A DNA stretch of 64,000 nucleotides from a virus (IMGVR_UViG_3300024520_000049:126499-190498); one strand, 5' to 3'. Positions 1-64,000 are shown, counted from the stretch's first letter. A program made the numbers and translations. Notes: a model not told the origin generated them from the letters alone.

Positions 1-9
1 TACAAAGGC

Positions 10-528
10 GTGAAGGGTGTATTACAGCATAACACTGAAGAACTTACGAAAGCAACACACGACGAAAAAGTAGCTCTGTTTATTACAGAGTTCCTGCGAT
101 TTTATGACGAGGAGAAAAGGCGAGAGAAAAGCGACGCGTTCTGGTATCGACTACATTGGAGCGGTGACGTTCCCGACGAGGAGTACGCCTGGGCCTTGAA
201 AGAGGCCATGGAGGCGTGCCCTTTTATAAAGTTCTGGGGGTACACCCGATCGTTGTTCAGCGTGCCTATACTTGCGGGCACAAAGAACCTCCGCTGGTAC
301 ATATCAGCGGATGCGACCAACGTGGAGGAGTCCTGGGAACTGTATCAGAAATACTTGATGGATCCGGAAGTGAACAACATCCACTTCTGCTATCTGGGCA
401 AAGAAAGGCCAAAAGAGCTTAAGCTCGCAACGTGCCCTGTAGACGCAGGCAGGCTGGACTTGGAGGGCGGATGCCACAAGTGCCAGCTGTGTTTTAAGGG
501 CGCACGTATCTTCTTTCCGGAGAAGTAA
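10..528 (+). CDS. GP88-like phage protein (probably starts upstream of the window)
   Basis: YRLHWSGD and FWGYTRS motifs plus a C-terminal CP...CxxCxxC, as recalled for GP88-family proteins. Confidence 0.6.
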   Translation: MKGVLQHNTEELTKATHDEKVALFITEFLRFYDEEKRREKSDAFWYRLHWSGDVPDEEYAWALKEAMEACPFIKFWGYTRSLFSVPILAGTKNLRWYISADATNVEESWELYQKYLMDPEVNNIHFCYLGKERPKELKLATCPVDAGRLDLEGGCHKCQLCFKGARIFFPEK

Positions 529-893
529 TGAAGAAACGACGAACAGACGTGTCCGAACGGGACACGTACATCATACTAAAGCTGCTGGCCGCGGGGCGCG
601 AAAGTGTCACGCGGATCGGCAGCCAGTGGTTGGCGGATAGCGGCAGCAAAGCCGCGAACCTCCGCCACCGCGCCTCAGGGTGGGCTGGCTACCGCTGCCG
701 GAGCCTGGCCAACACGGGGTTGGTCCGGCGGGTGGAGGTAACGGCCCGGCGGGGGCAATCAGAGTGGGTTTATTATGAACTGACAGGAGAGGGCCGGCAG
801 CTGCTCAGGGTCTTGGACGATGGGAAAGAACTTTGCAAAGTGCGGGGAAAGTACCAACTTACGAATAAGGTGGAACACGATGATCTTGATTAA
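528..893 (+). CDS. hypothetical protein, possibly winged-helix DNA-binding
   Basis: Coupled to the previous stop (TAATG); LANTGLVRRVE...YYELTGEGRQLL resembles a wHTH wing. Confidence 0.45.
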   Translation: MKKRRTDVSERDTYIILKLLAAGRESVTRIGSQWLADSGSKAANLRHRASGWAGYRCRSLANTGLVRRVEVTARRGQSEWVYYELTGEGRQLLRVLDDGKELCKVRGKYQLTNKVEHDDLD

Positions 894-1728
894 CGGAGCT
901 GGCAGGACACTGGAGAAACTGGTGCATCTTGACGGTATATTTGACGGCGGTACGATCATCCTCATGGGCGGCGCGCCAACGATCAAACACCAGCCGCTGG
1001 ACCTGCTGGCGCAGCGTGGCGTGGTGACGGCGGCGATCAACAACGCTGGTATCCACTTCCGCCCGACTCTGTGGTTTATAGGGGATAACCCTGAGGGCTT
1101 TGAGCCTCAGCTGCTTATGGACGCAGGTATTATGAAGTTCATACCGCACTGCTTCGCCGGCAACACCGCGCAGGGTAGGAAGTTGACTGACATACCGAAC
1201 GCCTACTTCTACGTCCAGACAAAGGACGCGGAGCTGGGCGAGTTCCTGAGCAAGCCGCGTGAGGTGCCGTGGTTCTTTAACACGTTGTTCGCCTCGCTCC
1301 ACATCCTCTACCGCCTCGGGTTTAAGCGTATTATACTGGGAGGGTCTGACTTCGAGCCAAGCCCGGACCAGATGTACGCACACGATACCAAGCTTAGCCC
1401 CGAGGAGCGTGACATGAATGTACGCCTGTACCAGCGTCTGGTTGGGGAGCTGATTGCGTGCAAGGGCGTTTTTGAGCAGGCCGGCGTGGAGCTGTTTGAC
1501 TGCTCAGTGAAGTCTAAACTGGGCAGCACCTATCCGGTGATCTCCATGGAGGAGGCTGTCGATATGTGCCTGGATGGGTTCCCGCGAGAGATGGTTGATA
1601 CAACTACGCTGAAGCATGGCACCCGTTTCGCCTCAGCAGACTGGCGCAAAAAGATGAAACTAGCACCCCTTGATGAGTATGAAGAGCTTGAGGATAACCA
1701 GGAGAAAGCCTGGGATTCTGTGCTCTAA
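880..1728 (+). CDS. DUF115/MAF-like (GT29-like) nucleotide-sugar-binding protein
   Basis: IILMGGAPT, AINNA and LGFKRIILGGSDF motifs; ATG 880 follows AAGGTGG. Confidence 0.6.
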   Translation: MILINGAGRTLEKLVHLDGIFDGGTIILMGGAPTIKHQPLDLLAQRGVVTAAINNAGIHFRPTLWFIGDNPEGFEPQLLMDAGIMKFIPHCFAGNTAQGRKLTDIPNAYFYVQTKDAELGEFLSKPREVPWFFNTLFASLHILYRLGFKRIILGGSDFEPSPDQMYAHDTKLSPEERDMNVRLYQRLVGELIACKGVFEQAGVELFDCSVKSKLGSTYPVISMEEAVDMCLDGFPREMVDTTTLKHGTRFASADWRKKMKLAPLDEYEELEDNQEKAWDSVL

Positions 1729-1745
1729 ATAACAGGGTATTTAAT

Positions 1746-1770
1746 GTTATAAGTATATAGTAGTAGATAC
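1746..1770 (+). promoter_or_regulatory. candidate phage promoter GTTATAAGTATATAG
   Basis: AT-rich intergenic island; near-identical motif at 48166-48180. Confidence 0.45.
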
Positions 1771-1829
1771 TATATGTATCATTACTATTCACTTGTTAAC
1801 TACCCAAACTCAACATAGGAGAAGAGACC

Positions 1830-2723
1830 ATGGGCAACGAAACAAACACACAAGAAGAAACAGCATCGACCTCTGAAAAGAAATCCCCACTGGTGAAGCG
1901 TGCAGCCGCGCGTTCCGTACAGGGGGCTATTCTGCTCGGGGGCTTCGGTGTGGTGACACCTCTGGAGATCACCAAAGACGTTCTGCGCCTCGGCGCTTAC
2001 GGACTTGGCGGTCTTTCTCTGATCCTTAAGAAGGGGTCCGACGGTCTCCACCTGGGGGCTGATATCGTTAAGAATACGCAAACCCGCGTCGACCATAAGG
2101 TTGGAGCACTCTTCGGCCAAGTCGGGGAGTGGGGTGGTGTGGGACTGACGAGAGAGGAACGTCACGAGCAGGAGCAGGCCTTCTTGGTTGAGCTCAATGC
2201 ATCGAAGAAGCTCCTGAAAGAGCTGGATGCTGTGCACGCAATGGATCGTGGAGACGCCCCGATGGACTTCCCACGCATTAACGCGTTCTACGCGGACATC
2301 GCGGAGCTGCGCAAGCAAGCAGCTGGCGTGGCTCCCTCGGAGCCCGCTGCGCCAAGCGTTGCGGACGTTGCTAAAACACAAGCGGCTGACGTGGCGAAGA
2401 CGGCTGATACGCAGGAGATGACAGGCACCAAGGCCTGCCCGCACTGCGGCAAGGCGGTTACAGCTCCCGAGTACAGCGCGCATGTTGAAATGCACGCGAC
2501 CCGGCTCGCTCTCGTCTACTCAGGCGAGGGTGTCACAGCCAATATAGACGCCGTCTATAAGAAGCTGAAAGATCAGGGTACGGCGGGTACGCGCGAAGCG
2601 CTGCGCAAGGTTGCAAAACCGATCGTGGCGTTGATGAAGAAAGCGAAAGATGCTACCATAGATCCGGGTGTGGCGATGCCCAACAACCCAGGTTCGGTAA
2701 TCAATCCTAACCCCGCCACATAG
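1830..2723 (+). CDS. hypothetical protein with a C2H2-like zinc finger
   Basis: 297-aa ORF after an AGGAG site; CPHC...HVEMH. Confidence 0.7.
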   Translation: MGNETNTQEETASTSEKKSPLVKRAAARSVQGAILLGGFGVVTPLEITKDVLRLGAYGLGGLSLILKKGSDGLHLGADIVKNTQTRVDHKVGALFGQVGEWGGVGLTREERHEQEQAFLVELNASKKLLKELDAVHAMDRGDAPMDFPRINAFYADIAELRKQAAGVAPSEPAAPSVADVAKTQAADVAKTADTQEMTGTKACPHCGKAVTAPEYSAHVEMHATRLALVYSGEGVTANIDAVYKKLKDQGTAGTREALRKVAKPIVALMKKAKDATIDPGVAMPNNPGSVINPNPAT

Positions 2724-2737
2724 GCGGAGTTGGGGTG

Positions 2738-2765
2738 GCGGGGTCAGACATTTGTCTGATCCCGC
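2738..2765 (+). terminator. stem-loop after gene 1830-2723
   Basis: gcggggtcagaca/tgtctgatcccgc inverted repeat; weak U tract. Confidence 0.5.
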
Positions 2766-2792
2766 TACGAACTTTTAGATATCGGAGGTAGA

Positions 2793-3128
2793 ATGGCATT
2801 CCAATCTAAGGTATACTTAGTTACGCTGCCGGCAATTATGGCGCCGATGCGGCCGTTCACTTCACTGCTGAAGGCCGCGTTGTTCATCGCTAAACATGAG
2901 CGCTACCTGCCGGGGTGGAAATTATATGTGGGGCAGCCGGACGACGCGGCGGGCCTGCAGGAGATGACAGCGCAGGCTGAGCCCATGATAGCCCACCTGC
3001 AGCACCACATTCCGACGTGCGGGGAGGAGTTCATCTCCTCTGAGTACCGCGTAACGGATGATCCGGACCATAAGAGGTTCAAACACCTGAGGTTAGAACG
3101 ATGCAGGAAGGTAACAACACGCACCTGA
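2793..3128 (+). CDS. hypothetical protein
   Basis: GGAGGT ribosome site before the ATG. Confidence 0.65.
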   Translation: MAFQSKVYLVTLPAIMAPMRPFTSLLKAALFIAKHERYLPGWKLYVGQPDDAAGLQEMTAQAEPMIAHLQHHIPTCGEEFISSEYRVTDDPDHKRFKHLRLERCRKVTTRT

Positions 3129-3296
3129 TCAAATCCAAAAACGCGCAGCGTAAGCACTCCGATGGGGGCGCATACCGTGAGAACATCTCGCGTATTTTTG
3201 GTGAGAAGAAGGTAGTAGGCACAGCCAAGCTGAAGCCCAAAAACAACCAGACCAGCGTGGTTACATGCCGGTCGGCGAATAAGCACGGGGAAGACA

Positions 3297-3695
3297 ATGA
3301 CAGCTACAGGAGCGGACATGAGCGAATCTTTGGTAATAAGACCGCAGAGCCCGAATCTCCCGCTGGATAATCCTGCCTTCGTGGAGCTTATGACAGACGC
3401 CATTGTACTCGACCCTGAGTACCTGGACGCCGCGATCATAGGCCACGACACAAACGAAGATGGGGAGATCATCTTTGTATATAGCTATGAGAAGCTCACC
3501 GAAGCTTTCCGCAACGCCGAAGAAGGGTGGAATGACCTTGACGCGATGGAGTGGGTAGACTTCAACACTGTAAGAGCCCTCCCCTACATGGGGGATCGGG
3601 CGCCGATAATTAAATACGAACTCGAAGATGAGGAAAACAAAGATGAACGAGAAGAATTGGAGGTTCCACGGAACCATCGGGGAGGTACTCCCTAA
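3297..3695 (+). CDS. hypothetical phage protein
   Basis: DAAIIG...VYSYEK...AMEWVDFNT...P pattern resembling a common phage hypothetical; exact start uncertain. Confidence 0.65.
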   Translation: MTATGADMSESLVIRPQSPNLPLDNPAFVELMTDAIVLDPEYLDAAIIGHDTNEDGEIIFVYSYEKLTEAFRNAEEGWNDLDAMEWVDFNTVRALPYMGDRAPIIKYELEDEENKDEREELEVPRNHRGGTP

Positions 3696-5160
3696 GCTGA
3701 AAAGTGGCTACCGCGGGGTAGCAGTGCTCATTGACCCAGCCAAGAGCAGAGCGGCAGTTACCGGCAGTGGCTGTATTAGAACAACCCTTCCTGGCCTGTT
3801 GCAGAATATGAAGGGGCTTAAACGGCGGTTGGATCTGAAGCAGATACAGGAACGCTACCCAGAGCTACTCCTGATGGTCACGCACAAAATCGGAAAGAAG
3901 GCTACGTTCCCACGCCGGCACGAAGTCTCCAGCTGGCTGGGTCTGGCGAAAAAGGCCCCGATCGGGAAGATAGCGCTGGGGGAGGACAACTTCCCATCTG
4001 CCCCTGAACCGGCACCCCAGCCCGAGCTGGGCCTACCCCCCTCAGAGCCTGAGGTTGTTGATCCGCCAAACGCGCAAAGGGCCGCGGACCCAGGAGCTCT
4101 CTCCCTCGTCTGCCCCGAAGATATCGCGCAGGGGCGTGTGATCCGCGCTTTCTCTGAAACAGGCTCAACGGGGGACACGTTCTTCGTCGCGCACGATGTC
4201 GCTGATATCCTGGGCTACCGTGACAGCCAGAACTTGGTTCGACTCCTCAAGAATGAGGATACAAGAGATGGTCTACGCCCTCACTTAGTGAGGGTGAAGG
4301 ATCGAGTGATCGAATCCCCTTGCCTGAGCTTCCCCTGTTTAGTTCTAGCCATGTTTCGATCGGACAAGCCTCTGGCCGTCAAATTCCGGGGCTGGGTGGC
4401 GCACGATGTCATGGATCAGATCCGCCGGACGGGTTCTTTTTCGGCCGGTGGTGGGCATGCAGAGGTAGTTGGGTCTGATGAGCGGTGGAGGCTTTTTGAG
4501 GCTTCGGGAGCCCGCCAGGATCGCATGCTTGAGGCGCAGATGGCTCAGATGTCGATGTTGCAGTCACTCGTCAGCACCATGGCCGACATGCAGAAGGGCT
4601 TCGGCCACAAAGCGTCGCAGCCAGAGTCGGCGGGTTACTCCCGGGCACAAACTGCGGTCATCGGGCTGCTTGAGCCCCCTCGCGTCCCGATGAAGGAGTT
4701 CCCTTCGGACGCGTATCTCGTTGCAACCAAGGTGTCTGGGCAGCTGATCACGGACATCGCTCACCCCAATGCGCCACTAGGCACACGCACCACGCTGCTG
4801 GACTTGTTCCCGTTACGGAATGAAGCTGCGGAGATTCTCTTCATCCTTCTAGAGCGGTGGGGTGTGGTTGTTCGACATGAGCAGGGCAGCGATGAGCCGC
4901 ATCTGACGGTTGACGCTACATGGCAGGAGTACGAGATCTTGGTGCCGGCATTCCGGAATACCTATATGAAAGACGGCAGCAAAGTGCTGCATAGCGACGG
5001 TTCTGACGCGTTCCGCTCTATGTTGGTATTCCATCCAGAAGAGGCGGTTAAGCGTCTTCAGCGTCACTTCACAAAGCTGCGGGACTCCAAGCAGCTTGAG
5101 CAGGAACTTGCTGCGGCTGTCTCACTCCGAAGCGCCCGCCGCCAGAAAAAGAAGGCGTAG
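3643..5160 (+). CDS. Bro-N domain (antirepressor-like) protein
   Basis: FFVAHDVADILGY...FRSDKPLAVKFRGWVAHDVMDQIRRTGSF is a Bro-N signature. Confidence 0.8.
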   Translation: MNEKNWRFHGTIGEVLPKLKSGYRGVAVLIDPAKSRAAVTGSGCIRTTLPGLLQNMKGLKRRLDLKQIQERYPELLLMVTHKIGKKATFPRRHEVSSWLGLAKKAPIGKIALGEDNFPSAPEPAPQPELGLPPSEPEVVDPPNAQRAADPGALSLVCPEDIAQGRVIRAFSETGSTGDTFFVAHDVADILGYRDSQNLVRLLKNEDTRDGLRPHLVRVKDRVIESPCLSFPCLVLAMFRSDKPLAVKFRGWVAHDVMDQIRRTGSFSAGGGHAEVVGSDERWRLFEASGARQDRMLEAQMAQMSMLQSLVSTMADMQKGFGHKASQPESAGYSRAQTAVIGLLEPPRVPMKEFPSDAYLVATKVSGQLITDIAHPNAPLGTRTTLLDLFPLRNEAAEILFILLERWGVVVRHEQGSDEPHLTVDATWQEYEILVPAFRNTYMKDGSKVLHSDGSDAFRSMLVFHPEEAVKRLQRHFTKLRDSKQLEQELAAAVSLRSARRQKKKA

Positions 5161-5179
5161 GCCGCACAAACACACAACC

Positions 5180-5233
5180 AACCCCCATTCATGTTCAGGA
5201 AAATATTCTTGTTCACGAATGGGGGTTTTTTAT
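5180..5233 (+). terminator. rho-independent terminator
   Basis: aacccccattc/gaatgggggtt stem followed by a T run. Confidence 0.65.
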
Positions 5234-5245
5234 TGGGGGTAAATC

Positions 5246-5584
5246 ATGAGTGCAGATCTTTGGGTTCTGCTTCTCGCTGCCATGATTCAGGTGGAATCTG
5301 GGGGCATATCACAGATCAATCACCAGGAGCAGGCCTACGGCGTATTGCAGATACGCCAGGGAGCTCTTGATGATGTCAATCAGTCCTGCGGTACTCGTAT
5401 CACTCTGCAGGACTGTCTCCGTAACGAAACCATAAGTCGTTGGGTCTGCGTACAATACGCACGACGTTACGGCGCACAAACAATGGAAGGGATTGCAAGG
5501 ACGCATAACGGAGGGCCGGCAGGCCCTTCGAAGGTTTCTACCCGGGCCTATTGGAACAGGGTAAAGCGGGAGCTGCGGAAGTAG
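5246..5584 (+). CDS. lysozyme-like / lytic transglycosylase (destabilase-like) protein
   Basis: IQVESGG, GVLQI, ARTHNGGP and YWNRV motifs; hydrophobic N-terminus. Confidence 0.75.
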   Translation: MSADLWVLLLAAMIQVESGGISQINHQEQAYGVLQIRQGALDDVNQSCGTRITLQDCLRNETISRWVCVQYARRYGAQTMEGIARTHNGGPAGPSKVSTRAYWNRVKRELRK

Positions 5585-5675
5585 CTCATAGTGCCCGCTT
5601 CAAAACCGCGGAAGCGCGGGATACGAATGGGGTTTACAATGAAGACGAGAAGAACTGACAAGGGACAAAAGGGGC

Positions 5676-6773
5676 ATGACAAAGGTAGGGACAAAACCAC
5701 AACAGCGGGCACTCGGGCTGAGTGTCGGCGCACTTATTGAGGCAAAAATGCAGCACCAGGAAAATACCGATCACGATCATGTGTTGGTGGGATGGCAGGC
5801 GCCTGTGCAAGCAGGGACTGTTACCTTCGACATCACGACGTTGACCGGGCTATCACCATTCACGCTCGTGTATGGACCCGCCAGTACGTTTGCAGGGCGT
5901 GAGATGACACCGGAGCAGATAATCTCGTGCAGCAAAACTTACCGTATGCGGCTGAAGCCGTTCACGGTGAACTATGCGAAGGAGAAGATCACAACAACCG
6001 GGGACATCAAACTCTCCACATTAGTGGATACAAACTGCACACGATGCCAGCATAAGACCTCGATGCCTACTGGGAAGGCGCGGGCGCTGCAACGAGCCGG
6101 TAAGTTGACGTGCTCAATTTGTAAGGACAATGTAAAGCTAAGTATTATGGGGGTGAGACCCCAGAAACTTTCCACGTCTTCGTCACTCGTGACGAGGATG
6201 CAGAAATGTATGGCGATGCCCTTTGCACCGAACCCTGATGTAATGCCGAACGTCTACGCGCTTATGTTGCCAGGTTCCGCGCCCGGTGCATACACGCCAG
6301 AGTCGGTAAGACAGACGGAAATGGTCAGGCGGTACCACCGTACAGCTTCCCGGTGCCCAGAATGTCAGTATGTCTCCCTTGTGCCAAAGGGAGCCAATTT
6401 TGACGCTGGGTTCCTTATGGCTTGTCAGAACTGTCGCCACGCCTACGAGGTGCAAGGCGACAGTCACTTGTCATATGATATCCGTCCTCTAAGCGTTCTT
6501 AGAGAGCACTTTGGGAAAGTGCGCGAGACGGTTTCAAAGTCCAAACACAAAAAGGGGAAATCGAAAGTGACGCAAGAAGTTGAGTGGGGGCGCATCCCTG
6601 GGCTGCAATGCCTGGTGTGCCTGGCTGAAACCATCAACGTGGGCTGGGCTCCAAAAGCTCTTCTCCACAACTCAAATCACTTAAAGCAGCTCAACCAGCA
6701 TGGTTGGGTAAGAGCATTCCCAGCGCTCGGGATGGCAAATAAACGAGCACAGCCACAAGTAACAATCGTCTAG
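5676..6773 (+). CDS. multi-zinc-ribbon hypothetical protein
   Basis: 365 aa with five CxxC pairs. Confidence 0.7.
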   Translation: MTKVGTKPQQRALGLSVGALIEAKMQHQENTDHDHVLVGWQAPVQAGTVTFDITTLTGLSPFTLVYGPASTFAGREMTPEQIISCSKTYRMRLKPFTVNYAKEKITTTGDIKLSTLVDTNCTRCQHKTSMPTGKARALQRAGKLTCSICKDNVKLSIMGVRPQKLSTSSSLVTRMQKCMAMPFAPNPDVMPNVYALMLPGSAPGAYTPESVRQTEMVRRYHRTASRCPECQYVSLVPKGANFDAGFLMACQNCRHAYEVQGDSHLSYDIRPLSVLREHFGKVRETVSKSKHKKGKSKVTQEVEWGRIPGLQCLVCLAETINVGWAPKALLHNSNHLKQLNQHGWVRAFPALGMANKRAQPQVTIV

Positions 6774-6798
6774 GTGATCCTGGGCTTATGCTTACAAT

Positions 6799-6823
6799 GT
6801 GGGGGGCCTAACCGGCCCCCCAC
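6799..6823. terminator. GC hairpin between convergent genes
   Basis: Perfect 10-bp stem gtggggggcc/ggccccccac. Confidence 0.6.
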
Positions 6824-6826
6824 CAC

Positions 6827-7174
6827 TTAGCTTTTACGCGCTTTGCGCCGAGCCCAGGCGGCCTTCTGCCCCTCGGAGATTCTCCGGCGGGCCTCCTCAG
6901 ACTGTACTGTGCCTTCGCGGTTCTTCTTACCTTTCATAGATCGTGCAATGCGCATATTCCAGGTGATCCTGTGCTGTTCCTCGTCGTCGCGCACCTCTAT
7001 GGAGAGTTCCTCATCGGGGTCGGCGAAGTTCATGATATAGTTCACCTGGCTCAGGGTTAAAACCCAGCCCTGCTTCTTCAGCTCTCTCCACTTCTTTCTG
7101 ACACCCTTCTCAGACATGCGCGGGTAGCGGGATTCAGGTGGTAGTTTTGGTGCTTTTGGTACGTCTCGTGGCAT
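6827..7174 (-). CDS. basic protein with a NUMOD3-like motif
   Basis: AGGAGG ribosome site on the minus strand; SEEARRRISEGQK. Confidence 0.7.
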   Translation of the reverse strand: MPRDVPKAPKLPPESRYPRMSEKGVRKKWRELKKQGWVLTLSQVNYIMNFADPDEELSIEVRDDEEQHRITWNMRIARSMKGKKNREGTVQSEEARRRISEGQKAAWARRKARKS

Positions 7175-7232
7175 AGGTGCCTCCTTTGTTGCTGAAGAGA
7201 CGATATCACACCTGACAAAAAAGTCCAGACCG

Positions 7233-7374
7233 TACTTAAACTATTCTAGGCAGTAAATCGAGACTATCGTTACAACTTCAGAGAGGATACTTAAACTAAG
7301 CCGCGCCTTCAGATACCTGCTGTTTATACTTTAACTACATACTTAAACTATTCTAGGCAGTAAATCGAGACTAT
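7233..7374. repeat. 35-bp direct repeat (x2) with two extra 11-bp core copies
   Basis: tacttaaactattctaggcagtaaatcgagactat at 7233-7267 and 7340-7374; tacttaaacta at 7288; tactttaacta at 7327. Confidence 0.9.
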
Positions 7375-7390
7375 TGACACGGAAAAATCC

Positions 7391-7462
7391 CGTTTTTGTA
7401 AATTTCACAAAATAAGAGATATCCCCCCTAAAGGGGGTCTATCCTCTTATTAAACAAAAACG
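7391..7462. repeat. imperfect 72-bp inverted repeat
   Basis: Nested pairs cgtttttgt/acaaaaacg, aataagag/ctcttatt, ccccc/ggggg. Confidence 0.75.
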
Positions 7463-7591
7463 TCGTCCGCCTTAGCCTAACGGCACGGCTTCCTAGTTTT
7501 GTTCGCTCCATCGCGATAAAACCCCATCTGGGGCTTGCAAAGGGGGTTCCGCCTTGTAAGATATACCACGCACAAACACAAAGGAGGCTCC

Positions 7592-7852
7592 GTGGAGAAG
7601 CTGATGACTCACCCTGTTGAATGCCGCAAATGCGGCCACATTGAGGATGCGCAGCATTGCACCTCGAACACCTGCGGCAACAAAGATTGCCGCGCTCACC
7701 TGACAACCCCATGCCCTAGCGGCTGCGGCCACGACATCATGGTGTCTTTGGCCTACCCGCACTATTCCAGGAGCAGTAGCTCCTGCCCCTACTGCTACAA
7801 CAACGGCGTCGATGCCGGGCCGTCGATGTTGAAGATTCCGCTGACGACCTAA
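7592..7852 (+). CDS. small Cys-rich protein
   Basis: AAGGAGG then GTG; 9 Cys in 86 aa. Confidence 0.6.
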   Translation: MEKLMTHPVECRKCGHIEDAQHCTSNTCGNKDCRAHLTTPCPSGCGHDIMVSLAYPHYSRSSSSCPYCYNNGVDAGPSMLKIPLTT

Positions 7853-7857
7853 ATAGC

Positions 7858-7999
7858 GGGCAGGTAGCTTAAATCGGCAAAGCGGGGGCCCTGGTCCTCT
7901 AGGATGAGTGGCTACTGCAGCTAGGTTATTTTCTAATTTTTTCCTAATAGCAGGTGACGCGATTCCGACATGCGGGTTCGAATCCCGTCCTGTCCACCA
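7858..7999 (+). ncRNA. tRNA-like RNA (Ala-type acceptor) with an expanded anticodon region
   Basis: Acceptor GGGCAGG/CCTGTCC-A-CCA; D arm GCTT..AAGC; T arm GCGGG-TTCGAAT-CCCGT; about 70 nt in place of the anticodon loop. Confidence 0.75.
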
Positions 8000-8133
8000 A
8001 TGACCTAAAATATTTAGAAAAAAGCACGTCTTTTTCTAAACGCCTTTGAGCGAGGCGGGCCGATGCACTGACCAACTGCGGTGCAAAAGCCTGTCTCGCT
8101 CTTTTCATTTATACTTACAATTAAGGAGGCAAT

Positions 8134-8337
8134 ATGCCTGACTTCCACGAGACTCGTATGGGTCGGAGATTTATTGAGGGCACCATGCCTAAAATCGCCA
8201 ACGCACTGGAGCGCATCGCTGACGCACTGGAGCGGCGCAATGACCTGGAACGTCACGAGGAGGGCGCGCCGACTAGCGGTACCACTGCAAGGCCTGATCC
8301 AGACTATAACCCCGGAGGCTCAGGGCCTCCTTCATAA
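8134..8337 (+). CDS. small hypothetical protein
   Basis: TAAGGAGG ribosome site; IANALERIADALE coiled motif. Confidence 0.7.
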   Translation: MPDFHETRMGRRFIEGTMPKIANALERIADALERRNDLERHEEGAPTSGTTARPDPDYNPGGSGPPS

Positions 8338-8553
8338 TCAGTCGAGAGGCCAGGATCACTACCTGACCTCTCATAGCGCGGGTACAGAACCAAGCCCGCC
8401 TCTCGGTCGAAGGATCTCAGAGGGTTATCACGATAGCCCCGGACCGGTGGGACCTCAGCTTTGGCACAAATTGCTGCAGGTCATGACAAGAAGTTCATCA
8501 GCCACGCTTGTCACCACTCTCCTACAGGGCGCGAGCGGCGCCCGATCACTGAT
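8337..8553 (+). ncRNA. candidate multi-hairpin structured RNA
   Basis: At least 6 adjacent hairpins closed by atcagt/actgat. Confidence 0.55.
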
Positions 8554-8571
8554 CCGTCCGCTCACTTTTTT

Positions 8572-8702
8572 CTTCGCGTGGCGCAATTGGAAGACGCCTC
8601 ACCCGCAAGGTGAGCTGGGCCGAGGTGTGCCCAGGAACGAGAGTTCAAAGGGGGTTCGATTCCCCTACATGATTGCGGGTTCGAGCCCCGCCGCGAAGAC
8701 CA
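8572..8702 (+). ncRNA. tRNA-like RNA (Leu-type D arm) with extra arms and two T-loops
   Basis: Acceptor CTTCGCG/CGCGAAG-A-CCA; D arm TGGCGCAATTGGAAGACGC; T arm GCGGG-TTCGAGC-CCCGC; internal GGGGG-TTCGATT-CCCCT. Confidence 0.75.
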
Positions 8703-8862
8703 GAACCCACCCCCCGGAAAATGGCAGGAAACACCTGTCAAAACCCCCGGAAAACCCCCTCCGCGCCGAGGCAAAAACCCGTCCAGATTTGCAGTTACAC
8801 CCCCCACTACGATTTTTTCTAGGCAGGGAAAGGGTCTGCAGGCTATATTAACGAGAGCAAAT

Positions 8863-9312
8863 ATGAAGAAGAAAGAAATAATTGATTGGGTTGAGCGGCG
8901 GTTCTTGCCTCAACTTCGACTTAAGCCGGACGACACTGCGGCCGTCTATTGTCTGGACAGGGAAGGTCGGTATACAATCATCCCACCCACTCCCATGCCG
9001 CACCTGGACCGAGTGTGCGCATACCACATCCGGCGAGCACTGAAAGGGCAGCCCGATGAGACCGCGTGCGACGCCTATGCTGAAGACCCGCTTATCTCTG
9101 ATGGCGGAGACCCGCTGTGGTGCGGCCCAGCAGCAGCCAGTATCTTCAGGCTGTGGTTCCCCGAGCTTCCTCGTGTTGTAGCGACTCATTTAGAGGAGGT
9201 GCTTGACGATTACATCGTAGTCGTGCACAGTGCCTACGTTTACGGGGTTTTCCGAAGAGGGCACAGGCTTACGGAAGTGGCACGTAAACATTACGATAGC
9301 AGGAAGAGCTAA
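8863..9312 (+). CDS. hypothetical protein
   Basis: 149-aa ORF that opens a + strand operon. Confidence 0.6.
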   Translation: MKKKEIIDWVERRFLPQLRLKPDDTAAVYCLDREGRYTIIPPTPMPHLDRVCAYHIRRALKGQPDETACDAYAEDPLISDGGDPLWCGPAAASIFRLWFPELPRVVATHLEEVLDDYIVVVHSAYVYGVFRRGHRLTEVARKHYDSRKS

Positions 9313-9316
9313 GACT

Positions 9317-9511
9317 ATGCAAAAAGGTGACTTACTACGATGCACAGAGTGCGGCTACAGGTTTGAGGACGATGATGTCCCAGTCTGCCCGAAGTGTGGA
9401 AGTGAGTCATATGTGGGGCCTGATACAGGCCTTAACGAAGACGAAGAGCTTGAGTATTACAAAACTTTCTATATTGACGAACTCGAAGAAGATGAGGAGG
9501 ATGACGAATGA
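9317..9511 (+). CDS. small zinc-ribbon protein with an acidic tail
   Basis: CTECG...CPKCGS. Confidence 0.65.
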   Translation: MQKGDLLRCTECGYRFEDDDVPVCPKCGSESYVGPDTGLNEDEELEYYKTFYIDELEEDEEDDE

Positions 9512-10233
9512 CAGATAAACCACAATCACGAGATAGTATTCTTGAGGCAATCTCCGGCGATACCGGACTGGCTATCGACGAGATTCGGGCAGCGCTGACA
9601 AAGACTGTCAGTACTCCAGGAGATTACGCTGCTAAAGTGCACCAGGCCGCCGAGCCGTTGGAGCCCTTTTTTAACACCATTTTCACATATTATGTGGACA
9701 GCGAGGATGTGCATACTTACTACTGGAATGGTTCTTTGGTGGATGCCCCAGGCGTGCTGCAGATGTTGCAGATGATCTGGTCCCAGGCTGAAACACTCAG
9801 CATCTCCCCTACGGAGCAAGCGCCACTTCAAATTAAGGAGATCGCACTGGCTCAGCCCGAGGACAACCGGGAGCACTTAGGCCAGCTCTTTGACGATTTG
9901 GTATCCCACACATCGCCGGCCGAGGCCGCTGCCTGTTTGGTATTTGTAGCACAGGTGAACGACGAGAAGAAGACCGTTGACCGGATCGTTCACATGGCTC
10001 TCGGCCCTAAGAATGTTGTCGTCGGACTCTCCGCAAGTCTCTGCCACGCAATGGAGCACGTTCTGTATCAGGTAGTCCAGGCCATTAAGCAGGACAAGCC
10101 GGTGCAGGACCATCTCTACATGCGCCCAGCACCACCGGCGGAAGACGCACCATCCGGGCCTGATCCTATCCCGTTTAAGCCCGACAAGGCTAAGAGAAAC
10201 AAGCGCAAAGCCGCGAGAAAGAAGCGTGGATGA
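9508..10233 (+). CDS. hypothetical protein
   Basis: ATGA overlap, GAGGAGG site. Confidence 0.7.
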   Translation: MTDKPQSRDSILEAISGDTGLAIDEIRAALTKTVSTPGDYAAKVHQAAEPLEPFFNTIFTYYVDSEDVHTYYWNGSLVDAPGVLQMLQMIWSQAETLSISPTEQAPLQIKEIALAQPEDNREHLGQLFDDLVSHTSPAEAAACLVFVAQVNDEKKTVDRIVHMALGPKNVVVGLSASLCHAMEHVLYQVVQAIKQDKPVQDHLYMRPAPPAEDAPSGPDPIPFKPDKAKRNKRKAARKKRG

Positions 10234-10807
10234 AGCACCATTACAGTCAACTCAGGACCTTATCGAGAACAGGTTCAACCCCACGCTCCCGGCAGACGTC
10301 AAAGCTTACCTACTGATCGGGGAAGTGGACGTGGCCGGCAGAGGGTACGGGCTGGTTCACAGCAAGGGGGATCCCTCACAAACCGAGCTTATGCTGGAGG
10401 ACAAGATACCTACGGCTATAAAGCACTTTGCGCTGATGCAGTCCTCGCCTAAGTACGCAACCCACCGGCGGCTAGTAATGGGCGAGCACCTCACACCCGA
10501 GCGCTCACTCTGGCTGCTCCGCTCCGCCAAGGTTTTAGAGGACGCTATGACAAGCTTCTTCCTAATCTGCGTGCAGGAGCCTAACAATCACTACATTGCA
10601 GTAATGCATGGTCGCAACATGCCGCTGACCTTTGTAAGTACGATCAATGCACTGCATATTATCGACGAGAATCGCCGAGAGAATGGACGTGCTGGGTTTA
10701 TGCATCTGGTTGAGCCGCACATACCGATTGTGAAGCTGCCCCAGGAGCCTGCCCTGCCGCCTCCTGCACCCTCACCAATATGGCCGGATAAACACTGGAT
10801 GAACTGA
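10226..10807 (+). CDS. hypothetical protein
   Basis: Coupled 193-aa ORF. Confidence 0.65.
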   Translation: MDEAPLQSTQDLIENRFNPTLPADVKAYLLIGEVDVAGRGYGLVHSKGDPSQTELMLEDKIPTAIKHFALMQSSPKYATHRRLVMGEHLTPERSLWLLRSAKVLEDAMTSFFLICVQEPNNHYIAVMHGRNMPLTFVSTINALHIIDENRRENGRAGFMHLVEPHIPIVKLPQEPALPPPAPSPIWPDKHWMN

Positions 10808-10818
10808 GGTGGAGATAA

Positions 10819-11217
10819 GTGGCCATGACGATTGACAAAGCCATAGCGCTATTGCAGAGCCTCACCTACAAGCCGCATTGGAAGCTGAAGGTGACATACA
10901 GTGAGGCCGACGATCTGGCCTACCTTCGGTTGAAGGTCAAGACGGAGTGCACACGCACAGGTGAGATGGTACAATTTGCTACCGATACGAAAATAGCCAT
11001 CTCACCATACTGCAACCGACCACTGCAGTTTGACACTGGTGAGGCGGAGCTCTTACAGGCCGTCCGGCAGTGGATACACGAACTTGAACTACACGAAGCA
11101 GATGAATGGCTGCAGGTAGATGGGAAGATGGTCTTTGACCCACATCCCGTACCCTACAAGCCAGGACGAAGTTACGTAGAGGCAACGCCAGCTGGGCACA
11201 GGCTTCAGAAGGTATGA
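10819..11217 (+). CDS. hypothetical phage protein
   Basis: ELHEADEW...VFDPH motif resembling phage hypotheticals. Confidence 0.7.
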   Translation: MAMTIDKAIALLQSLTYKPHWKLKVTYSEADDLAYLRLKVKTECTRTGEMVQFATDTKIAISPYCNRPLQFDTGEAELLQAVRQWIHELELHEADEWLQVDGKMVFDPHPVPYKPGRSYVEATPAGHRLQKV

Positions 11218-11513
11218 AGATGCGGATGGTTCATCCGGATGTGCGATCGCGGCCGGAAGGCTTTATGATCGTATTTCCCGACGACACAGCTCTTATCGTT
11301 TTCGAGCGCGGCTTAGATGGCGCTGTCGAATGTGGCAAAGCGCTGTGCCGTTTAGGTTACAGCCAATGGACGACAGACGACGGAACACTGTATTACGCAG
11401 GAATACTGGACGGGCATAACTATGAGCAGGAGGTCAGACACGGGTGGCTCGTTGAGGAGGCCTTGCAGAGCATGCGCCAGGAATTACACGAAGAGGACGA
11501 AGATGAAGGATGA
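11214..11513 (+). CDS. hypothetical protein
   Basis: ATGA overlap. Confidence 0.6.
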   Translation: MKMRMVHPDVRSRPEGFMIVFPDDTALIVFERGLDGAVECGKALCRLGYSQWTTDDGTLYYAGILDGHNYEQEVRHGWLVEEALQSMRQELHEEDEDEG

Positions 11514-11787
11514 TAAAGAAGCCTTAGAGGGCTCTCGGGCCGCAGACGGCCAGGAGCCCGCAAATCAGCCTAAAGTCGCGCAGGAGCCGCCAGACGGCCA
11601 CCAGCGGGCGAATTTGGCACGTAAGGTTGTCGACATGACAGCCTACATCGAAACGCTACAGATGCGTTACAAGGAGAGCTTAAACAAAGCAAACAGCCTG
11701 CTGGGAACAATTGAGCAGATAAGAGTGGAGCGGGATAAGCTCCAACGACTGCTTGATCATGATATGCAGGCGGGACCTCGTGGGTAA
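11503..11787 (+). CDS. coiled-coil hypothetical protein
   Basis: GAGG site; heptad pattern. Confidence 0.6.
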   Translation: MKDDKEALEGSRAADGQEPANQPKVAQEPPDGHQRANLARKVVDMTAYIETLQMRYKESLNKANSLLGTIEQIRVERDKLQRLLDHDMQAGPRG

Positions 11788-11949
11788 CCGCGACGACATC
11801 CCAAGTTCCCAGACGCTGGCCACTCTGGCCATGTTGGTGCTTCTCGCCATACTACTGCTGCTAACGGCAGTTCTCGGCGTATAGCCTGACGAAACCTCGG
11901 CACTTGTTTCAAAGTACCGAGGTATGTATCACCTGAACGGAGAGAATTC

Positions 11950-12216
11950 ATGGACGTGATGGAGCCTTGGGTATTCGTGGTTGTGTTCGTGGTAGTTGTA
12001 GAAATAGTCGTCTCGGCATTGCTGGTATACAGCATCTGCCGGGCGATTCGCCAGCAGAGTGTGGAGCTGAAGAAGACAGCAGCGCTTACTCTGAGGGTCC
12101 AGCTACACCTTGAGGAGGTAAACACAGGACAGACACAGATCTTAGAGACTCTGAAAGAAGTAACCCCAACCCTCGTGAAGATAAGCGAGATTTACCAAAA
12201 GGAGAAAGATGAGTGA
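11950..12216 (+). CDS. membrane protein (one TM plus coiled coil)
   Basis: Val-rich hydrophobic segment. Confidence 0.6.
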   Translation: MDVMEPWVFVVVFVVVVEIVVSALLVYSICRAIRQQSVELKKTAALTLRVQLHLEEVNTGQTQILETLKEVTPTLVKISEIYQKEKDE

Positions 12217-12589
12217 TGACGTAACGCCTTGGCGCCCCGAGGATGCTGCAGAGCAAATGCGGGAGAAGATCAGGGAAGAATTCACCAAGCTCATCCCCGA
12301 TGAGCAACTGGACAAAATGATCCAGGATACTATCACCAACTTTATGAGGACAGACCTCGACAAGTTGGTGCGACATAACCTCCAGCAGGAGATCGCGACG
12401 CGTCTAAGGGATTACTTCGAAAAGCCAGAATGGCAGGAGCAGTGGTCTTATTCAGACGTTGATGGCGGCCAAGATATCGCCGGCGAAGCCGTGATGAAGT
12501 TAATAGAGAAGCACTCAATGTCGTTGATGCAGAGCATTCTCGCCAACGCAGTGCAGCAAGTGTTTACGAACATGCGCCACCAGCTGTAA
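12209..12589 (+). CDS. hypothetical protein
   Basis: AAGGAG site; coupled ORF. Confidence 0.7.
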   Translation: MSDDVTPWRPEDAAEQMREKIREEFTKLIPDEQLDKMIQDTITNFMRTDLDKLVRHNLQQEIATRLRDYFEKPEWQEQWSYSDVDGGQDIAGEAVMKLIEKHSMSLMQSILANAVQQVFTNMRHQL

Positions 12590-12630
12590 GGTCGCTTGAT
12601 TTAACAGCGATCACCAAGTAAAAAACCCAG

Positions 12631-12670
12631 AAGCCCGCCAAGCGCAAATATGCTGCTTGAGCGGGCTTTT
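12631..12670 (+). terminator. rho-independent terminator
   Basis: aagcccgc..gcgggctttt. Confidence 0.6.
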
Positions 12671-12703
12671 GATTTAATGGCCGCAGATTTATAGGAGACG
12701 AAG

Positions 12704-13021
12704 ATGACGAAAGTGAATTTACGAGGAAGAGAGTGTGAAGTGCAGATGAGTCGTTACTGCGAGGGTGATCGCTTAGCGATTCGCCTGATCAGTGTAGAGG
12801 ATGGGATGCCTGAGGCTGTGGCAACCATTAACGTACCGGGGATAAAATTGGCTGAGGACGAGGTCCTGCTCAAGGACTATTCCGAAGGTACGGCCGTGGT
12901 CGATGCTCTGGTGGAAGCCGGCGTTGTGGAGCTTGCCAAGCCTCGCAGAGCTTGCAAGGTCTCCTCATTTGTAACTACGCAGGTGTACAAGGTGCTGGTG
13001 GAGGTGCCCCAATGCGGTTGA
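12704..13021 (+). CDS. DUF4313-like protein
   Basis: LAIRL...PEAVATINV...DEVLLKDYSE pattern. Confidence 0.55.
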   Translation: MTKVNLRGRECEVQMSRYCEGDRLAIRLISVEDGMPEAVATINVPGIKLAEDEVLLKDYSEGTAVVDALVEAGVVELAKPRRACKVSSFVTTQVYKVLVEVPQCG

Positions 13022-13518
13022 GCAAGGATCACTGCTTAAACCCGACAGTATCTACCTGCTGGTGGTGTGGAGGAGAAAAGAATGAGGTCATCCTCACAGG
13101 CGCCGCTGGTGAGAAGATGGCTAAGTCTATGGGCTTTAAGGACGGGAAAATGCCCATGAACACCATCATGGATATGGACCCTTGCGACAAATGCCTGGGC
13201 CACCAGGAGCTCGGGGTAATGTTTGTGTCCGTAAAGGAAGATGACCTCGAGAAGTACGCTGAAGCTCAGTCGTACAACAAGGGGCTGGATCCAAACAACC
13301 GACACCATCAGAACCTGTATAAGCGGGTCATTCCAGAGCGGACAGGCCCAATGTGCGTACTCACTGAAGAGGGTGCTCGCAAGCTCCCCATCGAGCCTCC
13401 CGAAATGCTTGAAGGGATCATCAAAAAGCGCTGCTGTATGGTTCCAGAGAGCGTATACGAAGCGTTCGGATTCCCTAACGAAGACATCAACAACCTGGAG
13501 GACGACGATGAAATATGA
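13012..13518 (+). CDS. zinc-binding hypothetical protein
   Basis: GGAGGT site; LNPT..CWWC and PCDKC. Confidence 0.7.
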   Translation: MRLSKDHCLNPTVSTCWWCGGEKNEVILTGAAGEKMAKSMGFKDGKMPMNTIMDMDPCDKCLGHQELGVMFVSVKEDDLEKYAEAQSYNKGLDPNNRHHQNLYKRVIPERTGPMCVLTEEGARKLPIEPPEMLEGIIKKRCCMVPESVYEAFGFPNEDINNLEDDDEI

Positions 13519-14095
13519 GTGCACCGAGGAGCTGTTTAACAAGGCTGTGGAAGCACACCAGATGATTGTTATCAGGGATGAAGGCCTTAGTCGACACCTC
13601 CGGTTTAAGAAGCCGGAAACAACCGACATGTACTTCGACCTCATTACTTGGCGTGGGCATCTTTGCTACACTGGGGACATGGGAACGTATGTGTTTACGC
13701 GTGTCGATGACATGTTCAAGTTCTTCAGAGGCGATCGCATCAATCCCGGCTACTGGGAAGAGAAGTGCATCGCCAGCCAAACCCGCATGAGAGGCAACGG
13801 GATCAAGGCGTTTGATGTCGACACGTTCAATGACACAGTGCGTGAGTACATCAAGAATTACTGGGAACTGGATGTCGTCCCCGAGGACCTGCAGGCGGAG
13901 CTGGATCGTGAGGTACTTTGCCATCACGAGAATGAGTACGAGGCTTATCAAGCCGCGCACAACTTCAGCTTCAAAGAGTACAACTTCTACGACTGCGAAG
14001 GCCTCTGCGGGTGGATTTACACCTACCACTTCATCTGGTGCTTGCGGGCGTTGGTGTGGGGTATCAACCAGTACGACAAATCGAAGGAGGACTGA
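13508..14095 (+). CDS. conserved phage hypothetical protein
   Basis: FDLITWRGHLCYTGDMGTYVF...DMFKFFR...INPGYWEEK resembles a widespread phage family. Confidence 0.75.
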   Translation: MKYECTEELFNKAVEAHQMIVIRDEGLSRHLRFKKPETTDMYFDLITWRGHLCYTGDMGTYVFTRVDDMFKFFRGDRINPGYWEEKCIASQTRMRGNGIKAFDVDTFNDTVREYIKNYWELDVVPEDLQAELDREVLCHHENEYEAYQAAHNFSFKEYNFYDCEGLCGWIYTYHFIWCLRALVWGINQYDKSKED

Positions 14096-14720
14096 TGCGG
14101 GGCGTATCATCTGCGCTTGCAGACAGGGACGGGGTGATGGCGGCAGTAATTCAAAATCACCCGAAACTCAACAAAATCCATGTGGCTGAATCCTACGCAC
14201 AGCTTAGGCTCCAGCCGGATTTCACCTTCCGCATTATCATTGAGAGCATGGACCGACAACTGTTGGAGGATACTAATGCCGCGTCTGGGTAGGCCGGTCA
14301 AAGATGCTGCCTCTGCCCGGTGTTTATGCAGGAATCTCGGCAGTAGTAACGATAACCCGTTCCTTACCTCCAAGATTTGGCGCGGGTCCTGGTTCGGCCT
14401 TAAGCGCGCTATCATACGCGCCACCAATCCCGACTGGGCGCTGGACAACCAACTAGTGGAGGATTTTAGGGATGCGAAGACAGGTTCAGTGTTCCCTCAG
14501 AACGGGCGCCGTTAAAAACGAAGTTATCTGGGAGGTGCGGGAGATGCTTGCCTCCAACATACAAGCGGCAATATGGCGTGGCGTGAGGGGAGGACGATAC
14601 AAGGCCCAAAAGGTATGGAAGGAAATGGTGTACAATCCGTACACCGAAGCAGAATCTGAGTTGTGGCGACACGTCACAAGACCATTGATGGACGACATAA
14701 AAGAGGACTCTTATGAGTGA
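14095..14720 (+). other. three diverged mini-genes of the QLxED family
   Basis: 14095-14292 (RQLLED), 14276-14515 (NQLVED), 14472-14720 (DIKED). Confidence 0.5.
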
Positions 14721-15249
14721 AAAAGACGAAGTAGTTGAGAAGTTGAAGCAGTCACAGCTGCTGCCGGAAGTACTGGTAGTGCCAGAAGAGCACCGGGCGA
14801 TGGTAGATGAGCTGGAGGAGAACCTCCACGTCAGCGCACTCGCAGTCAAGCTGGCGAACAAGGATCACTACCACCGTCACAATGATTTCTGGAACTATCT
14901 GCGTGAGCAGGTGTTTCCCGAGTCGACGATGACTACCACCACATACGTAGACGGCAAGGTCTTCCTCCGCCGACCAAGCTACGAGGAGCTCGAGCGGGAG
15001 GTGCGGCTGCTTAAGAAGATGTTTGTAAAGGATCAGAAGTATTCCTTAGCCGCAGAGATGCGTGATATGGAGAAGCTTGTGAGCGATGTGCAGGATCTGA
15101 TCCAGACAGAGCCAGGGGTGCTCGTCGAGGCGCACCTCACGCTGAAGACCATGATTCAAGATGTGAGTCGTGAGATGGCGAAAAAGCACGGGTTTCAGTG
15201 GGACGGGCCAGCCGGGGAGGAGCCTGGCGGTGGAGAGCAGCCGTCTTGA
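14713..15249 (+). CDS. hypothetical protein with a UVR-like motif
   Basis: VKDQKYSLAAEMRD. Confidence 0.65.
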   Translation: MSEKDEVVEKLKQSQLLPEVLVVPEEHRAMVDELEENLHVSALAVKLANKDHYHRHNDFWNYLREQVFPESTMTTTTYVDGKVFLRRPSYEELEREVRLLKKMFVKDQKYSLAAEMRDMEKLVSDVQDLIQTEPGVLVEAHLTLKTMIQDVSREMAKKHGFQWDGPAGEEPGGGEQPS

Positions 15250-15658
15250 GCTGCAGCTCCGTTCAAGGCCGTGGCTGAATGCCGAGCTGGCCTTGCCGGA
15301 GAACGGACAAGCAAAGCGACTCCTGATGGAGGCGCATTTAGGAATGCAGCATCATCTGAGGACAGTGGTGCACCCGGTAGAAGATCAGATGACAGCTGAG
15401 CACGGGCATGAGATCCTCGATTAGGGAGAAAGAAATGGCGAAGAAAAAGACGGTAGCGCGGCTCTCAGAGATTCCTCTGGGCGGCCTGTTTGTACACGTG
15501 GCACCCTATATCAAAGTGTCCAAAACTATGGGCTTGCCGGTTATTGCCACAGGCCGAGACGATGCTGTGACTAAGCGGAAGTTCAAAGCTAATCAGGAGG
15601 TGGAGCTTCCGAAGGCGCTTAAGATCACCGGCAAGCAGGGCTCCATGGTAAATGTTCA

Positions 15659-16513
15659 GTGGTGAGCGTCAAAGACCGATTTCCGGACAACACGACGTTG
15701 GCGGATTTCGTGGATGTACGGATTGCGCATGAAGCACTGGAGCAGCTCTCCCGCGCATATGCTCACCCAGAGGGGGGCCCATGGGGGGTCCCTCTTCACG
15801 TAGCAACACCCATAATGGAGCAGCTGGCCAATGAAACTTGTCGAGCGCAACTTATCTCGTACGTCGGACTCGGAGTTCAGTAGTGCCCGCGACCTTTCAT
15901 GGGACGCGGTTGTCGACGCGACCTCTGAGGCGGCCTGGGATCTGATGGGGGATTTGTATTATGCGGGCCACCCATCCTGGCCCAACGACCCAGTGATGTG
16001 GGTTCGCGAAGAGGTGGATCTAAACGTCTGGGACGACCATAACAATTAAGGAGGCGCAAATGCGCTTATGTAACAACATCGTAGACGTGCTGCACGATCT
16101 TTCACATGTGAGCGCCGGCCACACAATAACGGAGCTTTACGTGGATCATGACGCTTCCCAACCCGTCATGGCTTTGTGGGAGAGCGGGCTGATGCAGCTA
16201 TCTGATGAGCTCATTACTACTACTCGGGACACGATTCGTGAGGCTCGGTAACAAAGTTCACCGTTTCGTGTCAGAGATAAGCCACGCGTTCCGCAACAAC
16301 ATGCAGCCCACCCACGCGCATGCTGCGGTGGGTAAAGTCGCAGAAATCGCCCATCAAGTACGCGCGGAAATTCTACCCCGGAAGCGTATAATGTTAACCT
16401 TCGCAGAGGATGATTTTCTATATGAGTACGATCTCACGAGCCACAGCACGTTTGAACGAACTTGGCGTGAAAAAGGCCGAGGAACTATGGAGCTACCCAG
16501 TAATGAAGCTTGA
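15659..16513 (+). other. run of coupled mini-genes, probably diverged members of the array family
   Basis: Starts MVSVK, MKLV, MRLC and MRLG; 63-90 aa; overlapping. Confidence 0.45.
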
Positions 16514-16982
16514 AACAATACTTGGCCGGCCGGTCAACGACTTCCTGATGCGTCTGGCGCTCGGTCTGCCGGCGCCTTGGGAGACGTCTAGAGAGTTCTG
16601 GGACCCCGAGCCTTTTGGGCTTCATATGCAGATGACCAAAGGCGGGATGAAGCTAGCCCTCCAGCCCATGCCGCTGACGACGCTTACTAAAGCGGCGTTT
16701 GGTGCGACCTGGGAGCGGTCACTCAGGGCGCTCCTGGCAACCAGTGCGGACGCTCCGCCAACACTGGTGGTTCAGTTCAGCCCCGAGATCCGCACTGTAA
16801 CTGCGAAGATTGTGTTCAACATATCCGGCCAGTCAGATCAGGTGATTGATGTGACCGAACAGTATGCTGCGCACGGATGGAGCGGATCAGAGTGGTATCT
16901 AACCTACAACCCAGAGGAGGACGAGGGTGCCAAAGAAGACGACGGAGCCCACGACGGAGGAGCTGAAGCTTCGACTCCGTGA
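16503..16982 (+). CDS. hypothetical protein
   Basis: ATG 16503 after GGAG. Confidence 0.6.
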   Translation: MKLETILGRPVNDFLMRLALGLPAPWETSREFWDPEPFGLHMQMTKGGMKLALQPMPLTTLTKAAFGATWERSLRALLATSADAPPTLVVQFSPEIRTVTAKIVFNISGQSDQVIDVTEQYAAHGWSGSEWYLTYNPEEDEGAKEDDGAHDGGAEASTP

Positions 16983-17081
16983 CCTGTATCTGGCTGTGCA
17001 GTCAGGTAAAGGCCTATACACCCAAAAAGCGCTGGCGCGGGCGACGCTTGTCCGTGCCGGCTTAATGCCAAAGGAGGAATC

Positions 17082-18038
17082 ATGAGACCTTGCGAACATT
17101 GCGGTGAGCCACTGGAGGAGGGGAGTCATACTAGCAAGAAGTGTCATAAAGAGTGCGCGCGGGAGAGGAAGAACGACCTTCGGCGTGCTAGACGTAGCGA
17201 CCCAGAGAAGCGGGAGAGGGAGCTCGCCCGACGACGCATCGCCAACCTAACACCCGAGCAGCGGGAGAGGAAGAACGCCAGGCAACGCATCGCCAACATG
17301 ACCCCCGAGCAGCGGGAGAGGAAGAACGCTCATCATCGCGCCCGGCGCGCCAACCTCACCCCAGAGCAGAGGGAGAGCAAGAATGCCCTCACCCGTGTCG
17401 CCAATATGACACCAGAGCAGCGGGAGAGGACCCGTGTCGCCAACCTCACCCCAGAGCAGCTGGAGAAGAAGAGAGCCCACAACCGCGTCGCCAACATGAC
17501 GCCAGAGCAGGTGGAGAAGAGGAACGCCCGCAAACGCATCGCCAACATGCCGCCAGAGCAGCGAGAGAGGAAGAACGCCCGCAAACGCATCGCCAACATG
17601 CCGCCAGAGCAGAGGGAGAGGACGAGGGCACGCGCCCGTGTCGCCAACATGACACCAGAGCAGCTGGAGAAGAAGAGAGCCCGCAACGCCAACCCAACCT
17701 CAGAGCAGCGGGAGAAGAAGAACGCCCGCGCCCGTGTCGCCAACATGACACCAGAGCAGCAGGAGAAGGAGAGAGCTCGTCGTCGGCAGCGCATCGCCAA
17801 CCTCACCCCAGAGCAGCGAGAGAGGAAGAACGCCCTCACCCGCATCGCCAACATGACGCCAGAGCAGGTGGAGAAGAGGAACGCTAGCAAACGCGTCGCC
17901 AACCGAACACCCGAGCAGCGGGAGAAGCAGAGGGCCAGCAACTGCAAATGCCGAGCTAACCGGCAACAAACAAACGAGTACTTTGAGATTCTTGGCCTCA
18001 TTGAGGCTCTTCCAGACCTAATCAACGAAACAATATAA
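17082..18038 (+). CDS. zinc-finger + ANxTPEQ repeat protein 1 (about 14 repeats)
   Basis: MRPCEHCGEPLEEG..CHKEC head, repeat array, constant tail QQTNEYFEILGLIEALPDLINETI. Confidence 0.85.
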   Translation: MRPCEHCGEPLEEGSHTSKKCHKECARERKNDLRRARRSDPEKRERELARRRIANLTPEQRERKNARQRIANMTPEQRERKNAHHRARRANLTPEQRESKNALTRVANMTPEQRERTRVANLTPEQLEKKRAHNRVANMTPEQVEKRNARKRIANMPPEQRERKNARKRIANMPPEQRERTRARARVANMTPEQLEKKRARNANPTSEQREKKNARARVANMTPEQQEKERARRRQRIANLTPEQRERKNALTRIANMTPEQVEKRNASKRVANRTPEQREKQRASNCKCRANRQQTNEYFEILGLIEALPDLINETI

Positions 18039-18047
18039 GGAGGAATC

Positions 18048-18722
18048 ATGAGACCTTGTAAGCATTGCGGCGAGCCTCTGGAAGAGGGGAGCTGCCACCG
18101 GACGAAGTATCATAAAGAGTGCGCGCGAGAGAGGAGGAGGGCCCGCTCCCGCATCGCCAACATGACACCAGAGCAGGTGGAGAAGAAGAGGGTCGGGAAC
18201 CGCATCGCCAACTTCACCCCTGAGCAGCGGGAGAAGATCAACGCCCGCCGCCGGCGCGCCAATCTCACCCCAGAGCAGTGGGAGGCGGAGAATTCCAGGC
18301 AGGCCCGCAACCGCGCCAACATGACCCCAGAGCAGCGGGCGAAGCGGAACGCCTACCAACGCGGACGGCGAGCCAACCGCACACCAGAGCAGCGAGAGGA
18401 GTGGAACGCCTACAAACGCCAACACACCGCCAACCTCACCCCAGAGCAGCGGGAGAGCAAGAACGCCCGCTCCCGCATCGCCAACATGACACCAGAGCAG
18501 GTGGAGAAGCAGAGGGCCGGGAACCGCCGCGCCAATCTCACCCCAGAGCAGTGGGAGAAGCGGTTGGCCCCCCAACGCGTCGCCAACATGACACCAGAGC
18601 AGGTGGCGGAGAGGAGGGCCTGCCAAAGTGCCCGCCAACGCGAACAACAACAAACAAACGAATACTTCGAGATTCTTGGCCTCATTGAGGCCCTTCCAGA
18701 TCTAATCAACGAAACAGTATAA
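18048..18722 (+). CDS. zinc-finger + ANxTPEQ repeat protein 2 (about 9 repeats)
   Basis: Same head and tail; TAAGGAGGAATC site. Confidence 0.85.
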   Translation: MRPCKHCGEPLEEGSCHRTKYHKECARERRRARSRIANMTPEQVEKKRVGNRIANFTPEQREKINARRRRANLTPEQWEAENSRQARNRANMTPEQRAKRNAYQRGRRANRTPEQREEWNAYKRQHTANLTPEQRESKNARSRIANMTPEQVEKQRAGNRRANLTPEQWEKRLAPQRVANMTPEQVAERRACQSARQREQQQTNEYFEILGLIEALPDLINETV

Positions 18723-18731
18723 GGAGGAATC

Positions 18732-19391
18732 ATGAGACCCTGTAAGCATTGCGGCGAGCCTTTGGAGGAGGGGCGTGGCTACCGCGCGCAATATCATAAG
18801 GAGTGTCAGCGCGAGAGGAGGAGCCGCCACCACCGCATCGCCAACCTCACCCCCGAGCAGCGGGAGAAGCGGAACGCTAAACAGCGCATTGCCAACATGA
18901 CCCCAGATCAGGTGGAGAAGCAGAGGGCCTATGATCGCGGACGACGCCAAACCCGCACCCCAGAGCAGGTGGAGAAGGACAGAGACCGCTGCCGCATCGC
19001 CAACATGACCCCAGAGCAGGTGGATAAGCGGAACACCCGCCACCGCGACAACATGACACCAGAGCAGCGGGAGAGGAAGAACGCCCGCTACCGCGTCGCC
19101 AACCTCACCCCAGAGCAGCGGGAGAAGGAGAGAGCCCGCAAACGCATCGCCAACCTCACCCCAGAGCAGCTAGAGAAGAACAGAGCCCGCGCCCGTCGCG
19201 CCAACATGACCCCAGAGCAGGTGGAGAGGGTAAGGGCCCAGGCCCGTCGCGCCAACATGACCCCAGAGCAGGTGGAGAGGAGGAGAGCCTACGCCCAGGA
19301 CCTCCGCCACGAACAGCAACAAACAAACGAGTACTTTGAGATTCTTGGCCTCATTGAGGCCCTTCCAGATCTAATCAACGAAACAGTATAA
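18732..19391 (+). CDS. zinc-finger + ANxTPEQ repeat protein 3 (about 9 repeats)
   Basis: Same head and tail; TAAGGAGGAATC site. Confidence 0.85.
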   Translation: MRPCKHCGEPLEEGRGYRAQYHKECQRERRSRHHRIANLTPEQREKRNAKQRIANMTPDQVEKQRAYDRGRRQTRTPEQVEKDRDRCRIANMTPEQVDKRNTRHRDNMTPEQRERKNARYRVANLTPEQREKERARKRIANLTPEQLEKNRARARRANMTPEQVERVRAQARRANMTPEQVERRRAYAQDLRHEQQQTNEYFEILGLIEALPDLINETV

Positions 19392-19400
19392 GGAGGAATC

Positions 19401-19595
19401 ATGAACCCAGAACAACGCAGAAAGATCAACATGCGGCAGCGCCGCGCTCATCTCATCAATCGCTGCAGCGATAGCGACCTCACCCCAGAACAACAAAAGG
19501 AGAAGAACGACCGTAAACACGCTCACCGCCTCGCCAACATGACCCCGTCGCACCTGGAGAGGATCAGAGCCTGGGATCGCCGCCACGGCCAATAG
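19401..19595 (+). CDS. short degenerate TPEQ-repeat protein
   Basis: MNPEQ, DLTPEQ, ANMTPS; lacks the zinc finger and the tail. Confidence 0.65.
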   Translation: MNPEQRRKINMRQRRAHLINRCSDSDLTPEQQKEKNDRKHAHRLANMTPSHLERIRAWDRRHGQ

Positions 19596-19663
19596 GCCCA
19601 CGAAGAAGACAGTCTTACAACGAAACGATAAAAACGACACGAAACGAACAAGGAATAAGAAAA

Positions 19664-20368
19664 ATGACTATCTCCGCAGAAAACAACGAAGAAAACAACG
19701 AACCCAAGCAGCAGAAAATCGAGCTGACAGACGAACAGTGCAAGAAGATCCTCGCCAGGGCCATCGCCCGTATGAAGGCAATGTCAGGCGACTGGAAATC
19801 CATCTCCGAGGACTTTGTTGAGCTCATCGACGGCCGTACTGACGGTAGGGATTACATCCGCAGCCGCCTCCCCGGCCTTTCGCTACATAGCCTAAACCTC
19901 TTTGAGAAGGTAGGTCGAGGAAGCTTGGACCCCCGCCTCGGCCCCAGCGCGATGATCCACAAGCCCCACATGCTGCGGAACCTCTCAATCGCTGACCAGC
20001 TTAAGACTCTTGACGAGAAGCTGTCTCTTGCGATACTCGGCGTCGATCCCGGCAACTTCCGGCTGGTGCGCTGGTCAGATGAGCTTTCGTTAAGCCAACG
20101 CAAGCAGCTGGTAAGCCACTCGGCGCTCCGGACGGTAGCAGAGCAGATCCTGTACCTGGAGGCTCTCCGCACCAACCGCCGCTTGAAGAGCGCAGACAAA
20201 GAGACAGCTGATTATTTCGTGAAGCCTAACGGCGTCGTGGTCTTCACAACGAAGAAAGAGGAGCATGAATGGGAACCAGAGGACCTGCTGCAGCTGGCGA
20301 CTAACGCCGTGAAGCGTGCCAGGGAGTGGGACAACAAGAGGAAGGGCAAAGGTACGTCAAAGCCGTGA
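19664..20368 (+). CDS. hypothetical protein
   Basis: 234-aa ORF after an A-rich leader with AAGGA. Confidence 0.7.
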   Translation: MTISAENNEENNEPKQQKIELTDEQCKKILARAIARMKAMSGDWKSISEDFVELIDGRTDGRDYIRSRLPGLSLHSLNLFEKVGRGSLDPRLGPSAMIHKPHMLRNLSIADQLKTLDEKLSLAILGVDPGNFRLVRWSDELSLSQRKQLVSHSALRTVAEQILYLEALRTNRRLKSADKETADYFVKPNGVVVFTTKKEEHEWEPEDLLQLATNAVKRAREWDNKRKGKGTSKP

Positions 20369-20729
20369 AGCTCGGCTCAGTGAGGGTCATCGTATACCTC
20401 AACCCGTTCGCTACCGTGAAGAGTCAAGTGTTCAAACAGCCTTGGGAGAAGGCGAACTACACTCTTCGGCAGCTGAACGTGGGTGTGAGGAACGTACGGA
20501 ATCACGTCCACGCCGAAGTGTACAGGGCGCGGGCGGGCATATGAAATCCGTTAAACAAATCATAAAGCACAACAGACTAGGCGTGGCCCATAAGGTACTG
20601 TACGGCTCAGGCAAGTACACACAGGTCCGTGGGCGCATGCTGCTAGGGCAGCCATTGGGCATGTTTGGCCGCATGCTCATGCTTGTAGACCACCAAATAG
20701 AAGAAGACCTAGGAGGAAGGAGAAGATGA
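20365..20729 (+). other. two mini-genes of the array family
   Basis: 20365-20544 (MKLGSV) and 20541-20729 (MKSVKQ...DHQIEED). Confidence 0.6.
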
Positions 20730-20837
20730 AGATCAAGAAGGCACAACCCCGCGTCTGGGGTGTGCTTACGGACGCGGGTGGCAGAACGCCTGCGACAAGC
20801 GACAACAAGAACCACACGAGTAAGGAAGAAGACGAAA

Positions 20838-21959
20838 ATGACTGATGCTATAAATGACCAAATGTCCGATGATCTTGGCGGCGCCAAACCATCGACTACA
20901 CCAAACGCGCTGGCTGACGCTGCGGCAAAGCCTACCAAAGCAAAAAATAAGAAGATCGAATCGTTGACGCCTGAGCAGGAGGCGGCGATACCTGAGTTCC
21001 GTGATCGCTGGATTGCGATTGGACTGCAGACTCGCAAGTACGACAAGACCATGGTGCCAGAGCTGATGGCTCGCATCTACAAAGAGGGCGGGCTCGAGCC
21101 GCCCCAGCACATCCTGCATCTGACGTCACCAATGGCGGCCAATGCGCTCATCAACCTGCTGCAGGACAACGAAGACCACCCCATGAAAGAGGCCGATGTC
21201 TCTTTGACCACGGTTGAAGGCTACGGCGCCGACGGGGCCACCTCGTTCGACATTCGCTCAATGACAGTTGACGATAAGACGCCGGACCTGCGGGCACTGT
21301 GCAAGGACAAAACCCTGGACACAGTACACAATGGGGCTGCCTGCTACGGTGCTCACGACGCGGCCTGGCTGGGCTTCTACGAGTTCTGGATGGAGGCCGG
21401 CATTGAGGAATGCAAGCAGCTGCTTCCGCTCATGGACGCGGCCAAAGCCGCTGTGGGCTGGTTCTACCCGTTCGAGGAGGCTTGTATCGTCACACCGCTG
21501 CCTACTGAGCTGCACCGTGATGATGAAGGTCGCTTGCACAACACAGAAGGTGCTGCTCTGATCTTTGATGATGGCTGGGGCGTATGGAGCGTCAACGGCG
21601 TGCGTGTGCCGCGCAAGATCATCGAAGAGAAGGACAAGATCACTGCTCAGGACATCCTCGATGAGGAGAATGCAGAGATCCGCCGTGTTATGATGGAGTT
21701 CCTCGGCACAGAGAAGTTCATCCAGGAGTCTGGTGCCCGCTTGGTGCACAAGGACGATTGGGGGGAGCTCTACGAGAAGGAGCTTGAGGACGACGAACCT
21801 CTCTGTATGGTGAAGGTGGTGAACAGCACACCTGAGCCAGACGGGCATTATAAGGATTACTGGATTCGGGTACGTCCGGGGTGTGAGACGGCACATGACG
21901 CTGTTGCCTCTACCTTCCACCGGACGGCTGAAACCTACGATCCTTCCGTAGAAACCTGA
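20838..21959 (+). CDS. DUF6745 domain protein
   Basis: IESLTPEQEAAIPEFRDRW, YGAHDAAWLGFY, GWFYPF, GRLHNTEGAAL, ENAEIRRVM, VVNSTPEPDG..KDYWIRV. Confidence 0.8.
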   Translation: MTDAINDQMSDDLGGAKPSTTPNALADAAAKPTKAKNKKIESLTPEQEAAIPEFRDRWIAIGLQTRKYDKTMVPELMARIYKEGGLEPPQHILHLTSPMAANALINLLQDNEDHPMKEADVSLTTVEGYGADGATSFDIRSMTVDDKTPDLRALCKDKTLDTVHNGAACYGAHDAAWLGFYEFWMEAGIEECKQLLPLMDAAKAAVGWFYPFEEACIVTPLPTELHRDDEGRLHNTEGAALIFDDGWGVWSVNGVRVPRKIIEEKDKITAQDILDEENAEIRRVMMEFLGTEKFIQESGARLVHKDDWGELYEKELEDDEPLCMVKVVNSTPEPDGHYKDYWIRVRPGCETAHDAVASTFHRTAETYDPSVET

Positions 21960-21966
21960 TATAACT

Positions 21967-22005
21967 GCTATCCCAGGGCCGCTGCAATGGTGGTCCTGGG
22001 ATAGC
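21967..22005 (+). terminator. strong stem-loop after the DUF6745 gene
   Basis: gctatcccagg/cctgggatagc; weak U tract. Confidence 0.55.
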
Positions 22006-22019
22006 GATTTGGAGATTAT

Positions 22020-25000
22020 ATGCAGTTAATTCGACGAAGAGTAGAAGTGAAGGAGCGTGCCATCCAGAGATCGTCGGCCAGGATCTCAGAGGAGCATGTG
22101 TATAAGGATTCGACCTGCGACGTCTTGCGGGCGTACCATATAAAACTTTACGAGGCGCTACACGCGGAAGCTCCAGCGCAGGCAGTTGATCCAAGATCTT
22201 CTGCGACTGTGCTCCAACTGTCCGACCAATTACAGGACGATGCATGAAGAACGCTGTTATACATGCAGTGGTTATCACCCCAGGCGGGAGATCAGCCACG
22301 ATTATTGTGAGCCACCACGACCAATTCTGGGTGGGGCATGCGCAGAGACGAGAGCAGGAACGACAACTACTGGAGGCGCAATCTTATGAGGTTAAAGCAG
22401 CAAGTCACGCCCAAGGTTAACCAGCGAATGTACGCCAGCGACCTGGCGATCAATGGACTTTTTACACTGGAACTGTGGTCGAATCTCATTCACCCCGACC
22501 GCCATCGCGAGGCGATACATGAGGAACTATACGATGAAGCTCGGACCGACAATGAAGTATGAGGTGTATCGGCAGGTCCAGGAAGGAGCCGCTGTCTGCG
22601 CACCCCCAGACCTGTTGTCTGGAGGACCGCACCCAGCCACGATGCGCCCCGGCGCTGTCTCAAGATATCTCCACCCGATCGCCAATCATGCCCATGAAAT
22701 TGCGCACCAGCTGGGCGCGGAGCTATGGGACGGGGAGGTGCTGTTACGAGGTTGGGGCCGACTCGCCGAGACCACATCAAGGCAACTACCCGCCAGGGCT
22801 ACGATTTAATCCCACGCACCAACAACGGTCACATTCACAGCATGCCGATCGGCAGCGTGGAGCTGATGGCGCAGGGACAGATTGACGGGATGATCTATGA
22901 GATAGAGGACAAACTGCAGGAAGACGTAACAGGGAGGAGGGCAAATCTATGGCGATGAGATTAGGATACACGAGTGAGCGCGGCCGTATACAAGAGGATC
23001 CCCGCCACCGCGTCTCGATGGCGTGCCACCAGGCGGATAGGCGTCTACTTAATGGTGCCTCTTTGGCGCCCCTCTTCTCCATACTGCTGCAGGATGTGCG
23101 GGATGCTGCTAGAGATCAGCTGCTTATCGATGTCGCGCCAAAGCCCAGGGACTGGAACGGGCAGGTGCTCCTGTGAAGTTGGGAGAGTCCGCAGGGAAGA
23201 CAATAACGCAGCTGTGCTTTGACTCGCCCGCCAGCAACGCCGTCATCATGCACGATGCTGCCACGGTGGATAGGTGGAGAAGGTTGGCATTCCCAGCACC
23301 ACTGTTCCACCCAATCACAAATAGCCAAAGCGGCCAACTAGAGGAGGACGCCAAATGAAGATAGAGACAGACAAGTTTATACGTCAGCGCCTCCGCCTCT
23401 ATGCGGAGTTGCGCAAGAACGTGATAGCGCCGTATGGCTTTGCGGTGTTCAACGAGGTCGCTACCGAGTTCGGCGCTTTCCGCACCCCAGGTACACAACC
23501 ATTAAGACAATTGCTCCACCAGCTAGTTTGGGAGGGTATGTAATGAGATTAACCTGCCCACAGAAGGGCCTGATCGATCGCAACCTTAAGGACCATATTT
23601 TCAGCGGGATAATAATAGGGGCGGGGCCGCTGTTCACGAGGAAAACGAACCCGCAGCGATTCTTCGATTCAACGGGCGGCCGTCACGTAGGGGACGTTAT
23701 CGCTACCGAGATCCGCCGCCGAAACTAAAGGATTAAAACTAATGCAAATCAAGGCTGTGCCCACCTCGGAGCTCCGCAACCGCTCACTGCGCGCCGAGGA
23801 TTATCTACACGCAGCAAAGCGTGCGAAGATGGGGCGGTACATTGCTCGGCTGGAGGCGCAAAGAGATAACATAAACAAGAAGCGGCGATCGATTTTCGAC
23901 TGCTGCTGGAGGTGACAGGTGAAGGTTAGCCATATGGATATGTGCCAGCACGAGGTGCGGGACTGTAAGATGATAGCCGCCCACACAGCTATTAGAGCCG
24001 CGCGCCCAAGCCAGTACAGCCGAGAGCTTCTGCTGGTTCGGGATGACCTTCACCCCCAGCTTAATGCGGTAATGGACCAAATCGAGGAGGACGCATGAAG
24101 GTTGAAAGATCAATACGCAAACACCTCGGACACGCGGGGCTAAACGCCCGTGTAGGCGCAATCGCCGTTGACGCTGCCCAGAAGAAGTACTCCCCGCAAC
24201 CCCCAGGCCTTCTGATACTGGCGCTAACGATTGAGCAAGAGGTAAGGCGAGGGATTAAAGATGAAGGTTAAACATGTAAACCAGTGTCGCCACAAGGTTT
24301 GGCACCCTGTAGAGGGGTTAGCACGCTTCGCTATCAGAGGTCGCGTCAGCAACCAAAGCTATACCAAGCTGGTGGTGGAGCTCATCCAGGAGGTGTTATC
24401 TCCTGACCTAATACGAATAGTCGCCGATCAACTCGAGGAGGATGCCCGTGAAGTGTAAGCTAGGCAGCTCAGTACAGCGTGCAGCCAGCCAGGCCTCGTC
24501 GGTCACCCACATTACTTACCCACACTTTGAGGGCCTGGACGAGGAGCTCTGGTGGTTAACCTTGGCAAGACTTGTCAACAACCACAAGGATGGGATGATA
24601 ACCCGAACACCTGAGCAGCTACGCCTACGCGCCCAGCTGACGGATGACTGGAGGCGGTACCCATGCCAGCTATCTCACGCCTATGGGTTTCTTCCAGATC
24701 ACGGGTAAGTCAACAAGGGCATAACGCTGCCCACCGGGCCGTGGACCGCGCCGTCGCCGACGAGGCCTGGGAGAAAGTCTCCAAAGGCATCCCCCACGTT
24801 ACTGCCGACAACCGCGAAGACATTCGCAAAGCGCTGACGGATGACTGGAGGCGGTACCCATGACAACCATTTCACGCCGATGGCTGCCTGTCAAAGTATG
24901 GGTAGACAGCCATAACCGCAACGGCCTTCAGGAGCGCGTAGCCATCGCTGTAGCCGAAAGCTCCTGGATAGCCGCTGCCGAAGGTATTGCTATGCGCGGG

Positions 25001-27293
25001 ATCGGGCACACCATCGCGGCTAATCGCCACGAGGCGCTGGCGCAGATGGGGGCGGATTGGGGTCACGCGGAGGACTGGGAATGAAGCTGGGCGATCAGGC
25101 GACGACGACCTACGGCCCCTCCTCAGAAGTTTATGTTGCGGTACGAGCCAGTTGGGGGCCGACCCTCAAGACGAGCCCTGGCCTGTTACTGAGTCTTGTC
25201 ATAGGAACCAACCTCATAAATGAGGTGCAGCACGCCATCCTCGATGACACACACCTGGAGGACACATGAAGTTGAGTGAGACTGTTACAAAAGCTGGACG
25301 CAAGCTGAACCACTCAGTGCATTACTCGGTACACGTTGAGGTCACCCATAAGCCTAATCGGTGTACACGCCACCACGATCTGCGAGATCACTACGCAGAG
25401 CTCGCGTTGCATAATGTGGTCGTATGGCGCGGTGTGCGTGAGCAATTAAAGGAGGACACATGAAGTTGAACAGCGTGATGCTCGAGCTCGGCCGACCCGA
25501 GGTGAAGCTCAGGCGCAAATTAGTAGGTGGCCAGATCGACCTGCTGGCTGATCACGAACTGTGGAGCCTGGATGAGATAGAGACCATCATATGGGCGATA
25601 ATGGAAGAATCGACCTACTACTACGACAAGCACCCCATCTGGGCGGAGGAGGACCAGCCATGAGAATAGCTAAAGAGAAAAGCGGGCTTCTCCGCAGTTG
25701 TGCCCGATCCCGTGCACGCCAAGGCGTGCACCGGGCGGTAAAACACACGATCGATACACCATCCCTAGTCGTGAGAGTCTGGTCCGGGGATGGCTTGTCT
25801 CGCCAGCCGCTCCTGCGCCAGATACGCGATGACGTTGTTGCTGACTACCCGCGTCTTCGCCGCATCAGCGGCGGGGGGAACTCAGTATGAAGCTGAAACC
25901 AGTAATACGCGAGGACATCCGCAGAATCCGCCCCGCCAATGACGCGGTACCCCGGGTAAAACGGAGACCACCATGGACGAGGCAGGCAGCGGTGCTGAAG
26001 TATATAGGCAGTACCGAGAGCTCCAGGTACGCAGTGATGGCTGAGGTCTGCATCGATATAAAGAGGGATAGCCTATGAAGTTGAAATCAGCGAAGCTCGG
26101 GGGCGGCTTGCGGCTTCGCTCCTCCAGTCACATCTGGGTACGTACGAAGCCGATCGGCCCGACGCAGTGGTGGCGCGTAAAGGACAGGCTGATGCATAGC
26201 GAGCCCTGGCCAAGCACCTTCCATGCTGTAGAGCTGGTGCTTGACGCAGCGATCGGCCAGATGTGGGCCGACGCCGAGGAGGACGCATGAAGCTGAAATC
26301 AGTGAAGCTTGATGCGGGGAAGCAGCTCCGCAGCTTCTACGTGGGCGGCACACCACACAACGTGCCGGAGGAACTTTGGCAGTCCTGGCAGCATACACGA
26401 ACCCATCTCGCTCAGGTTATCATAATGGGGCCGGGAGGGCAGCCATACCATATGATGAACAACCAGATGTGGGTAGACTGGAAGGGGGATGCATGGCAAT
26501 GAAGCTGATATCAGTGGTGCAAAGGGTGAACTATGGTGCCATACGCAATGTCCCAGACCTAGAAGAGGACCTTACACTAATTACGCAAACACGCGGAGAG
26601 TTCATGCCCCCAGCGGCTCTGCGTATCGCCCTGCAATCCCGCAATGGGGTGTGGGACCAGATGCGAGCGGATTGCTGGGGGTGGGAGATACGATCATGAA
26701 GCCGATACCTGTAAAAACAAGAGTTAGCGGAGGCCAGATGAAAGCGAAACTCAGATACCCCTTGCGCAGAGATGTACCCAGGTCAGCAATACGCGAAGCA
26801 TTTGTCCGCCACCCAAGCGCCTGCTTAGTTGTGCACGTGTCCAATGCGGTGGCTACTCAGGTGTTCGTCGACACCTGGACGTGGCTATGACGTCTGCACG
26901 ATGTAAAGTCGGGCTGCACTGGCTCGGCACCAAAGCTGAGAAGGCCATGCCTCGTAACGCCGTTGAACTGTGGATCCTGGCCCGCAGAAAGACAGGAGTC
27001 GATCAGCAACGAGCACTGGTGCTGCCTGATCCGGTGCTCGGCCAACTACACGACGACTGGAAGAAGGACACACCCCCATGAAGGTAACAAGGAGCACATC
27101 CAGGCGCAGAGCGGTCAACTGCCCGTTCCAGGCTCTGGGCATCAGCTCTCAGGCCAAGGACCTGGTGGATGAGGATTTATGGTGGCTCGTCAAGTACAAG
27201 CTACAGCCAGGCCCGTGGGTTGGCGTAAGCCGAGAAGGAGACAGTATCAAGACGGAAATCGAGCTTGATAGTCATAAAAATTCACCTATATAG
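22020..27293 (+). other. tandem array of about 27 coupled mini-genes (about 55-90 aa)
   Basis: Starts include 22020, 22244, 22386, 22955, 23173, 23355, 23919, 24095, 24261, 24663, 24860, 25081, 25266, 25460, 25660, 25887, 26075, 26287, 26499, 26696, 26887 and 27078; MK(L/V/I) N-termini, xQL/IxED-like C-termini. Confidence 0.8.
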
Positions 27294-27411
27294 GTGCAAG
27301 AAATGCAGGTGGGGAGAAATAGGAGGACCCCCCTCAGGTAGTGGTAATAGTTAAAAAGTGGGTCTAGATTAGAGGCCTCAACAACACAAACAAACGGACA
27401 AGGAGAAGAGA

Positions 27412-27753
27412 ATGGCGAAACAGAAGATCTACCGTCAAGGCGACGTGCTCGTCGTTGCACTGGACGAATTCCCTAAGGGAGTTGACAGCAGCAAGATGAA
27501 GAAGTACAACCACGCCGATCAGCTGGTGCTTGCCTATGGCGAGACCACTGGCCACCACCACACCGTGGTAGGTAACAGCAAGGTGGCCGAAGCGCTCAAG
27601 GAAGAGTACGGAGAAGACATCTTCTTCGAGCTGGATAAGCCCAGCGCACTCACCCATGATGAGCATGACACCGTGGAACTTCCAGCAGGGAAGTACCAGA
27701 AGGTGCAACAGCAGGAGTACTCTCCTGACGCATACCGGGACGTGCGCGACTAA
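27412..27753 (+). CDS. His-rich small partner of DUF6745 (YRQGDV...GExTGHxH family)
   Basis: YRQGDVLV, LAYGETTGHHH, LTHDEH, LPAGKY..QQQEY. Confidence 0.8.
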   Translation: MAKQKIYRQGDVLVVALDEFPKGVDSSKMKKYNHADQLVLAYGETTGHHHTVVGNSKVAEALKEEYGEDIFFELDKPSALTHDEHDTVELPAGKYQKVQQQEYSPDAYRDVRD

Positions 27754-27771
27754 GTTTCTCGCCAGACCCGT

Positions 27772-27813
27772 GGGCCAGCAACCATTCTTCAGGTTGCTGG
27801 CCCTTTTTATTTT
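27772..27813 (+). terminator. rho-independent terminator
   Basis: gggccagcaacc/ggttgctggccc followed by TTTTTATTTT. Confidence 0.85.
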
Positions 27814-27890
27814 CAGCAGGGTATATGTGAGCATTTAGCCTGTGAAACCTACTTAAACGATAACATGTAAACACTTAGCGAGGAGGGCAT

Positions 27891-28094
27891 ATGAAGCCAC
27901 GAGGATACAAAGAACAGACGGGTATCCCCTGCTGCGCCAACTGCGTGTTCGGAGGATACCTGGGCGCCCAGGAGCAGCCAGAGCGCATGGCCATCTGTGA
28001 GGTCATGGGCGAGTGTGAGTCCGGAGCCTACTCGGATATCGCCGTCGAGCCGCTGGGCATTTGCGACGCCTGGAACAGCAGAGCTGGCACATGA
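27891..28094 (+). CDS. small Cys-rich (HiPIP-like CxxC...C...CDxW) protein
   Basis: CCANCVF...C...GICDAW. Confidence 0.55.
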   Translation: MKPRGYKEQTGIPCCANCVFGGYLGAQEQPERMAICEVMGECESGAYSDIAVEPLGICDAWNSRAGT

Positions 28095-29804
28095 AGCTGG
28101 GTGAGCGTATGCCCGGCGCCCTCTTCGAGGTAGACCAGAAACTCCAGGAGCTATCTGCCACCCGCAGCATCAAGCGCTATGTGGCTGAGGCTATAGACGG
28201 TACAGGCGACGAGGCTCTTGAGGACGAGTACTGGAGCATCTCATTAGCGATCGATTTCATTGAGGATCAGATAGAGGAGGACATATGCAACTAAAGAGTG
28301 TTGTCGAGCAGGTGAGCAGCACCAAGAGCTTCCCAGCGCTGTCTGATCACGTAGACACAGGCCCACGGGTAGTGGTGATCGCGAGTATGGGTAACGGTGG
28401 TTGGGATGTAGCGAGGGAGACACGCGCAGAGATCTCCCGCCAGGTGCGGAAGGAGGACATATGAAGCTGGGCTACGCAGTCTTCGCACAGGTTCGCCATA
28501 AGCTCAGCAACGCCGCTTGCGATTGCCTACTGCAGGAAGGCATGGCGATCGATATGGCTAATGAGTGGAGAGCGCCACGGGCAGGGACGACCATCACAGA
28601 GAATCACATCGAGGACCAACTAGCGGAGGATGCATGAATAGCGTTATTAAACAGGTAACGGGGCAAGTCATCCCTGCGGGCATCCCGGAGATGATCTCTA
28701 TGTATGTGGAGACGCAGCTCGTCGAGGAGCTTGCTGAGCCGGTTCAAGCCGCCACCCTCTTCACTGCGGAGATCGCTACTGAGGTAATTCTTAAGCAACG
28801 CGGCACGTGGGGCTGGCACGCATGAAGCTGGGAGACATGCAGCTTTTCGGCGGGGTGTGCAAGCTCCGCCCTGCGCCTAGCGACTTCCTAGATAGCCAGG
28901 TGTGCCCTGTCCCATGGGCAACCACGATCAGGGCTATGCGCATCAAAGTATGGCGCGCCCACACACCGTTCCGCGAGGCAGAAGCTGATCAACTGCGGGA
29001 GGACGTATGAAGCTTAGCAATCATGTCTCGGTGCAGGTCCGCCAAGAGCGTAGCACGGGTGCTTGCGAGACCCTCCTTCAACGCAGTAGCGCGGTAACTA
29101 TGACGAGTAAGTGGGCCGCCCGGCGGACGTTCACCGCTACCATAGAGAGACACATCAATGACCAACTGAAGGAGGACACATGAAGCTGATTAGCACACGG
29201 CGCCGCAGTGATAAGAAGTTAGAGCTCTATATGAAGCCACGCATCTATACGCAGCTAGGGCATCGGGCATGGTCGAAGGTTCTCGCTACCATACCCGATG
29301 GCTGCCCCTCTCATCGAATAAGGAGAGATGCTCAAGTACACCACGGGACCCGTGATAGGCCGAACAACACACTCAAACGACAGCTGGAGGCGGACATGCT
29401 ATGAAGATAGGAGCACCAGCACGGAAGGCTATCAAGTCAACCATCTGTCGCGGGCTGTGGACGACCGCCAAACTGAGCGTTTACCATAAAGGGAAGACGG
29501 GCACGCTGGCACTGGGCCCGATGAGCGATGATCCCGCGACCGCCTTGTTGCAGGCAGTCTTGAGCGCCCCAATCCTGCAGCTAGAGGAGGATGTATGAAG
29601 ATGATGTCCGTTAACCAGCCAGTCAGGTACAATCTGGCCCACAGGGTGTACGAAGACACCTCACAGCATATACCCTGGGGAGGGTCAACACCCGCATTCT
29701 CCCCAGTACCAGCACTCAGCCAAGCACTTGGCTGGATATCTGAGGGGATTAGACATGAGTTCAAATATAAAGGAAAGGATAATGAGAGCAGAAAGCACAA
29801 GTAA
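28091..29804 (+). other. tandem array of 9 mini-genes
   Basis: Starts 28091, 28285, 28461, 28634, 28822, 29007, 29180, 29401, 29595; ends DQIEED, DQLAED, DQLRED, DQLKED, LQLEED. Confidence 0.8.
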
Positions 29805-30222
29805 ATGGACTTACCTCGGTGAGCCCGGTGGCCGTGGAGGCCATCATGACGACCAGCTGCGGTTCGCCCGCAACAATGAGAGCGGAGAGCTGTATCTCTT
29901 CGACCGCAGCGGGGAGAACCCCGACCTTACAGACGACGCGCCCTGCCGGGTGCTGATACACAAGCCCATCACAATCGCATCTGGCGCCGGCAAAGGTAGC
30001 AAAGAGATCCACTGCCGCGTGTCGGTTATGGTAGAGGATCCAGAGCCCGGGATCTATGCAATGCCCATTCACTACGAAGCTGCCATGTGGCTGCACGAGA
30101 CCCACGAGACACGGATCCTGCCAGCGGAAGGCGACAAGCGCATCCTGCGTATGCTTCGCCTCTTCCAGCTGGTATCGGTGCCGCTCACGCCTGAGGAGGA
30201 GGGTATCTTTGATGAAGACTAA
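29782..30222 (+). CDS. hypothetical protein
   Basis: AAGGA site; 146 aa. Confidence 0.65.
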   Translation: MRAESTSKWTYLGEPGGRGGHHDDQLRFARNNESGELYLFDRSGENPDLTDDAPCRVLIHKPITIASGAGKGSKEIHCRVSVMVEDPEPGIYAMPIHYEAAMWLHETHETRILPAEGDKRILRMLRLFQLVSVPLTPEEEGIFDED

Positions 30223-30439
30223 CCCGATAGATAAACAAAAGGCAGCCAATCGCCGGCATAAGCGCCGGCTAAGAGAGTCTGCAGAAGTCACCGCCCGCGC
30301 GACTGCATCTGCTGAAGTCACTGCCCGCCTGATGCAGCTGCTGGCCAACAAAGGCCTGGTAACGGCTGAGGAGATCGTGCAGGTAGCGAATGGCCAGTCT
30401 CCTAAGGAGCTGGGCTACTCCGACTGCGGGCTAGTATGA
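30212..30439 (+). CDS. hypothetical protein
   Basis: GGAGG site; LLANKGLVTAEEI. Confidence 0.6.
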   Translation: MKTNPIDKQKAANRRHKRRLRESAEVTARATASAEVTARLMQLLANKGLVTAEEIVQVANGQSPKELGYSDCGLV

Positions 30440-31498
30440 CCAGCGTGAAATATGAAGTGCTCCGCCAGGTGATGGACTCAGTGTGGGCCCAGGTGATAGC
30501 CCCGGCAGACTGCCTTGTGGTAGCCCGGCTACGCCAGCAAGCGCAGCCGAAGGTGCAGCTGCGAGTTCGAGCTCAGGTGAGCGGCGCAGTGTGGGAGCAA
30601 CTAGAGGAGGACGCCCATGAAGCTGGCTAGCGCGCGAGAACGGGTAGATGACCTGGTGTTGGACCGAGTGCACTTGACCATGTGTGCACAGGTAGTCTGC
30701 CTTATCGGACACCCGGCGTGGCCGCAGGCGGACGCTCTGGTGAGCCATGCTCTGCTGCGCCGGCTGGAGGATCAATTAAAGGAGGATCACGATGACTAAC
30801 GTATCAGTTAGAGTTGACGAGCGAGTGAGCACACAGCTTTACGCCCGCTCACGGAGACACGTGAATTCCTACGTTCGCCTGCAGCCCCGGGATGCTGTGC
30901 ACTGGCAGACCTTCGTCGAAGTACACCCCCGCTTGCGGGTCAGCGTGTGGGGCCAGGTGTGGGACCAACTGGATGAGGACATCGATGATTAACGTATCAG
31001 CTGAAGTACAGCTTCGAGTTCGTGAGCAGCACTGGAGCTCAGTACACCTCCAGGCGTGGCGCGGCACGTGGGATCGTGTGCACCGCCAAGTGGAAGATCA
31101 GGTGTATACCTCACTTCATACCCAGGTGGCATTCCACGTTGAGCGCCAACTCGGGAATCAACTAACGGAGGACATCGATGATTAACGTATCAGCTGAAGT
31201 GTACGATCGAGTACGACGACAGCGGTGGGCCTCCACGCATCGTCAAGCGTGGTGTCACACGTGGGGGCGTGTGCATCACCGCGTGGAGGATAAGGTGTAC
31301 CGCGCTATTGCTGCGGATGTGCATCTTCAGGTGCAGGATCGAATGTGGGACCAACTAGAGGAGGACGCTGATGATTAGCAAAGATACTTACGTCCGCGGC
31401 CAGGTGCATAATCTAGTGTGGGCTATAGCAGCCCACCACGTAGCTAAGGCTACACATACTTCGGTGGAGGACCAAGTGATTGACCAGATGCAAGGGTA
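30436..31498 (+). other. tandem array of 6 mini-genes (QV/W-rich)
   Basis: Starts 30436, 30617, 30792, 30985, 31178, 31371; ends WEQLEED, DQLKED, WDQLDED, NQLTED, WDQLEED. Confidence 0.85.
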
Positions 31499-31554
31499 GA
31501 GTAGGTAAGAGTACCAAGGATTAGTGAGACCAGACCAACACACGAAGGACGAAA

Positions 31555-31758
31555 ATGATTGAGAAGTTCGGACACGCGATCACGAACTCAGCAGACACCC
31601 GTGTCGCAGTCAAGATGATTGCGGAGCAGCACGTGATGGAGGATTGCGGCTTCATCCCCACCATTCAGGACTGGACTACCCCGATGGGCAAGACCCCTGA
31701 GAGCTGGATGCTGCGCGTGCACACAACCACAGTACTAGCGTTGGAGGTAGAAGAATGA
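31555..31758 (+). pseudogene. N-terminally truncated DUF6915-like protein
   Basis: FG.AITNS...IAEQHVMEDCGFIPTIQDW matches only the C-terminal half of the family as recalled. Confidence 0.55.
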
Positions 31759-32180
31759 CTATACAGCCATTAAGTAAAGAGATACACCAGATGGCGCTGG
31801 ACATGGGCGTCCTACAGCTGCGGCTGCAATTCTCTGGGGGTAGTGACGAGGGTTTTCTGAACGTAGAGTCCGCACCGTGGCTGTATCACTCGGTGTGCCG
31901 CACCTGCCGGAGGGCGGGCCAAAAGTCTGATCGTGGCTATGTTTGCATACATTGTGATGAGGTTATTAGCTACCCGCACAAACCACGAGACTTCTACGAA
32001 GCTGTGGAGGAGTGGGCCTGGAAGGTATACTCCTATGGCGGCGCTGGCGCCGGTGAGGACTATGGTGATGACATCACCTATAACCTGGAGAATAAGACAA
32101 TGGAGCATCAGCGCTGGACGGAGGGGCGCGTCTACCACGACGAGACAGAGGAGAAGCTGGAGGTAGCGGATGCTGATTAG
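31755..32180 (+). CDS. DUF6878-like protein with an inserted zinc ribbon
   Basis: QFSGGSDEG motif; CRTC..CIHC. Confidence 0.55.
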   Translation: MTIQPLSKEIHQMALDMGVLQLRLQFSGGSDEGFLNVESAPWLYHSVCRTCRRAGQKSDRGYVCIHCDEVISYPHKPRDFYEAVEEWAWKVYSYGGAGAGEDYGDDITYNLENKTMEHQRWTEGRVYHDETEEKLEVADAD

Positions 32181-32397
32181 CGAAGACACCTACGTACGAG
32201 CCCAGGTGAACAACACACCCTGGGCTCGGGCGAGCTGGCACGCTCGCACTGGCACCGCTAGCACTGTTTGCCATCATGTGGAGCTCCAGCTGCAGGACCA
32301 GGCTGCGCAGATATATGCGCTACGTGATACAATCCGTGAACGCGTGCAGGACCAAATAGAAGAGGATCAACTAAAGGAGAACGAAGATGGCGATTGA
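32170..32397 (+). CDS. mini-gene of the array family
   Basis: ISEDTYVRAQV...VQDQIEED; paralog of 31371. Confidence 0.75.
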   Translation: MLISEDTYVRAQVNNTPWARASWHARTGTASTVCHHVELQLQDQAAQIYALRDTIRERVQDQIEEDQLKENEDGD

Positions 32398-35300
32398 ACC
32401 AGTAGACGTTGACCGATGCCAGGGGGAGAGCAGGCCCGGGGCGTTCGCCCTCGGCCCGAACACCTTCCGCCGTTGCGGCCGCCTCCCCACAGCCATTGTG
32501 CTTGAGCGCGAGGATGGCGAGGACGGCCACAAGGGCAGCATGTCCCTCTGCGAGCACTGCCTGCCTATTATGCAGGACATGACGAATGTGCCGGTGGACG
32601 TGATCCACATCAAGGAGCGGGGGGTTAGTGAAGTGTTAAAGAAGGAGAAGAACAGTGGATGAGAAATTAGAAGAAGCGAAGAAGACTGAGCTCCACTCGT
32701 GGGCGCAGACGCTGGTCATGGACTTCCAGCGCCTCGCTGAGATGGGGATGAATTACCTGGCTCTGGGCTTCGGTGATCCGAAGACGGGCGAGGAGTACGA
32801 GGTGATCGTACAGCGCAAGAGCGGGCGCACCCCTGCGGACAAGGTCACAGCGCTACAGGCTGAGGTTGACCGGCTACAGCAGGGATTGGAAGGCGCGATC
32901 AACAGGCTTGAGACGATACGCGAGACAGAGTCGAGATTCATGCTGGACCGGGACATTGAGAGCTACAAGGCAGCTTTGTGCCCCACGCATCTCTCCGCTG
33001 CAGGCGAGTGCGCCTACATGCACGTACCCGACAAGCACTGCGTGAAGTGCGGCAAGGTCGGTCTCTGATGAGCAAAGCTAAGGACTACCGCAGTGCGAAT
33101 CTGGCCAAGCACTGCGGCAATTGTGTCTTCCACCTATGGGAGGAGGACAAGGCTGTGTGCCAGAACCCGGCGTTCCTGGCGGTTGAAGACGCAGCACGGA
33201 CAGCTGTGGGCATGGGCTGGCATGAGGAGGACATGCGCGCTAAGGCTGCTGACTATGTGCTGGAGGACTTCTTCACAGACTCAGACTGGCAGGAGTATCA
33301 CGCTATCTGCGATGATTGGGCTGGTAAGAGTGAGCACCTCGTGATGAGCCACAGCTTGGAGCTCTGGGAGGAGAGCTTCTACGAAGCGCTCGACGTTGAG
33401 GCCGCCAGGCCTGACCCAACAGAGGTCATCAGAGAGCCATGCGACGATCCGGACTGCCAAGCCTGCAAAGTAGCTACCGTGCTGCATACACCACAAACGG
33501 CTGAGGCTGAGCAGTGCTGTGACCCGGGCTGCCACGCCTGCAAGGCGGAGCATGAGGCGCGACTGCTTAAGCAGCAGCTGTCTGACGTCAACAAGAAGGG
33601 CTATGAAGAAGGGCGTGCGGCAGTGATAGCGGAGCTCCGAGAGCTGTACCACCACTGGGCTCTTGTTGCGGAAGGTGCTCCCCACAAGGAGTACATTGCG
33701 GCGCACCAGTATATCAAAGACGTGAAGCAGATAACAGGAGACAGCTGATGGTTGGTATGTTCGGCATAGTGGCAGTAATCCTGATGTTCCCACGCGCCCT
33801 CTCAGAAAATCGCTGGACCTGGCGTGTGGCTGGTGAGTTCCTGGTCCTTCTTGTGCTGACCGTGCTCTCTATCCTGTGCCTTGTCACCTCGGCGAGCAAG
33901 GGCGGCACATCATGAGCCGGCCGCTGGAGTGGGATGTAATCGACTGGGAGAGAAGCGGGCCTGCCCATACCGCCAACTCCACGGTCCACGATGACGGCCG
34001 GCCGTTCCGGTACCGCGTAACAAAGCAGGGTAAGGAGTTCTCCGTAGGGCATTCAGACCACGAGCTGCTCTCTGACCCGGTGGATCCGTTCCCGGATCTT
34101 GCTCAGGCTTACTGCCAGAATAACGAGTACATGCTGGTGAGATCCTTGGAGGATGACTACAAACGCAAAGAAGGAGGTGGATGATATGCCCGATTTAGGG
34201 CCACTTATCAAGGGCTTAGAAACGGTAATAAAAGCCAAGTACGACCTGATGTGCGAGACCTGCGGTAGAATGACAAAGGCTCGCGAGATGATCGGCAAGC
34301 ACGAGCAGGCCACCTGTCTGGTGTGTCAAGGAATATGTCCTGACTGCGAGCAGTACGGAGAGGATAGCGAACGCGGGCTAGTTTGCCTGGAGTGTGATAA
34401 AGTGTGGGAGGCAGAACCATGAGCACGACAACCAACAGCGTGCGCCTAAGAGACAACACCAGCGCGGCTATCAATGACTACGAGATCTGGCTGCTCCAGT
34501 GGAGCGACTACTGTGCAATGCTACAAAGGAGGGCAAGATGATAATACAACGAACCATATCTGTAATGCTGCTATTGCTGATGTTGCACTACCTCGCCACC
34601 GATAAGGAGTTGATCGCGGCCGTGCTATTGCTGTGTTCGCTCATGTCCGAGGCGCTTGCTGAGCTGAAAGGCGCACGTGACGACGCGCGGGACCCGTGAA
34701 GTGCCCAATCTGTAAGGAGCCCATAGTCAAGAAGAGTATGCTGCCAGCAGAGGCGTACAGCTTCATGCGGGACCTGGGCCTGAACGCCTTCCCTGGCGCC
34801 TTCCTCAGCCGTAAGTGCTGCAACTACTGTGTCGGGGCGATGCGTGCCGGCATGACATTGGAGTGTTTGCGCAGAGAGAGTATACGTAGCAGGCAATCAG
34901 ACGCTGCTGCAGTGGACAATCAGACGGATGCTGAAAAAGCACCGCCACACCTAAAAAAGTGCGTACAACCAGACTGACGGTCGAATAAAGGAGGATAGAC
35001 GTGACAAAAAAAGAAGCGCAAGAAGGTGTCGACGCGCGTCTGCGACTGTCTGCAATGAAGACCCGGCACCGATTGAAATTGTCGTGGAACTTTGACAGCG
35101 AACTCGTCCTAGCCTCCCGCTGGCCCCGACGACTGCCGAGAGATCCCTGGGGGGCTGGCTACATGCGCCGAGTACCGGGCCCACGGTGGATGCACACGGG
35201 GCCAGTGAGGTTCCATCTCTACGATTCGGCGACAGCGGGTAACCGACTGTATGACGCTCAAGCGTTTTACTACGCGTGGAGGATCACGGAAGAGGAGCGC

Positions 35301-37835
35301 GCCAGGGTTCTGCAGCGCTACAAATCGGCTGGCGACAGCCTGCCCTGGGGGACGGCCCCAACCTGGGGCTCGATGGACCTGTGCGCACGTTGCGGGGAGG
35401 ACTACCATAACTCGACCCGGGGTCATGTGTGCCTCAACCCGCTCCCGGCTTGGGAGCATCTAGTTGAAGATCTGAGGGAAGCCAGCCCCGGCAGGCACTA
35501 CACGACTTTGGTCTGCCGCTGCCCCTTCCACACCGAGAAGCGCCGTTCCTTCCGCATCGACCCTCACATGTACCGGTTCGGCTGCACTAAATGCTATCAC
35601 CCTGGCGGGAAGCTAAGCGATCTGGCGTCCCGCATAGAGGAGGTACGAAATGGCGTCAATAGCGCCGATGATTAAACTGCTGGGAGAGAATATGGCACTG
35701 AAGCAGAGCAGGCACAAGTGGGAGCGTGTAGGCGAGGGTATCGAGGTGTGCGCTCACTGTGATCGCCGGCGCCTTAAGCGGGCACTCGCGCCCACAGAGG
35801 AGGGTGGAACTATCTACTACAGCATCGTCCACTGGAACAAAACAGAAGATGACCCCGCTCACGGAGATGAGCCTTCCCGCCCGGCAGACACGACTCGCGA
35901 GTCATCATACGCTGGACGCTGCACTCGCCGAGTGTGCCGCACATGTAATACCGTTGTAATGAACACAGTAAGAAACGAACAGGGGTACGTATGCGCGTGC
36001 TCCGAAGGAGAAGTAGATGAGTGATGATCAGTATAGCCTGGGCTTGGTGAAGTTCGAATGCGGCTGCGTCGGCTGGGTGCCAGCCATCCGGCCTGATGAG
36101 GGTAAGACACACATGGACGCCACGTGCATCAAGCACTGTGACCGTACGGCGGACGGTAGCCCGTATGGGTTGATAGTGAAGCAGGTTCCTGCAAGGTGGG
36201 AGTCCATGCCGCTGCCGGCGCAGAAGGCCGTGGTCCAAGAGATGGGCCGGCTGATAGCTGAGGGCGGGGAGTTCCGCAAGTTGAAGGCCATCCTGGGAAT
36301 CTCTGATGCCTGACCGGACATACAGAGTAGACCATCACTGGGCCTTCGCGCCCATAGCATACTACCTCACCCACACCTCAAAGATGACCCAGGAGCAGGC
36401 AGCGGCTGCCTTGGAGATTGACTTTAATCCGGCGAAAGGTGAGTACCTGGTTATCGAAGAGATAGAGATTAAACACTTCCCGGATAGCCTTCTCGGGGGC
36501 ATCGTGGGAATAAGCGATACCTGAGTACGATGGGACACACATACCGCGGGGACGAGCATAAAAACAAGCGGCAGCTGAAGAAGGACTCAAAGAAAGTTAG
36601 AGCTGCACGTAAGCACAACAAGAAACACGGAGGAAAGAAGAGCTGATGATCAACAAAGAATTTGCAAATGCGGCCATAGCGCTGCTGAATGAGCTGAATG
36701 GTATTGATCCAGAGGCCACCCGCAAGTTGGTGGACACACACGTACCGTGCGGGGACGTGCTGATAGAGCACCCCACGATACAGGTTCTGACAGGCCCCCC
36801 ACAAGCGTCGGTTGGGCTTCTCGGGATACTTAACGGCATCTGCGGGAGTTATGGACCGGAAGGCGGGGACAAGGAGGGCTGGGGTCCAGTTGCAGCCATA
36901 TGTGAAGAGGACGGCTCCATCTTTGAGTTTCAACTAGTGACCTGCGGATCTACCACCTAATGTGGATCATGCTCACCACCAAGCTGCCTACGGAGGTGTC
37001 ACCACCAAAGCTCAGCATCTTCTGGTCAGTACCATGGGTCGACGAGGAGATGGTTAAGAGCCAGATGGAGCCTGCAGTCAGGATCAATGGCTGTACCAGC
37101 AAGAAGAAGGTTCCCTGTGAGAAGGTTGGCGAGCTTGTCTTGGGCAATTCACCCTTCGGGCTGGAGCCTGACTTCAGGGAGGCGCGCAAGATCCTCTACA
37201 AGAGCGAGTCAGTGCGCGTATTCCCACATGAGTTCTCAGTGCTGAAGAAGGAGAACCTTCGCATGTACATCGAGGAGTCGCATGAGCTGGTGGCCGGCAG
37301 CGCGGCCGAGGATGAGATCCTTTCAGAGATTAAGCGCGGCGCGCGTAAGGACACCTACGACGCCGCGCTGATCGACGGCGCAACACACGCTCAGGCTACA
37401 ATGGTGGCGCTGGGCAAGGACCCCACGCTGGAGGACAACGAGTTCCCGGCAATCGGCTGGTATCGGTGCAAGCGGGAGTTTGCACAGATCTACTGCTATG
37501 ATAACGAGATGGAAGAAACTGATCACCGGCGAGAGCCACAACTGGAGGACGCATAAATGGCTGACCGAGCAGAGTACCCGCAGCACGATAAGCTGCATGA
37601 AGTGAAGGAACGCTCTCAGACCATCGGGGAGTTCATGGAGTGGCTTGGTGCAGAGAAGAAGCTCTGCCTGGCCACCTGGGCGAACGATAACTGGATGTTG
37701 CCAGCGCCCTACGATATCCAGGATCTCTTGGCGGAGTTCTTTGAGATCGACCGTAATGCGCTTGAGGCCGAGAAGCTGCACATGCTGGAGGCGCAGCGTG
37801 CGTTAAATGCGCGAGCGGCAGAGCAAACAGCATGA
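32387..37835 (+). other. run of coupled orphan genes, many Cys-rich
   Basis: 32387-32662, 32655-33068, 33068-33748, 34696-34977, 36017-36313, 36306-36524, 36646-36960, 36960-37556, 37557-37835 and others. Confidence 0.65.
35001..35675 (+). CDS. protein with a C-terminal CHC2 (primase-type) zinc finger
   Basis: CPFHTEKRRSFRID...FGCTKC..GG. Confidence 0.65.
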   Translation: MTKKEAQEGVDARLRLSAMKTRHRLKLSWNFDSELVLASRWPRRLPRDPWGAGYMRRVPGPRWMHTGPVRFHLYDSATAGNRLYDAQAFYYAWRITEEERARVLQRYKSAGDSLPWGTAPTWGSMDLCARCGEDYHNSTRGHVCLNPLPAWEHLVEDLREASPGRHYTTLVCRCPFHTEKRRSFRIDPHMYRFGCTKCYHPGGKLSDLASRIEEVRNGVNSADD

Positions 37836-39350
37836 CTAGCGTTAAGGCCCTTTTGCGGGAGCAGGTGCGGGCTCAGATATGGGGGCGGGTTCGGGATCAG
37901 GTGCGAACCACGCCGCGACATCAAACAGGGGAACAGGTAGGGGATCGGGCAAAGCTCCCAGTATGGGATCAAGTGGGGGAACAGGTAGGGGATCAGCTAT
38001 GGGGTGAAGAGCGTGGTTAGCGTTAAGGAGCAGGATCAGGTAGGGGCTCAGGTATGGGGTCAGGTACGGGGTCAGGTATGGGATCAGGTAGAGGAGCAGG
38101 TATCGGATCAGGCATCGAGACCGGTATCGGCTCAGATTTACAGGCAGGTACAGGATCGGGCGTGGGATCAGCTATGGGATCAGCTATGGGAGGATGTAGA
38201 TGATTAGTGTCAAGGAGCAGGCGCAGGATCAGGTATGGAGCGGGCCGCGCCATAAGGTCGCGACCAAATTGAAGCTCCCGGCAGGCGTCCGCCTCGATAT
38301 GCACGATTGGTGGTGGGCGTCTATGACCCGTGAGTGGCGCCCGGGACACATACGGGACCAGCTGCACAGCGACGTGCAGTGTGATTAGCGTGCAGAAGCA
38401 GGCGCGCCCGAAGCTGCTGGAGCGTGCTAGCCACGCCCAGCTCGAGGCCAATTACTGGATCTCCAATGATGTTTGGTGCCGCGGCTCCATTCAGATATAT
38501 GATCTGGTGTGGCAGGCGACGGGGAGACCTATACGAGTCCCTATCCAGGAGGAATTAAGAGATGATCAGCGTTAAGAAGCGGGTGCGGGATCAGGTGGAA
38601 ACCCACCCCCGCGCGGCTGTGGAGCAAATTCCGGCGTACACAGAGGTGGTAGTGCACAACCACTTACGCACTACCGTATATCTTAGCGTAATGGATCGGG
38701 TGTGGTTACTCACATGGGACCAGCTGTATCATGATGGGAGGCAACAACAGGAGGACTTCAATGATTAGCGTTAAACAGCAGGTACGAGATCAGGCATGGG
38801 ATCAGGCAGGAGGTCAGTTAGAGAGTCAGTTAGAGAGTCAGTTAGAGAGTCAGGTACGGAGTCAGATATGGAATCAGGTATGGGCTCAGGTATGGGATCT
38901 GGTACGGATTCAGGTATGGGAGGACTTCAATGATTAGCGCCAAACAGCAGTTATGGAGCGAAGCGCTCGAGACTGGGTGCTAGTTCATCCAGAGTTGCAG
39001 ATACGGGCGCGGACACAAAACCAAATAGAGAACCGAGTTTGGGCTAAGGTGTGGGAGCAAGTACGGGATCAGACATGGGATCAGCTGTGGGATTTACGGG
39101 CGCACGCGTGGGATCAACTAGAGGAGGATGTAAATGAAATGGGCACGAGAGACACGAGGCCATCAATATGACTAACGTCAGTGTACGGGCAACGGTCAAG
39201 CCAGAGGGCGGGGCAGAGGCTCAGCTGTTTTGGCAGGTAAGCTATCGGGTAAGGGCTCAGGTGTCGAGACAGTTGTGGCATCGGGTAGAGGATCAACTAG
39301 TACAAGTGGACCGCCCAATGTGGCTCCTACTACGGGAGGATAACACATGA
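37832..39350 (+). other. tandem array of 8 QVWDQ mini-genes
   Basis: Starts 37832, 38013, 38200, 38381, 38562, 38761, 38930/38953, 39168; M(I/T/V)SVK..QV..QVWDQLWED. Confidence 0.85.
37856..39120 (+). repeat. degenerate 12-nt coding microsatellite CAGGTATGGGAT-like
   Basis: For example caggtaggggct caggtatggggt caggtacggggt caggtatgggat at about 38037-38084. Confidence 0.85.
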
Positions 39351-40424
39351 AATGGACACGAGAGACATATGACGGGCCAGGCTTCTCCAAATACACCAGC
39401 GACTGTGGAGAGTACGAGATCGTGAAGCTGTACGAGAACTTGCCGAACGGTGACGCCTTCCAGCTGAACGTGCGTGGGTACTTCAAAGGCACTGGCACGC
39501 TGTCGTCACTGAAGACAGCAGCACGCTGGGACAAACGACATAACTAAGGGGGGTATCATGTACGAACGCATGTACCATGAGAAGGTGGAAGAGCTGCACA
39601 AGATGCAGACGGAGCGGGACGAGCTAAAGAAAGAGCTGGACGGCGTCAGCACGGCGCTGACCGAGGCTGGCGAGAGTATGGAAGCACTGGCTATAAAGCT
39701 GGCGGCCATCGAAAAGTCCTTCACGTATGCTGGCGGCAACCTGCCTGAGAACTTCAAGATCATCACCATGCATGATCTTGAGCGGTCGAAGTGGGAGCTT
39801 AAGGAGACTGGCACAATCCTCATCGAGAACATTGACGGCACACTGTACACACACTTCGGCGCCACCGAGCCGCCAGGCAGAGCAAAGGCTCTACGCTGGG
39901 GGATGATCATCTGATGGCTAAGGTATCAATACTCGCGTGGAAGAAGAAGCCCGCCGGCGTGTTCACCCAGAAGAAGCTGCTCTGGGAGGCGATGGAGAAG
40001 GTGATGGATGAAGATGAGCTCTTCATTGGTGACAAGGAAGCCACGTACAACCGCCTGTGCACAGTGCTGCGCAAGGAGGGCAAGGTAAAGATCACGGACG
40101 ACATCGACACAGCTGTCTTCCAGGTCTGGGATTGCGTAACCAATGAGCTCATGCTGGAACTCGAGGAGGCTTGAGATGGGATCGACTATGCTTTACGGCA
40201 GCGCCGTGGACTCGATTGGCGGTGTCACGATAGCAAGCGGGGATTCCCGCACTGTCGATAAGGGTTACGACAACGTAACAATAAATATGCACTGTACCAG
40301 CACCACTGTTACAGTGTACGAAATCACGTTACATGCATTCGAAGATGATTTGGGCGAGAAGGTTATGAAACAGAAACAGGAGCCCTTCTACAAGGCGCTC
40401 TACCCACGAAGGAAGAACAGATGA
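39347..40424 (+). other. four small orphan genes
   Basis: 39347-39547, 39558-39914, 39914-40174, about 40176-40424. Confidence 0.6.
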
Positions 40425-40654
40425 AGAAGCTTATCACATGTCTTGTTCTGATGTGCGGTTGCGCTCCCTCGCCACCACCCCCGCACTCTACTAAATCGAG
40501 CCTCGATTCCAGCCAGACATGGGGCACACGTGAGGTTAAAGTTGTTACGGATGAAGAGGGTTACCGCTGGGCGGTGATTCATGAGACTCGTAACGTGTTC
40601 AGTGTCTCCCCGCTACCAAAGTTGAAGGATGAAGAGGGCAAACTCGCACCATAA
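40421..40654 (+). CDS. putative lipoprotein
   Basis: MKKLITCLVLMCGC lipobox-like signal. Confidence 0.6.
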   Translation: MKKLITCLVLMCGCAPSPPPPHSTKSSLDSSQTWGTREVKVVTDEEGYRWAVIHETRNVFSVSPLPKLKDEEGKLAP

Positions 40655-40679
40655 TTAACCACCCACGAAGGAAGAACAG

Positions 40680-41546
40680 ATGAAACTATACCTGGACCTG
40701 CTGGACCGAATCATCGGCACCGGCGAACGTAAAGAGAACCGCACAGGCATTGACACGATGGTCATACCACCTGTGCAGATTCAGCACGACATGGGCAAGG
40801 GCTTCCCCCTGCTCACCACAAAGAAGATGGCGAAGAAGACCATGGCGGTGGAGCTGGAAGGCTTCATCAAAGGCGTCACCTCAAAGGCTTGGTTCCAGGA
40901 GCGCGGCTGCCGTATTTGGAACGAATGGGCCAACCCTATATCTGTGACGAAACGGGTGGAATATCTCGGTAAGCCAGAAGGAGAGGATCCCGATGCTTTC
41001 CGCAAGCGAGTACAGCTCGGTACGGATGATCTCGGCCCTATCTACGGGGCACAGTGGAGGAACTACAACTTCCAAGGATGTGATCAGTTTGATAACATCG
41101 TACAGAAGCTGAAGACCAACCCCAACGATCGCCGTATGATCTGCATGGCCTGGAATCCCCTGGCTGTTGATGAGCAGGCTCTGCCGGCATGCCATCTCGG
41201 CTTCATCATCCAGCACATCAACGGCAAGCTTCACCTGGCTTGGTGGCAGCGCAGCGTTGATACATTCCTGGGGCTGCCGTTCAACTTGGCCTCATACGCT
41301 CTGCTGCTGCACCTCATCTGCCTGGAGACAGGTATGAAGGAGGGGACAGTGACTGGGCAGCTGGTGGATGTGCACATCTACGAGAACCACCGGGAGCAGG
41401 TACTGGAGCAGTTGGGCAGGACACCCTACTCGCTGCCCAGGGTGTCTACGCCCAACTTCACGTCGATCTACGACTGGAAGGCATCTGACACCGAGTTCAT
41501 TGGCTATCAGCATCATCCGCCGATCAAAGCAGAAGTTGCTGTCTGA
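40680..41546 (+). CDS. thyA: thymidylate synthase
   Basis: NRTGIDT, FPLLTTKK, DLGPIYGAQWR, LPACH, QRSVDTFLGLPFN, DVHIYENH. Confidence 0.97.
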   Translation: MKLYLDLLDRIIGTGERKENRTGIDTMVIPPVQIQHDMGKGFPLLTTKKMAKKTMAVELEGFIKGVTSKAWFQERGCRIWNEWANPISVTKRVEYLGKPEGEDPDAFRKRVQLGTDDLGPIYGAQWRNYNFQGCDQFDNIVQKLKTNPNDRRMICMAWNPLAVDEQALPACHLGFIIQHINGKLHLAWWQRSVDTFLGLPFNLASYALLLHLICLETGMKEGTVTGQLVDVHIYENHREQVLEQLGRTPYSLPRVSTPNFTSIYDWKASDTEFIGYQHHPPIKAEVAV

Positions 41547-41977
41547 TGGCTAATTACATATCCACTTGGCGCAGCAACTACTTCAAGGTGAAGGACAGGG
41601 AGGCGTTCTTGGAGTTCATTTCTAGAGTGCACGACCTCGACGTGAAAGAGGACGAGCGCGGATTTGTGCTGCTCGAAGCGCAGGATGGCGAGGGCGGCGC
41701 ACCGTCGATGATATCGCTCAACCCTGACGACGATGACGCGGAGCCAGCGTACTTTGACACCGGCGAGGCAGCCTCATTTGAGTCCTATATCGCAGCGCAC
41801 CTTGCCGACGGTGAGGTGGCTATCCTGATGGAGTCTGGCCATGAGAAGCTTCGCTACGTCAGCGGATACGCCACCGCGGTGAGAGCCGACGGTGAGATCA
41901 TCCACATCAGCTTGAGCATGATCTACGATCTGGTTGAGCGGGAGTGGGGAGTCAAAACAACGGAAGCTACATACTGA
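41546..41977 (+). CDS. conserved hypothetical protein
   Basis: MANY...RSNYFKVKD...HLADGEVAILMESGHEKLRYV.G. Confidence 0.75.
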   Translation: MANYISTWRSNYFKVKDREAFLEFISRVHDLDVKEDERGFVLLEAQDGEGGAPSMISLNPDDDDAEPAYFDTGEAASFESYIAAHLADGEVAILMESGHEKLRYVSGYATAVRADGEIIHISLSMIYDLVEREWGVKTTEATY

Positions 41978-42220
41978 CGGACACACTAAACTAATACGTA
42001 GGTATATTTATTGCGCGCTAGGTTCTATTGGATGGAGAGTCTGTGTTTTTAGAGGTCGTAAGCGCGCGATTCACGTTTTTTGCGACCTCTGGCGTTGCGG
42101 TGTGTTGGACGCACGCTTGTCCCACCGCCGCCGCCTCCTAAACATGGCGACAAGCCCGGACCGTCATGGGTAACAGACTCATGTCCGGACATTACTTAAA
42201 CTAATCAAAAGGAGACACTT

Positions 42221-42634
42221 ATGCCTGAAGTACAAGTATTAACAGAAGAGCAGGCGGAAGCCTGGGCGGCCATCGAGAAGGCCGCGAAGGAGCTGGTGTT
42301 CGGCGAGGGCTTCGCAGTTGTGGCCGCCGGCAAGCGCCTAACAGCGCTGGTTGAGGAAGCTACTGCTCGCGCCATTCCAATGGCCAACTTGGAGTATAAG
42401 AAAGACATGGTAGGGTCGAAGACCCCGCACCGTGGCTGCATGCTCGGCAAAAACGCTGCACGCAGCACCTGGACGTATACACCCGAGCTGCAGGCTGACA
42501 TTGACACGCTAGACACGCGTAAGAAGGTGGAGCAGGTTGATGGGTCCGCCACGAAAGTCGCTGGCAAACTGGACAGTAACAAAAATGCGCTGTTCAGGCT
42601 TTCTGTCGTAGAGCGTTTGACGTTACCTGGTTGA
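42221..42634 (+). CDS. hypothetical protein
   Basis: AAGGAG site preceded by TACTTAAACTA. Confidence 0.7.
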   Translation: MPEVQVLTEEQAEAWAAIEKAAKELVFGEGFAVVAAGKRLTALVEEATARAIPMANLEYKKDMVGSKTPHRGCMLGKNAARSTWTYTPELQADIDTLDTRKKVEQVDGSATKVAGKLDSNKNALFRLSVVERLTLPG

Positions 42635-42659
42635 CAATAGACAGTTACCCGGATAACGT
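42631..42659 (+). promoter_or_regulatory. sigma70-type promoter, possibly leaderless
   Basis: TTGACA-N17-TAACGT; ATG 7 nt downstream with no ribosome site. Confidence 0.45.
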
Positions 42660-42665
42660 GCTCTC

Positions 42666-43154
42666 ATGAAGAACATACCCATAATATGCGCCATAGCGGT
42701 GCTGGCAAGTATAAGTATATTTAGTATTGGGTACGCTCTCGGCCGCACCAACGCGCCAGAGCCGAAGTACGCAGACGAGCATACGTGCCCAGAACCGCGT
42801 TGGCCTAATGACCACAAATGCTTATCGGCCTCCAAGGAGGACGTGAATGCTGTGATGATCAAGTGGTCCAACGCTGTCATTGAGAGCATGCCCCGCAACG
42901 CGGAGTGTGAAGTCAAGGCAGGGGATCTTATCATCAACGGCCTCGCCGAGTATCAGCGCGATCCGCAGACGGGTAAGTCCGTCCTGCGGCTCCGCTCTGC
43001 TGATGAGATCATACAAGCAGCGTATCATCGGCCCGCCAAGTCGCTGCTCAACGCAACACCGGCCCCGATACCAAAGCAGCTGCCTGAGGATGAGCGCGGA
43101 CTCATCCGTAAAGGTGCTGGGGGTATCGGCGGGCTGCTTAAGAGGTTATGGTAA
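42666..43154 (+). CDS. membrane-anchored or secreted protein
   Basis: Hydrophobic N-terminus. Confidence 0.65.
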   Translation: MKNIPIICAIAVLASISIFSIGYALGRTNAPEPKYADEHTCPEPRWPNDHKCLSASKEDVNAVMIKWSNAVIESMPRNAECEVKAGDLIINGLAEYQRDPQTGKSVLRLRSADEIIQAAYHRPAKSLLNATPAPIPKQLPEDERGLIRKGAGGIGGLLKRLW

Positions 43155-43196
43155 TCTCCATAGCAGGGTTTAGTCCACCCTGCGCCCACCCGAATG

Positions 43197-43228
43197 CTGC
43201 CTCTGGGGTTCGCTTCAGAGGCAGTTTT
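43197..43228 (+). terminator. terminator between convergent genes
   Basis: ctgcctctg/cagaggcag followed by TTTT. Confidence 0.7.
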
Positions 43229-43239
43229 ATGTACGGGTA

Positions 43240-43503
43240 TTAAAGACCTGGAAGCCGCCGAAGCTGTAGAAGTGCTCGACGGTTAATCTCGTCGATCTTC
43301 TCATTTGACTCTTCGACACTCATGCTGGGGACCAACATCCACCGGCCTTCAACAAATATCCACGTGTCGCCTGTGAGTGCATTGAACTTGTACATGCCTT
43401 CCGTCGTAAACGTCAGGCTGAACTCAGAAGAACTCTCCGGCGCAGGTGGTGCTGTGTGCTTACAGCTGCACAGCAAACATAGGATTATAACGACGTACTT
43501 CAT
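43240..43503 (-). CDS. putative lipoprotein
   Basis: MKYVVIILCLLCSC; YKFNALTGDTW...W motif. Confidence 0.6.
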   Translation of the reverse strand: MKYVVIILCLLCSCKHTAPPAPESSSEFSLTFTTEGMYKFNALTGDTWIFVEGRWMLVPSMSVEESNEKIDEINRRALLQLRRLPGL

Positions 43504-43552
43504 TGTGTAATATATCGTGAACAGCATTAGGAAACAAATCTAGGAGAATGGA

Positions 43553-44110
43553 ATGGCATTTAAGAAGAACACTGTGATGATCATGCGAGCGCCCTCGCAG
43601 TGCGGTAAGACACTGTACGCGAACAAGGCCAAAGCCTACCTCGGCTCTGAGGGCGTCGAGTGCAAGATAGTGTCTGCGGACCACTACTTTGTGAATGAGC
43701 ACAACGAGTATCGCTTCGACCCGTCGAAGCTCGCCATCGCGCACAATCAGTGCTTTGGCAACTTCATGCGCATCGTGACAAGTAAGCCGGCCTCCCGCGC
43801 ACGGGTGGTGATTGTGGACAACACCAACACTCGCCGCTGGGAGTATGAGAACTACAAGCTTCTGGCCCTCCACATGGGCTGGGATGTCGTGCTCTACGAG
43901 ATTCTGCCCGAGACGCGGGAGGGCCTACTAACTGTTCTTGGGCGGTATAATGGGCACGATGTGCCTAAGGAAGTAATCACGCGGCAGTGGGTGGAGTTCC
44001 AGGCGGACTGCTCATCCACAGCGCTGCCTGAAAATCGCACCAAGCGCGTGCGCATCTGGCCGGCATCCATCAACGGCGCTGGGTTGCTAGATAAGAAGCA
44101 TTTGCAGTGA
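43553..44110 (+). CDS. AAA_33 / N4BP2-like P-loop kinase
   Basis: MRAPSQCGKT, SADHYF, AHNQC, IVDNTN..RWE, HDVP. Confidence 0.85.
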   Translation: MAFKKNTVMIMRAPSQCGKTLYANKAKAYLGSEGVECKIVSADHYFVNEHNEYRFDPSKLAIAHNQCFGNFMRIVTSKPASRARVVIVDNTNTRRWEYENYKLLALHMGWDVVLYEILPETREGLLTVLGRYNGHDVPKEVITRQWVEFQADCSSTALPENRTKRVRIWPASINGAGLLDKKHLQ

Positions 44111-44955
44111 TTAACGGCATCGAGGATGCTGATGTAACAACCGAACTCCAGGGTTGGTGGTACGCAGAAGAGCTGTGGGAGGGAACGCTGCAGACGGGGA
44201 CCCCACGTCATAAAGCACTGGCCGAGAAGGAGCTGGCACGGATCCGTAACGGGATATCAGTTGAGGTCGCACAGATACTTGGAAGGAAGGCGGTGGCGCA
44301 AGCCGAAGCCAAACGCAGGGCAGCTGAAGCTATCGTAGTGCTGCGGCGCGCAGAGGAGGAGGCTGCACGGCGGCACGCTGAAACTCCTCATGAGCGCACG
44401 CTACGTCTGGCATGCGAAGCTGCTCGAGCACGTATGCGAAAAGAGGCGGACACGCGTTTAGCTGAGATAGAGGAAGAGAAGCGCAAGAAGAAAGAAGCTC
44501 GGCAGCAAATCAGGGCAATGGCGGAGGCGCAGCAGGAGGCGGAGCGGGCTGAGGAGCGTAGACAGGAAGAGGAGATCCTTGAGCGCCGCCGCCAGGCGCG
44601 TTTGCGCGAAGAGGCTGCTAAGATCCGGGACGAGGAGAATTGGCGCAACCACCCTCTCTACAAGTCCGACCGCCCCGGCGCCTACGGCACTCACGAACTC
44701 TACAAAACCGGGGTGTGCTGTGAGTGTGGTGGTGTACTTATGAGGTACACAGGACCGCAGGGCTACCATTCAGCTGACATAACCTACCTTACACGCACGC
44801 CCCAGACATGCGTGCATTGTGAGGATCCGTTCTATACGCGGAAGCTGATCTGGCAGTCATACCATACACCAGACCGGAAGCCGGACTTTGAGGAGTCTAA
44901 CTTCTGGGAAGATAATCACGCTGACAACGTGATGAAGGCCTACGAAGAGCGGTAA
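44107..44955 (+). CDS. coiled-coil protein with a C-terminal zinc ribbon
   Basis: E/R/A-rich helix; CCECG..CVHC. Confidence 0.65.
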   Translation: MINGIEDADVTTELQGWWYAEELWEGTLQTGTPRHKALAEKELARIRNGISVEVAQILGRKAVAQAEAKRRAAEAIVVLRRAEEEAARRHAETPHERTLRLACEAARARMRKEADTRLAEIEEEKRKKKEARQQIRAMAEAQQEAERAEERRQEEEILERRRQARLREEAAKIRDEENWRNHPLYKSDRPGAYGTHELYKTGVCCECGGVLMRYTGPQGYHSADITYLTRTPQTCVHCEDPFYTRKLIWQSYHTPDRKPDFEESNFWEDNHADNVMKAYEER

Positions 44956-45009
44956 GTGGATCTATTCCGTTTACGGTGATACTATAATAATTAACAAGGA
45001 GACATATAA

Positions 45010-45231
45010 ATGTCAAAGAGAGCGGAACGGCGTGTGCGCCGTGCAGAGAAAGTGAAGATGTTTAGAGAGCAGATCAACGAAGGTCTGAAAGCCACGAAGG
45101 GCAAAGACATGCAGAAGAGGATCAACCAGGTGATGACACGCCTGGCGCGCGCCTTCCCGCAGGAACGCCACCTGCTGACTGAAGCTGCGCGAGCAGAATG
45201 TCTGGAGTTCGAATTAGACTTGGCGGTGTAA
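45010..45231 (+). CDS. small basic protein
   Basis: AAGGAG site after an AT-rich promoter-like stretch. Confidence 0.65.
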   Translation: MSKRAERRVRRAEKVKMFREQINEGLKATKGKDMQKRINQVMTRLARAFPQERHLLTEAARAECLEFELDLAV

Positions 45232-45242
45232 GCGGCAGAAGG

Positions 45243-45797
45243 ATGACACACGCAGATCTCATCAATGTGACGGCCGACCTCGTAGAGGCGAAAACCTATG
45301 CGGAGGTTGGCCTGTGCTTTGGCACACGATTTGATGAGGTTGAGATCCCCTCGAAGTACGGCATCGGCCCCGATGCCGCGCTCTCCCCCTACTTCAAAAT
45401 GACCGTCGCCGAGTTCCATCGAGCGTACACGGGAGTCTACTTCGACATCCTGTACCTCGATGGTCTTCCTTTAGGGTACAGCGAGTGCAAGCTTAACGCC
45501 TTCCACAGCCTGGACTGGATGAAGCCGAACAGCGTGTTCGTGATCAGGGGCGTATGGCCACCACGCCGGCATGCGCTCTCACCCGCCGCCCAGGTGTTCG
45601 CGGAGCTGCTGTCCGATGACAAGTGCTCTGGGTTTAGCATCCCGGACGACAACGGCCTGGGCGTGCTGATGCTCCGACGTTCAGTACACCCGCTCCCGCC
45701 GATCGGCTTCAGCCGCAAGTACCTGCGGGAGCACCCAGAAATACTAAACCAGAGCAGGAACTTCGCCGATGGGTGGTTGGAGCTGATGGCACGATGA
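45243..45797 (+). CDS. degenerate class I SAM methyltransferase
   Basis: TYAEVGL..G and FDILYLDG motifs. Confidence 0.6.
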   Translation: MTHADLINVTADLVEAKTYAEVGLCFGTRFDEVEIPSKYGIGPDAALSPYFKMTVAEFHRAYTGVYFDILYLDGLPLGYSECKLNAFHSLDWMKPNSVFVIRGVWPPRRHALSPAAQVFAELLSDDKCSGFSIPDDNGLGVLMLRRSVHPLPPIGFSRKYLREHPEILNQSRNFADGWLELMAR

Positions 45798-46336
45798 CCA
45801 AGATAACCTCACGACACCAAGCACTCGCACTGTTCAAGCAGGGGCACTATGGCAACGCCGTACCCTCATGGACTTACAAAGAGTTCATCAACCAGCCCTT
45901 GCCTGGGCTGTTCAGTGTTCGGTACCGCGGGGGGATTGGAGGCAGTGGCATATGTGAATACCTCAAGACCTACAAAGAGGCGCTGGAGATCACACGCAAG
46001 AGCAGCTACCCCAGCAAGAACTTCTTCTACAACCAGAGCTGCCCTGATCACCGCTTGGCGATACAGGGAGAGATGCGCCGCACGGTGCAAGGGCTCTACC
46101 TATTTTACTCTATGGCGAAGCTGCCGATGCGCGAAGCACTGAAGGATGGCAAACACGCCGAAGGCCTGCGGGCCAAGATGATGCTGGAGCACTTCTGTGA
46201 CCCCAGCAGCCTGAATGACATCTACTGGCTTTTGGACAAATACGAAGACGCGAGCTTGGAGTTCACAACGTGGTCATGCTGCTTTGGAACTCTGCCCAAC
46301 CGCAACACGGTGGTTTGGGAAGTCCGCCACTATTAA
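45794..46336 (+). CDS. conserved phage hypothetical protein
   Basis: IQGE...MREAL...LEF...NTVVWEVRHY. Confidence 0.7.
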   Translation: MTKITSRHQALALFKQGHYGNAVPSWTYKEFINQPLPGLFSVRYRGGIGGSGICEYLKTYKEALEITRKSSYPSKNFFYNQSCPDHRLAIQGEMRRTVQGLYLFYSMAKLPMREALKDGKHAEGLRAKMMLEHFCDPSSLNDIYWLLDKYEDASLEFTTWSCCFGTLPNRNTVVWEVRHY

Positions 46337-46350
46337 CAAAGGAGGGGGCG

Positions 46351-46539
46351 ATGATACTTATGGAGCGTCCGGCCGCCATGGCCATTTACCGACCCTTTCG
46401 TGATCTGTACGATGTGGCCCACCACCCGCTGATGCCCAAAGCGGTCGCGCTACGGCGGCGGATAACGGAGAAGACTTCGATGGGTGTTCGTGTTGAGCTG
46501 CAAGCTCAAATCGCAGAGGACTCATTTTTCCGCCCCTGA
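46351..46539 (+). CDS. mini-gene, probable array family member
   Basis: 62 aa; AAGGAGG site; ends AQIAED. Confidence 0.5.
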   Translation: MILMERPAAMAIYRPFRDLYDVAHHPLMPKAVALRRRITEKTSMGVRVELQAQIAEDSFFRP

Positions 46540-46622
46540 TACCACCACAGGCTGACTCCTCCAAGGTCGTCTGTGGAGCCAAACACACAATGACAAAGCG
46601 TCGGTATCAGGGGCTTTTTTTA
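46532..46622 (+). terminator. long-range terminator stem enclosing a hairpin
   Basis: gcccctgatacc/ggtatcaggggc followed by T7; inner ccacag/ctgtgg. Confidence 0.6.
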
Positions 46623-46721
46623 ACTCAAGGAGAAACACATGGATAGTTTAGCATCACCGGGAGCTGTGCTCCTGCTCTTATTCTTACTGGCCGCGTTCGG
46701 CCTATATAAGTCTAACGGGAA

Positions 46722-47114
46722 ATGATCGACTGGATACCCGTCGACGAGAAGCTGCCCTGCGTGGGGGAGTTCTACCCACCAGATGGCAGTGCCGGCACAC
46801 CGCAGCCAGGCCAGATGGACAGCGAGGACCTGATCCTCACGAACTGTATAGAGATATGGGTCGGCCACTTGACTTACGACCAGGTGCTTGGCGCCGCCGC
46901 GAAATGCTGGCATTGGCGTATCAACGGCCTCGCCCACGGCAGCGATACGCTCGAGATGCAGGAAGTCACACATTGGGCGCGGGGTGAAGGCCAAGTACCC
47001 TGCCCATGGTGCCACCAGAGCTGGCACCCTCTGGACACGCACGTATGCCTCTGCAGGAAGTGCGGAGAGCCACTAGAAAACACCCAACGAATAGGGAAAC
47101 ACCTATGCATATAG
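46722..47114 (+). CDS. DUF551-like protein
   Basis: WIPVDEKLP ... EVTHW. Confidence 0.65.
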   Translation: MIDWIPVDEKLPCVGEFYPPDGSAGTPQPGQMDSEDLILTNCIEIWVGHLTYDQVLGAAAKCWHWRINGLAHGSDTLEMQEVTHWARGEGQVPCPWCHQSWHPLDTHVCLCRKCGEPLENTQRIGKHLCI

Positions 47115-47476
47115 GGCCAGACGACCTGAAGATGTTCCAGCCCATCCCAGAGGACCCGATGGTGGCGTACCTGATGCACAAGGACGACGCTGTCAAACTC
47201 AGGTACGCCAGCAAGATCGACCAGCTCAGGGGACGGATGCAGCAACTGACCGAGAAGTGCGGAGAGCTAAAAGAAGAGCTTCGTCGCCGGCCGCTGCCAA
47301 CGCGCTTTACTCTGCTGAAGCGCACTGACGCTGTGGCTGTGGCACATGACACAGGTGACGGCTGGTCCCTGGAGTGGGAAGACCTGGAAGGCGAAACCGA
47401 AGAGATACCCTGGCCCTTTGGCGAGCACCTCGTGACGTGCGAGGACTTGCGGAAGGTGGGTTTCACGATTGTATGA
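47105..47476 (+). CDS. hypothetical protein
   Basis: Coupled ORF. Confidence 0.6.
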   Translation: MHIGPDDLKMFQPIPEDPMVAYLMHKDDAVKLRYASKIDQLRGRMQQLTEKCGELKEELRRRPLPTRFTLLKRTDAVAVAHDTGDGWSLEWEDLEGETEEIPWPFGEHLVTCEDLRKVGFTIV

Positions 47477-47491
47477 ATGAGGAGGACTTCA

Positions 47492-47659
47492 ATGATTAGC
47501 GTTAAGCGTCAGGTATGGGATCAGATATGGGATCAGATATGGGAGCAGGTAGAGGCTCAAATATCGGCTCAGGTATCGGATCAGGTATCGGATCAGGTAG
47601 AGGGTCCGGTAGAGAATCAGCTAGCTGATCAGGTACGGGGGGATGTAGATGAACAATAA
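47492..47659 (+). CDS. isolated QVWDQ mini-gene
   Basis: MISVKRQVWDQIWDQIWEQV; same 21-nt leader as at 38750 and 38919. Confidence 0.8.
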   Translation: MISVKRQVWDQIWDQIWEQVEAQISAQVSDQVSDQVEGPVENQLADQVRGDVDEQ

Positions 47660-47673
47660 CGAAAGGACGAATT

Positions 47674-48149
47674 ATGATTGAAGACGACGGACTTAACTAT
47701 TTAGACTCAGCCGTACATGGGCTGGGTAAGGTGAAGCCTCCAGCAGGGAGGATCACCGAGTGGTGGTTCTGGGTTGTGATATGTAACACTGCGCAGAGAA
47801 AGACGTTCAAGACACAGGAGCAGGCCAAAGCGCGCCACGCTGAGTTTGCCCAGGCGCAGATGCGCGCCGAGCACCCGCTCCACTCCGTCACGGTCCAGCA
47901 GGACATCGTGGACGGCATCAATGGTATCATGAACCTCACGGTGCTGCCAGACTGATGCTGCTTTCGGTGCAGCGTCAAGTCAATCATCTACCCTGCAAGG
48001 AAGCCGAGCGGCACCTGTACGAATACTGGCGAGGCTCCACTTGCTTCACGTGGTGGGATTCTGTGTACGAGGCTGTGGACGATGAGGTAGCGGACGTCCT
48101 CGTTGAGGAGCTGAACGACGTTCTGTCAAGCGGCCGCCTGGACACTTAA
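47674..48149 (+). other. orphan gene 47674-47955 and mini-gene 47955-48149
   Basis: The second starts MLLSVQRQV. Confidence 0.55.
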
Positions 48150-48165
48150 TTACGTAACCTTCGTA

Positions 48166-48193
48166 GTTATAACTATATAGACGTAATAGATAC
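48166..48193 (+). promoter_or_regulatory. candidate phage promoter GTTATAACTATATAG
   Basis: Matches 1746-1760 at 14 of 15 nt; both are followed by TAGATAC. Confidence 0.45.
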
Positions 48194-48239
48194 GTGCTGT
48201 GGCAAAAGCCACATAAACTATAACTAATGGAGGTTGAGT

Positions 48240-48590
48240 ATGGACCACATAAAGATCAGCAGCTCGCTGAGCTTCTTTCAGGAGCCAGCGGTTGCTGAGC
48301 ATCTCAGCGCGATGCACCTGATCGTGTCATCGAACGAATACGCGGTCAGGACGTGGGAGCAACGCATCCACCAGACTATCGTGCTCATCCCCGGCATAGC
48401 GGACCTGCGGCCTGAAGATGTGGCGCTCTTTGCCGTCGCGCTTCAGGACCGCATCAGCGCCTGGCGTGATGTGCCAACTGCACATGTTTATGGCTTCAGC
48501 CACATCATGTGCATTAAAGAGGAGCGGCCAACCCCGTTCCCGCCTGTAGAGATTAACCTAAAGGAGTTGTTACATGGACTATCCATATAA
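48240..48590 (+). CDS. hypothetical protein
   Basis: GGAGGT site before ATG 48240. Confidence 0.6.
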   Translation: MDHIKISSSLSFFQEPAVAEHLSAMHLIVSSNEYAVRTWEQRIHQTIVLIPGIADLRPEDVALFAVALQDRISAWRDVPTAHVYGFSHIMCIKEERPTPFPPVEINLKELLHGLSI

Positions 48591-49275
48591 GACGAAGGAA
48601 TCATGGGACGCGGCCACTGACGTGTTCTCGATGCTGGCCTATTCAGGTCTGAGTAATGAGTTGTTGGGTGAGGTGGCGCTCACCCTGGCGCAGTATTGCA
48701 CAGCGGCGATCGCAGGTAATAGCGAGGTGACAACTAAAACAAAGCGTAAAGCAACGCGGTTACGGAGTATCTGCCCGCCACCCAGCCACACCGTGTCAAC
48801 TGCCCAACTACGCCGCGCCGTCGAGCAGCGCAAGCCGCTGCGTCAGCAATTAGCAGAGCTCGCTACAGAGTGTAGCAAGGCGATTGCTGAGAACGACACG
48901 GGTGAAGCGGACCACGGGGCCATGGCTATTCAGCATATGGCCACGCAACTCAGCAGCCCGAAAGACCACGGTGAGTCAGCCGCGTATGCTGCTAAGCATG
49001 CGGCATTAGCTCTCCGCTCACAAGACCGTTCGGCACTGAAGATGGTGCGCAGCATGGTGTCTTGGAAAGCGGTAGCTGAAGCGCAGTGTTTGGACGAAGA
49101 GGTCGAAGACTGCCTGCGGGAAGAGCGGGAAGATAAGATGACGATCGCACTGATCCATAACGTGCAAACACTAACGGGTCTGATAACAGACCAGGATCTG
49201 GCTGGCCCTGAAGTTCAGGCAGCCCTGAAGGATCTTGTTCCTGTGATGAAGGAGTTGATGAAGGAGGTATTATGA
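48574..49275 (+). CDS. helical Ala-rich hypothetical protein
   Basis: AAGGAG site; 233 aa. Confidence 0.65.
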   Translation: MDYPYKTKESWDAATDVFSMLAYSGLSNELLGEVALTLAQYCTAAIAGNSEVTTKTKRKATRLRSICPPPSHTVSTAQLRRAVEQRKPLRQQLAELATECSKAIAENDTGEADHGAMAIQHMATQLSSPKDHGESAAYAAKHAALALRSQDRSALKMVRSMVSWKAVAEAQCLDEEVEDCLREEREDKMTIALIHNVQTLTGLITDQDLAGPEVQAALKDLVPVMKELMKEVL

Positions 49276-49967
49276 AGATGATCATGACAGCCATGCTGCT
49301 GGCCTTTATGGCCACTGCAGCAGAACCGTCGCGCCTGACAAGCGTGAAGGCGATGTTCGACTCCGGTATTAAGAAGCTGGAGGCGGAGCACAAGCAGAAG
49401 GTCAAGCTCTACAGCCAGAAGTACCTGGCCGAGCTTGACCGGATTCAGACTGCCAGCACACGTGCGGGTGATCTGGATGGCGCGCTGCAGGTCCGGGCTG
49501 AGATCCTTCGGGTGAAGCAGCGCCTGGCCGGCAAGACGCCAGCTGTACGTGTGGTCGTGCCTACGGCGGCGGGTAAGCCGGCAGGGTCCAGCCACACGCT
49601 AAAACCTGTGTCTGGAGTGTTCCAGCCGCTAACTCTTGGCGCGCGAATATTCAACAACCCGGATGCTGCCAGTGTCTTTGCACACGTGCCCGAGGAGTTG
49701 GCCGGCAAGCATTATCTGTATACGAGCTACAGCAGCATTGGAGTGTCCGCGTTGGAGGACACGACTGTCTACGTGCTGCCCACGCTCTTCCCGAAGTTCT
49801 GGGATGGAGGGCTGAAGGACGCTTTGGAGCGTTACGGCTTTGTTCCCAGAGGGGAGGTGTTCTTGCTATGTGCCAAAAACGGTGACGAGAGCAGAGTGTA
49901 CACAAAGATGTTAAGAAAAGGCGAGAAAATTATCCTTCCTCGCTGGGCAGTGATTATCGCTGATTAG
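49272..49967 (+). CDS. secreted protein
   Basis: Signal peptide ending ATA-AE; KYLAELD...TRAGDLDGALQVRAEI helix. Confidence 0.75.
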   Translation: MKMIMTAMLLAFMATAAEPSRLTSVKAMFDSGIKKLEAEHKQKVKLYSQKYLAELDRIQTASTRAGDLDGALQVRAEILRVKQRLAGKTPAVRVVVPTAAGKPAGSSHTLKPVSGVFQPLTLGARIFNNPDAASVFAHVPEELAGKHYLYTSYSSIGVSALEDTTVYVLPTLFPKFWDGGLKDALERYGFVPRGEVFLLCAKNGDESRVYTKMLRKGEKIILPRWAVIIAD

Positions 49968-49993
49968 GCTGGATTTTGGCGCCAAGGTCGAGT

Positions 49994-50016
49994 AGAAAGC
50001 CTTCGGGCTTTCTTTT
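49994..50016 (+). terminator. rho-independent terminator
   Basis: agaaagcc-TTCG-ggctttct followed by TTT. Confidence 0.8.
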
Positions 50017-50187
50017 AGCTGTTGCATCTTTGCAAGTAACTACTTACTGTAGTCACTATGAATGTACTTCAATCCTGGTGCGAGGCGAAGAAAGCCTACT
50101 ATACACGCTCCGGGTAACGAGCGGTAGTTGTTTAATCAGCTTAGGGCACAGTTGCTGCAGGTTAATTTTACTTGAGAGTGTACTAAC

Positions 50188-51420
50188 ATGGACTGGTTTA
50201 AGCACAAGAAAGCAGAAGTTGAGACGGAGGATATTGGCATAGGTACGAAGATTTGGGCTAATGCCCACGTCTGTAGAGGGGCGAAGATAGGTAGAGATTG
50301 CGTAATCGGAGAAGGTGTTTATGTGGGACCCGGTGTGGTGATCGGCGACCGCTGTAAAATACAAAACCTCTGTTTGATTTATCACGGAGTTACCGTCGGA
50401 GACGATGTGTTTATAGGCCCTAACGTGGTAACGACCAACGACATCCGACCACGGGCCTACGGTAGCTGGGACAGTAGGTTCCGGGAGACTCGTATCGAGG
50501 ACAAGGTAGCGATTGGTGCAAACTGTACGATTCTATGCGGCGTTACACTTGGAGAGGGTAGTGAAATAGGGTGTGGCTCTGTCGTAACTAAGTCAACAAA
50601 GCCTTGGCATTTGTACTTCGGAAAGGCTGCTGAAAATCGAGGAGTGTCTATTGACAGCAGCCTTTCCGAGGATTCTTCACTGAGCTTGTTTCGACCGGTG
50701 TTGCTGCAGATGCAGCCCAGAAATATACCGGAACCTTTAGCCTCAATACGTCAGAACTTAACCATACCTAGGGTATGGTTTAGAGCTTTTGACGAGCCTG
50801 GTGTTCTCGCGGCGATGAACAGTTTTGTACGCGACAGCAATTATTCTCACTATATTATACATGCGGATGACGCCATTGCGTACAAGCTGGCAGTAGACAC
50901 GATTCTCAACCACGCCCACAACTACGATGTGTTCACTGGGTGGTCCAACATGGACATGGCTGGCGAATATCTCAACAAACAATCCAACGTGTGCGTTGAA
51001 CCGCTTACCTTAAGCCGAGATAAAGGGCCAACCCAGTCGGACTACAGTTGGCTTGACGTGGCGGCCGTACGCGATCGTCCGGAGGTGTTTCAGGTGTCCT
51101 TAGCCACTTTTGCACTCTCGTGTTTTCGCCGCGAAGTACTAATAAGGTACCCCCTCCAAGCGTACTCGAACGGGTGCTCATCTGATCACAACATATCGTA
51201 CCGAATACAACATGACGGGTTTTTCACGATTAGTACTCACCGTGATGCGTTCTGTCGGCATCTACGGCAGGGGTACAAACCCCTGAAAAGGGCGTGGTTG
51301 GTGGGTAAGCAGTCTCCCGAAGTACACTACGAGCTGTATCATACTCAGTATGCATACAGTGGTTCAATTGACTACGTAAGCGAACCCTCGTTTAATACTG
51401 CACTAGCGGAGGCCCAGTGA
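50188..51420 (+). CDS. hexapeptide-repeat (LbH) sugar acetyltransferase fused to a GT-A-like domain
   Basis: IGIGTKIWANAHV..AKIGRDCVIG, FIGPNVVTTND, IGANCTILCG; C-terminal YIIHADD. Confidence 0.85.
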   Translation: MDWFKHKKAEVETEDIGIGTKIWANAHVCRGAKIGRDCVIGEGVYVGPGVVIGDRCKIQNLCLIYHGVTVGDDVFIGPNVVTTNDIRPRAYGSWDSRFRETRIEDKVAIGANCTILCGVTLGEGSEIGCGSVVTKSTKPWHLYFGKAAENRGVSIDSSLSEDSSLSLFRPVLLQMQPRNIPEPLASIRQNLTIPRVWFRAFDEPGVLAAMNSFVRDSNYSHYIIHADDAIAYKLAVDTILNHAHNYDVFTGWSNMDMAGEYLNKQSNVCVEPLTLSRDKGPTQSDYSWLDVAAVRDRPEVFQVSLATFALSCFRREVLIRYPLQAYSNGCSSDHNISYRIQHDGFFTISTHRDAFCRHLRQGYKPLKRAWLVGKQSPEVHYELYHTQYAYSGSIDYVSEPSFNTALAEAQ

Positions 51421-52973
51421 ATTCTCTGAGGCTCCTTATTATAACTCCGTTCTGGGAAGCTGGAGAGCTCGTTTATAGCTGCCTTACATCGTTGTGTAGG
51501 CAAGATTTTCAGGACTTCCATTGCGTTGTTATCGACGACGGGTCTATTGAAACTCCTCCAGGACCCGCGGCGTTACAGGAATTTCGCGCTGATAGCAGGT
51601 TTACGTTCGTAACCCGTGAGTCTCGCGTAGGGGCGTTGAAGAACTACGTGGACGCGACTGAGTTAATGTCTGCTAGACTCTCGGACAGTAGCGTAATAAC
51701 GGCGATTCATGGGGATGACACTCTTGTGACAACCTCCTCACTTTCTGAGTTCATGGCGCCGTTCGACGACCCGGATTGTTGGTTTGCGTACAGCCGTTTG
51801 CGTCGTGTGTCTAACGGACAAGAGATACCCGAGCACCCTTACGGGTACGGGGGTGAAAGGGAGTGGAAATCCTTAGACTCTGGGGCCTTTCGGTCTGTCG
51901 GCTGGAGAAGTCAGCCGCTACGAGGGTGGCGGTTTGGGCTGTGGAAGCTTTTGGATCAGGCGAGGTTAAAAAACAGCCGTGGTGAGTATTTTGACACAGG
52001 GTCTGACAAGGCGACCGTCTTCCCTATGATGGAGATGAGTGGCATGAACCGCATACGATTTGTACCACAGGCTACGCTTCTTTATAATGATAAGACAGGG
52101 AAGAACGATTATGTTCTTCGGCGCGAGCAGAACAGGCGAGAGAGCCACGAAATTTCACAATTTCCACGCCACCACTTTGTACCTACGATATACGCTAACG
52201 GTAATATAGCTGAGTGCCTTCACCATAAGATAACTGATACGATGCCGGACGTTTTATTTGTGAGTTACTGCACAGATGAGTACACCAGTTTAGCCGATGA
52301 GCTAGTAGAATCCATCAACGCTCAGGGGCTTAGTTATCATATAGAGAAGTGGCCATCAGCAGGCAGCTGGAAGGCCAACAATGTTCAGAGGTTTGTGTTT
52401 TTAATAGACATGTTCAAAAGGTTTCCGAACCGCTCTGTGGTCTGGATAGACTGCGACGCTCAAGTAGTACAGCTCCCGAGTCTATTTGGAGAATATCACA
52501 GGCTTCAGGTGGACATGGCGGCGCATATGTTTGACCGTGCCAAAGGCCGGCGACCATCTGGAGCGTATGTTGTGGACCGCGGAAATAGCTATTACTGCTA
52601 TCGAACTCATGAGGTTCTTCACGGTACAGTATTTTATGGGGCCCATGGGCTTAGACAGGCGTTTATGGAGGACGTTTTGGCCTGGTTCAGTCGGCACCCA
52701 ACTCTGCATGCGAGGTCTCAGCCATACGTGCAGGACACGCTTTTACGCTGGCAGGGTGAGCTTCGTCGATGGAATTTTCTACCAATGCCGATGTCCTATG
52801 TGCAGATCGACGAGGAGCCTAGACTGGACGGGGAAGCAGTAATACTTCATGGTCTTGCTCATCGTAAGCACAAGGCTACTATAGACAAGGATTCCGCGCC
52901 GTTCTGGAAGTGCCCCGGGTGGACACGAGGTACGGAGATAACGAAGAGCCGCATACGCGAGCTCATAGGATGA
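51417..52973 (+). CDS. GT2 glycosyltransferase fused to a nucleotide-diphospho-sugar transferase domain
   Basis: IITPFW..CLTSL..Q...VIDDGS; second domain VVWIDCDA. Confidence 0.85.
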   Translation: MNSLRLLIITPFWEAGELVYSCLTSLCRQDFQDFHCVVIDDGSIETPPGPAALQEFRADSRFTFVTRESRVGALKNYVDATELMSARLSDSSVITAIHGDDTLVTTSSLSEFMAPFDDPDCWFAYSRLRRVSNGQEIPEHPYGYGGEREWKSLDSGAFRSVGWRSQPLRGWRFGLWKLLDQARLKNSRGEYFDTGSDKATVFPMMEMSGMNRIRFVPQATLLYNDKTGKNDYVLRREQNRRESHEISQFPRHHFVPTIYANGNIAECLHHKITDTMPDVLFVSYCTDEYTSLADELVESINAQGLSYHIEKWPSAGSWKANNVQRFVFLIDMFKRFPNRSVVWIDCDAQVVQLPSLFGEYHRLQVDMAAHMFDRAKGRRPSGAYVVDRGNSYYCYRTHEVLHGTVFYGAHGLRQAFMEDVLAWFSRHPTLHARSQPYVQDTLLRWQGELRRWNFLPMPMSYVQIDEEPRLDGEAVILHGLAHRKHKATIDKDSAPFWKCPGWTRGTEITKSRIRELIG

Positions 52974-54439
52974 CCGAAGACAGTTTCAACGTAGCCTGGA
53001 CCGCGGCAATACGGCGCATAGCCTACATCGTACCCGACAGGGAGGAGAAGTTTATCTTCTTCCCCTCAATGAAGGTTTGCTCAAAGAGCGTCATACAGGG
53101 CGTGCTCAAAGACAGAGTAGTAAACTGGAAGGACGGGCCAGGCGAGTGGCGCCAGACTGTTGCCAAGATGACGCCGACGTCCTTCGCAACTGCCCAGAAG
53201 TTCACCATTGTGCGCAACCCGTACGATCGGGCAGTGTCAGCCTTCTTCCACCTGATCAGACTGAAGGTGGTTCCCGAGCATTACTCGTTTAGCCGCTATT
53301 GCGCTGAGTACCTGGCTACTCTGGGCACGGACGCAAATGAGCACTTCCACCCACAGCTGGACGGCCTGCGGCATCCGGACGGTGGCTTCATCGTAGACCA
53401 CATCCTCAGGTTTGAGAACATCCAGGAAGACTGGGCCAAGTTGGCGCAGGTGCTGGGGGTAGACGAAGAGCTGCCCAGGCTGAACAAGGGCGTACCCCGT
53501 AAACCTTTCCAGGAGTATTACACTGATGAGTCCAAAGAGATCGTCAGCAGGCTGTACAAGGAGGACCTTGAAATCTTCGGGTACGGGTTCGACGAGCAGC
53601 CTGTGCCGTGGAGCAGGAAGATCAAGACAGCCAGGAGTAAGTTTGCCGACGATGTCTCATTGGTCATCAAAGCCTTTGAGCGGCCTGCCGCCACCATGAC
53701 ACTGCTGCAGAGCCTGGAGGATCATGGCTACATCGGCAAGGTCGACATAGTGATAGCGGATGACAGCAAGACGCCTGACCTGGATGAGCGGATGCCAGCA
53801 GCTTGGGTCAAGAACATCAGGTACCTGAAGCTTCCCTACGACACAGGCCTTGCGGAAGGTAGGAACGTAGCAGTTCGGGATGTGCACACCCCCTACATGG
53901 TGCTGCTGGATGATGACTACATCGTGGACCGCCCTGATGTGTTTGAGACTATGTTCGACACTATGTTACGCCACTACAAGCACTTGGACATACTCGGGGC
54001 TGGGCTGCGCGAGGGGAACGACAAGGACCCACGTGACAGGATCTACGCCAACTTTAAGACGACCGAGACCGATCTGATGATCATGTACGGGCACCACCAC
54101 CGTATGATGGACAGGGTATGGATGTGTGATGTAGTCGTCAACTTCTTCCTGGCGAGGACGCAGGTAGTGCGAGATGTGGGCTGGACCCCGGAACTGAAGA
54201 TCGGCGGAGAGCACTACGAGTTCTTCTGGCGCGCCAAGAAGGCCGGCGCCCGCGTAGGGTCGCTGCCCAAGCTCACCATACGCCATGAGAGGAAGCGCCC
54301 GGAAGGTTACTGGGACATGCGCTACGGCCGCGCGGTGAAGATGACAGAGCGGTCGCTGGAGCTGATGGGCTTCAAGACCCTCCGAGTCTATCTGAACCAC
54401 GGCGCGTTCCATGTCGGTGGAGGGTTCAAGGTGCAATGA
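52970..54439 (+). CDS. sulfotransferase (family 2) fused to a GT2 domain
   Basis: KFTIVRNPYDRAVSAF, HFHPQ, RFENIQED, LYKEDLEIFGY; IKAFERP, IADDS, GLAEGRN, LLDDD. Confidence 0.85.
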   Translation: MTEDSFNVAWTAAIRRIAYIVPDREEKFIFFPSMKVCSKSVIQGVLKDRVVNWKDGPGEWRQTVAKMTPTSFATAQKFTIVRNPYDRAVSAFFHLIRLKVVPEHYSFSRYCAEYLATLGTDANEHFHPQLDGLRHPDGGFIVDHILRFENIQEDWAKLAQVLGVDEELPRLNKGVPRKPFQEYYTDESKEIVSRLYKEDLEIFGYGFDEQPVPWSRKIKTARSKFADDVSLVIKAFERPAATMTLLQSLEDHGYIGKVDIVIADDSKTPDLDERMPAAWVKNIRYLKLPYDTGLAEGRNVAVRDVHTPYMVLLDDDYIVDRPDVFETMFDTMLRHYKHLDILGAGLREGNDKDPRDRIYANFKTTETDLMIMYGHHHRMMDRVWMCDVVVNFFLARTQVVRDVGWTPELKIGGEHYEFFWRAKKAGARVGSLPKLTIRHERKRPEGYWDMRYGRAVKMTERSLELMGFKTLRVYLNHGAFHVGGGFKVQ

Positions 54440-55260
54440 GCAGCGACGTCCTTTTTGTTAGCTATCACACCCCGAAGTACGCAGCAGCTGCCAATCGTCT
54501 GTCCCGGTCAATGGATAGATTCGATCTCTCTTACGAGGTAGAGGAGCTCCCACCGATCGGGTGCTGGAAGTCCAACTGCATGCAGAGGTTCGAATACCTG
54601 CTGGAGAAGTTCTGGGCGCACCCAGAGCGTGCAGTCGTATGGCTGGACTCTGACGCGGTGGTCATGCACAACCCCTCACTGTTCCAGAAGTACTTCGACC
54701 ACAGGCATAGCATCGACATGAGCTGCGGGTTCGAGCGCCGAAGCAGGAATCCGTATAAGGTAGACAAGTCAGACTACCACTTCTACAGGACATTGGAGCT
54801 GCAGGGCGGGACCATGTATTACGGGCCATCGGAGCGGAGGGAGGAGTTCATGAGCAGGGTGATCAAGCACTGCTACTCTGATCCCAGCCTGCACATACGC
54901 AGCCAGGCCTTCCTCTTCGACATCTTGCTGGAGTACTGGGCCGATCCCACCCGCAGGTGGAGATTTCGGGAACTCCCGCAGACTTATGTGCACGTGCAGG
55001 ACCCGCAGGATCGGCCAGCGCGCGCACGCCGAGCCAGGCAGGACCGCGCCTACGCCCGCCGCGCCGGCGAGCTAAGGAGTCGTCGCTACCCGGCAGTTAG
55101 GAGAAAGAATCCCCAAGTTGTGGTACATTGCCCAAACGACCAGGAGTTTAGAGATTCGCTGGAGCAGGAGTGCCAACCCTTCTGGAAGAGGCCTGGATGG
55201 GTGAGAGGCACACGTTATACTCAGGAGGAAATTGACAATGGTCATTGTCCTATCGTGTAA
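54436..55260 (+). CDS. nucleotide-diphospho-sugar transferase
   Basis: VVWLDSDA; paralog of the C-terminal half of 51417-52973. Confidence 0.75.
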   Translation: MSSDVLFVSYHTPKYAAAANRLSRSMDRFDLSYEVEELPPIGCWKSNCMQRFEYLLEKFWAHPERAVVWLDSDAVVMHNPSLFQKYFDHRHSIDMSCGFERRSRNPYKVDKSDYHFYRTLELQGGTMYYGPSERREEFMSRVIKHCYSDPSLHIRSQAFLFDILLEYWADPTRRWRFRELPQTYVHVQDPQDRPARARRARQDRAYARRAGELRSRRYPAVRRKNPQVVVHCPNDQEFRDSLEQECQPFWKRPGWVRGTRYTQEEIDNGHCPIV

Positions 55261-56251
55261 GAGCTACCCGACAGTCAGACCAGGAGGCATGCTATTTGTC
55301 TGCCAGGATCGGGCGGAGGAGCTTTCTCGGCAAGGCCATGAGGTGCATGTGCTGCTGCCCGGGGTCAGCGGAAAGGTTTACCACCATAACGGGGTGAACA
55401 TCCACGAGGTCGGGGGAAAGATCAAGACCTACTCCATGGAGTTCGCTTGCGGCTGCCGGCAGGTATGCGAGGAGATATCCCCGGACATCGTGCACCTGGA
55501 TGGCGTGCCTGCCCATTGCGGCAGATGGTGGGAGGATCGTCCAGGAGACGCCAAAGTTTACGCGGCCACACTGCACGGCTTCGGCCCAGGAGGGATGCTC
55601 ACACGCTGGAACATGTTTCGTACGGGCGTGGATCGTCGACAGCCGCAGACACTGGAGATGACCCGCTTTGAGTCGGAGATCAAGATCTTTGAGACGTTTG
55701 ATGTGGTGATCGGGGTCAGCCGCGCAGAGCACTGGTACCTGCAGGACATCTACGGCTTGCCCCGCACCAAGCTGGTGTACAATCCCATACCCTCTTACTT
55801 CTTTGAGCCCAGGGTGGAGCGGAAGGCATTTGCCCCGCTGGTCTGTGCTGACCTGACTTCAGCAGCCTGCCGTAACTTTAAGTCAGCACAACGCGTCACT
55901 GACAGCCTTGATCGTAAGGTCCGCATCATCAAAGGGGTGCCGAGAGTAGATATGCCGAAAGTCTTCGATGGCGCCGCAGCTCTGCTGCTGCCCACCTTCT
56001 ACGCGCAAGGCTACGACCTGACAGTGGCCGAAGCCGAAGCCCGGGGGCTACCGATCATCGCCGCCGCGACGGGTAGCTATCTGATGGAGTCATGGGAGCG
56101 CCCGTGGATACGCACCTTCCGTGCTGGAGACGACCAAGCGTTCCGGGAAGCACTCACCAAAGACCTGCCCGCTCCGCCGCCATCAGGCGCGGCAGACCGC
56201 CACCGCCCTGAGGCGCACGTTAAAAACTGGATGGAGGCCCTCGGCTTATGA
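55238..56251 (+). CDS. GT4 (GT-B) glycosyltransferase
   Basis: PGG...AEELSRQGHEVHV; PT..QGYDLTVAEAEARGLPIIA. Confidence 0.85.
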   Translation: MVIVLSCKSYPTVRPGGMLFVCQDRAEELSRQGHEVHVLLPGVSGKVYHHNGVNIHEVGGKIKTYSMEFACGCRQVCEEISPDIVHLDGVPAHCGRWWEDRPGDAKVYAATLHGFGPGGMLTRWNMFRTGVDRRQPQTLEMTRFESEIKIFETFDVVIGVSRAEHWYLQDIYGLPRTKLVYNPIPSYFFEPRVERKAFAPLVCADLTSAACRNFKSAQRVTDSLDRKVRIIKGVPRVDMPKVFDGAAALLLPTFYAQGYDLTVAEAEARGLPIIAAATGSYLMESWERPWIRTFRAGDDQAFREALTKDLPAPPPSGAADRHRPEAHVKNWMEALGL

Positions 56252-56904
56252 TTCCCAAGAAGATCCACTGGTGCTGGTTTGGCCAAGCCGAGCGCAGCCC
56301 GCTTATGGAGAGATGCATGCAGAGTGTGCGTGATGCACACCCCGACCACGAGATAACCCTCTGGACTGACAAGCACGTGTTCGCACTGCCAGCCAGCCAA
56401 CTCCGAGATTACCTGGAGGCTACCCTGAAGGCTGGCAACTTCGCACACACCGCTAACCTGTTCCGAGCCTATGTGCTGTACACCCATGGCGGCATTTACC
56501 TGGACACAGACGTAGAGATACTGCGACCCCTCGACCCGCTGCTGGGCCAGGAAGCGTTCTTTGGCGCCCAGCACCCGGTGTCCTTGAGCCGCGGTCGGAT
56601 TAACAACGCGGTGATGGGCGCTGTACCCAAGCACCGGAGCATGAAGTACGTTATGGCGCTGACCTGCTACAAGTGTCAACCGACCCAGAAGCCAAATCAG
56701 GGCGGCCCTCACATAATCACAGAGGTGCTGGATGATATGGCAGAAGGCTGCGTCCGCTATTGTGGTGTGTTCAGCAACAAGGAGTTTACGATCTACCCCC
56801 CGGAGTATTTCTACCCGTACCCGTTTGGGGGCACGCTCACCACAGACTGCCTGACGATGGAGACTTACTGTGTCCATCACTGGGCTCACACCTGGAAGAA
56901 GTAG
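56248..56904 (+). CDS. GT32 (OCH1-like, DxD) glycosyltransferase
   Basis: MIPKKIHWCWFG, LYTHGGIYLDTDVE, HHWAHTW. Confidence 0.9.
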   Translation: MIPKKIHWCWFGQAERSPLMERCMQSVRDAHPDHEITLWTDKHVFALPASQLRDYLEATLKAGNFAHTANLFRAYVLYTHGGIYLDTDVEILRPLDPLLGQEAFFGAQHPVSLSRGRINNAVMGAVPKHRSMKYVMALTCYKCQPTQKPNQGGPHIITEVLDDMAEGCVRYCGVFSNKEFTIYPPEYFYPYPFGGTLTTDCLTMETYCVHHWAHTWKK

Positions 56905-56907
56905 CTC

Positions 56908-57729
56908 ATGGTACGTAATCTAGCCTACTTCCTATTTCCGCGCAGCGGCAGCAACTGGCAGGAGGCTGTCGCAGAGCTGCTGCCTCATATGCATAAGTTC
57001 AACGGCCGCAGGATAATAACCGTGGCAGAGGACGATAGCACGGACGAGCTGTCTGAGGTGGTGGAAGCGTTCCAGGGCGTCAGAGCAGAGTTTGCAGCTG
57101 TCGTGAACGACCGCCGGCTGGGTGAGATGCCGCACTTCCTCGACGCGCTTGACCGCATGGATGACGGGCGGGAGGGCATAACACTGTACGCCCACGCCAA
57201 GGGTGTGAGCTATCTGGCTGACGGCAAGTACGTGGAGGCAATTGGAGGGCCAGGCTCCCCAGAGCGGATGCGCAACATATGCAAGTGGCGGCAGCGTATG
57301 CTCACACACCTCACGGACATACCCAAGGTACAGCGGGCATTTGATGAGGGCTTTGATAGCGTGGGCTGCTTCAAGGTCCCCGAGATCATCCGTAAAGATG
57401 AATGGGTGCATTGGCATTACTCCGGCACCTTCTTCTGGTTCCGCAACTCCGCGGTGTTCCATCACCCAGAGTGGCGGGAGATCTACCCCGTGAGGAACGG
57501 CACAGAGTTCTATCTGCAGAGACTGATACCGACAGAGGCGGCGGCTTGTCTATATGTCGACTTCCGCAAGGACGCCCCACTACCAGCGCCACCGCCGTGG
57601 CGGGAGGACTTTGACAATGCCAAGGATCAGAAGTACGCTGATTTCGCCTGGTGGTGGGACGTCTACCACTGGACAGATGAAGACTGGGAAAACTGGGATA
57701 GACTTTATGAAGATCGCTCACCGAAGTAA
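56908..57729 (+). CDS. glycosyltransferase-like protein
   Basis: LYAHAKGVS, WHYSGTFFWFR. Confidence 0.6.
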   Translation: MVRNLAYFLFPRSGSNWQEAVAELLPHMHKFNGRRIITVAEDDSTDELSEVVEAFQGVRAEFAAVVNDRRLGEMPHFLDALDRMDDGREGITLYAHAKGVSYLADGKYVEAIGGPGSPERMRNICKWRQRMLTHLTDIPKVQRAFDEGFDSVGCFKVPEIIRKDEWVHWHYSGTFFWFRNSAVFHHPEWREIYPVRNGTEFYLQRLIPTEAAACLYVDFRKDAPLPAPPPWREDFDNAKDQKYADFAWWWDVYHWTDEDWENWDRLYEDRSPK

Positions 57730-58264
57730 TTACCCGCACTTGCTCGACGCACTCAAGCTGAAGGTTGGGGTGGAGGTAGGAGTGCAGTACGGACTGTTCT
57801 CTGATCACATCCTCCACCACAGCAGCATAGACACGCTGTATAGCGTGGACCCGTGGATGATGTTCAGTCAAGAGGACTATCAGGATATGGGCAATGTCAC
57901 CCAGCGGGAGCAGGATAGCCGCTATCTGTACGCAGTTACTCAGCTGCGCCGGCATCAGTACCGGAGTGTGATCGTGCGGCGCACCTCAGAGGAGGCTGCC
58001 ACGATCTTGGCTGATCACATGATGGATTTCGTGTACATCGATGCCAACCACTCCTATGAGCAGTGCCGGCATGACCTAGAGCTGTGGTGGCCAAAGCTCC
58101 GGCCTGGTGGGCTGTTCTCTGGGCATGATTACGTGGATGGCAAATTCTCTGCGGGCGACTTCGGGGTGAAGAGCGCAGTTGACGAGTTTGTGGGGCGGGA
58201 GCAGCTCAAGCTCTACGTGACGGATGAAGAGTGGCCGACCTGGTACGCTCTAAAGGGCGGATGA
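57707..58264 (+). CDS. class I SAM methyltransferase (Methyltransf_24-like)
   Basis: GVEVGVQYG, VDPW, DFVYIDANHSYE, PGGLFSGHDY. Confidence 0.9.
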   Translation: MKIAHRSNYPHLLDALKLKVGVEVGVQYGLFSDHILHHSSIDTLYSVDPWMMFSQEDYQDMGNVTQREQDSRYLYAVTQLRRHQYRSVIVRRTSEEAATILADHMMDFVYIDANHSYEQCRHDLELWWPKLRPGGLFSGHDYVDGKFSAGDFGVKSAVDEFVGREQLKLYVTDEEWPTWYALKGG

Positions 58265-59049
58265 CCGTGGCAAGCAGCAACACCCTCCTGTGTCTGGTCT
58301 GTGGTTTCGCGCATGGCGGCACCACCATGCTTGGGGAGCTCCTCCGCCAGCACCCGCGCGTGGATGGGCGCTTCGAAGCAGGCCTGCTCCTGGGGGAACG
58401 ACCGAAGGACTTCACAGGTGTGCAGTGCTTCCCCAGGTTCGTCCGGCGCTGTTGGGGTGTTGATGATGGGGGCATGCGCCGACTCACCAGCTGCCAGACG
58501 TTCCCGGAGATGTACGATACTCTGCGGGAGGTGAGCAATCTGGAGGATAAGACAGTCCAGATCTACGACAAAGCGCCAGTTTACATGTACGAGCTCGCAA
58601 AGATAATGGCGAAGACCGATGTGCCTGTTGTGGTAACAGTAAAGGATCCCAGGGCTATTCTGCTCAGCAACTTACGGCGACACGCCACGGCGCCGCTGGA
58701 GAAGACGGCGCTATCCCTGGATCCCTGGACTCGTGGCTATGAGCATGCCCAGCGCACCTACGGGGATCGCATCCTCCTGGTCAGGAACGAGCACCTCTGC
58801 CTGGAGCCGCTCAAGTATGGGAAGCAGATCTATGACTTCCTGGGGCTGGAGTGGAAGGACGAGTATGTTGAGCTGCGCTCTGTTTACCCACTGCACGACA
58901 ACATCTACGGTAATGAGGACGGGGGAGGCAGTTCTCGGGGCATTGCGTCTGACCGGCTGACGGAGTGGAAGGAGTTGCTACCCGCTGAAGATGTGGAGAT
59001 TTTCCAGGGTTTGCTGCAGGACAGCAGACGGTGGTGCTGGAATCCGTAA
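58261..59049 (+). CDS. sulfotransferase (family 3-like)
   Basis: CGFAHGGTTML..LL..HP, DKAP, KDPRA. Confidence 0.8.
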   Translation: MTVASSNTLLCLVCGFAHGGTTMLGELLRQHPRVDGRFEAGLLLGERPKDFTGVQCFPRFVRRCWGVDDGGMRRLTSCQTFPEMYDTLREVSNLEDKTVQIYDKAPVYMYELAKIMAKTDVPVVVTVKDPRAILLSNLRRHATAPLEKTALSLDPWTRGYEHAQRTYGDRILLVRNEHLCLEPLKYGKQIYDFLGLEWKDEYVELRSVYPLHDNIYGNEDGGGSSRGIASDRLTEWKELLPAEDVEIFQGLLQDSRRWCWNP

Positions 59050-59218
59050 AAAATAAGTACTTGTATTGTAGACACTTAGATGTTCAAGTACCCCATTGTA
59101 AAGCCTTGACCCGGTTGACGAAGCTGACCAACCGTTGTATTTTATAGTAGGAAAAACGAACCCGCCAGATCAACGAATCCCGACGCCAATACCAACACGG
59201 GATAAGTGTGCACAGACT

Positions 59219-59572
59219 ATGACTCAGATTAAAACCATCCTCGTCCTCGACGACTGGAACTCCCTTCGCAAGCTCCTCTGCAGTCTTCTCGACCGTAGAG
59301 GGTTCTTCTCTATCGGCTCCGCCTCTGTAGAGGACGCCGAATCCATCCTCAGCCACGTCCAGGTGGACCTTGCCATCCTGGACTTCCAACTCGAGTACGG
59401 CACCAGCGAACCACTGTTCGAGCTCCTTTACGAGCGCCGTATCCCCTTCGTGATCCACACAGGCGATGTCGTTGCAGCCAGAGATGTTGCAGCGGACCTG
59501 GCCATGGAGATCTGGGAGAAGGGCATCACCGGCAGGGAGATTATCCACCGGGTTCAGGGAATTCTGCGTTAA
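59219..59572 (+). CDS. stand-alone response-regulator receiver domain
   Basis: ILVLDD, AILD, HTG and EK conserved positions. Confidence 0.8.
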   Translation: MTQIKTILVLDDWNSLRKLLCSLLDRRGFFSIGSASVEDAESILSHVQVDLAILDFQLEYGTSEPLFELLYERRIPFVIHTGDVVAARDVAADLAMEIWEKGITGREIIHRVQGILR

Positions 59573-59650
59573 TCGCCGCGGCTGTCGGTTGTAGGCGCGT
59601 CCACCCGCGCCTATATTACGGAGATAGTTCCACACTCAAAGGAGTAACTT

Positions 59651-60409
59651 ATGGGTTTCCCGCATTCATTTTTTCGCCGGAACAAGGGTATCTTTGTCCC
59701 AGTAGTCCAACAATCATCGTACTTCAATCCATCAGGCGTTGTTACTACAGGTTTAAGAAAACTTGACAGCGGCCTGCAACACGGCGCACAAGACTGGTCG
59801 TATTTTGGCTGGGTTAAATTTGAAGATTTTGCCTATAACACTGGTGGTGGTACTAATGCCGCTATCGTGGCAAAAACATCTGGCGCCGACGAAATGATGC
59901 TTGCAGTCCATCAAACCACCGGCTTTACTTTCAGCATATGGAGTAGCCTGAGTCCTGTGTCAATCTCGTCAACAGTCTCCCCCAGCACTGGTGTGTGGTA
60001 TAATTGCTACATCGAATACGACAATTCTTCCGGCGACATGGGAATGTCTATTCAGAATGAGGCTTTAGTACAAGCAGCTTCGAGCGCCTCGGACACCGAA
60101 GCTTCCTATCTCAAATTTAATCAATGGCTTGCCTCCGACGGCGAAAGTAGGGCAAAATACTCACAGTGGGGCAGGTGGAACAGGAAACTTACGCCAGCAG
60201 AAAGACTCATTCTTAACGGTGACGGCAAGGGGAAACTCCACGCCACCTTACCACCCGCGCTGCTTTCCGGCTTACTTGCATACTGGAACATGGATGAAGA
60301 CGATACATTCGGCGTTGCTACTTCCCGTATTGACAGTCACGGCACCTACGACATGGAAGAAATAGGCTCTGGCGCTAAGGGCGAAGCATCTTCAGACGTA
60401 CCAAATTAA
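59651..60409 (+). CDS. LamG/concanavalin A-like protein, probably virion
   Basis: WSYFGWVKF, TGVWYN, WNRKLT, GLLAYWNMDE. Confidence 0.7.
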   Translation: MGFPHSFFRRNKGIFVPVVQQSSYFNPSGVVTTGLRKLDSGLQHGAQDWSYFGWVKFEDFAYNTGGGTNAAIVAKTSGADEMMLAVHQTTGFTFSIWSSLSPVSISSTVSPSTGVWYNCYIEYDNSSGDMGMSIQNEALVQAASSASDTEASYLKFNQWLASDGESRAKYSQWGRWNRKLTPAERLILNGDGKGKLHATLPPALLSGLLAYWNMDEDDTFGVATSRIDSHGTYDMEEIGSGAKGEASSDVPN

Positions 60410-60421
60410 AGGGGTATAATT

Positions 60422-60529
60422 ATGGCATTAGCAATGGCAGTAGTGAAGTTTTTGGGTACCCGGCGCAACCTCGTCACGGAAGATAGCATCGAGCTGCTCA
60501 CTGAGAGTGGTGAAGAGATAATGTATTAA
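60422..60529 (+). CDS. 35-aa peptide with an LLTESG motif
   Basis: AAGGGG site; LVTEDSIELLTESGEEI resembles small virion-associated motifs. Confidence 0.5.
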   Translation: MALAMAVVKFLGTRRNLVTEDSIELLTESGEEIMY

Positions 60530-60540
60530 GGAGATCAACC

Positions 60541-61344
60541 ATGGCTAAGAAAATATCAGAACTCGCAACACTCGGCTCCCCGACAACGGCCGCAGAGGTT
60601 GCTGTTATCCAGAGCGGTGTGACCTACAAGGTCGCGCTTGGCGCACTGCCCATCGGCCCCGTGCTGCAGGAAGACACGACAGTAAATTTCACCAGTACAG
60701 ATTCAGTCGCTGAGATGCAGGCGCTGATCAACGCGCAGCCGAAGAACCTGGGCGGGTATACCCTGACGTTCCAATTCGGCAATGGCACCTATGCCCTCGG
60801 CAGCGGAGCTGTGAGTATATTGTTTGCGAGCTTTTTCGGCGGCAGGCTGATCATCCAAGGGAACCGTTCTGAAACGAACGCCAACGACCTGCACACGACA
60901 CAGGACGTGATACTGTCTGGCGCGAGCCTCGGCGATCATGTGATTGAGGTTCTGAGATGTAATTGCTCAAATGTGTTCGTCCAAAATCTTCGAGTAGACT
61001 ATGACGCATCGGCCAGTAAGAACGGCATCGCCATCCTTTACTGCCCTGGCTACAATGATGTCCGGTACAATTACTGTTTGGGCGACTCCACCTCCGGAAG
61101 CGGCGCAGGTATTGAGTTCTTCCGTGCTGGGACAGCCTACGCTCAGGAGAATTACGTGTCGCAAGGTGCCTATGGTATACAGGCAGCCGACAGCGTAAAC
61201 CTGACGTCTGTAAACAATGACGACACTGGCACCCAGCCGGGGTACGGGCTGCAAGCACAGAGCGCGACAATATTCAAAAACGGTACACAGCCTGCTGGCA
61301 GTACAGCTAACGAACTCGTCTCTAGCGGCGGCCAAATACTCTAG
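60541..61344 (+). CDS. tail fibre / beta-helix (pectin lyase-like) protein
   Basis: KKISEL...TYKV head; IQALINAQPKNL-like segment; G/N-rich beta-helix pattern. Confidence 0.65.
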   Translation: MAKKISELATLGSPTTAAEVAVIQSGVTYKVALGALPIGPVLQEDTTVNFTSTDSVAEMQALINAQPKNLGGYTLTFQFGNGTYALGSGAVSILFASFFGGRLIIQGNRSETNANDLHTTQDVILSGASLGDHVIEVLRCNCSNVFVQNLRVDYDASASKNGIAILYCPGYNDVRYNYCLGDSTSGSGAGIEFFRAGTAYAQENYVSQGAYGIQAADSVNLTSVNNDDTGTQPGYGLQAQSATIFKNGTQPAGSTANELVSSGGQIL

Positions 61345-61484
61345 GAGTACTGCCAGGCCGCCGCTACCGGAGTTGCGTGTAAGCTGACCTCCGGACGCTA
61401 TAGTCTGGGCGTGGGTTGCATTGCGCTCCCGCCAAGACTATATTCAGACATTACATCTACTTATGCATAAGAAGGAGTACTCTA

Positions 61485-61898
61485 ATGTCTACAATCCCAA
61501 CAGCGTCACCGGAAGAGCTCGAGATCTTCCTCAAGTCCGCTGAGGAGCGTTTCGCTGAGCTGGGGATTGACCCGGCCCGAGCCGCCCAGCTATTCGACAC
61601 CCAACTCAACAAACTGGCCGGCGAAGTATTCGGCAAAGACGTTGAAGTTGCCCCCACCAAGCAAGCTGAGCAAGTCGATCCAGATGAAGTGGTTTACAAA
61701 GCCGCCATGGACCGTATGTTTGAGCTTGGCGTCCCAAAGGCCGACGCTGATGCGTGCCTGGCCAGTTTCGCAGAGCGCACAGCACAAGCGGCCCGCCTGC
61801 GAGAAGGTGCAACCCATCTATCCGCCCATAACAGTCAACCCAGTGAGAAAGTCGCCAACTTCGTCAAGAAGGCCACGGCTGTTCTCGCTAAGAAGTAA
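61485..61898 (+). CDS. hypothetical protein rich in KxA motifs
   Basis: AAGGAG site; KSA, KLA, KQA, KAA, KVA. Confidence 0.65.
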   Translation: MSTIPTASPEELEIFLKSAEERFAELGIDPARAAQLFDTQLNKLAGEVFGKDVEVAPTKQAEQVDPDEVVYKAAMDRMFELGVPKADADACLASFAERTAQAARLREGATHLSAHNSQPSEKVANFVKKATAVLAKK

Positions 61899-61910
61899 CG
61901 GAGAACGAAG

Positions 61911-62702
61911 ATGAGAATCATCAACAAACGTACCTGTCCGTGCTTTTTCCCCTACGCGGGAAGTAAGCGTCGTGGTGTGAACCTGGAAGTGGGCGGGGTA
62001 TCTCCCGACTTTCCATTGGACCGCATCAATGTGTCTCAGCTGAAGCTTGATCTGGCCAGCGGCTACATCAAGCTTGTACTGTCTGACGACGACAAAGAGC
62101 GCCTTTCTGGCAATGTGTCAAATGACGTGCTCAAGTCCTCTATATCTCCAGATGAGGTTGGAGTGGAAGCCGCTCCCGCGCCACCCTCAGCTCCCGCACC
62201 AGCCCCGACATCCGCGCCTTCTGCAGATGATCCCACTATGGTGATCACTAAGGAGGGGGGCGACGTGGATAAGGTAGACGCTGTTGTTGAGGAGCACATT
62301 GCTCGCATCAAGATGCTGACACCCGATGCCCGTGCAGATGAGCTGCTTAAGCTCGATCCAGACACGGCCAAGAAGGTTGTTGAAGCACTTGGCACTGCCG
62401 ATGAAGTTCCCACCGATGAAGTTGTCAAAGACGACGAAGTCGTTGAGGACGAAGTCGTTGAGGACGAAGTCGTTGAGGACGAAGAGGTTGAGGATGAAGA
62501 GGTTGAGAACGACACTCCTGAAGAGGACGTCGTTGTCGATGAGCTAGCGTCAGAGGTTGACCTGGACGCCTATAAGAAGTGGAAGACACCTCGGACTATC
62601 GAGGAGCTGAACACTCGCGGCATCGACTTTGAACCTGCAGCGGAGTTGAAGACGCTCAAAAAGCTGTTACTTGACGATGACCTCTCAAAGGCTGCCAATT
62701 AA
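61911..62702 (+). CDS. acidic low-complexity protein
   Basis: 263 aa with PA-rich and DEVVE tracts. Confidence 0.75.
   Translation: MRIINKRTCPCFFPYAGSKRRGVNLEVGGVSPDFPLDRINVSQLKLDLASGYIKLVLSDDDKERLSGNVSNDVLKSSISPDEVGVEAAPAPPSAPAPAPTSAPSADDPTMVITKEGGDVDKVDAVVEEHIARIKMLTPDARADELLKLDPDTAKKVVEALGTADEVPTDEVVKDDEVVEDEVVEDEVVEDEEVEDEEVENDTPEEDVVVDELASEVDLDAYKKWKTPRTIEELNTRGIDFEPAAELKTLKKLLLDDDLSKAAN
62433..62507 (+). repeat. 15-bp coding tandem repeat (x5)
   Basis: gacgaagtcgttgag x3 plus 2 variants. Confidence 0.85.
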
Positions 62703-62721
62703 GCAGCCTTAGGAGGCACAA

Positions 62722-63390
62722 GTGAATCACGAAACGCTCGCAAAGCATGTAGTGCCATCAGCAAATGCCGACGGCACTCAAGCGACACCGAGGAAGAGGC
62801 GTCCCCCTCGCACAGGGCAACCTGCCCAAGTGTGGTCACCCGCACAGGCGCAGGCAGCCTTATCTGGAGACCTCCCGGGTCGGGGGGCTCATCAAGAACC
62901 CACGGATGTTTTTGAACGTGAGGAGGTGGATGTGTTTAATCCGCAAACTCCACAGGAGCGGTTGCACGCTCTACCCAAGGTGGTCGCAGAAGCGACCATA
63001 CCCGTAGAGAAGACTGCCCAACTCCAAAACCAACCAACCACACCCCAGGCCCCGACACCGGCAAGGGCACCCGTCGTGCCGGTGCGCAGCCCTGCAGATA
63101 ATTTTCTGCAACAGTCGCAACGAATGACCATCGAGGTGAATGACGGCACGTTCCTGCTGCCGATCATCTCAGCGAAGCAGTCCCAATACGGGATCATATT
63201 GTTTCTGCCAATGGCCGCAGAGAGTACGCTGTTCTTGCCCAAGCCGGGTACAGAGATGGTAATCACCTGCCGGATTGATGGGCAGCAGCAGTCTCGTCGG
63301 GTATATTACCCTGGAACCTACGCTGAAGTTCCTGAACTTTCAGTAATTGTAATGAGTTTAATAGTGGCGGAAGATGATGGAAAAGCGTAA
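62722..63390 (+). CDS. hypothetical protein
   Basis: AGGAGG site then GTG. Confidence 0.7.
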   Translation: MNHETLAKHVVPSANADGTQATPRKRRPPRTGQPAQVWSPAQAQAALSGDLPGRGAHQEPTDVFEREEVDVFNPQTPQERLHALPKVVAEATIPVEKTAQLQNQPTTPQAPTPARAPVVPVRSPADNFLQQSQRMTIEVNDGTFLLPIISAKQSQYGIILFLPMAAESTLFLPKPGTEMVITCRIDGQQQSRRVYYPGTYAEVPELSVIVMSLIVAEDDGKA

Positions 63391-63559
63391 CGTACATGAG
63401 AAGGGCCGCACCCCAGACGGACGGACGAAGATGGCCGATGTGATCGAGGCAGGGGCGTCTACCTTCATAGAGAAGGACGGGAAGGCGAAGCCCTCCAAGT
63501 GCTCGAAGTGCCAAGCGCGCCAAAAGACACTGCCCGCTGAAAAGACGGTTAATAGCTAA
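63377..63559 (+). CDS. small hypothetical protein
   Basis: MEKRNVHEKGRTP; CxxC. Confidence 0.55.
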   Translation: MEKRNVHEKGRTPDGRTKMADVIEAGASTFIEKDGKAKPSKCSKCQARQKTLPAEKTVNS

Positions 63560-63601
63560 ATAGCCTGTAGCAAGGCTGTTACAGATTACGGAGAATATGT
63601 C

Positions 63602-64000
63602 ATGCCAGACATGGAAAAATTTGCGGAGGGTTTCGTAGCACACTGCGAGTCCCACGGGCTGGACCCGGAAAAAACCTTGATGAAGATGGCTCAAATGACC
63701 TCGGACGCTGATCAGAACTCCACATGGGAGGGGGTGAAAGAGTTCGGAAGAAACATCCCCATGTTCAGCGGGCTGATGGGCGGCGGTGAGGGGGCGATGG
63801 GTCGTGACAGGAGTCAGCCTATTGGGCACCAGATCGGCCAAGGTATTGGCGGATTCCTGCGTGGGGCCGCCCGGCCCTTCCAGAATGCCGGCAACTTCTT
63901 CTCGAACATAGCTGAAGGCACCGGCCTCGGTGGCGGGCAGCAGATGCGCGATTTGCAGTCCACACAGAACTCGCGACTGCAGGAGCTCTTGGAGCAATCT
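63602..64000 (+). CDS. Gly-rich protein running off the window end
   Basis: MPDMEKFAEGFVAHCESHGLDPEKTLMKMAQ..., open to the end; GGAG site. Confidence 0.65.
   Translation, partial: MPDMEKFAEGFVAHCESHGLDPEKTLMKMAQMTSDADQNSTWEGVKEFGRNIPMFSGLMGGGEGAMGRDRSQPIGHQIGQGIGGFLRGAARPFQNAGNFFSNIAEGTGLGGGQQMRDLQSTQNSRLQELLEQS

Follow-up and report, generated by a model that had tools for sequence, protein, structure and literature searches.

This locus raises the question of what is done by three consecutive phage genes that share both of their ends and differ in the number and sequence of the basic repeats between them. It lies within a stretch of 64,000 nt, referred to here as the window, which corresponds to positions 126,499-190,498 of a single virus record of 190,498 bp. 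The source is a large (190-kb) marine phage, and the record encodes a terminase, a baseplate wedge protein, two RNA polymerase beta-like proteins, a DNA polymerase and helicases. The genes and repeats of interest, numbered from the first letter of the window, are as follows:

17082-18038, plus strand: gene A, 318 aa; CxxC-x14-HxxC head, basic linker, 14 units, shared tail
17235-17945, plus strand: repeat array of A; 51-57 nt period, two shortened units
17964-18051, plus strand: 88-bp repeat, copy 1; tail of A, stop, ribosome-binding site, start of B
18048-18722, plus strand: gene B, 224 aa; head, 9 units, tail
18150-18629, plus strand: repeat array of B
18648-18735, plus strand: 88-bp repeat, copy 2; tail of B, junction to C
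18732-19391, plus strand: gene C, 219 aa; head, 9 units, tail
18834-19298, plus strand: repeat array of C
19317-19404, plus strand: 88-bp repeat, copy 3; tail of C, junction to D
19401-19595, plus strand: gene D, 64 aa; two clear units and a partial third, degenerate; no head, no tail
19664-20368, plus strand: gene E, 234 aa; next gene after D, proposed partner of the tails

Organisation of the locus

An earlier note on this DNA had described three genes with a common CxxC..HxxC finger, a near-identical end visible as an 88-bp DNA repeat, about 14, 9 and 9 repeats, and a degenerate fourth copy, all of which hold: the head reads CxxC-x14-HxxC in A, B and C (3/3), the 88-bp repeat is present three times with 83 of 88 positions identical across all copies, the units count 14, 9 and 9, and gene D, with its two to three units, is likely a decayed copy, judging from its sequence. 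B, C and D each start 9 nt past the previous stop, with an identical AAGGAGG ribosome-binding junction. Behind D, a remnant of the tail DNA was not significant (score 37 against a shuffle mean of 36), and no additional copy was present elsewhere in the 190,498-bp genome. Head, repeats and tail account fully for A-C, which are strongly basic (net charge +18 to +39), with A, C and B ranking as the top three in Arg/Lys content among the 184 plus-strand ORFs of at least 100 aa. There were no matches to HNH, endonuclease VII, GIY-YIG or LAGLIDADG families for A-E in Pfam or PHROGs, and promoter and terminator counts were at chance level.

Three seawater metagenomes were the runs holding at least half of the words of the stretch, two of which, runs X1 and X2, may be the source of the record; no RNA run was among the listed holders. 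In Logan contigs from runs X1-X3, one piece (17978-18170) bridges the tail of A, the head of B and its first unit, and a second (18706-19220) extends from the head of C to unit 8, while a contig from run X5 joins the tail of B to the head of C. Since the A-B and B-C junctions are bridged by contigs of several runs, the three separate genes are real; among the listed pieces none spans a whole array, so the inner unit order of A is not independently bridged. Single low-depth contigs with other joints were also observed (17899 to 19049 in X4, 19168 to 18125 in X6 and 19117 to 17159 in X1/X2); these may represent variants, or else repeats of other organisms, and played no part in the evidence.

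Selection on the repeat units

The 29 unit spacings comprise 20 of 17 residues, six of 19 and one each of 13, 15 and 16, so that the regular repeat proposed earlier stands and its length of roughly 18 aa does not, the mode being 17 aa (20/29). All but one of the spacings (28/29) are odd, and the two shortened units correspond to 17-4 and 19-4 residues, i.e. one helical turn short of 17 and 19. Over the 32 units the core is R-[IVR]-A-N-[ML]-T-P-E-Q, in agreement with the fixed RxANxTPEQ previously noted (Q in 32/32; N, P and E in 31/32; A and T in 30/32; R in 29/32).

Reading frames of A, B and C are intact across all 32 units. Among A-C, the heads differ at pS 0.44-0.70 against pN 0.02-0.06 and the tails at pS 0.12-0.29 against pN 0-0.035. 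Within the 32 aligned units the core columns gave pS 0.25 against pN 0.04, and the variable columns pN 0.42 against pS 0.30, these two comparisons being pooled with unit relatedness ignored and indicative only. Genes A-C thus encode modular, basic repeat proteins on which selection acts. Over 45 nt, a unit and its closest DNA neighbour are 76-96% alike, and that neighbour is often in another gene (A5-C6, B7-C2, A12-B6), which accords with the suggestion that the array diversifies by shuffling of repeats.

The predicted structure of C (pLDDT 83.7, pTM 0.30) has one helix of 14-16 residues per unit, giving nine helices with 3-residue linkers between them (pLDDT 74-94), and a long last helix that takes in the tail. 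The repeats are thus predicted to be ordered, contrary to the disorder that the earlier note had named as a refuting condition. A Foldseek search with the model of C returned no match, the fold search otherwise returned only long-helix matches (Z about 5), Atlas look-alikes of the model all scored under 0.9, and a phmmer search of B against the PDB recovered only a designed protein. Pfam matches to RPAP1_N and DUF3106 were set aside, as they fall on the short TPEQ core.

Comparison with STPR, TALE and PPR repeats

The Pfam STPRs family (PF21107) reached 36.1, 40.8 and 29 bits for A, B and C when summed over the repeats, against a cut-off of 27, with single stretches above the cut-off only in B and no match for D. 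A 9-sequence repeat profile gave six PDB matches, including weak ones to the STPR protein FMBP-1 (5d23, E-value 0.31) and to residues 11-92 of the Helraiser transposase (E-value 1.4). The STPR match may be driven by composition. According to the available part of PMC4856987, the 23-residue STPR repeat in STPR-DNA structures consists of a two-residue linker and a helix, the helices follow the DNA major groove at 4 bp each, and recognition is mostly by indirect readout of AT-rich DNA. Bombyx FMBP-1 (5d23), as described there, resembles the phage proteins in its tandem basic repeats, each a short linker then one helix, an arrangement that the phage units share in the predicted structure. With T0 set as STPR Thr2, in the numbering of the same source, Q3 would be Gln5, position +4 Arg6 (16/32), position -5 Arg20 (29/32) and position -4 Leu21 (Ile/Val in 21/32), and the variable stretch of the phage units would coincide with the STPR base-contact region. 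The equivalent of Thr/Ser2 is Thr in 30 of 32 units.

The differences are equally clear. STPRs are described in that account as strictly 23 residues long, in 3-7 copies, and from animals and a moss (PMC4856987), whereas the phage units are spaced at 13-19 residues, occur in 9-14 copies, and lie between a finger-like head and the tail. Glu1 is found in 0/32 units, being replaced by Met, Leu or Arg, and the ninth position is Arg in 8/32 and Lys in 11/32. Because of the differences in length and at Glu1/Arg9, the units may work like STPRs and are not filed as members; on sequence evidence they are best described as a shortened STPR-like unit.

The analogy with TALE or PPR arrays that had been drawn for these genes holds for the fixed ends and for the way in which variable residues are set in an otherwise constant repeat. 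TALE and PPR repeats are helical hairpins of 33-35 residues that form a solenoid and read one base per repeat. No such hairpin of 33-35 residues was found in A-C, in which each unit is a single predicted helix of about 14 residues and of variable unit length (13-19 residues), and STPRs are the closer model.

Nuclease-bearing relatives of the repeat

A search with C recovered 40 relatives, and among the 38 that were scanned six carry endonuclease VII, one GIY-YIG and two a weak HNH match, with several further relatives showing GIY-YIG-like or HNH-like ends by eye. Spacings in the 41 repeat proteins counted were most often 17 (37), 19 (31), 16 (25) and 23 (7). Free-standing phage endonucleases (endonuclease VII PF02945, GIY-YIG PF01541 and HNH) therefore have the same unit at the same preferred lengths, and since the unit is fused to phage nucleases it is likely their DNA-binding arm. 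In contrast, A-D have no nuclease domain, the tail in A-C occupies the nuclease position, and the nuclease domain of a free-standing homing endonuclease was found in none of A-E. None of the 40 repeat relatives of C reached 6 bits for the tail motif described below. One further relative, P0081, has two fingers, about three units and a near-identical tail on a differently built body.

Gene E

Gene E has 39 relatives at an E-value of 0.001 or better among 1.84 billion representatives. Neither E (Pfam, PHROGs, NCBIfam) nor the tail matched a curated family; E had no match in annotated phages or plasmids and neither a Foldseek nor a sequence match in the PDB, and BFVD contained one match, an uncharacterised phiM12 protein (E-value 2.4e-4). 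ParB_N was matched by 0/39 family members at an E-value of 0.1, the E model opening with a long helix, and sigma factor families by none of seven E proteins in NCBIfam, with Pfam Sigma70_r1_1 matching one of 39 at an E-value of only 0.014. DUF3102 (PF11300) occurs on 13% of the members of one Atlas look-alike cluster (score 0.94); it was matched by 0/39 relatives of E, and a profile of E against two neighbours labelled DUF3102-like by eye gave a probability of 1.2%.

The E model, built from 64 sequences (pLDDT 88, pTM 0.67), is predicted to comprise a long helix and a helix-turn-helix-like part (residues 21-87), an alpha/beta middle, and an end of three strands plus a helix (181-233). Its fold matches are all weak, falling below Z 8 in the tool's class 'possibly a common arrangement', and are led by helix-turn-helix DNA-binding domains: StbA (Z 5.0, rmsd 4.9 over 65), DeoR (Z 4.8, rmsd 2.4 over 50) and KorB (Z 4.2, rmsd 2.2 over 42), with P1 ParB 150-326 at Z 4.0 (rmsd 14.8 over 123). 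In ParB/KorB clamps a C-terminal dimerisation domain follows the helix-turn-helix domain, an arrangement for which E gave no more than these values of Z 4.0-5.0. Also among the leading matches, residues 177-233 weakly matched COMM domains (Z 4.3-4.9; one at Z 4.8 with rmsd 1.9 over 53). COMMD proteins have a helical HN domain and a three-strand-and-helix COMM domain, as set out in the accessible part of PMC13392464, and the likeness of E is confined to the latter region. The most conserved residues are Q112, Q161, R156, Q148, G84 and E81, no nuclease family or fold was matched, and in P0054 E appears by eye to be fused to a basic extension. E is a predicted helix-turn-helix-like and likely oligomeric protein of an unnamed phage family.

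Neighbourhood of E and the tail motif

E loci were drawn from two motif-seeded subgroups, comprising 39 viral and 50 metagenome loci (89 in total) in 36 clusters at 55% identity. No locus was retrieved for the closest relatives of E (P0042-P0044), nor were direct relatives of B, E or the tail retrieved as loci, and a degenerate E pattern returned two matches, neither of which was E. Within this set, E usually abuts a variable gene, up- or downstream, often with a 4-nt overlap, and its partners are basic proteins built of other kinds of helical repeat, proteins with fingers, or family-less proteins of 250-330 residues. About half are globular and of no known family, with no Pfam matches in 31 neighbours and no indication of DNA binding for the globular partners. 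A gene with at least 25% Arg/Lys abuts E in 15 of the 36 clusters (two of them doubtful), compared with 3/172 controls. E is thus recurrently linked to a variable partner, and the cassette is found beside terminase, portal, ligase, beta clamp, RecT, ribonucleotide reductase and RNA polymerase genes in different phages. The location just upstream of a DUF6745 gene, to which the earlier note had drawn attention, looks incidental, since DUF6745 was absent from the 102 neighbours of E homologues scanned.

A 14-column motif, in which small and hydrophobic residues come after a central aromatic pair, was learned from the final 45 residues of the E neighbours, with no window sequence included. With each cluster left out in turn, 17 of 35 reached at least 6 bits against 3.4 expected (10/172 control ORFs), 11 reached at least 8 bits against 1.4, and 8 reached at least 10 bits against 0.3; the other 18 held-out clusters scored below 6 bits. 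The tail of A-C places Tyr-Phe at the aromatic pair and scores 6.8 bits ungapped, tying for ranks 3-6 of 275 plus-strand ORFs and standing 12th of 625 on both strands. An HMM of 32 foreign tails, chosen by motif score and by eye and aligned with the window row present and then removed, ranked C, B and A 1st, 2nd and 4th of 625 ORF ends in this genome (E-values 0.22-0.95), and P0081 1st of 42 at 10.0 bits, the next scoring 3.7. A first motif search, which had mixed registers (15/35 clusters at 5 bits against 7.3 expected) and had placed A-C outside the top 15 of 625, was replaced by the multi-seed search that gave the 14-column motif. The match of the window tails appears modest in bits, yet it falls on genes beside E. 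The proposal that the tail is a shared docking motif has therefore gained a candidate partner in E, beside which similar tails recur. The predicted complex of two E (15-232) with the tail of C pointed neither way, with runs of 0.36, 0.00 and 0.26 and a median of 0.26 against a mark of 0.32, controls not being folded, and the position of the tail-less gene D between C and E was counted against an adaptor function.

Body replacement among related phages

Eighteen locus pairs were compared at the protein level, of which three (L008/L009, L012/L013 and L040/L041) show a full swap, with E 98-100% identical, bodies 20-30% identical and the last 35 residues 89-91% identical; others are intermediate, and L058/L059 departs from the pattern. 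At the DNA level, homology in five of eight pairs ends at the start of the partner and resumes 90-235 nt before its stop, while in two further pairs the difference lies in the number of repeats, and one pair is truncated at the end of a contig. Where E is near-identical, related phages thus replace the body of the partner and keep its tail. The partner in L012/L013 lies downstream, so that the tail kept there is its E-distal end. Part of this retention could be due to a role of the tail as a recombination arm.

CRISPR-linked loci

At three loci (L033/L034, L045 and L046), E lies between a gene for a Cas12-like protein of 415-445 residues and a CRISPR array of 8-9, 3 and 7 repeats, respectively (repeats of 35-36 nt, spacers of 29-41 nt). 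The Cas12-like proteins are related (34% and 31% identical to that of L045), and a search with them recovered only their own three loci. L045 had weak matches to TnpB (E-value 0.0044) and Cas12f2 (E-value 0.0095), under the cut-off, and L033 and L046 had no TnpB/Cas12f match. In a comparison by eye with RuvC motifs, another residue appears to stand at the first acidic position, and no third motif is seen. At L033, a separate 58-residue gene after E encodes a basic stretch and a tail (6.5 bits when held out). The C-terminal extensions of the L045 and L046 proteins scored 3.5 and -3.7 bits on the tail motif, so a tail on the Cas12-like protein itself is seen by eye only. Spacers of L045 and L046 had no match within the three records searched.

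Three published systems are comparable. Type V-U24 Cas12, with a noncanonical RuvC-I, adjoins a helix-turn-helix protein of unknown function, and the available portion of that account mentions neither non-CRISPR partners nor a shared tail (PMC10691335). The three loci may belong to this group, in which case the novelty of the CRISPR-linked part may be lower. In dCas12f-sigmaE systems, according to the portion available, a nuclease-inactive targeting module recruits an adjacently encoded transcription-related protein (PMC12259090); E differs in having no sigma factor match, in the protein-only nature of most of its partners and in being phage-borne. In plasmid RK2, the site-specific KorA latches the ParB-type helix-turn-helix protein KorB and promoters are silenced, as described in the available text of PMC11790492. 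E has the weak KorB match given above, but lacks the ParB N-terminal CTPase domain, and its partners are exchanged wholesale.

Proposed mechanism and alternatives

Building on the observed anatomy, selection, linkage and tail retention, the reading preferred here, with a probability of about 0.5 and drawn from sequence comparison, is that A-C are interchangeable DNA-targeting adaptors that recruit E. The basic array would wind along DNA one helix at a time and select a long site, docking of the adaptor onto E would be through the shared C-terminal helix, and E would occupy the site and alter its transcription, most likely as a block. Three adaptors would give one E three specificities, to be renewed by recombination both among the units and from one copy of the 88-bp repeat to another, and at the three CRISPR-linked loci the Cas12-like protein and its array would take over targeting. 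The parts of this reading differ in strength: that the arrays read DNA is quite probable, binding of E by the tail is favoured with somewhat more reserve, and repression or occlusion of the target by E, as opposed to activation, cleavage or another output, is put forward tentatively. Taking the STPR value of 4 bp for each helix, an array of 9-14 units could cover roughly 30-50 bp, or less if the shorter helices each take in fewer base pairs.

A possible but unlikely explanation is that the cassette is a selfish two-part element, with the adaptors as the arms of homing endonucleases lacking their nuclease and E supplying or recruiting the cutting or recombination that spreads it. The occurrence of the 17/19-residue unit on endonuclease VII, GIY-YIG and HNH-like proteins and the many unrelated genomic contexts of the E cassette are consistent with this, as are the Cas12-like partners, which by eye seem to be without RuvC acidic residues and would fit a nuclease in trans. 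However, homing into one site needs no three different adaptors, E matches no nuclease family or fold, and conservation in E falls mainly on Gln, Arg and Gly. A conserved cluster of Asp, Glu and His is typical of metal-dependent nucleases, and E has none. It is similarly improbable that the tail binds E while the polybasic bodies serve as low-specificity tethers or decoys (for DNA, RNA or an acidic host protein) in an inhibitor/antidote or DNA-coating module. The high net charge, the small L033 gene with little beyond its basic stretch and tail, and the largely indirect readout of AT-rich DNA by STPRs in the available part of PMC4856987 would suit such a role, whereas the excess of pN over pS in the variable columns, the swapping of whole bodies between near-identical phages and the CRISPR-linked form, which implies sequence targeting, argue for specificity.

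Neutral slippage and decay, in which the genes would be recent tandem duplicates of a nuclease-less remnant whose shared end reflects copying or gene conversion, is largely contradicted and very improbable. Gene D is degenerate, the units are closely alike, and the 88-bp repeat takes in the ribosome-binding junction, all as such a process would leave them. Against it, the heads differ at 44-70% of synonymous but 2-6% of non-synonymous sites. Further points against it are the three frames intact over 32 units, the odd spacings with short units of 17-4 and 19-4 residues, the almost unchanged tail of P0081 on a different two-finger body, and the similar tails beside E in unrelated phages.

Returning to the DNA-targeting adaptors, a broader form of this reading would be a phage plug-and-play system, in which E is steered by any module with a docking helix, including a repeat array, a globular domain or a nuclease-dead Cas12, with the arrays as a helix-by-helix DNA code using about half the residues of a TALE repeat; this extension is doubtful. 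No description of the pairing of E with its partners was found in the literature searched, which took in few subscription papers.

Implications

The rapid exchange of bodies together with the CRISPR-linked form suggests that the targets are under conflict, either in the host or in a competing phage. If the adaptor reading is true, the system would be a natural example of a single effector whose targeting parts, protein-coded or RNA-guided, are interchangeable, and it would provide a function for the class of helix-turn-helix proteins found beside some atypical Cas12s. It would also carry the range of groove-tracking, STPR-like repeats beyond animals into phages, where they are shorter and variable, and the phage arrays would be a candidate compact programmable DNA-binding scaffold.

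Partners of E-family genes

The array of three proposed adaptor genes (A, B and C) beside one E gene in the window has a precedent at two other loci, L032 and L087, each of which carries two basic partner genes for a single E-family gene. At three further phage or provirus loci, an E-family gene was found with a Cas12/TnpB-like gene and a CRISPR array.

L032:2440-2932, two basic partner genes, both upstream of a single E (by eye)
L087:1-1065, two basic partner genes, one either side of a single E
L033:718-3450, Cas12/TnpB-like gene, E-family gene and CRISPR array
L045:1509-3820, the same three elements
L046:1521-4003, the same three elements

The Cas12/TnpB-like proteins of these last three loci are apparently nuclease-dead, cas1 and cas2 were not seen among the scanned neighbours, and the loci possibly represent type V-U24. 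For P0043 and P0044, among the closest relatives of E, the longest listed contig measured 8452 bp in each case; the two may lie as paralogues on a single contig. Two variant forms of E were noted by eye, namely P0054 (342 aa), with a basic C-terminal extension fused to E, and P0051 (228 aa), with an N-terminal CxxC-CxxC extension.

By eye, a 393-aa ORF at L005:10646-11824 (G000:C1:90646-91827) appeared tubulin/FtsZ-like, and was without a match in a PHROG search.

Repeat arms, tails and a possible second allele

Many proteins of phage type (P0001-P0038) joined the same repeat arm as in A-C, here with 16, 17, 19 or 23 residues per repeat and without a dedicated Pfam model, to endonuclease VII, GIY-YIG-like or HNH-like domains. 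The ungapped tail motif gave its top plus-strand score (9.2 bits) to the C-terminus of the protein below, which ranked only eighth by the tail HMM.

Window 3628-5160, protein of 510 aa; residues 181-273 form an anti-repressor Ant-like domain

Elsewhere in the window, acyltransferase-, glycosyltransferase-, methyltransferase- and sulfotransferase-looking genes were seen by eye in one block (50188-59049).

A low-depth 228-nt contig in seawater metagenome runs X1 and X2 resembled the beginning of A (window 17159-17314) at a level of ~85%, which hints that another, related phage in these samples carries an allele of its own.
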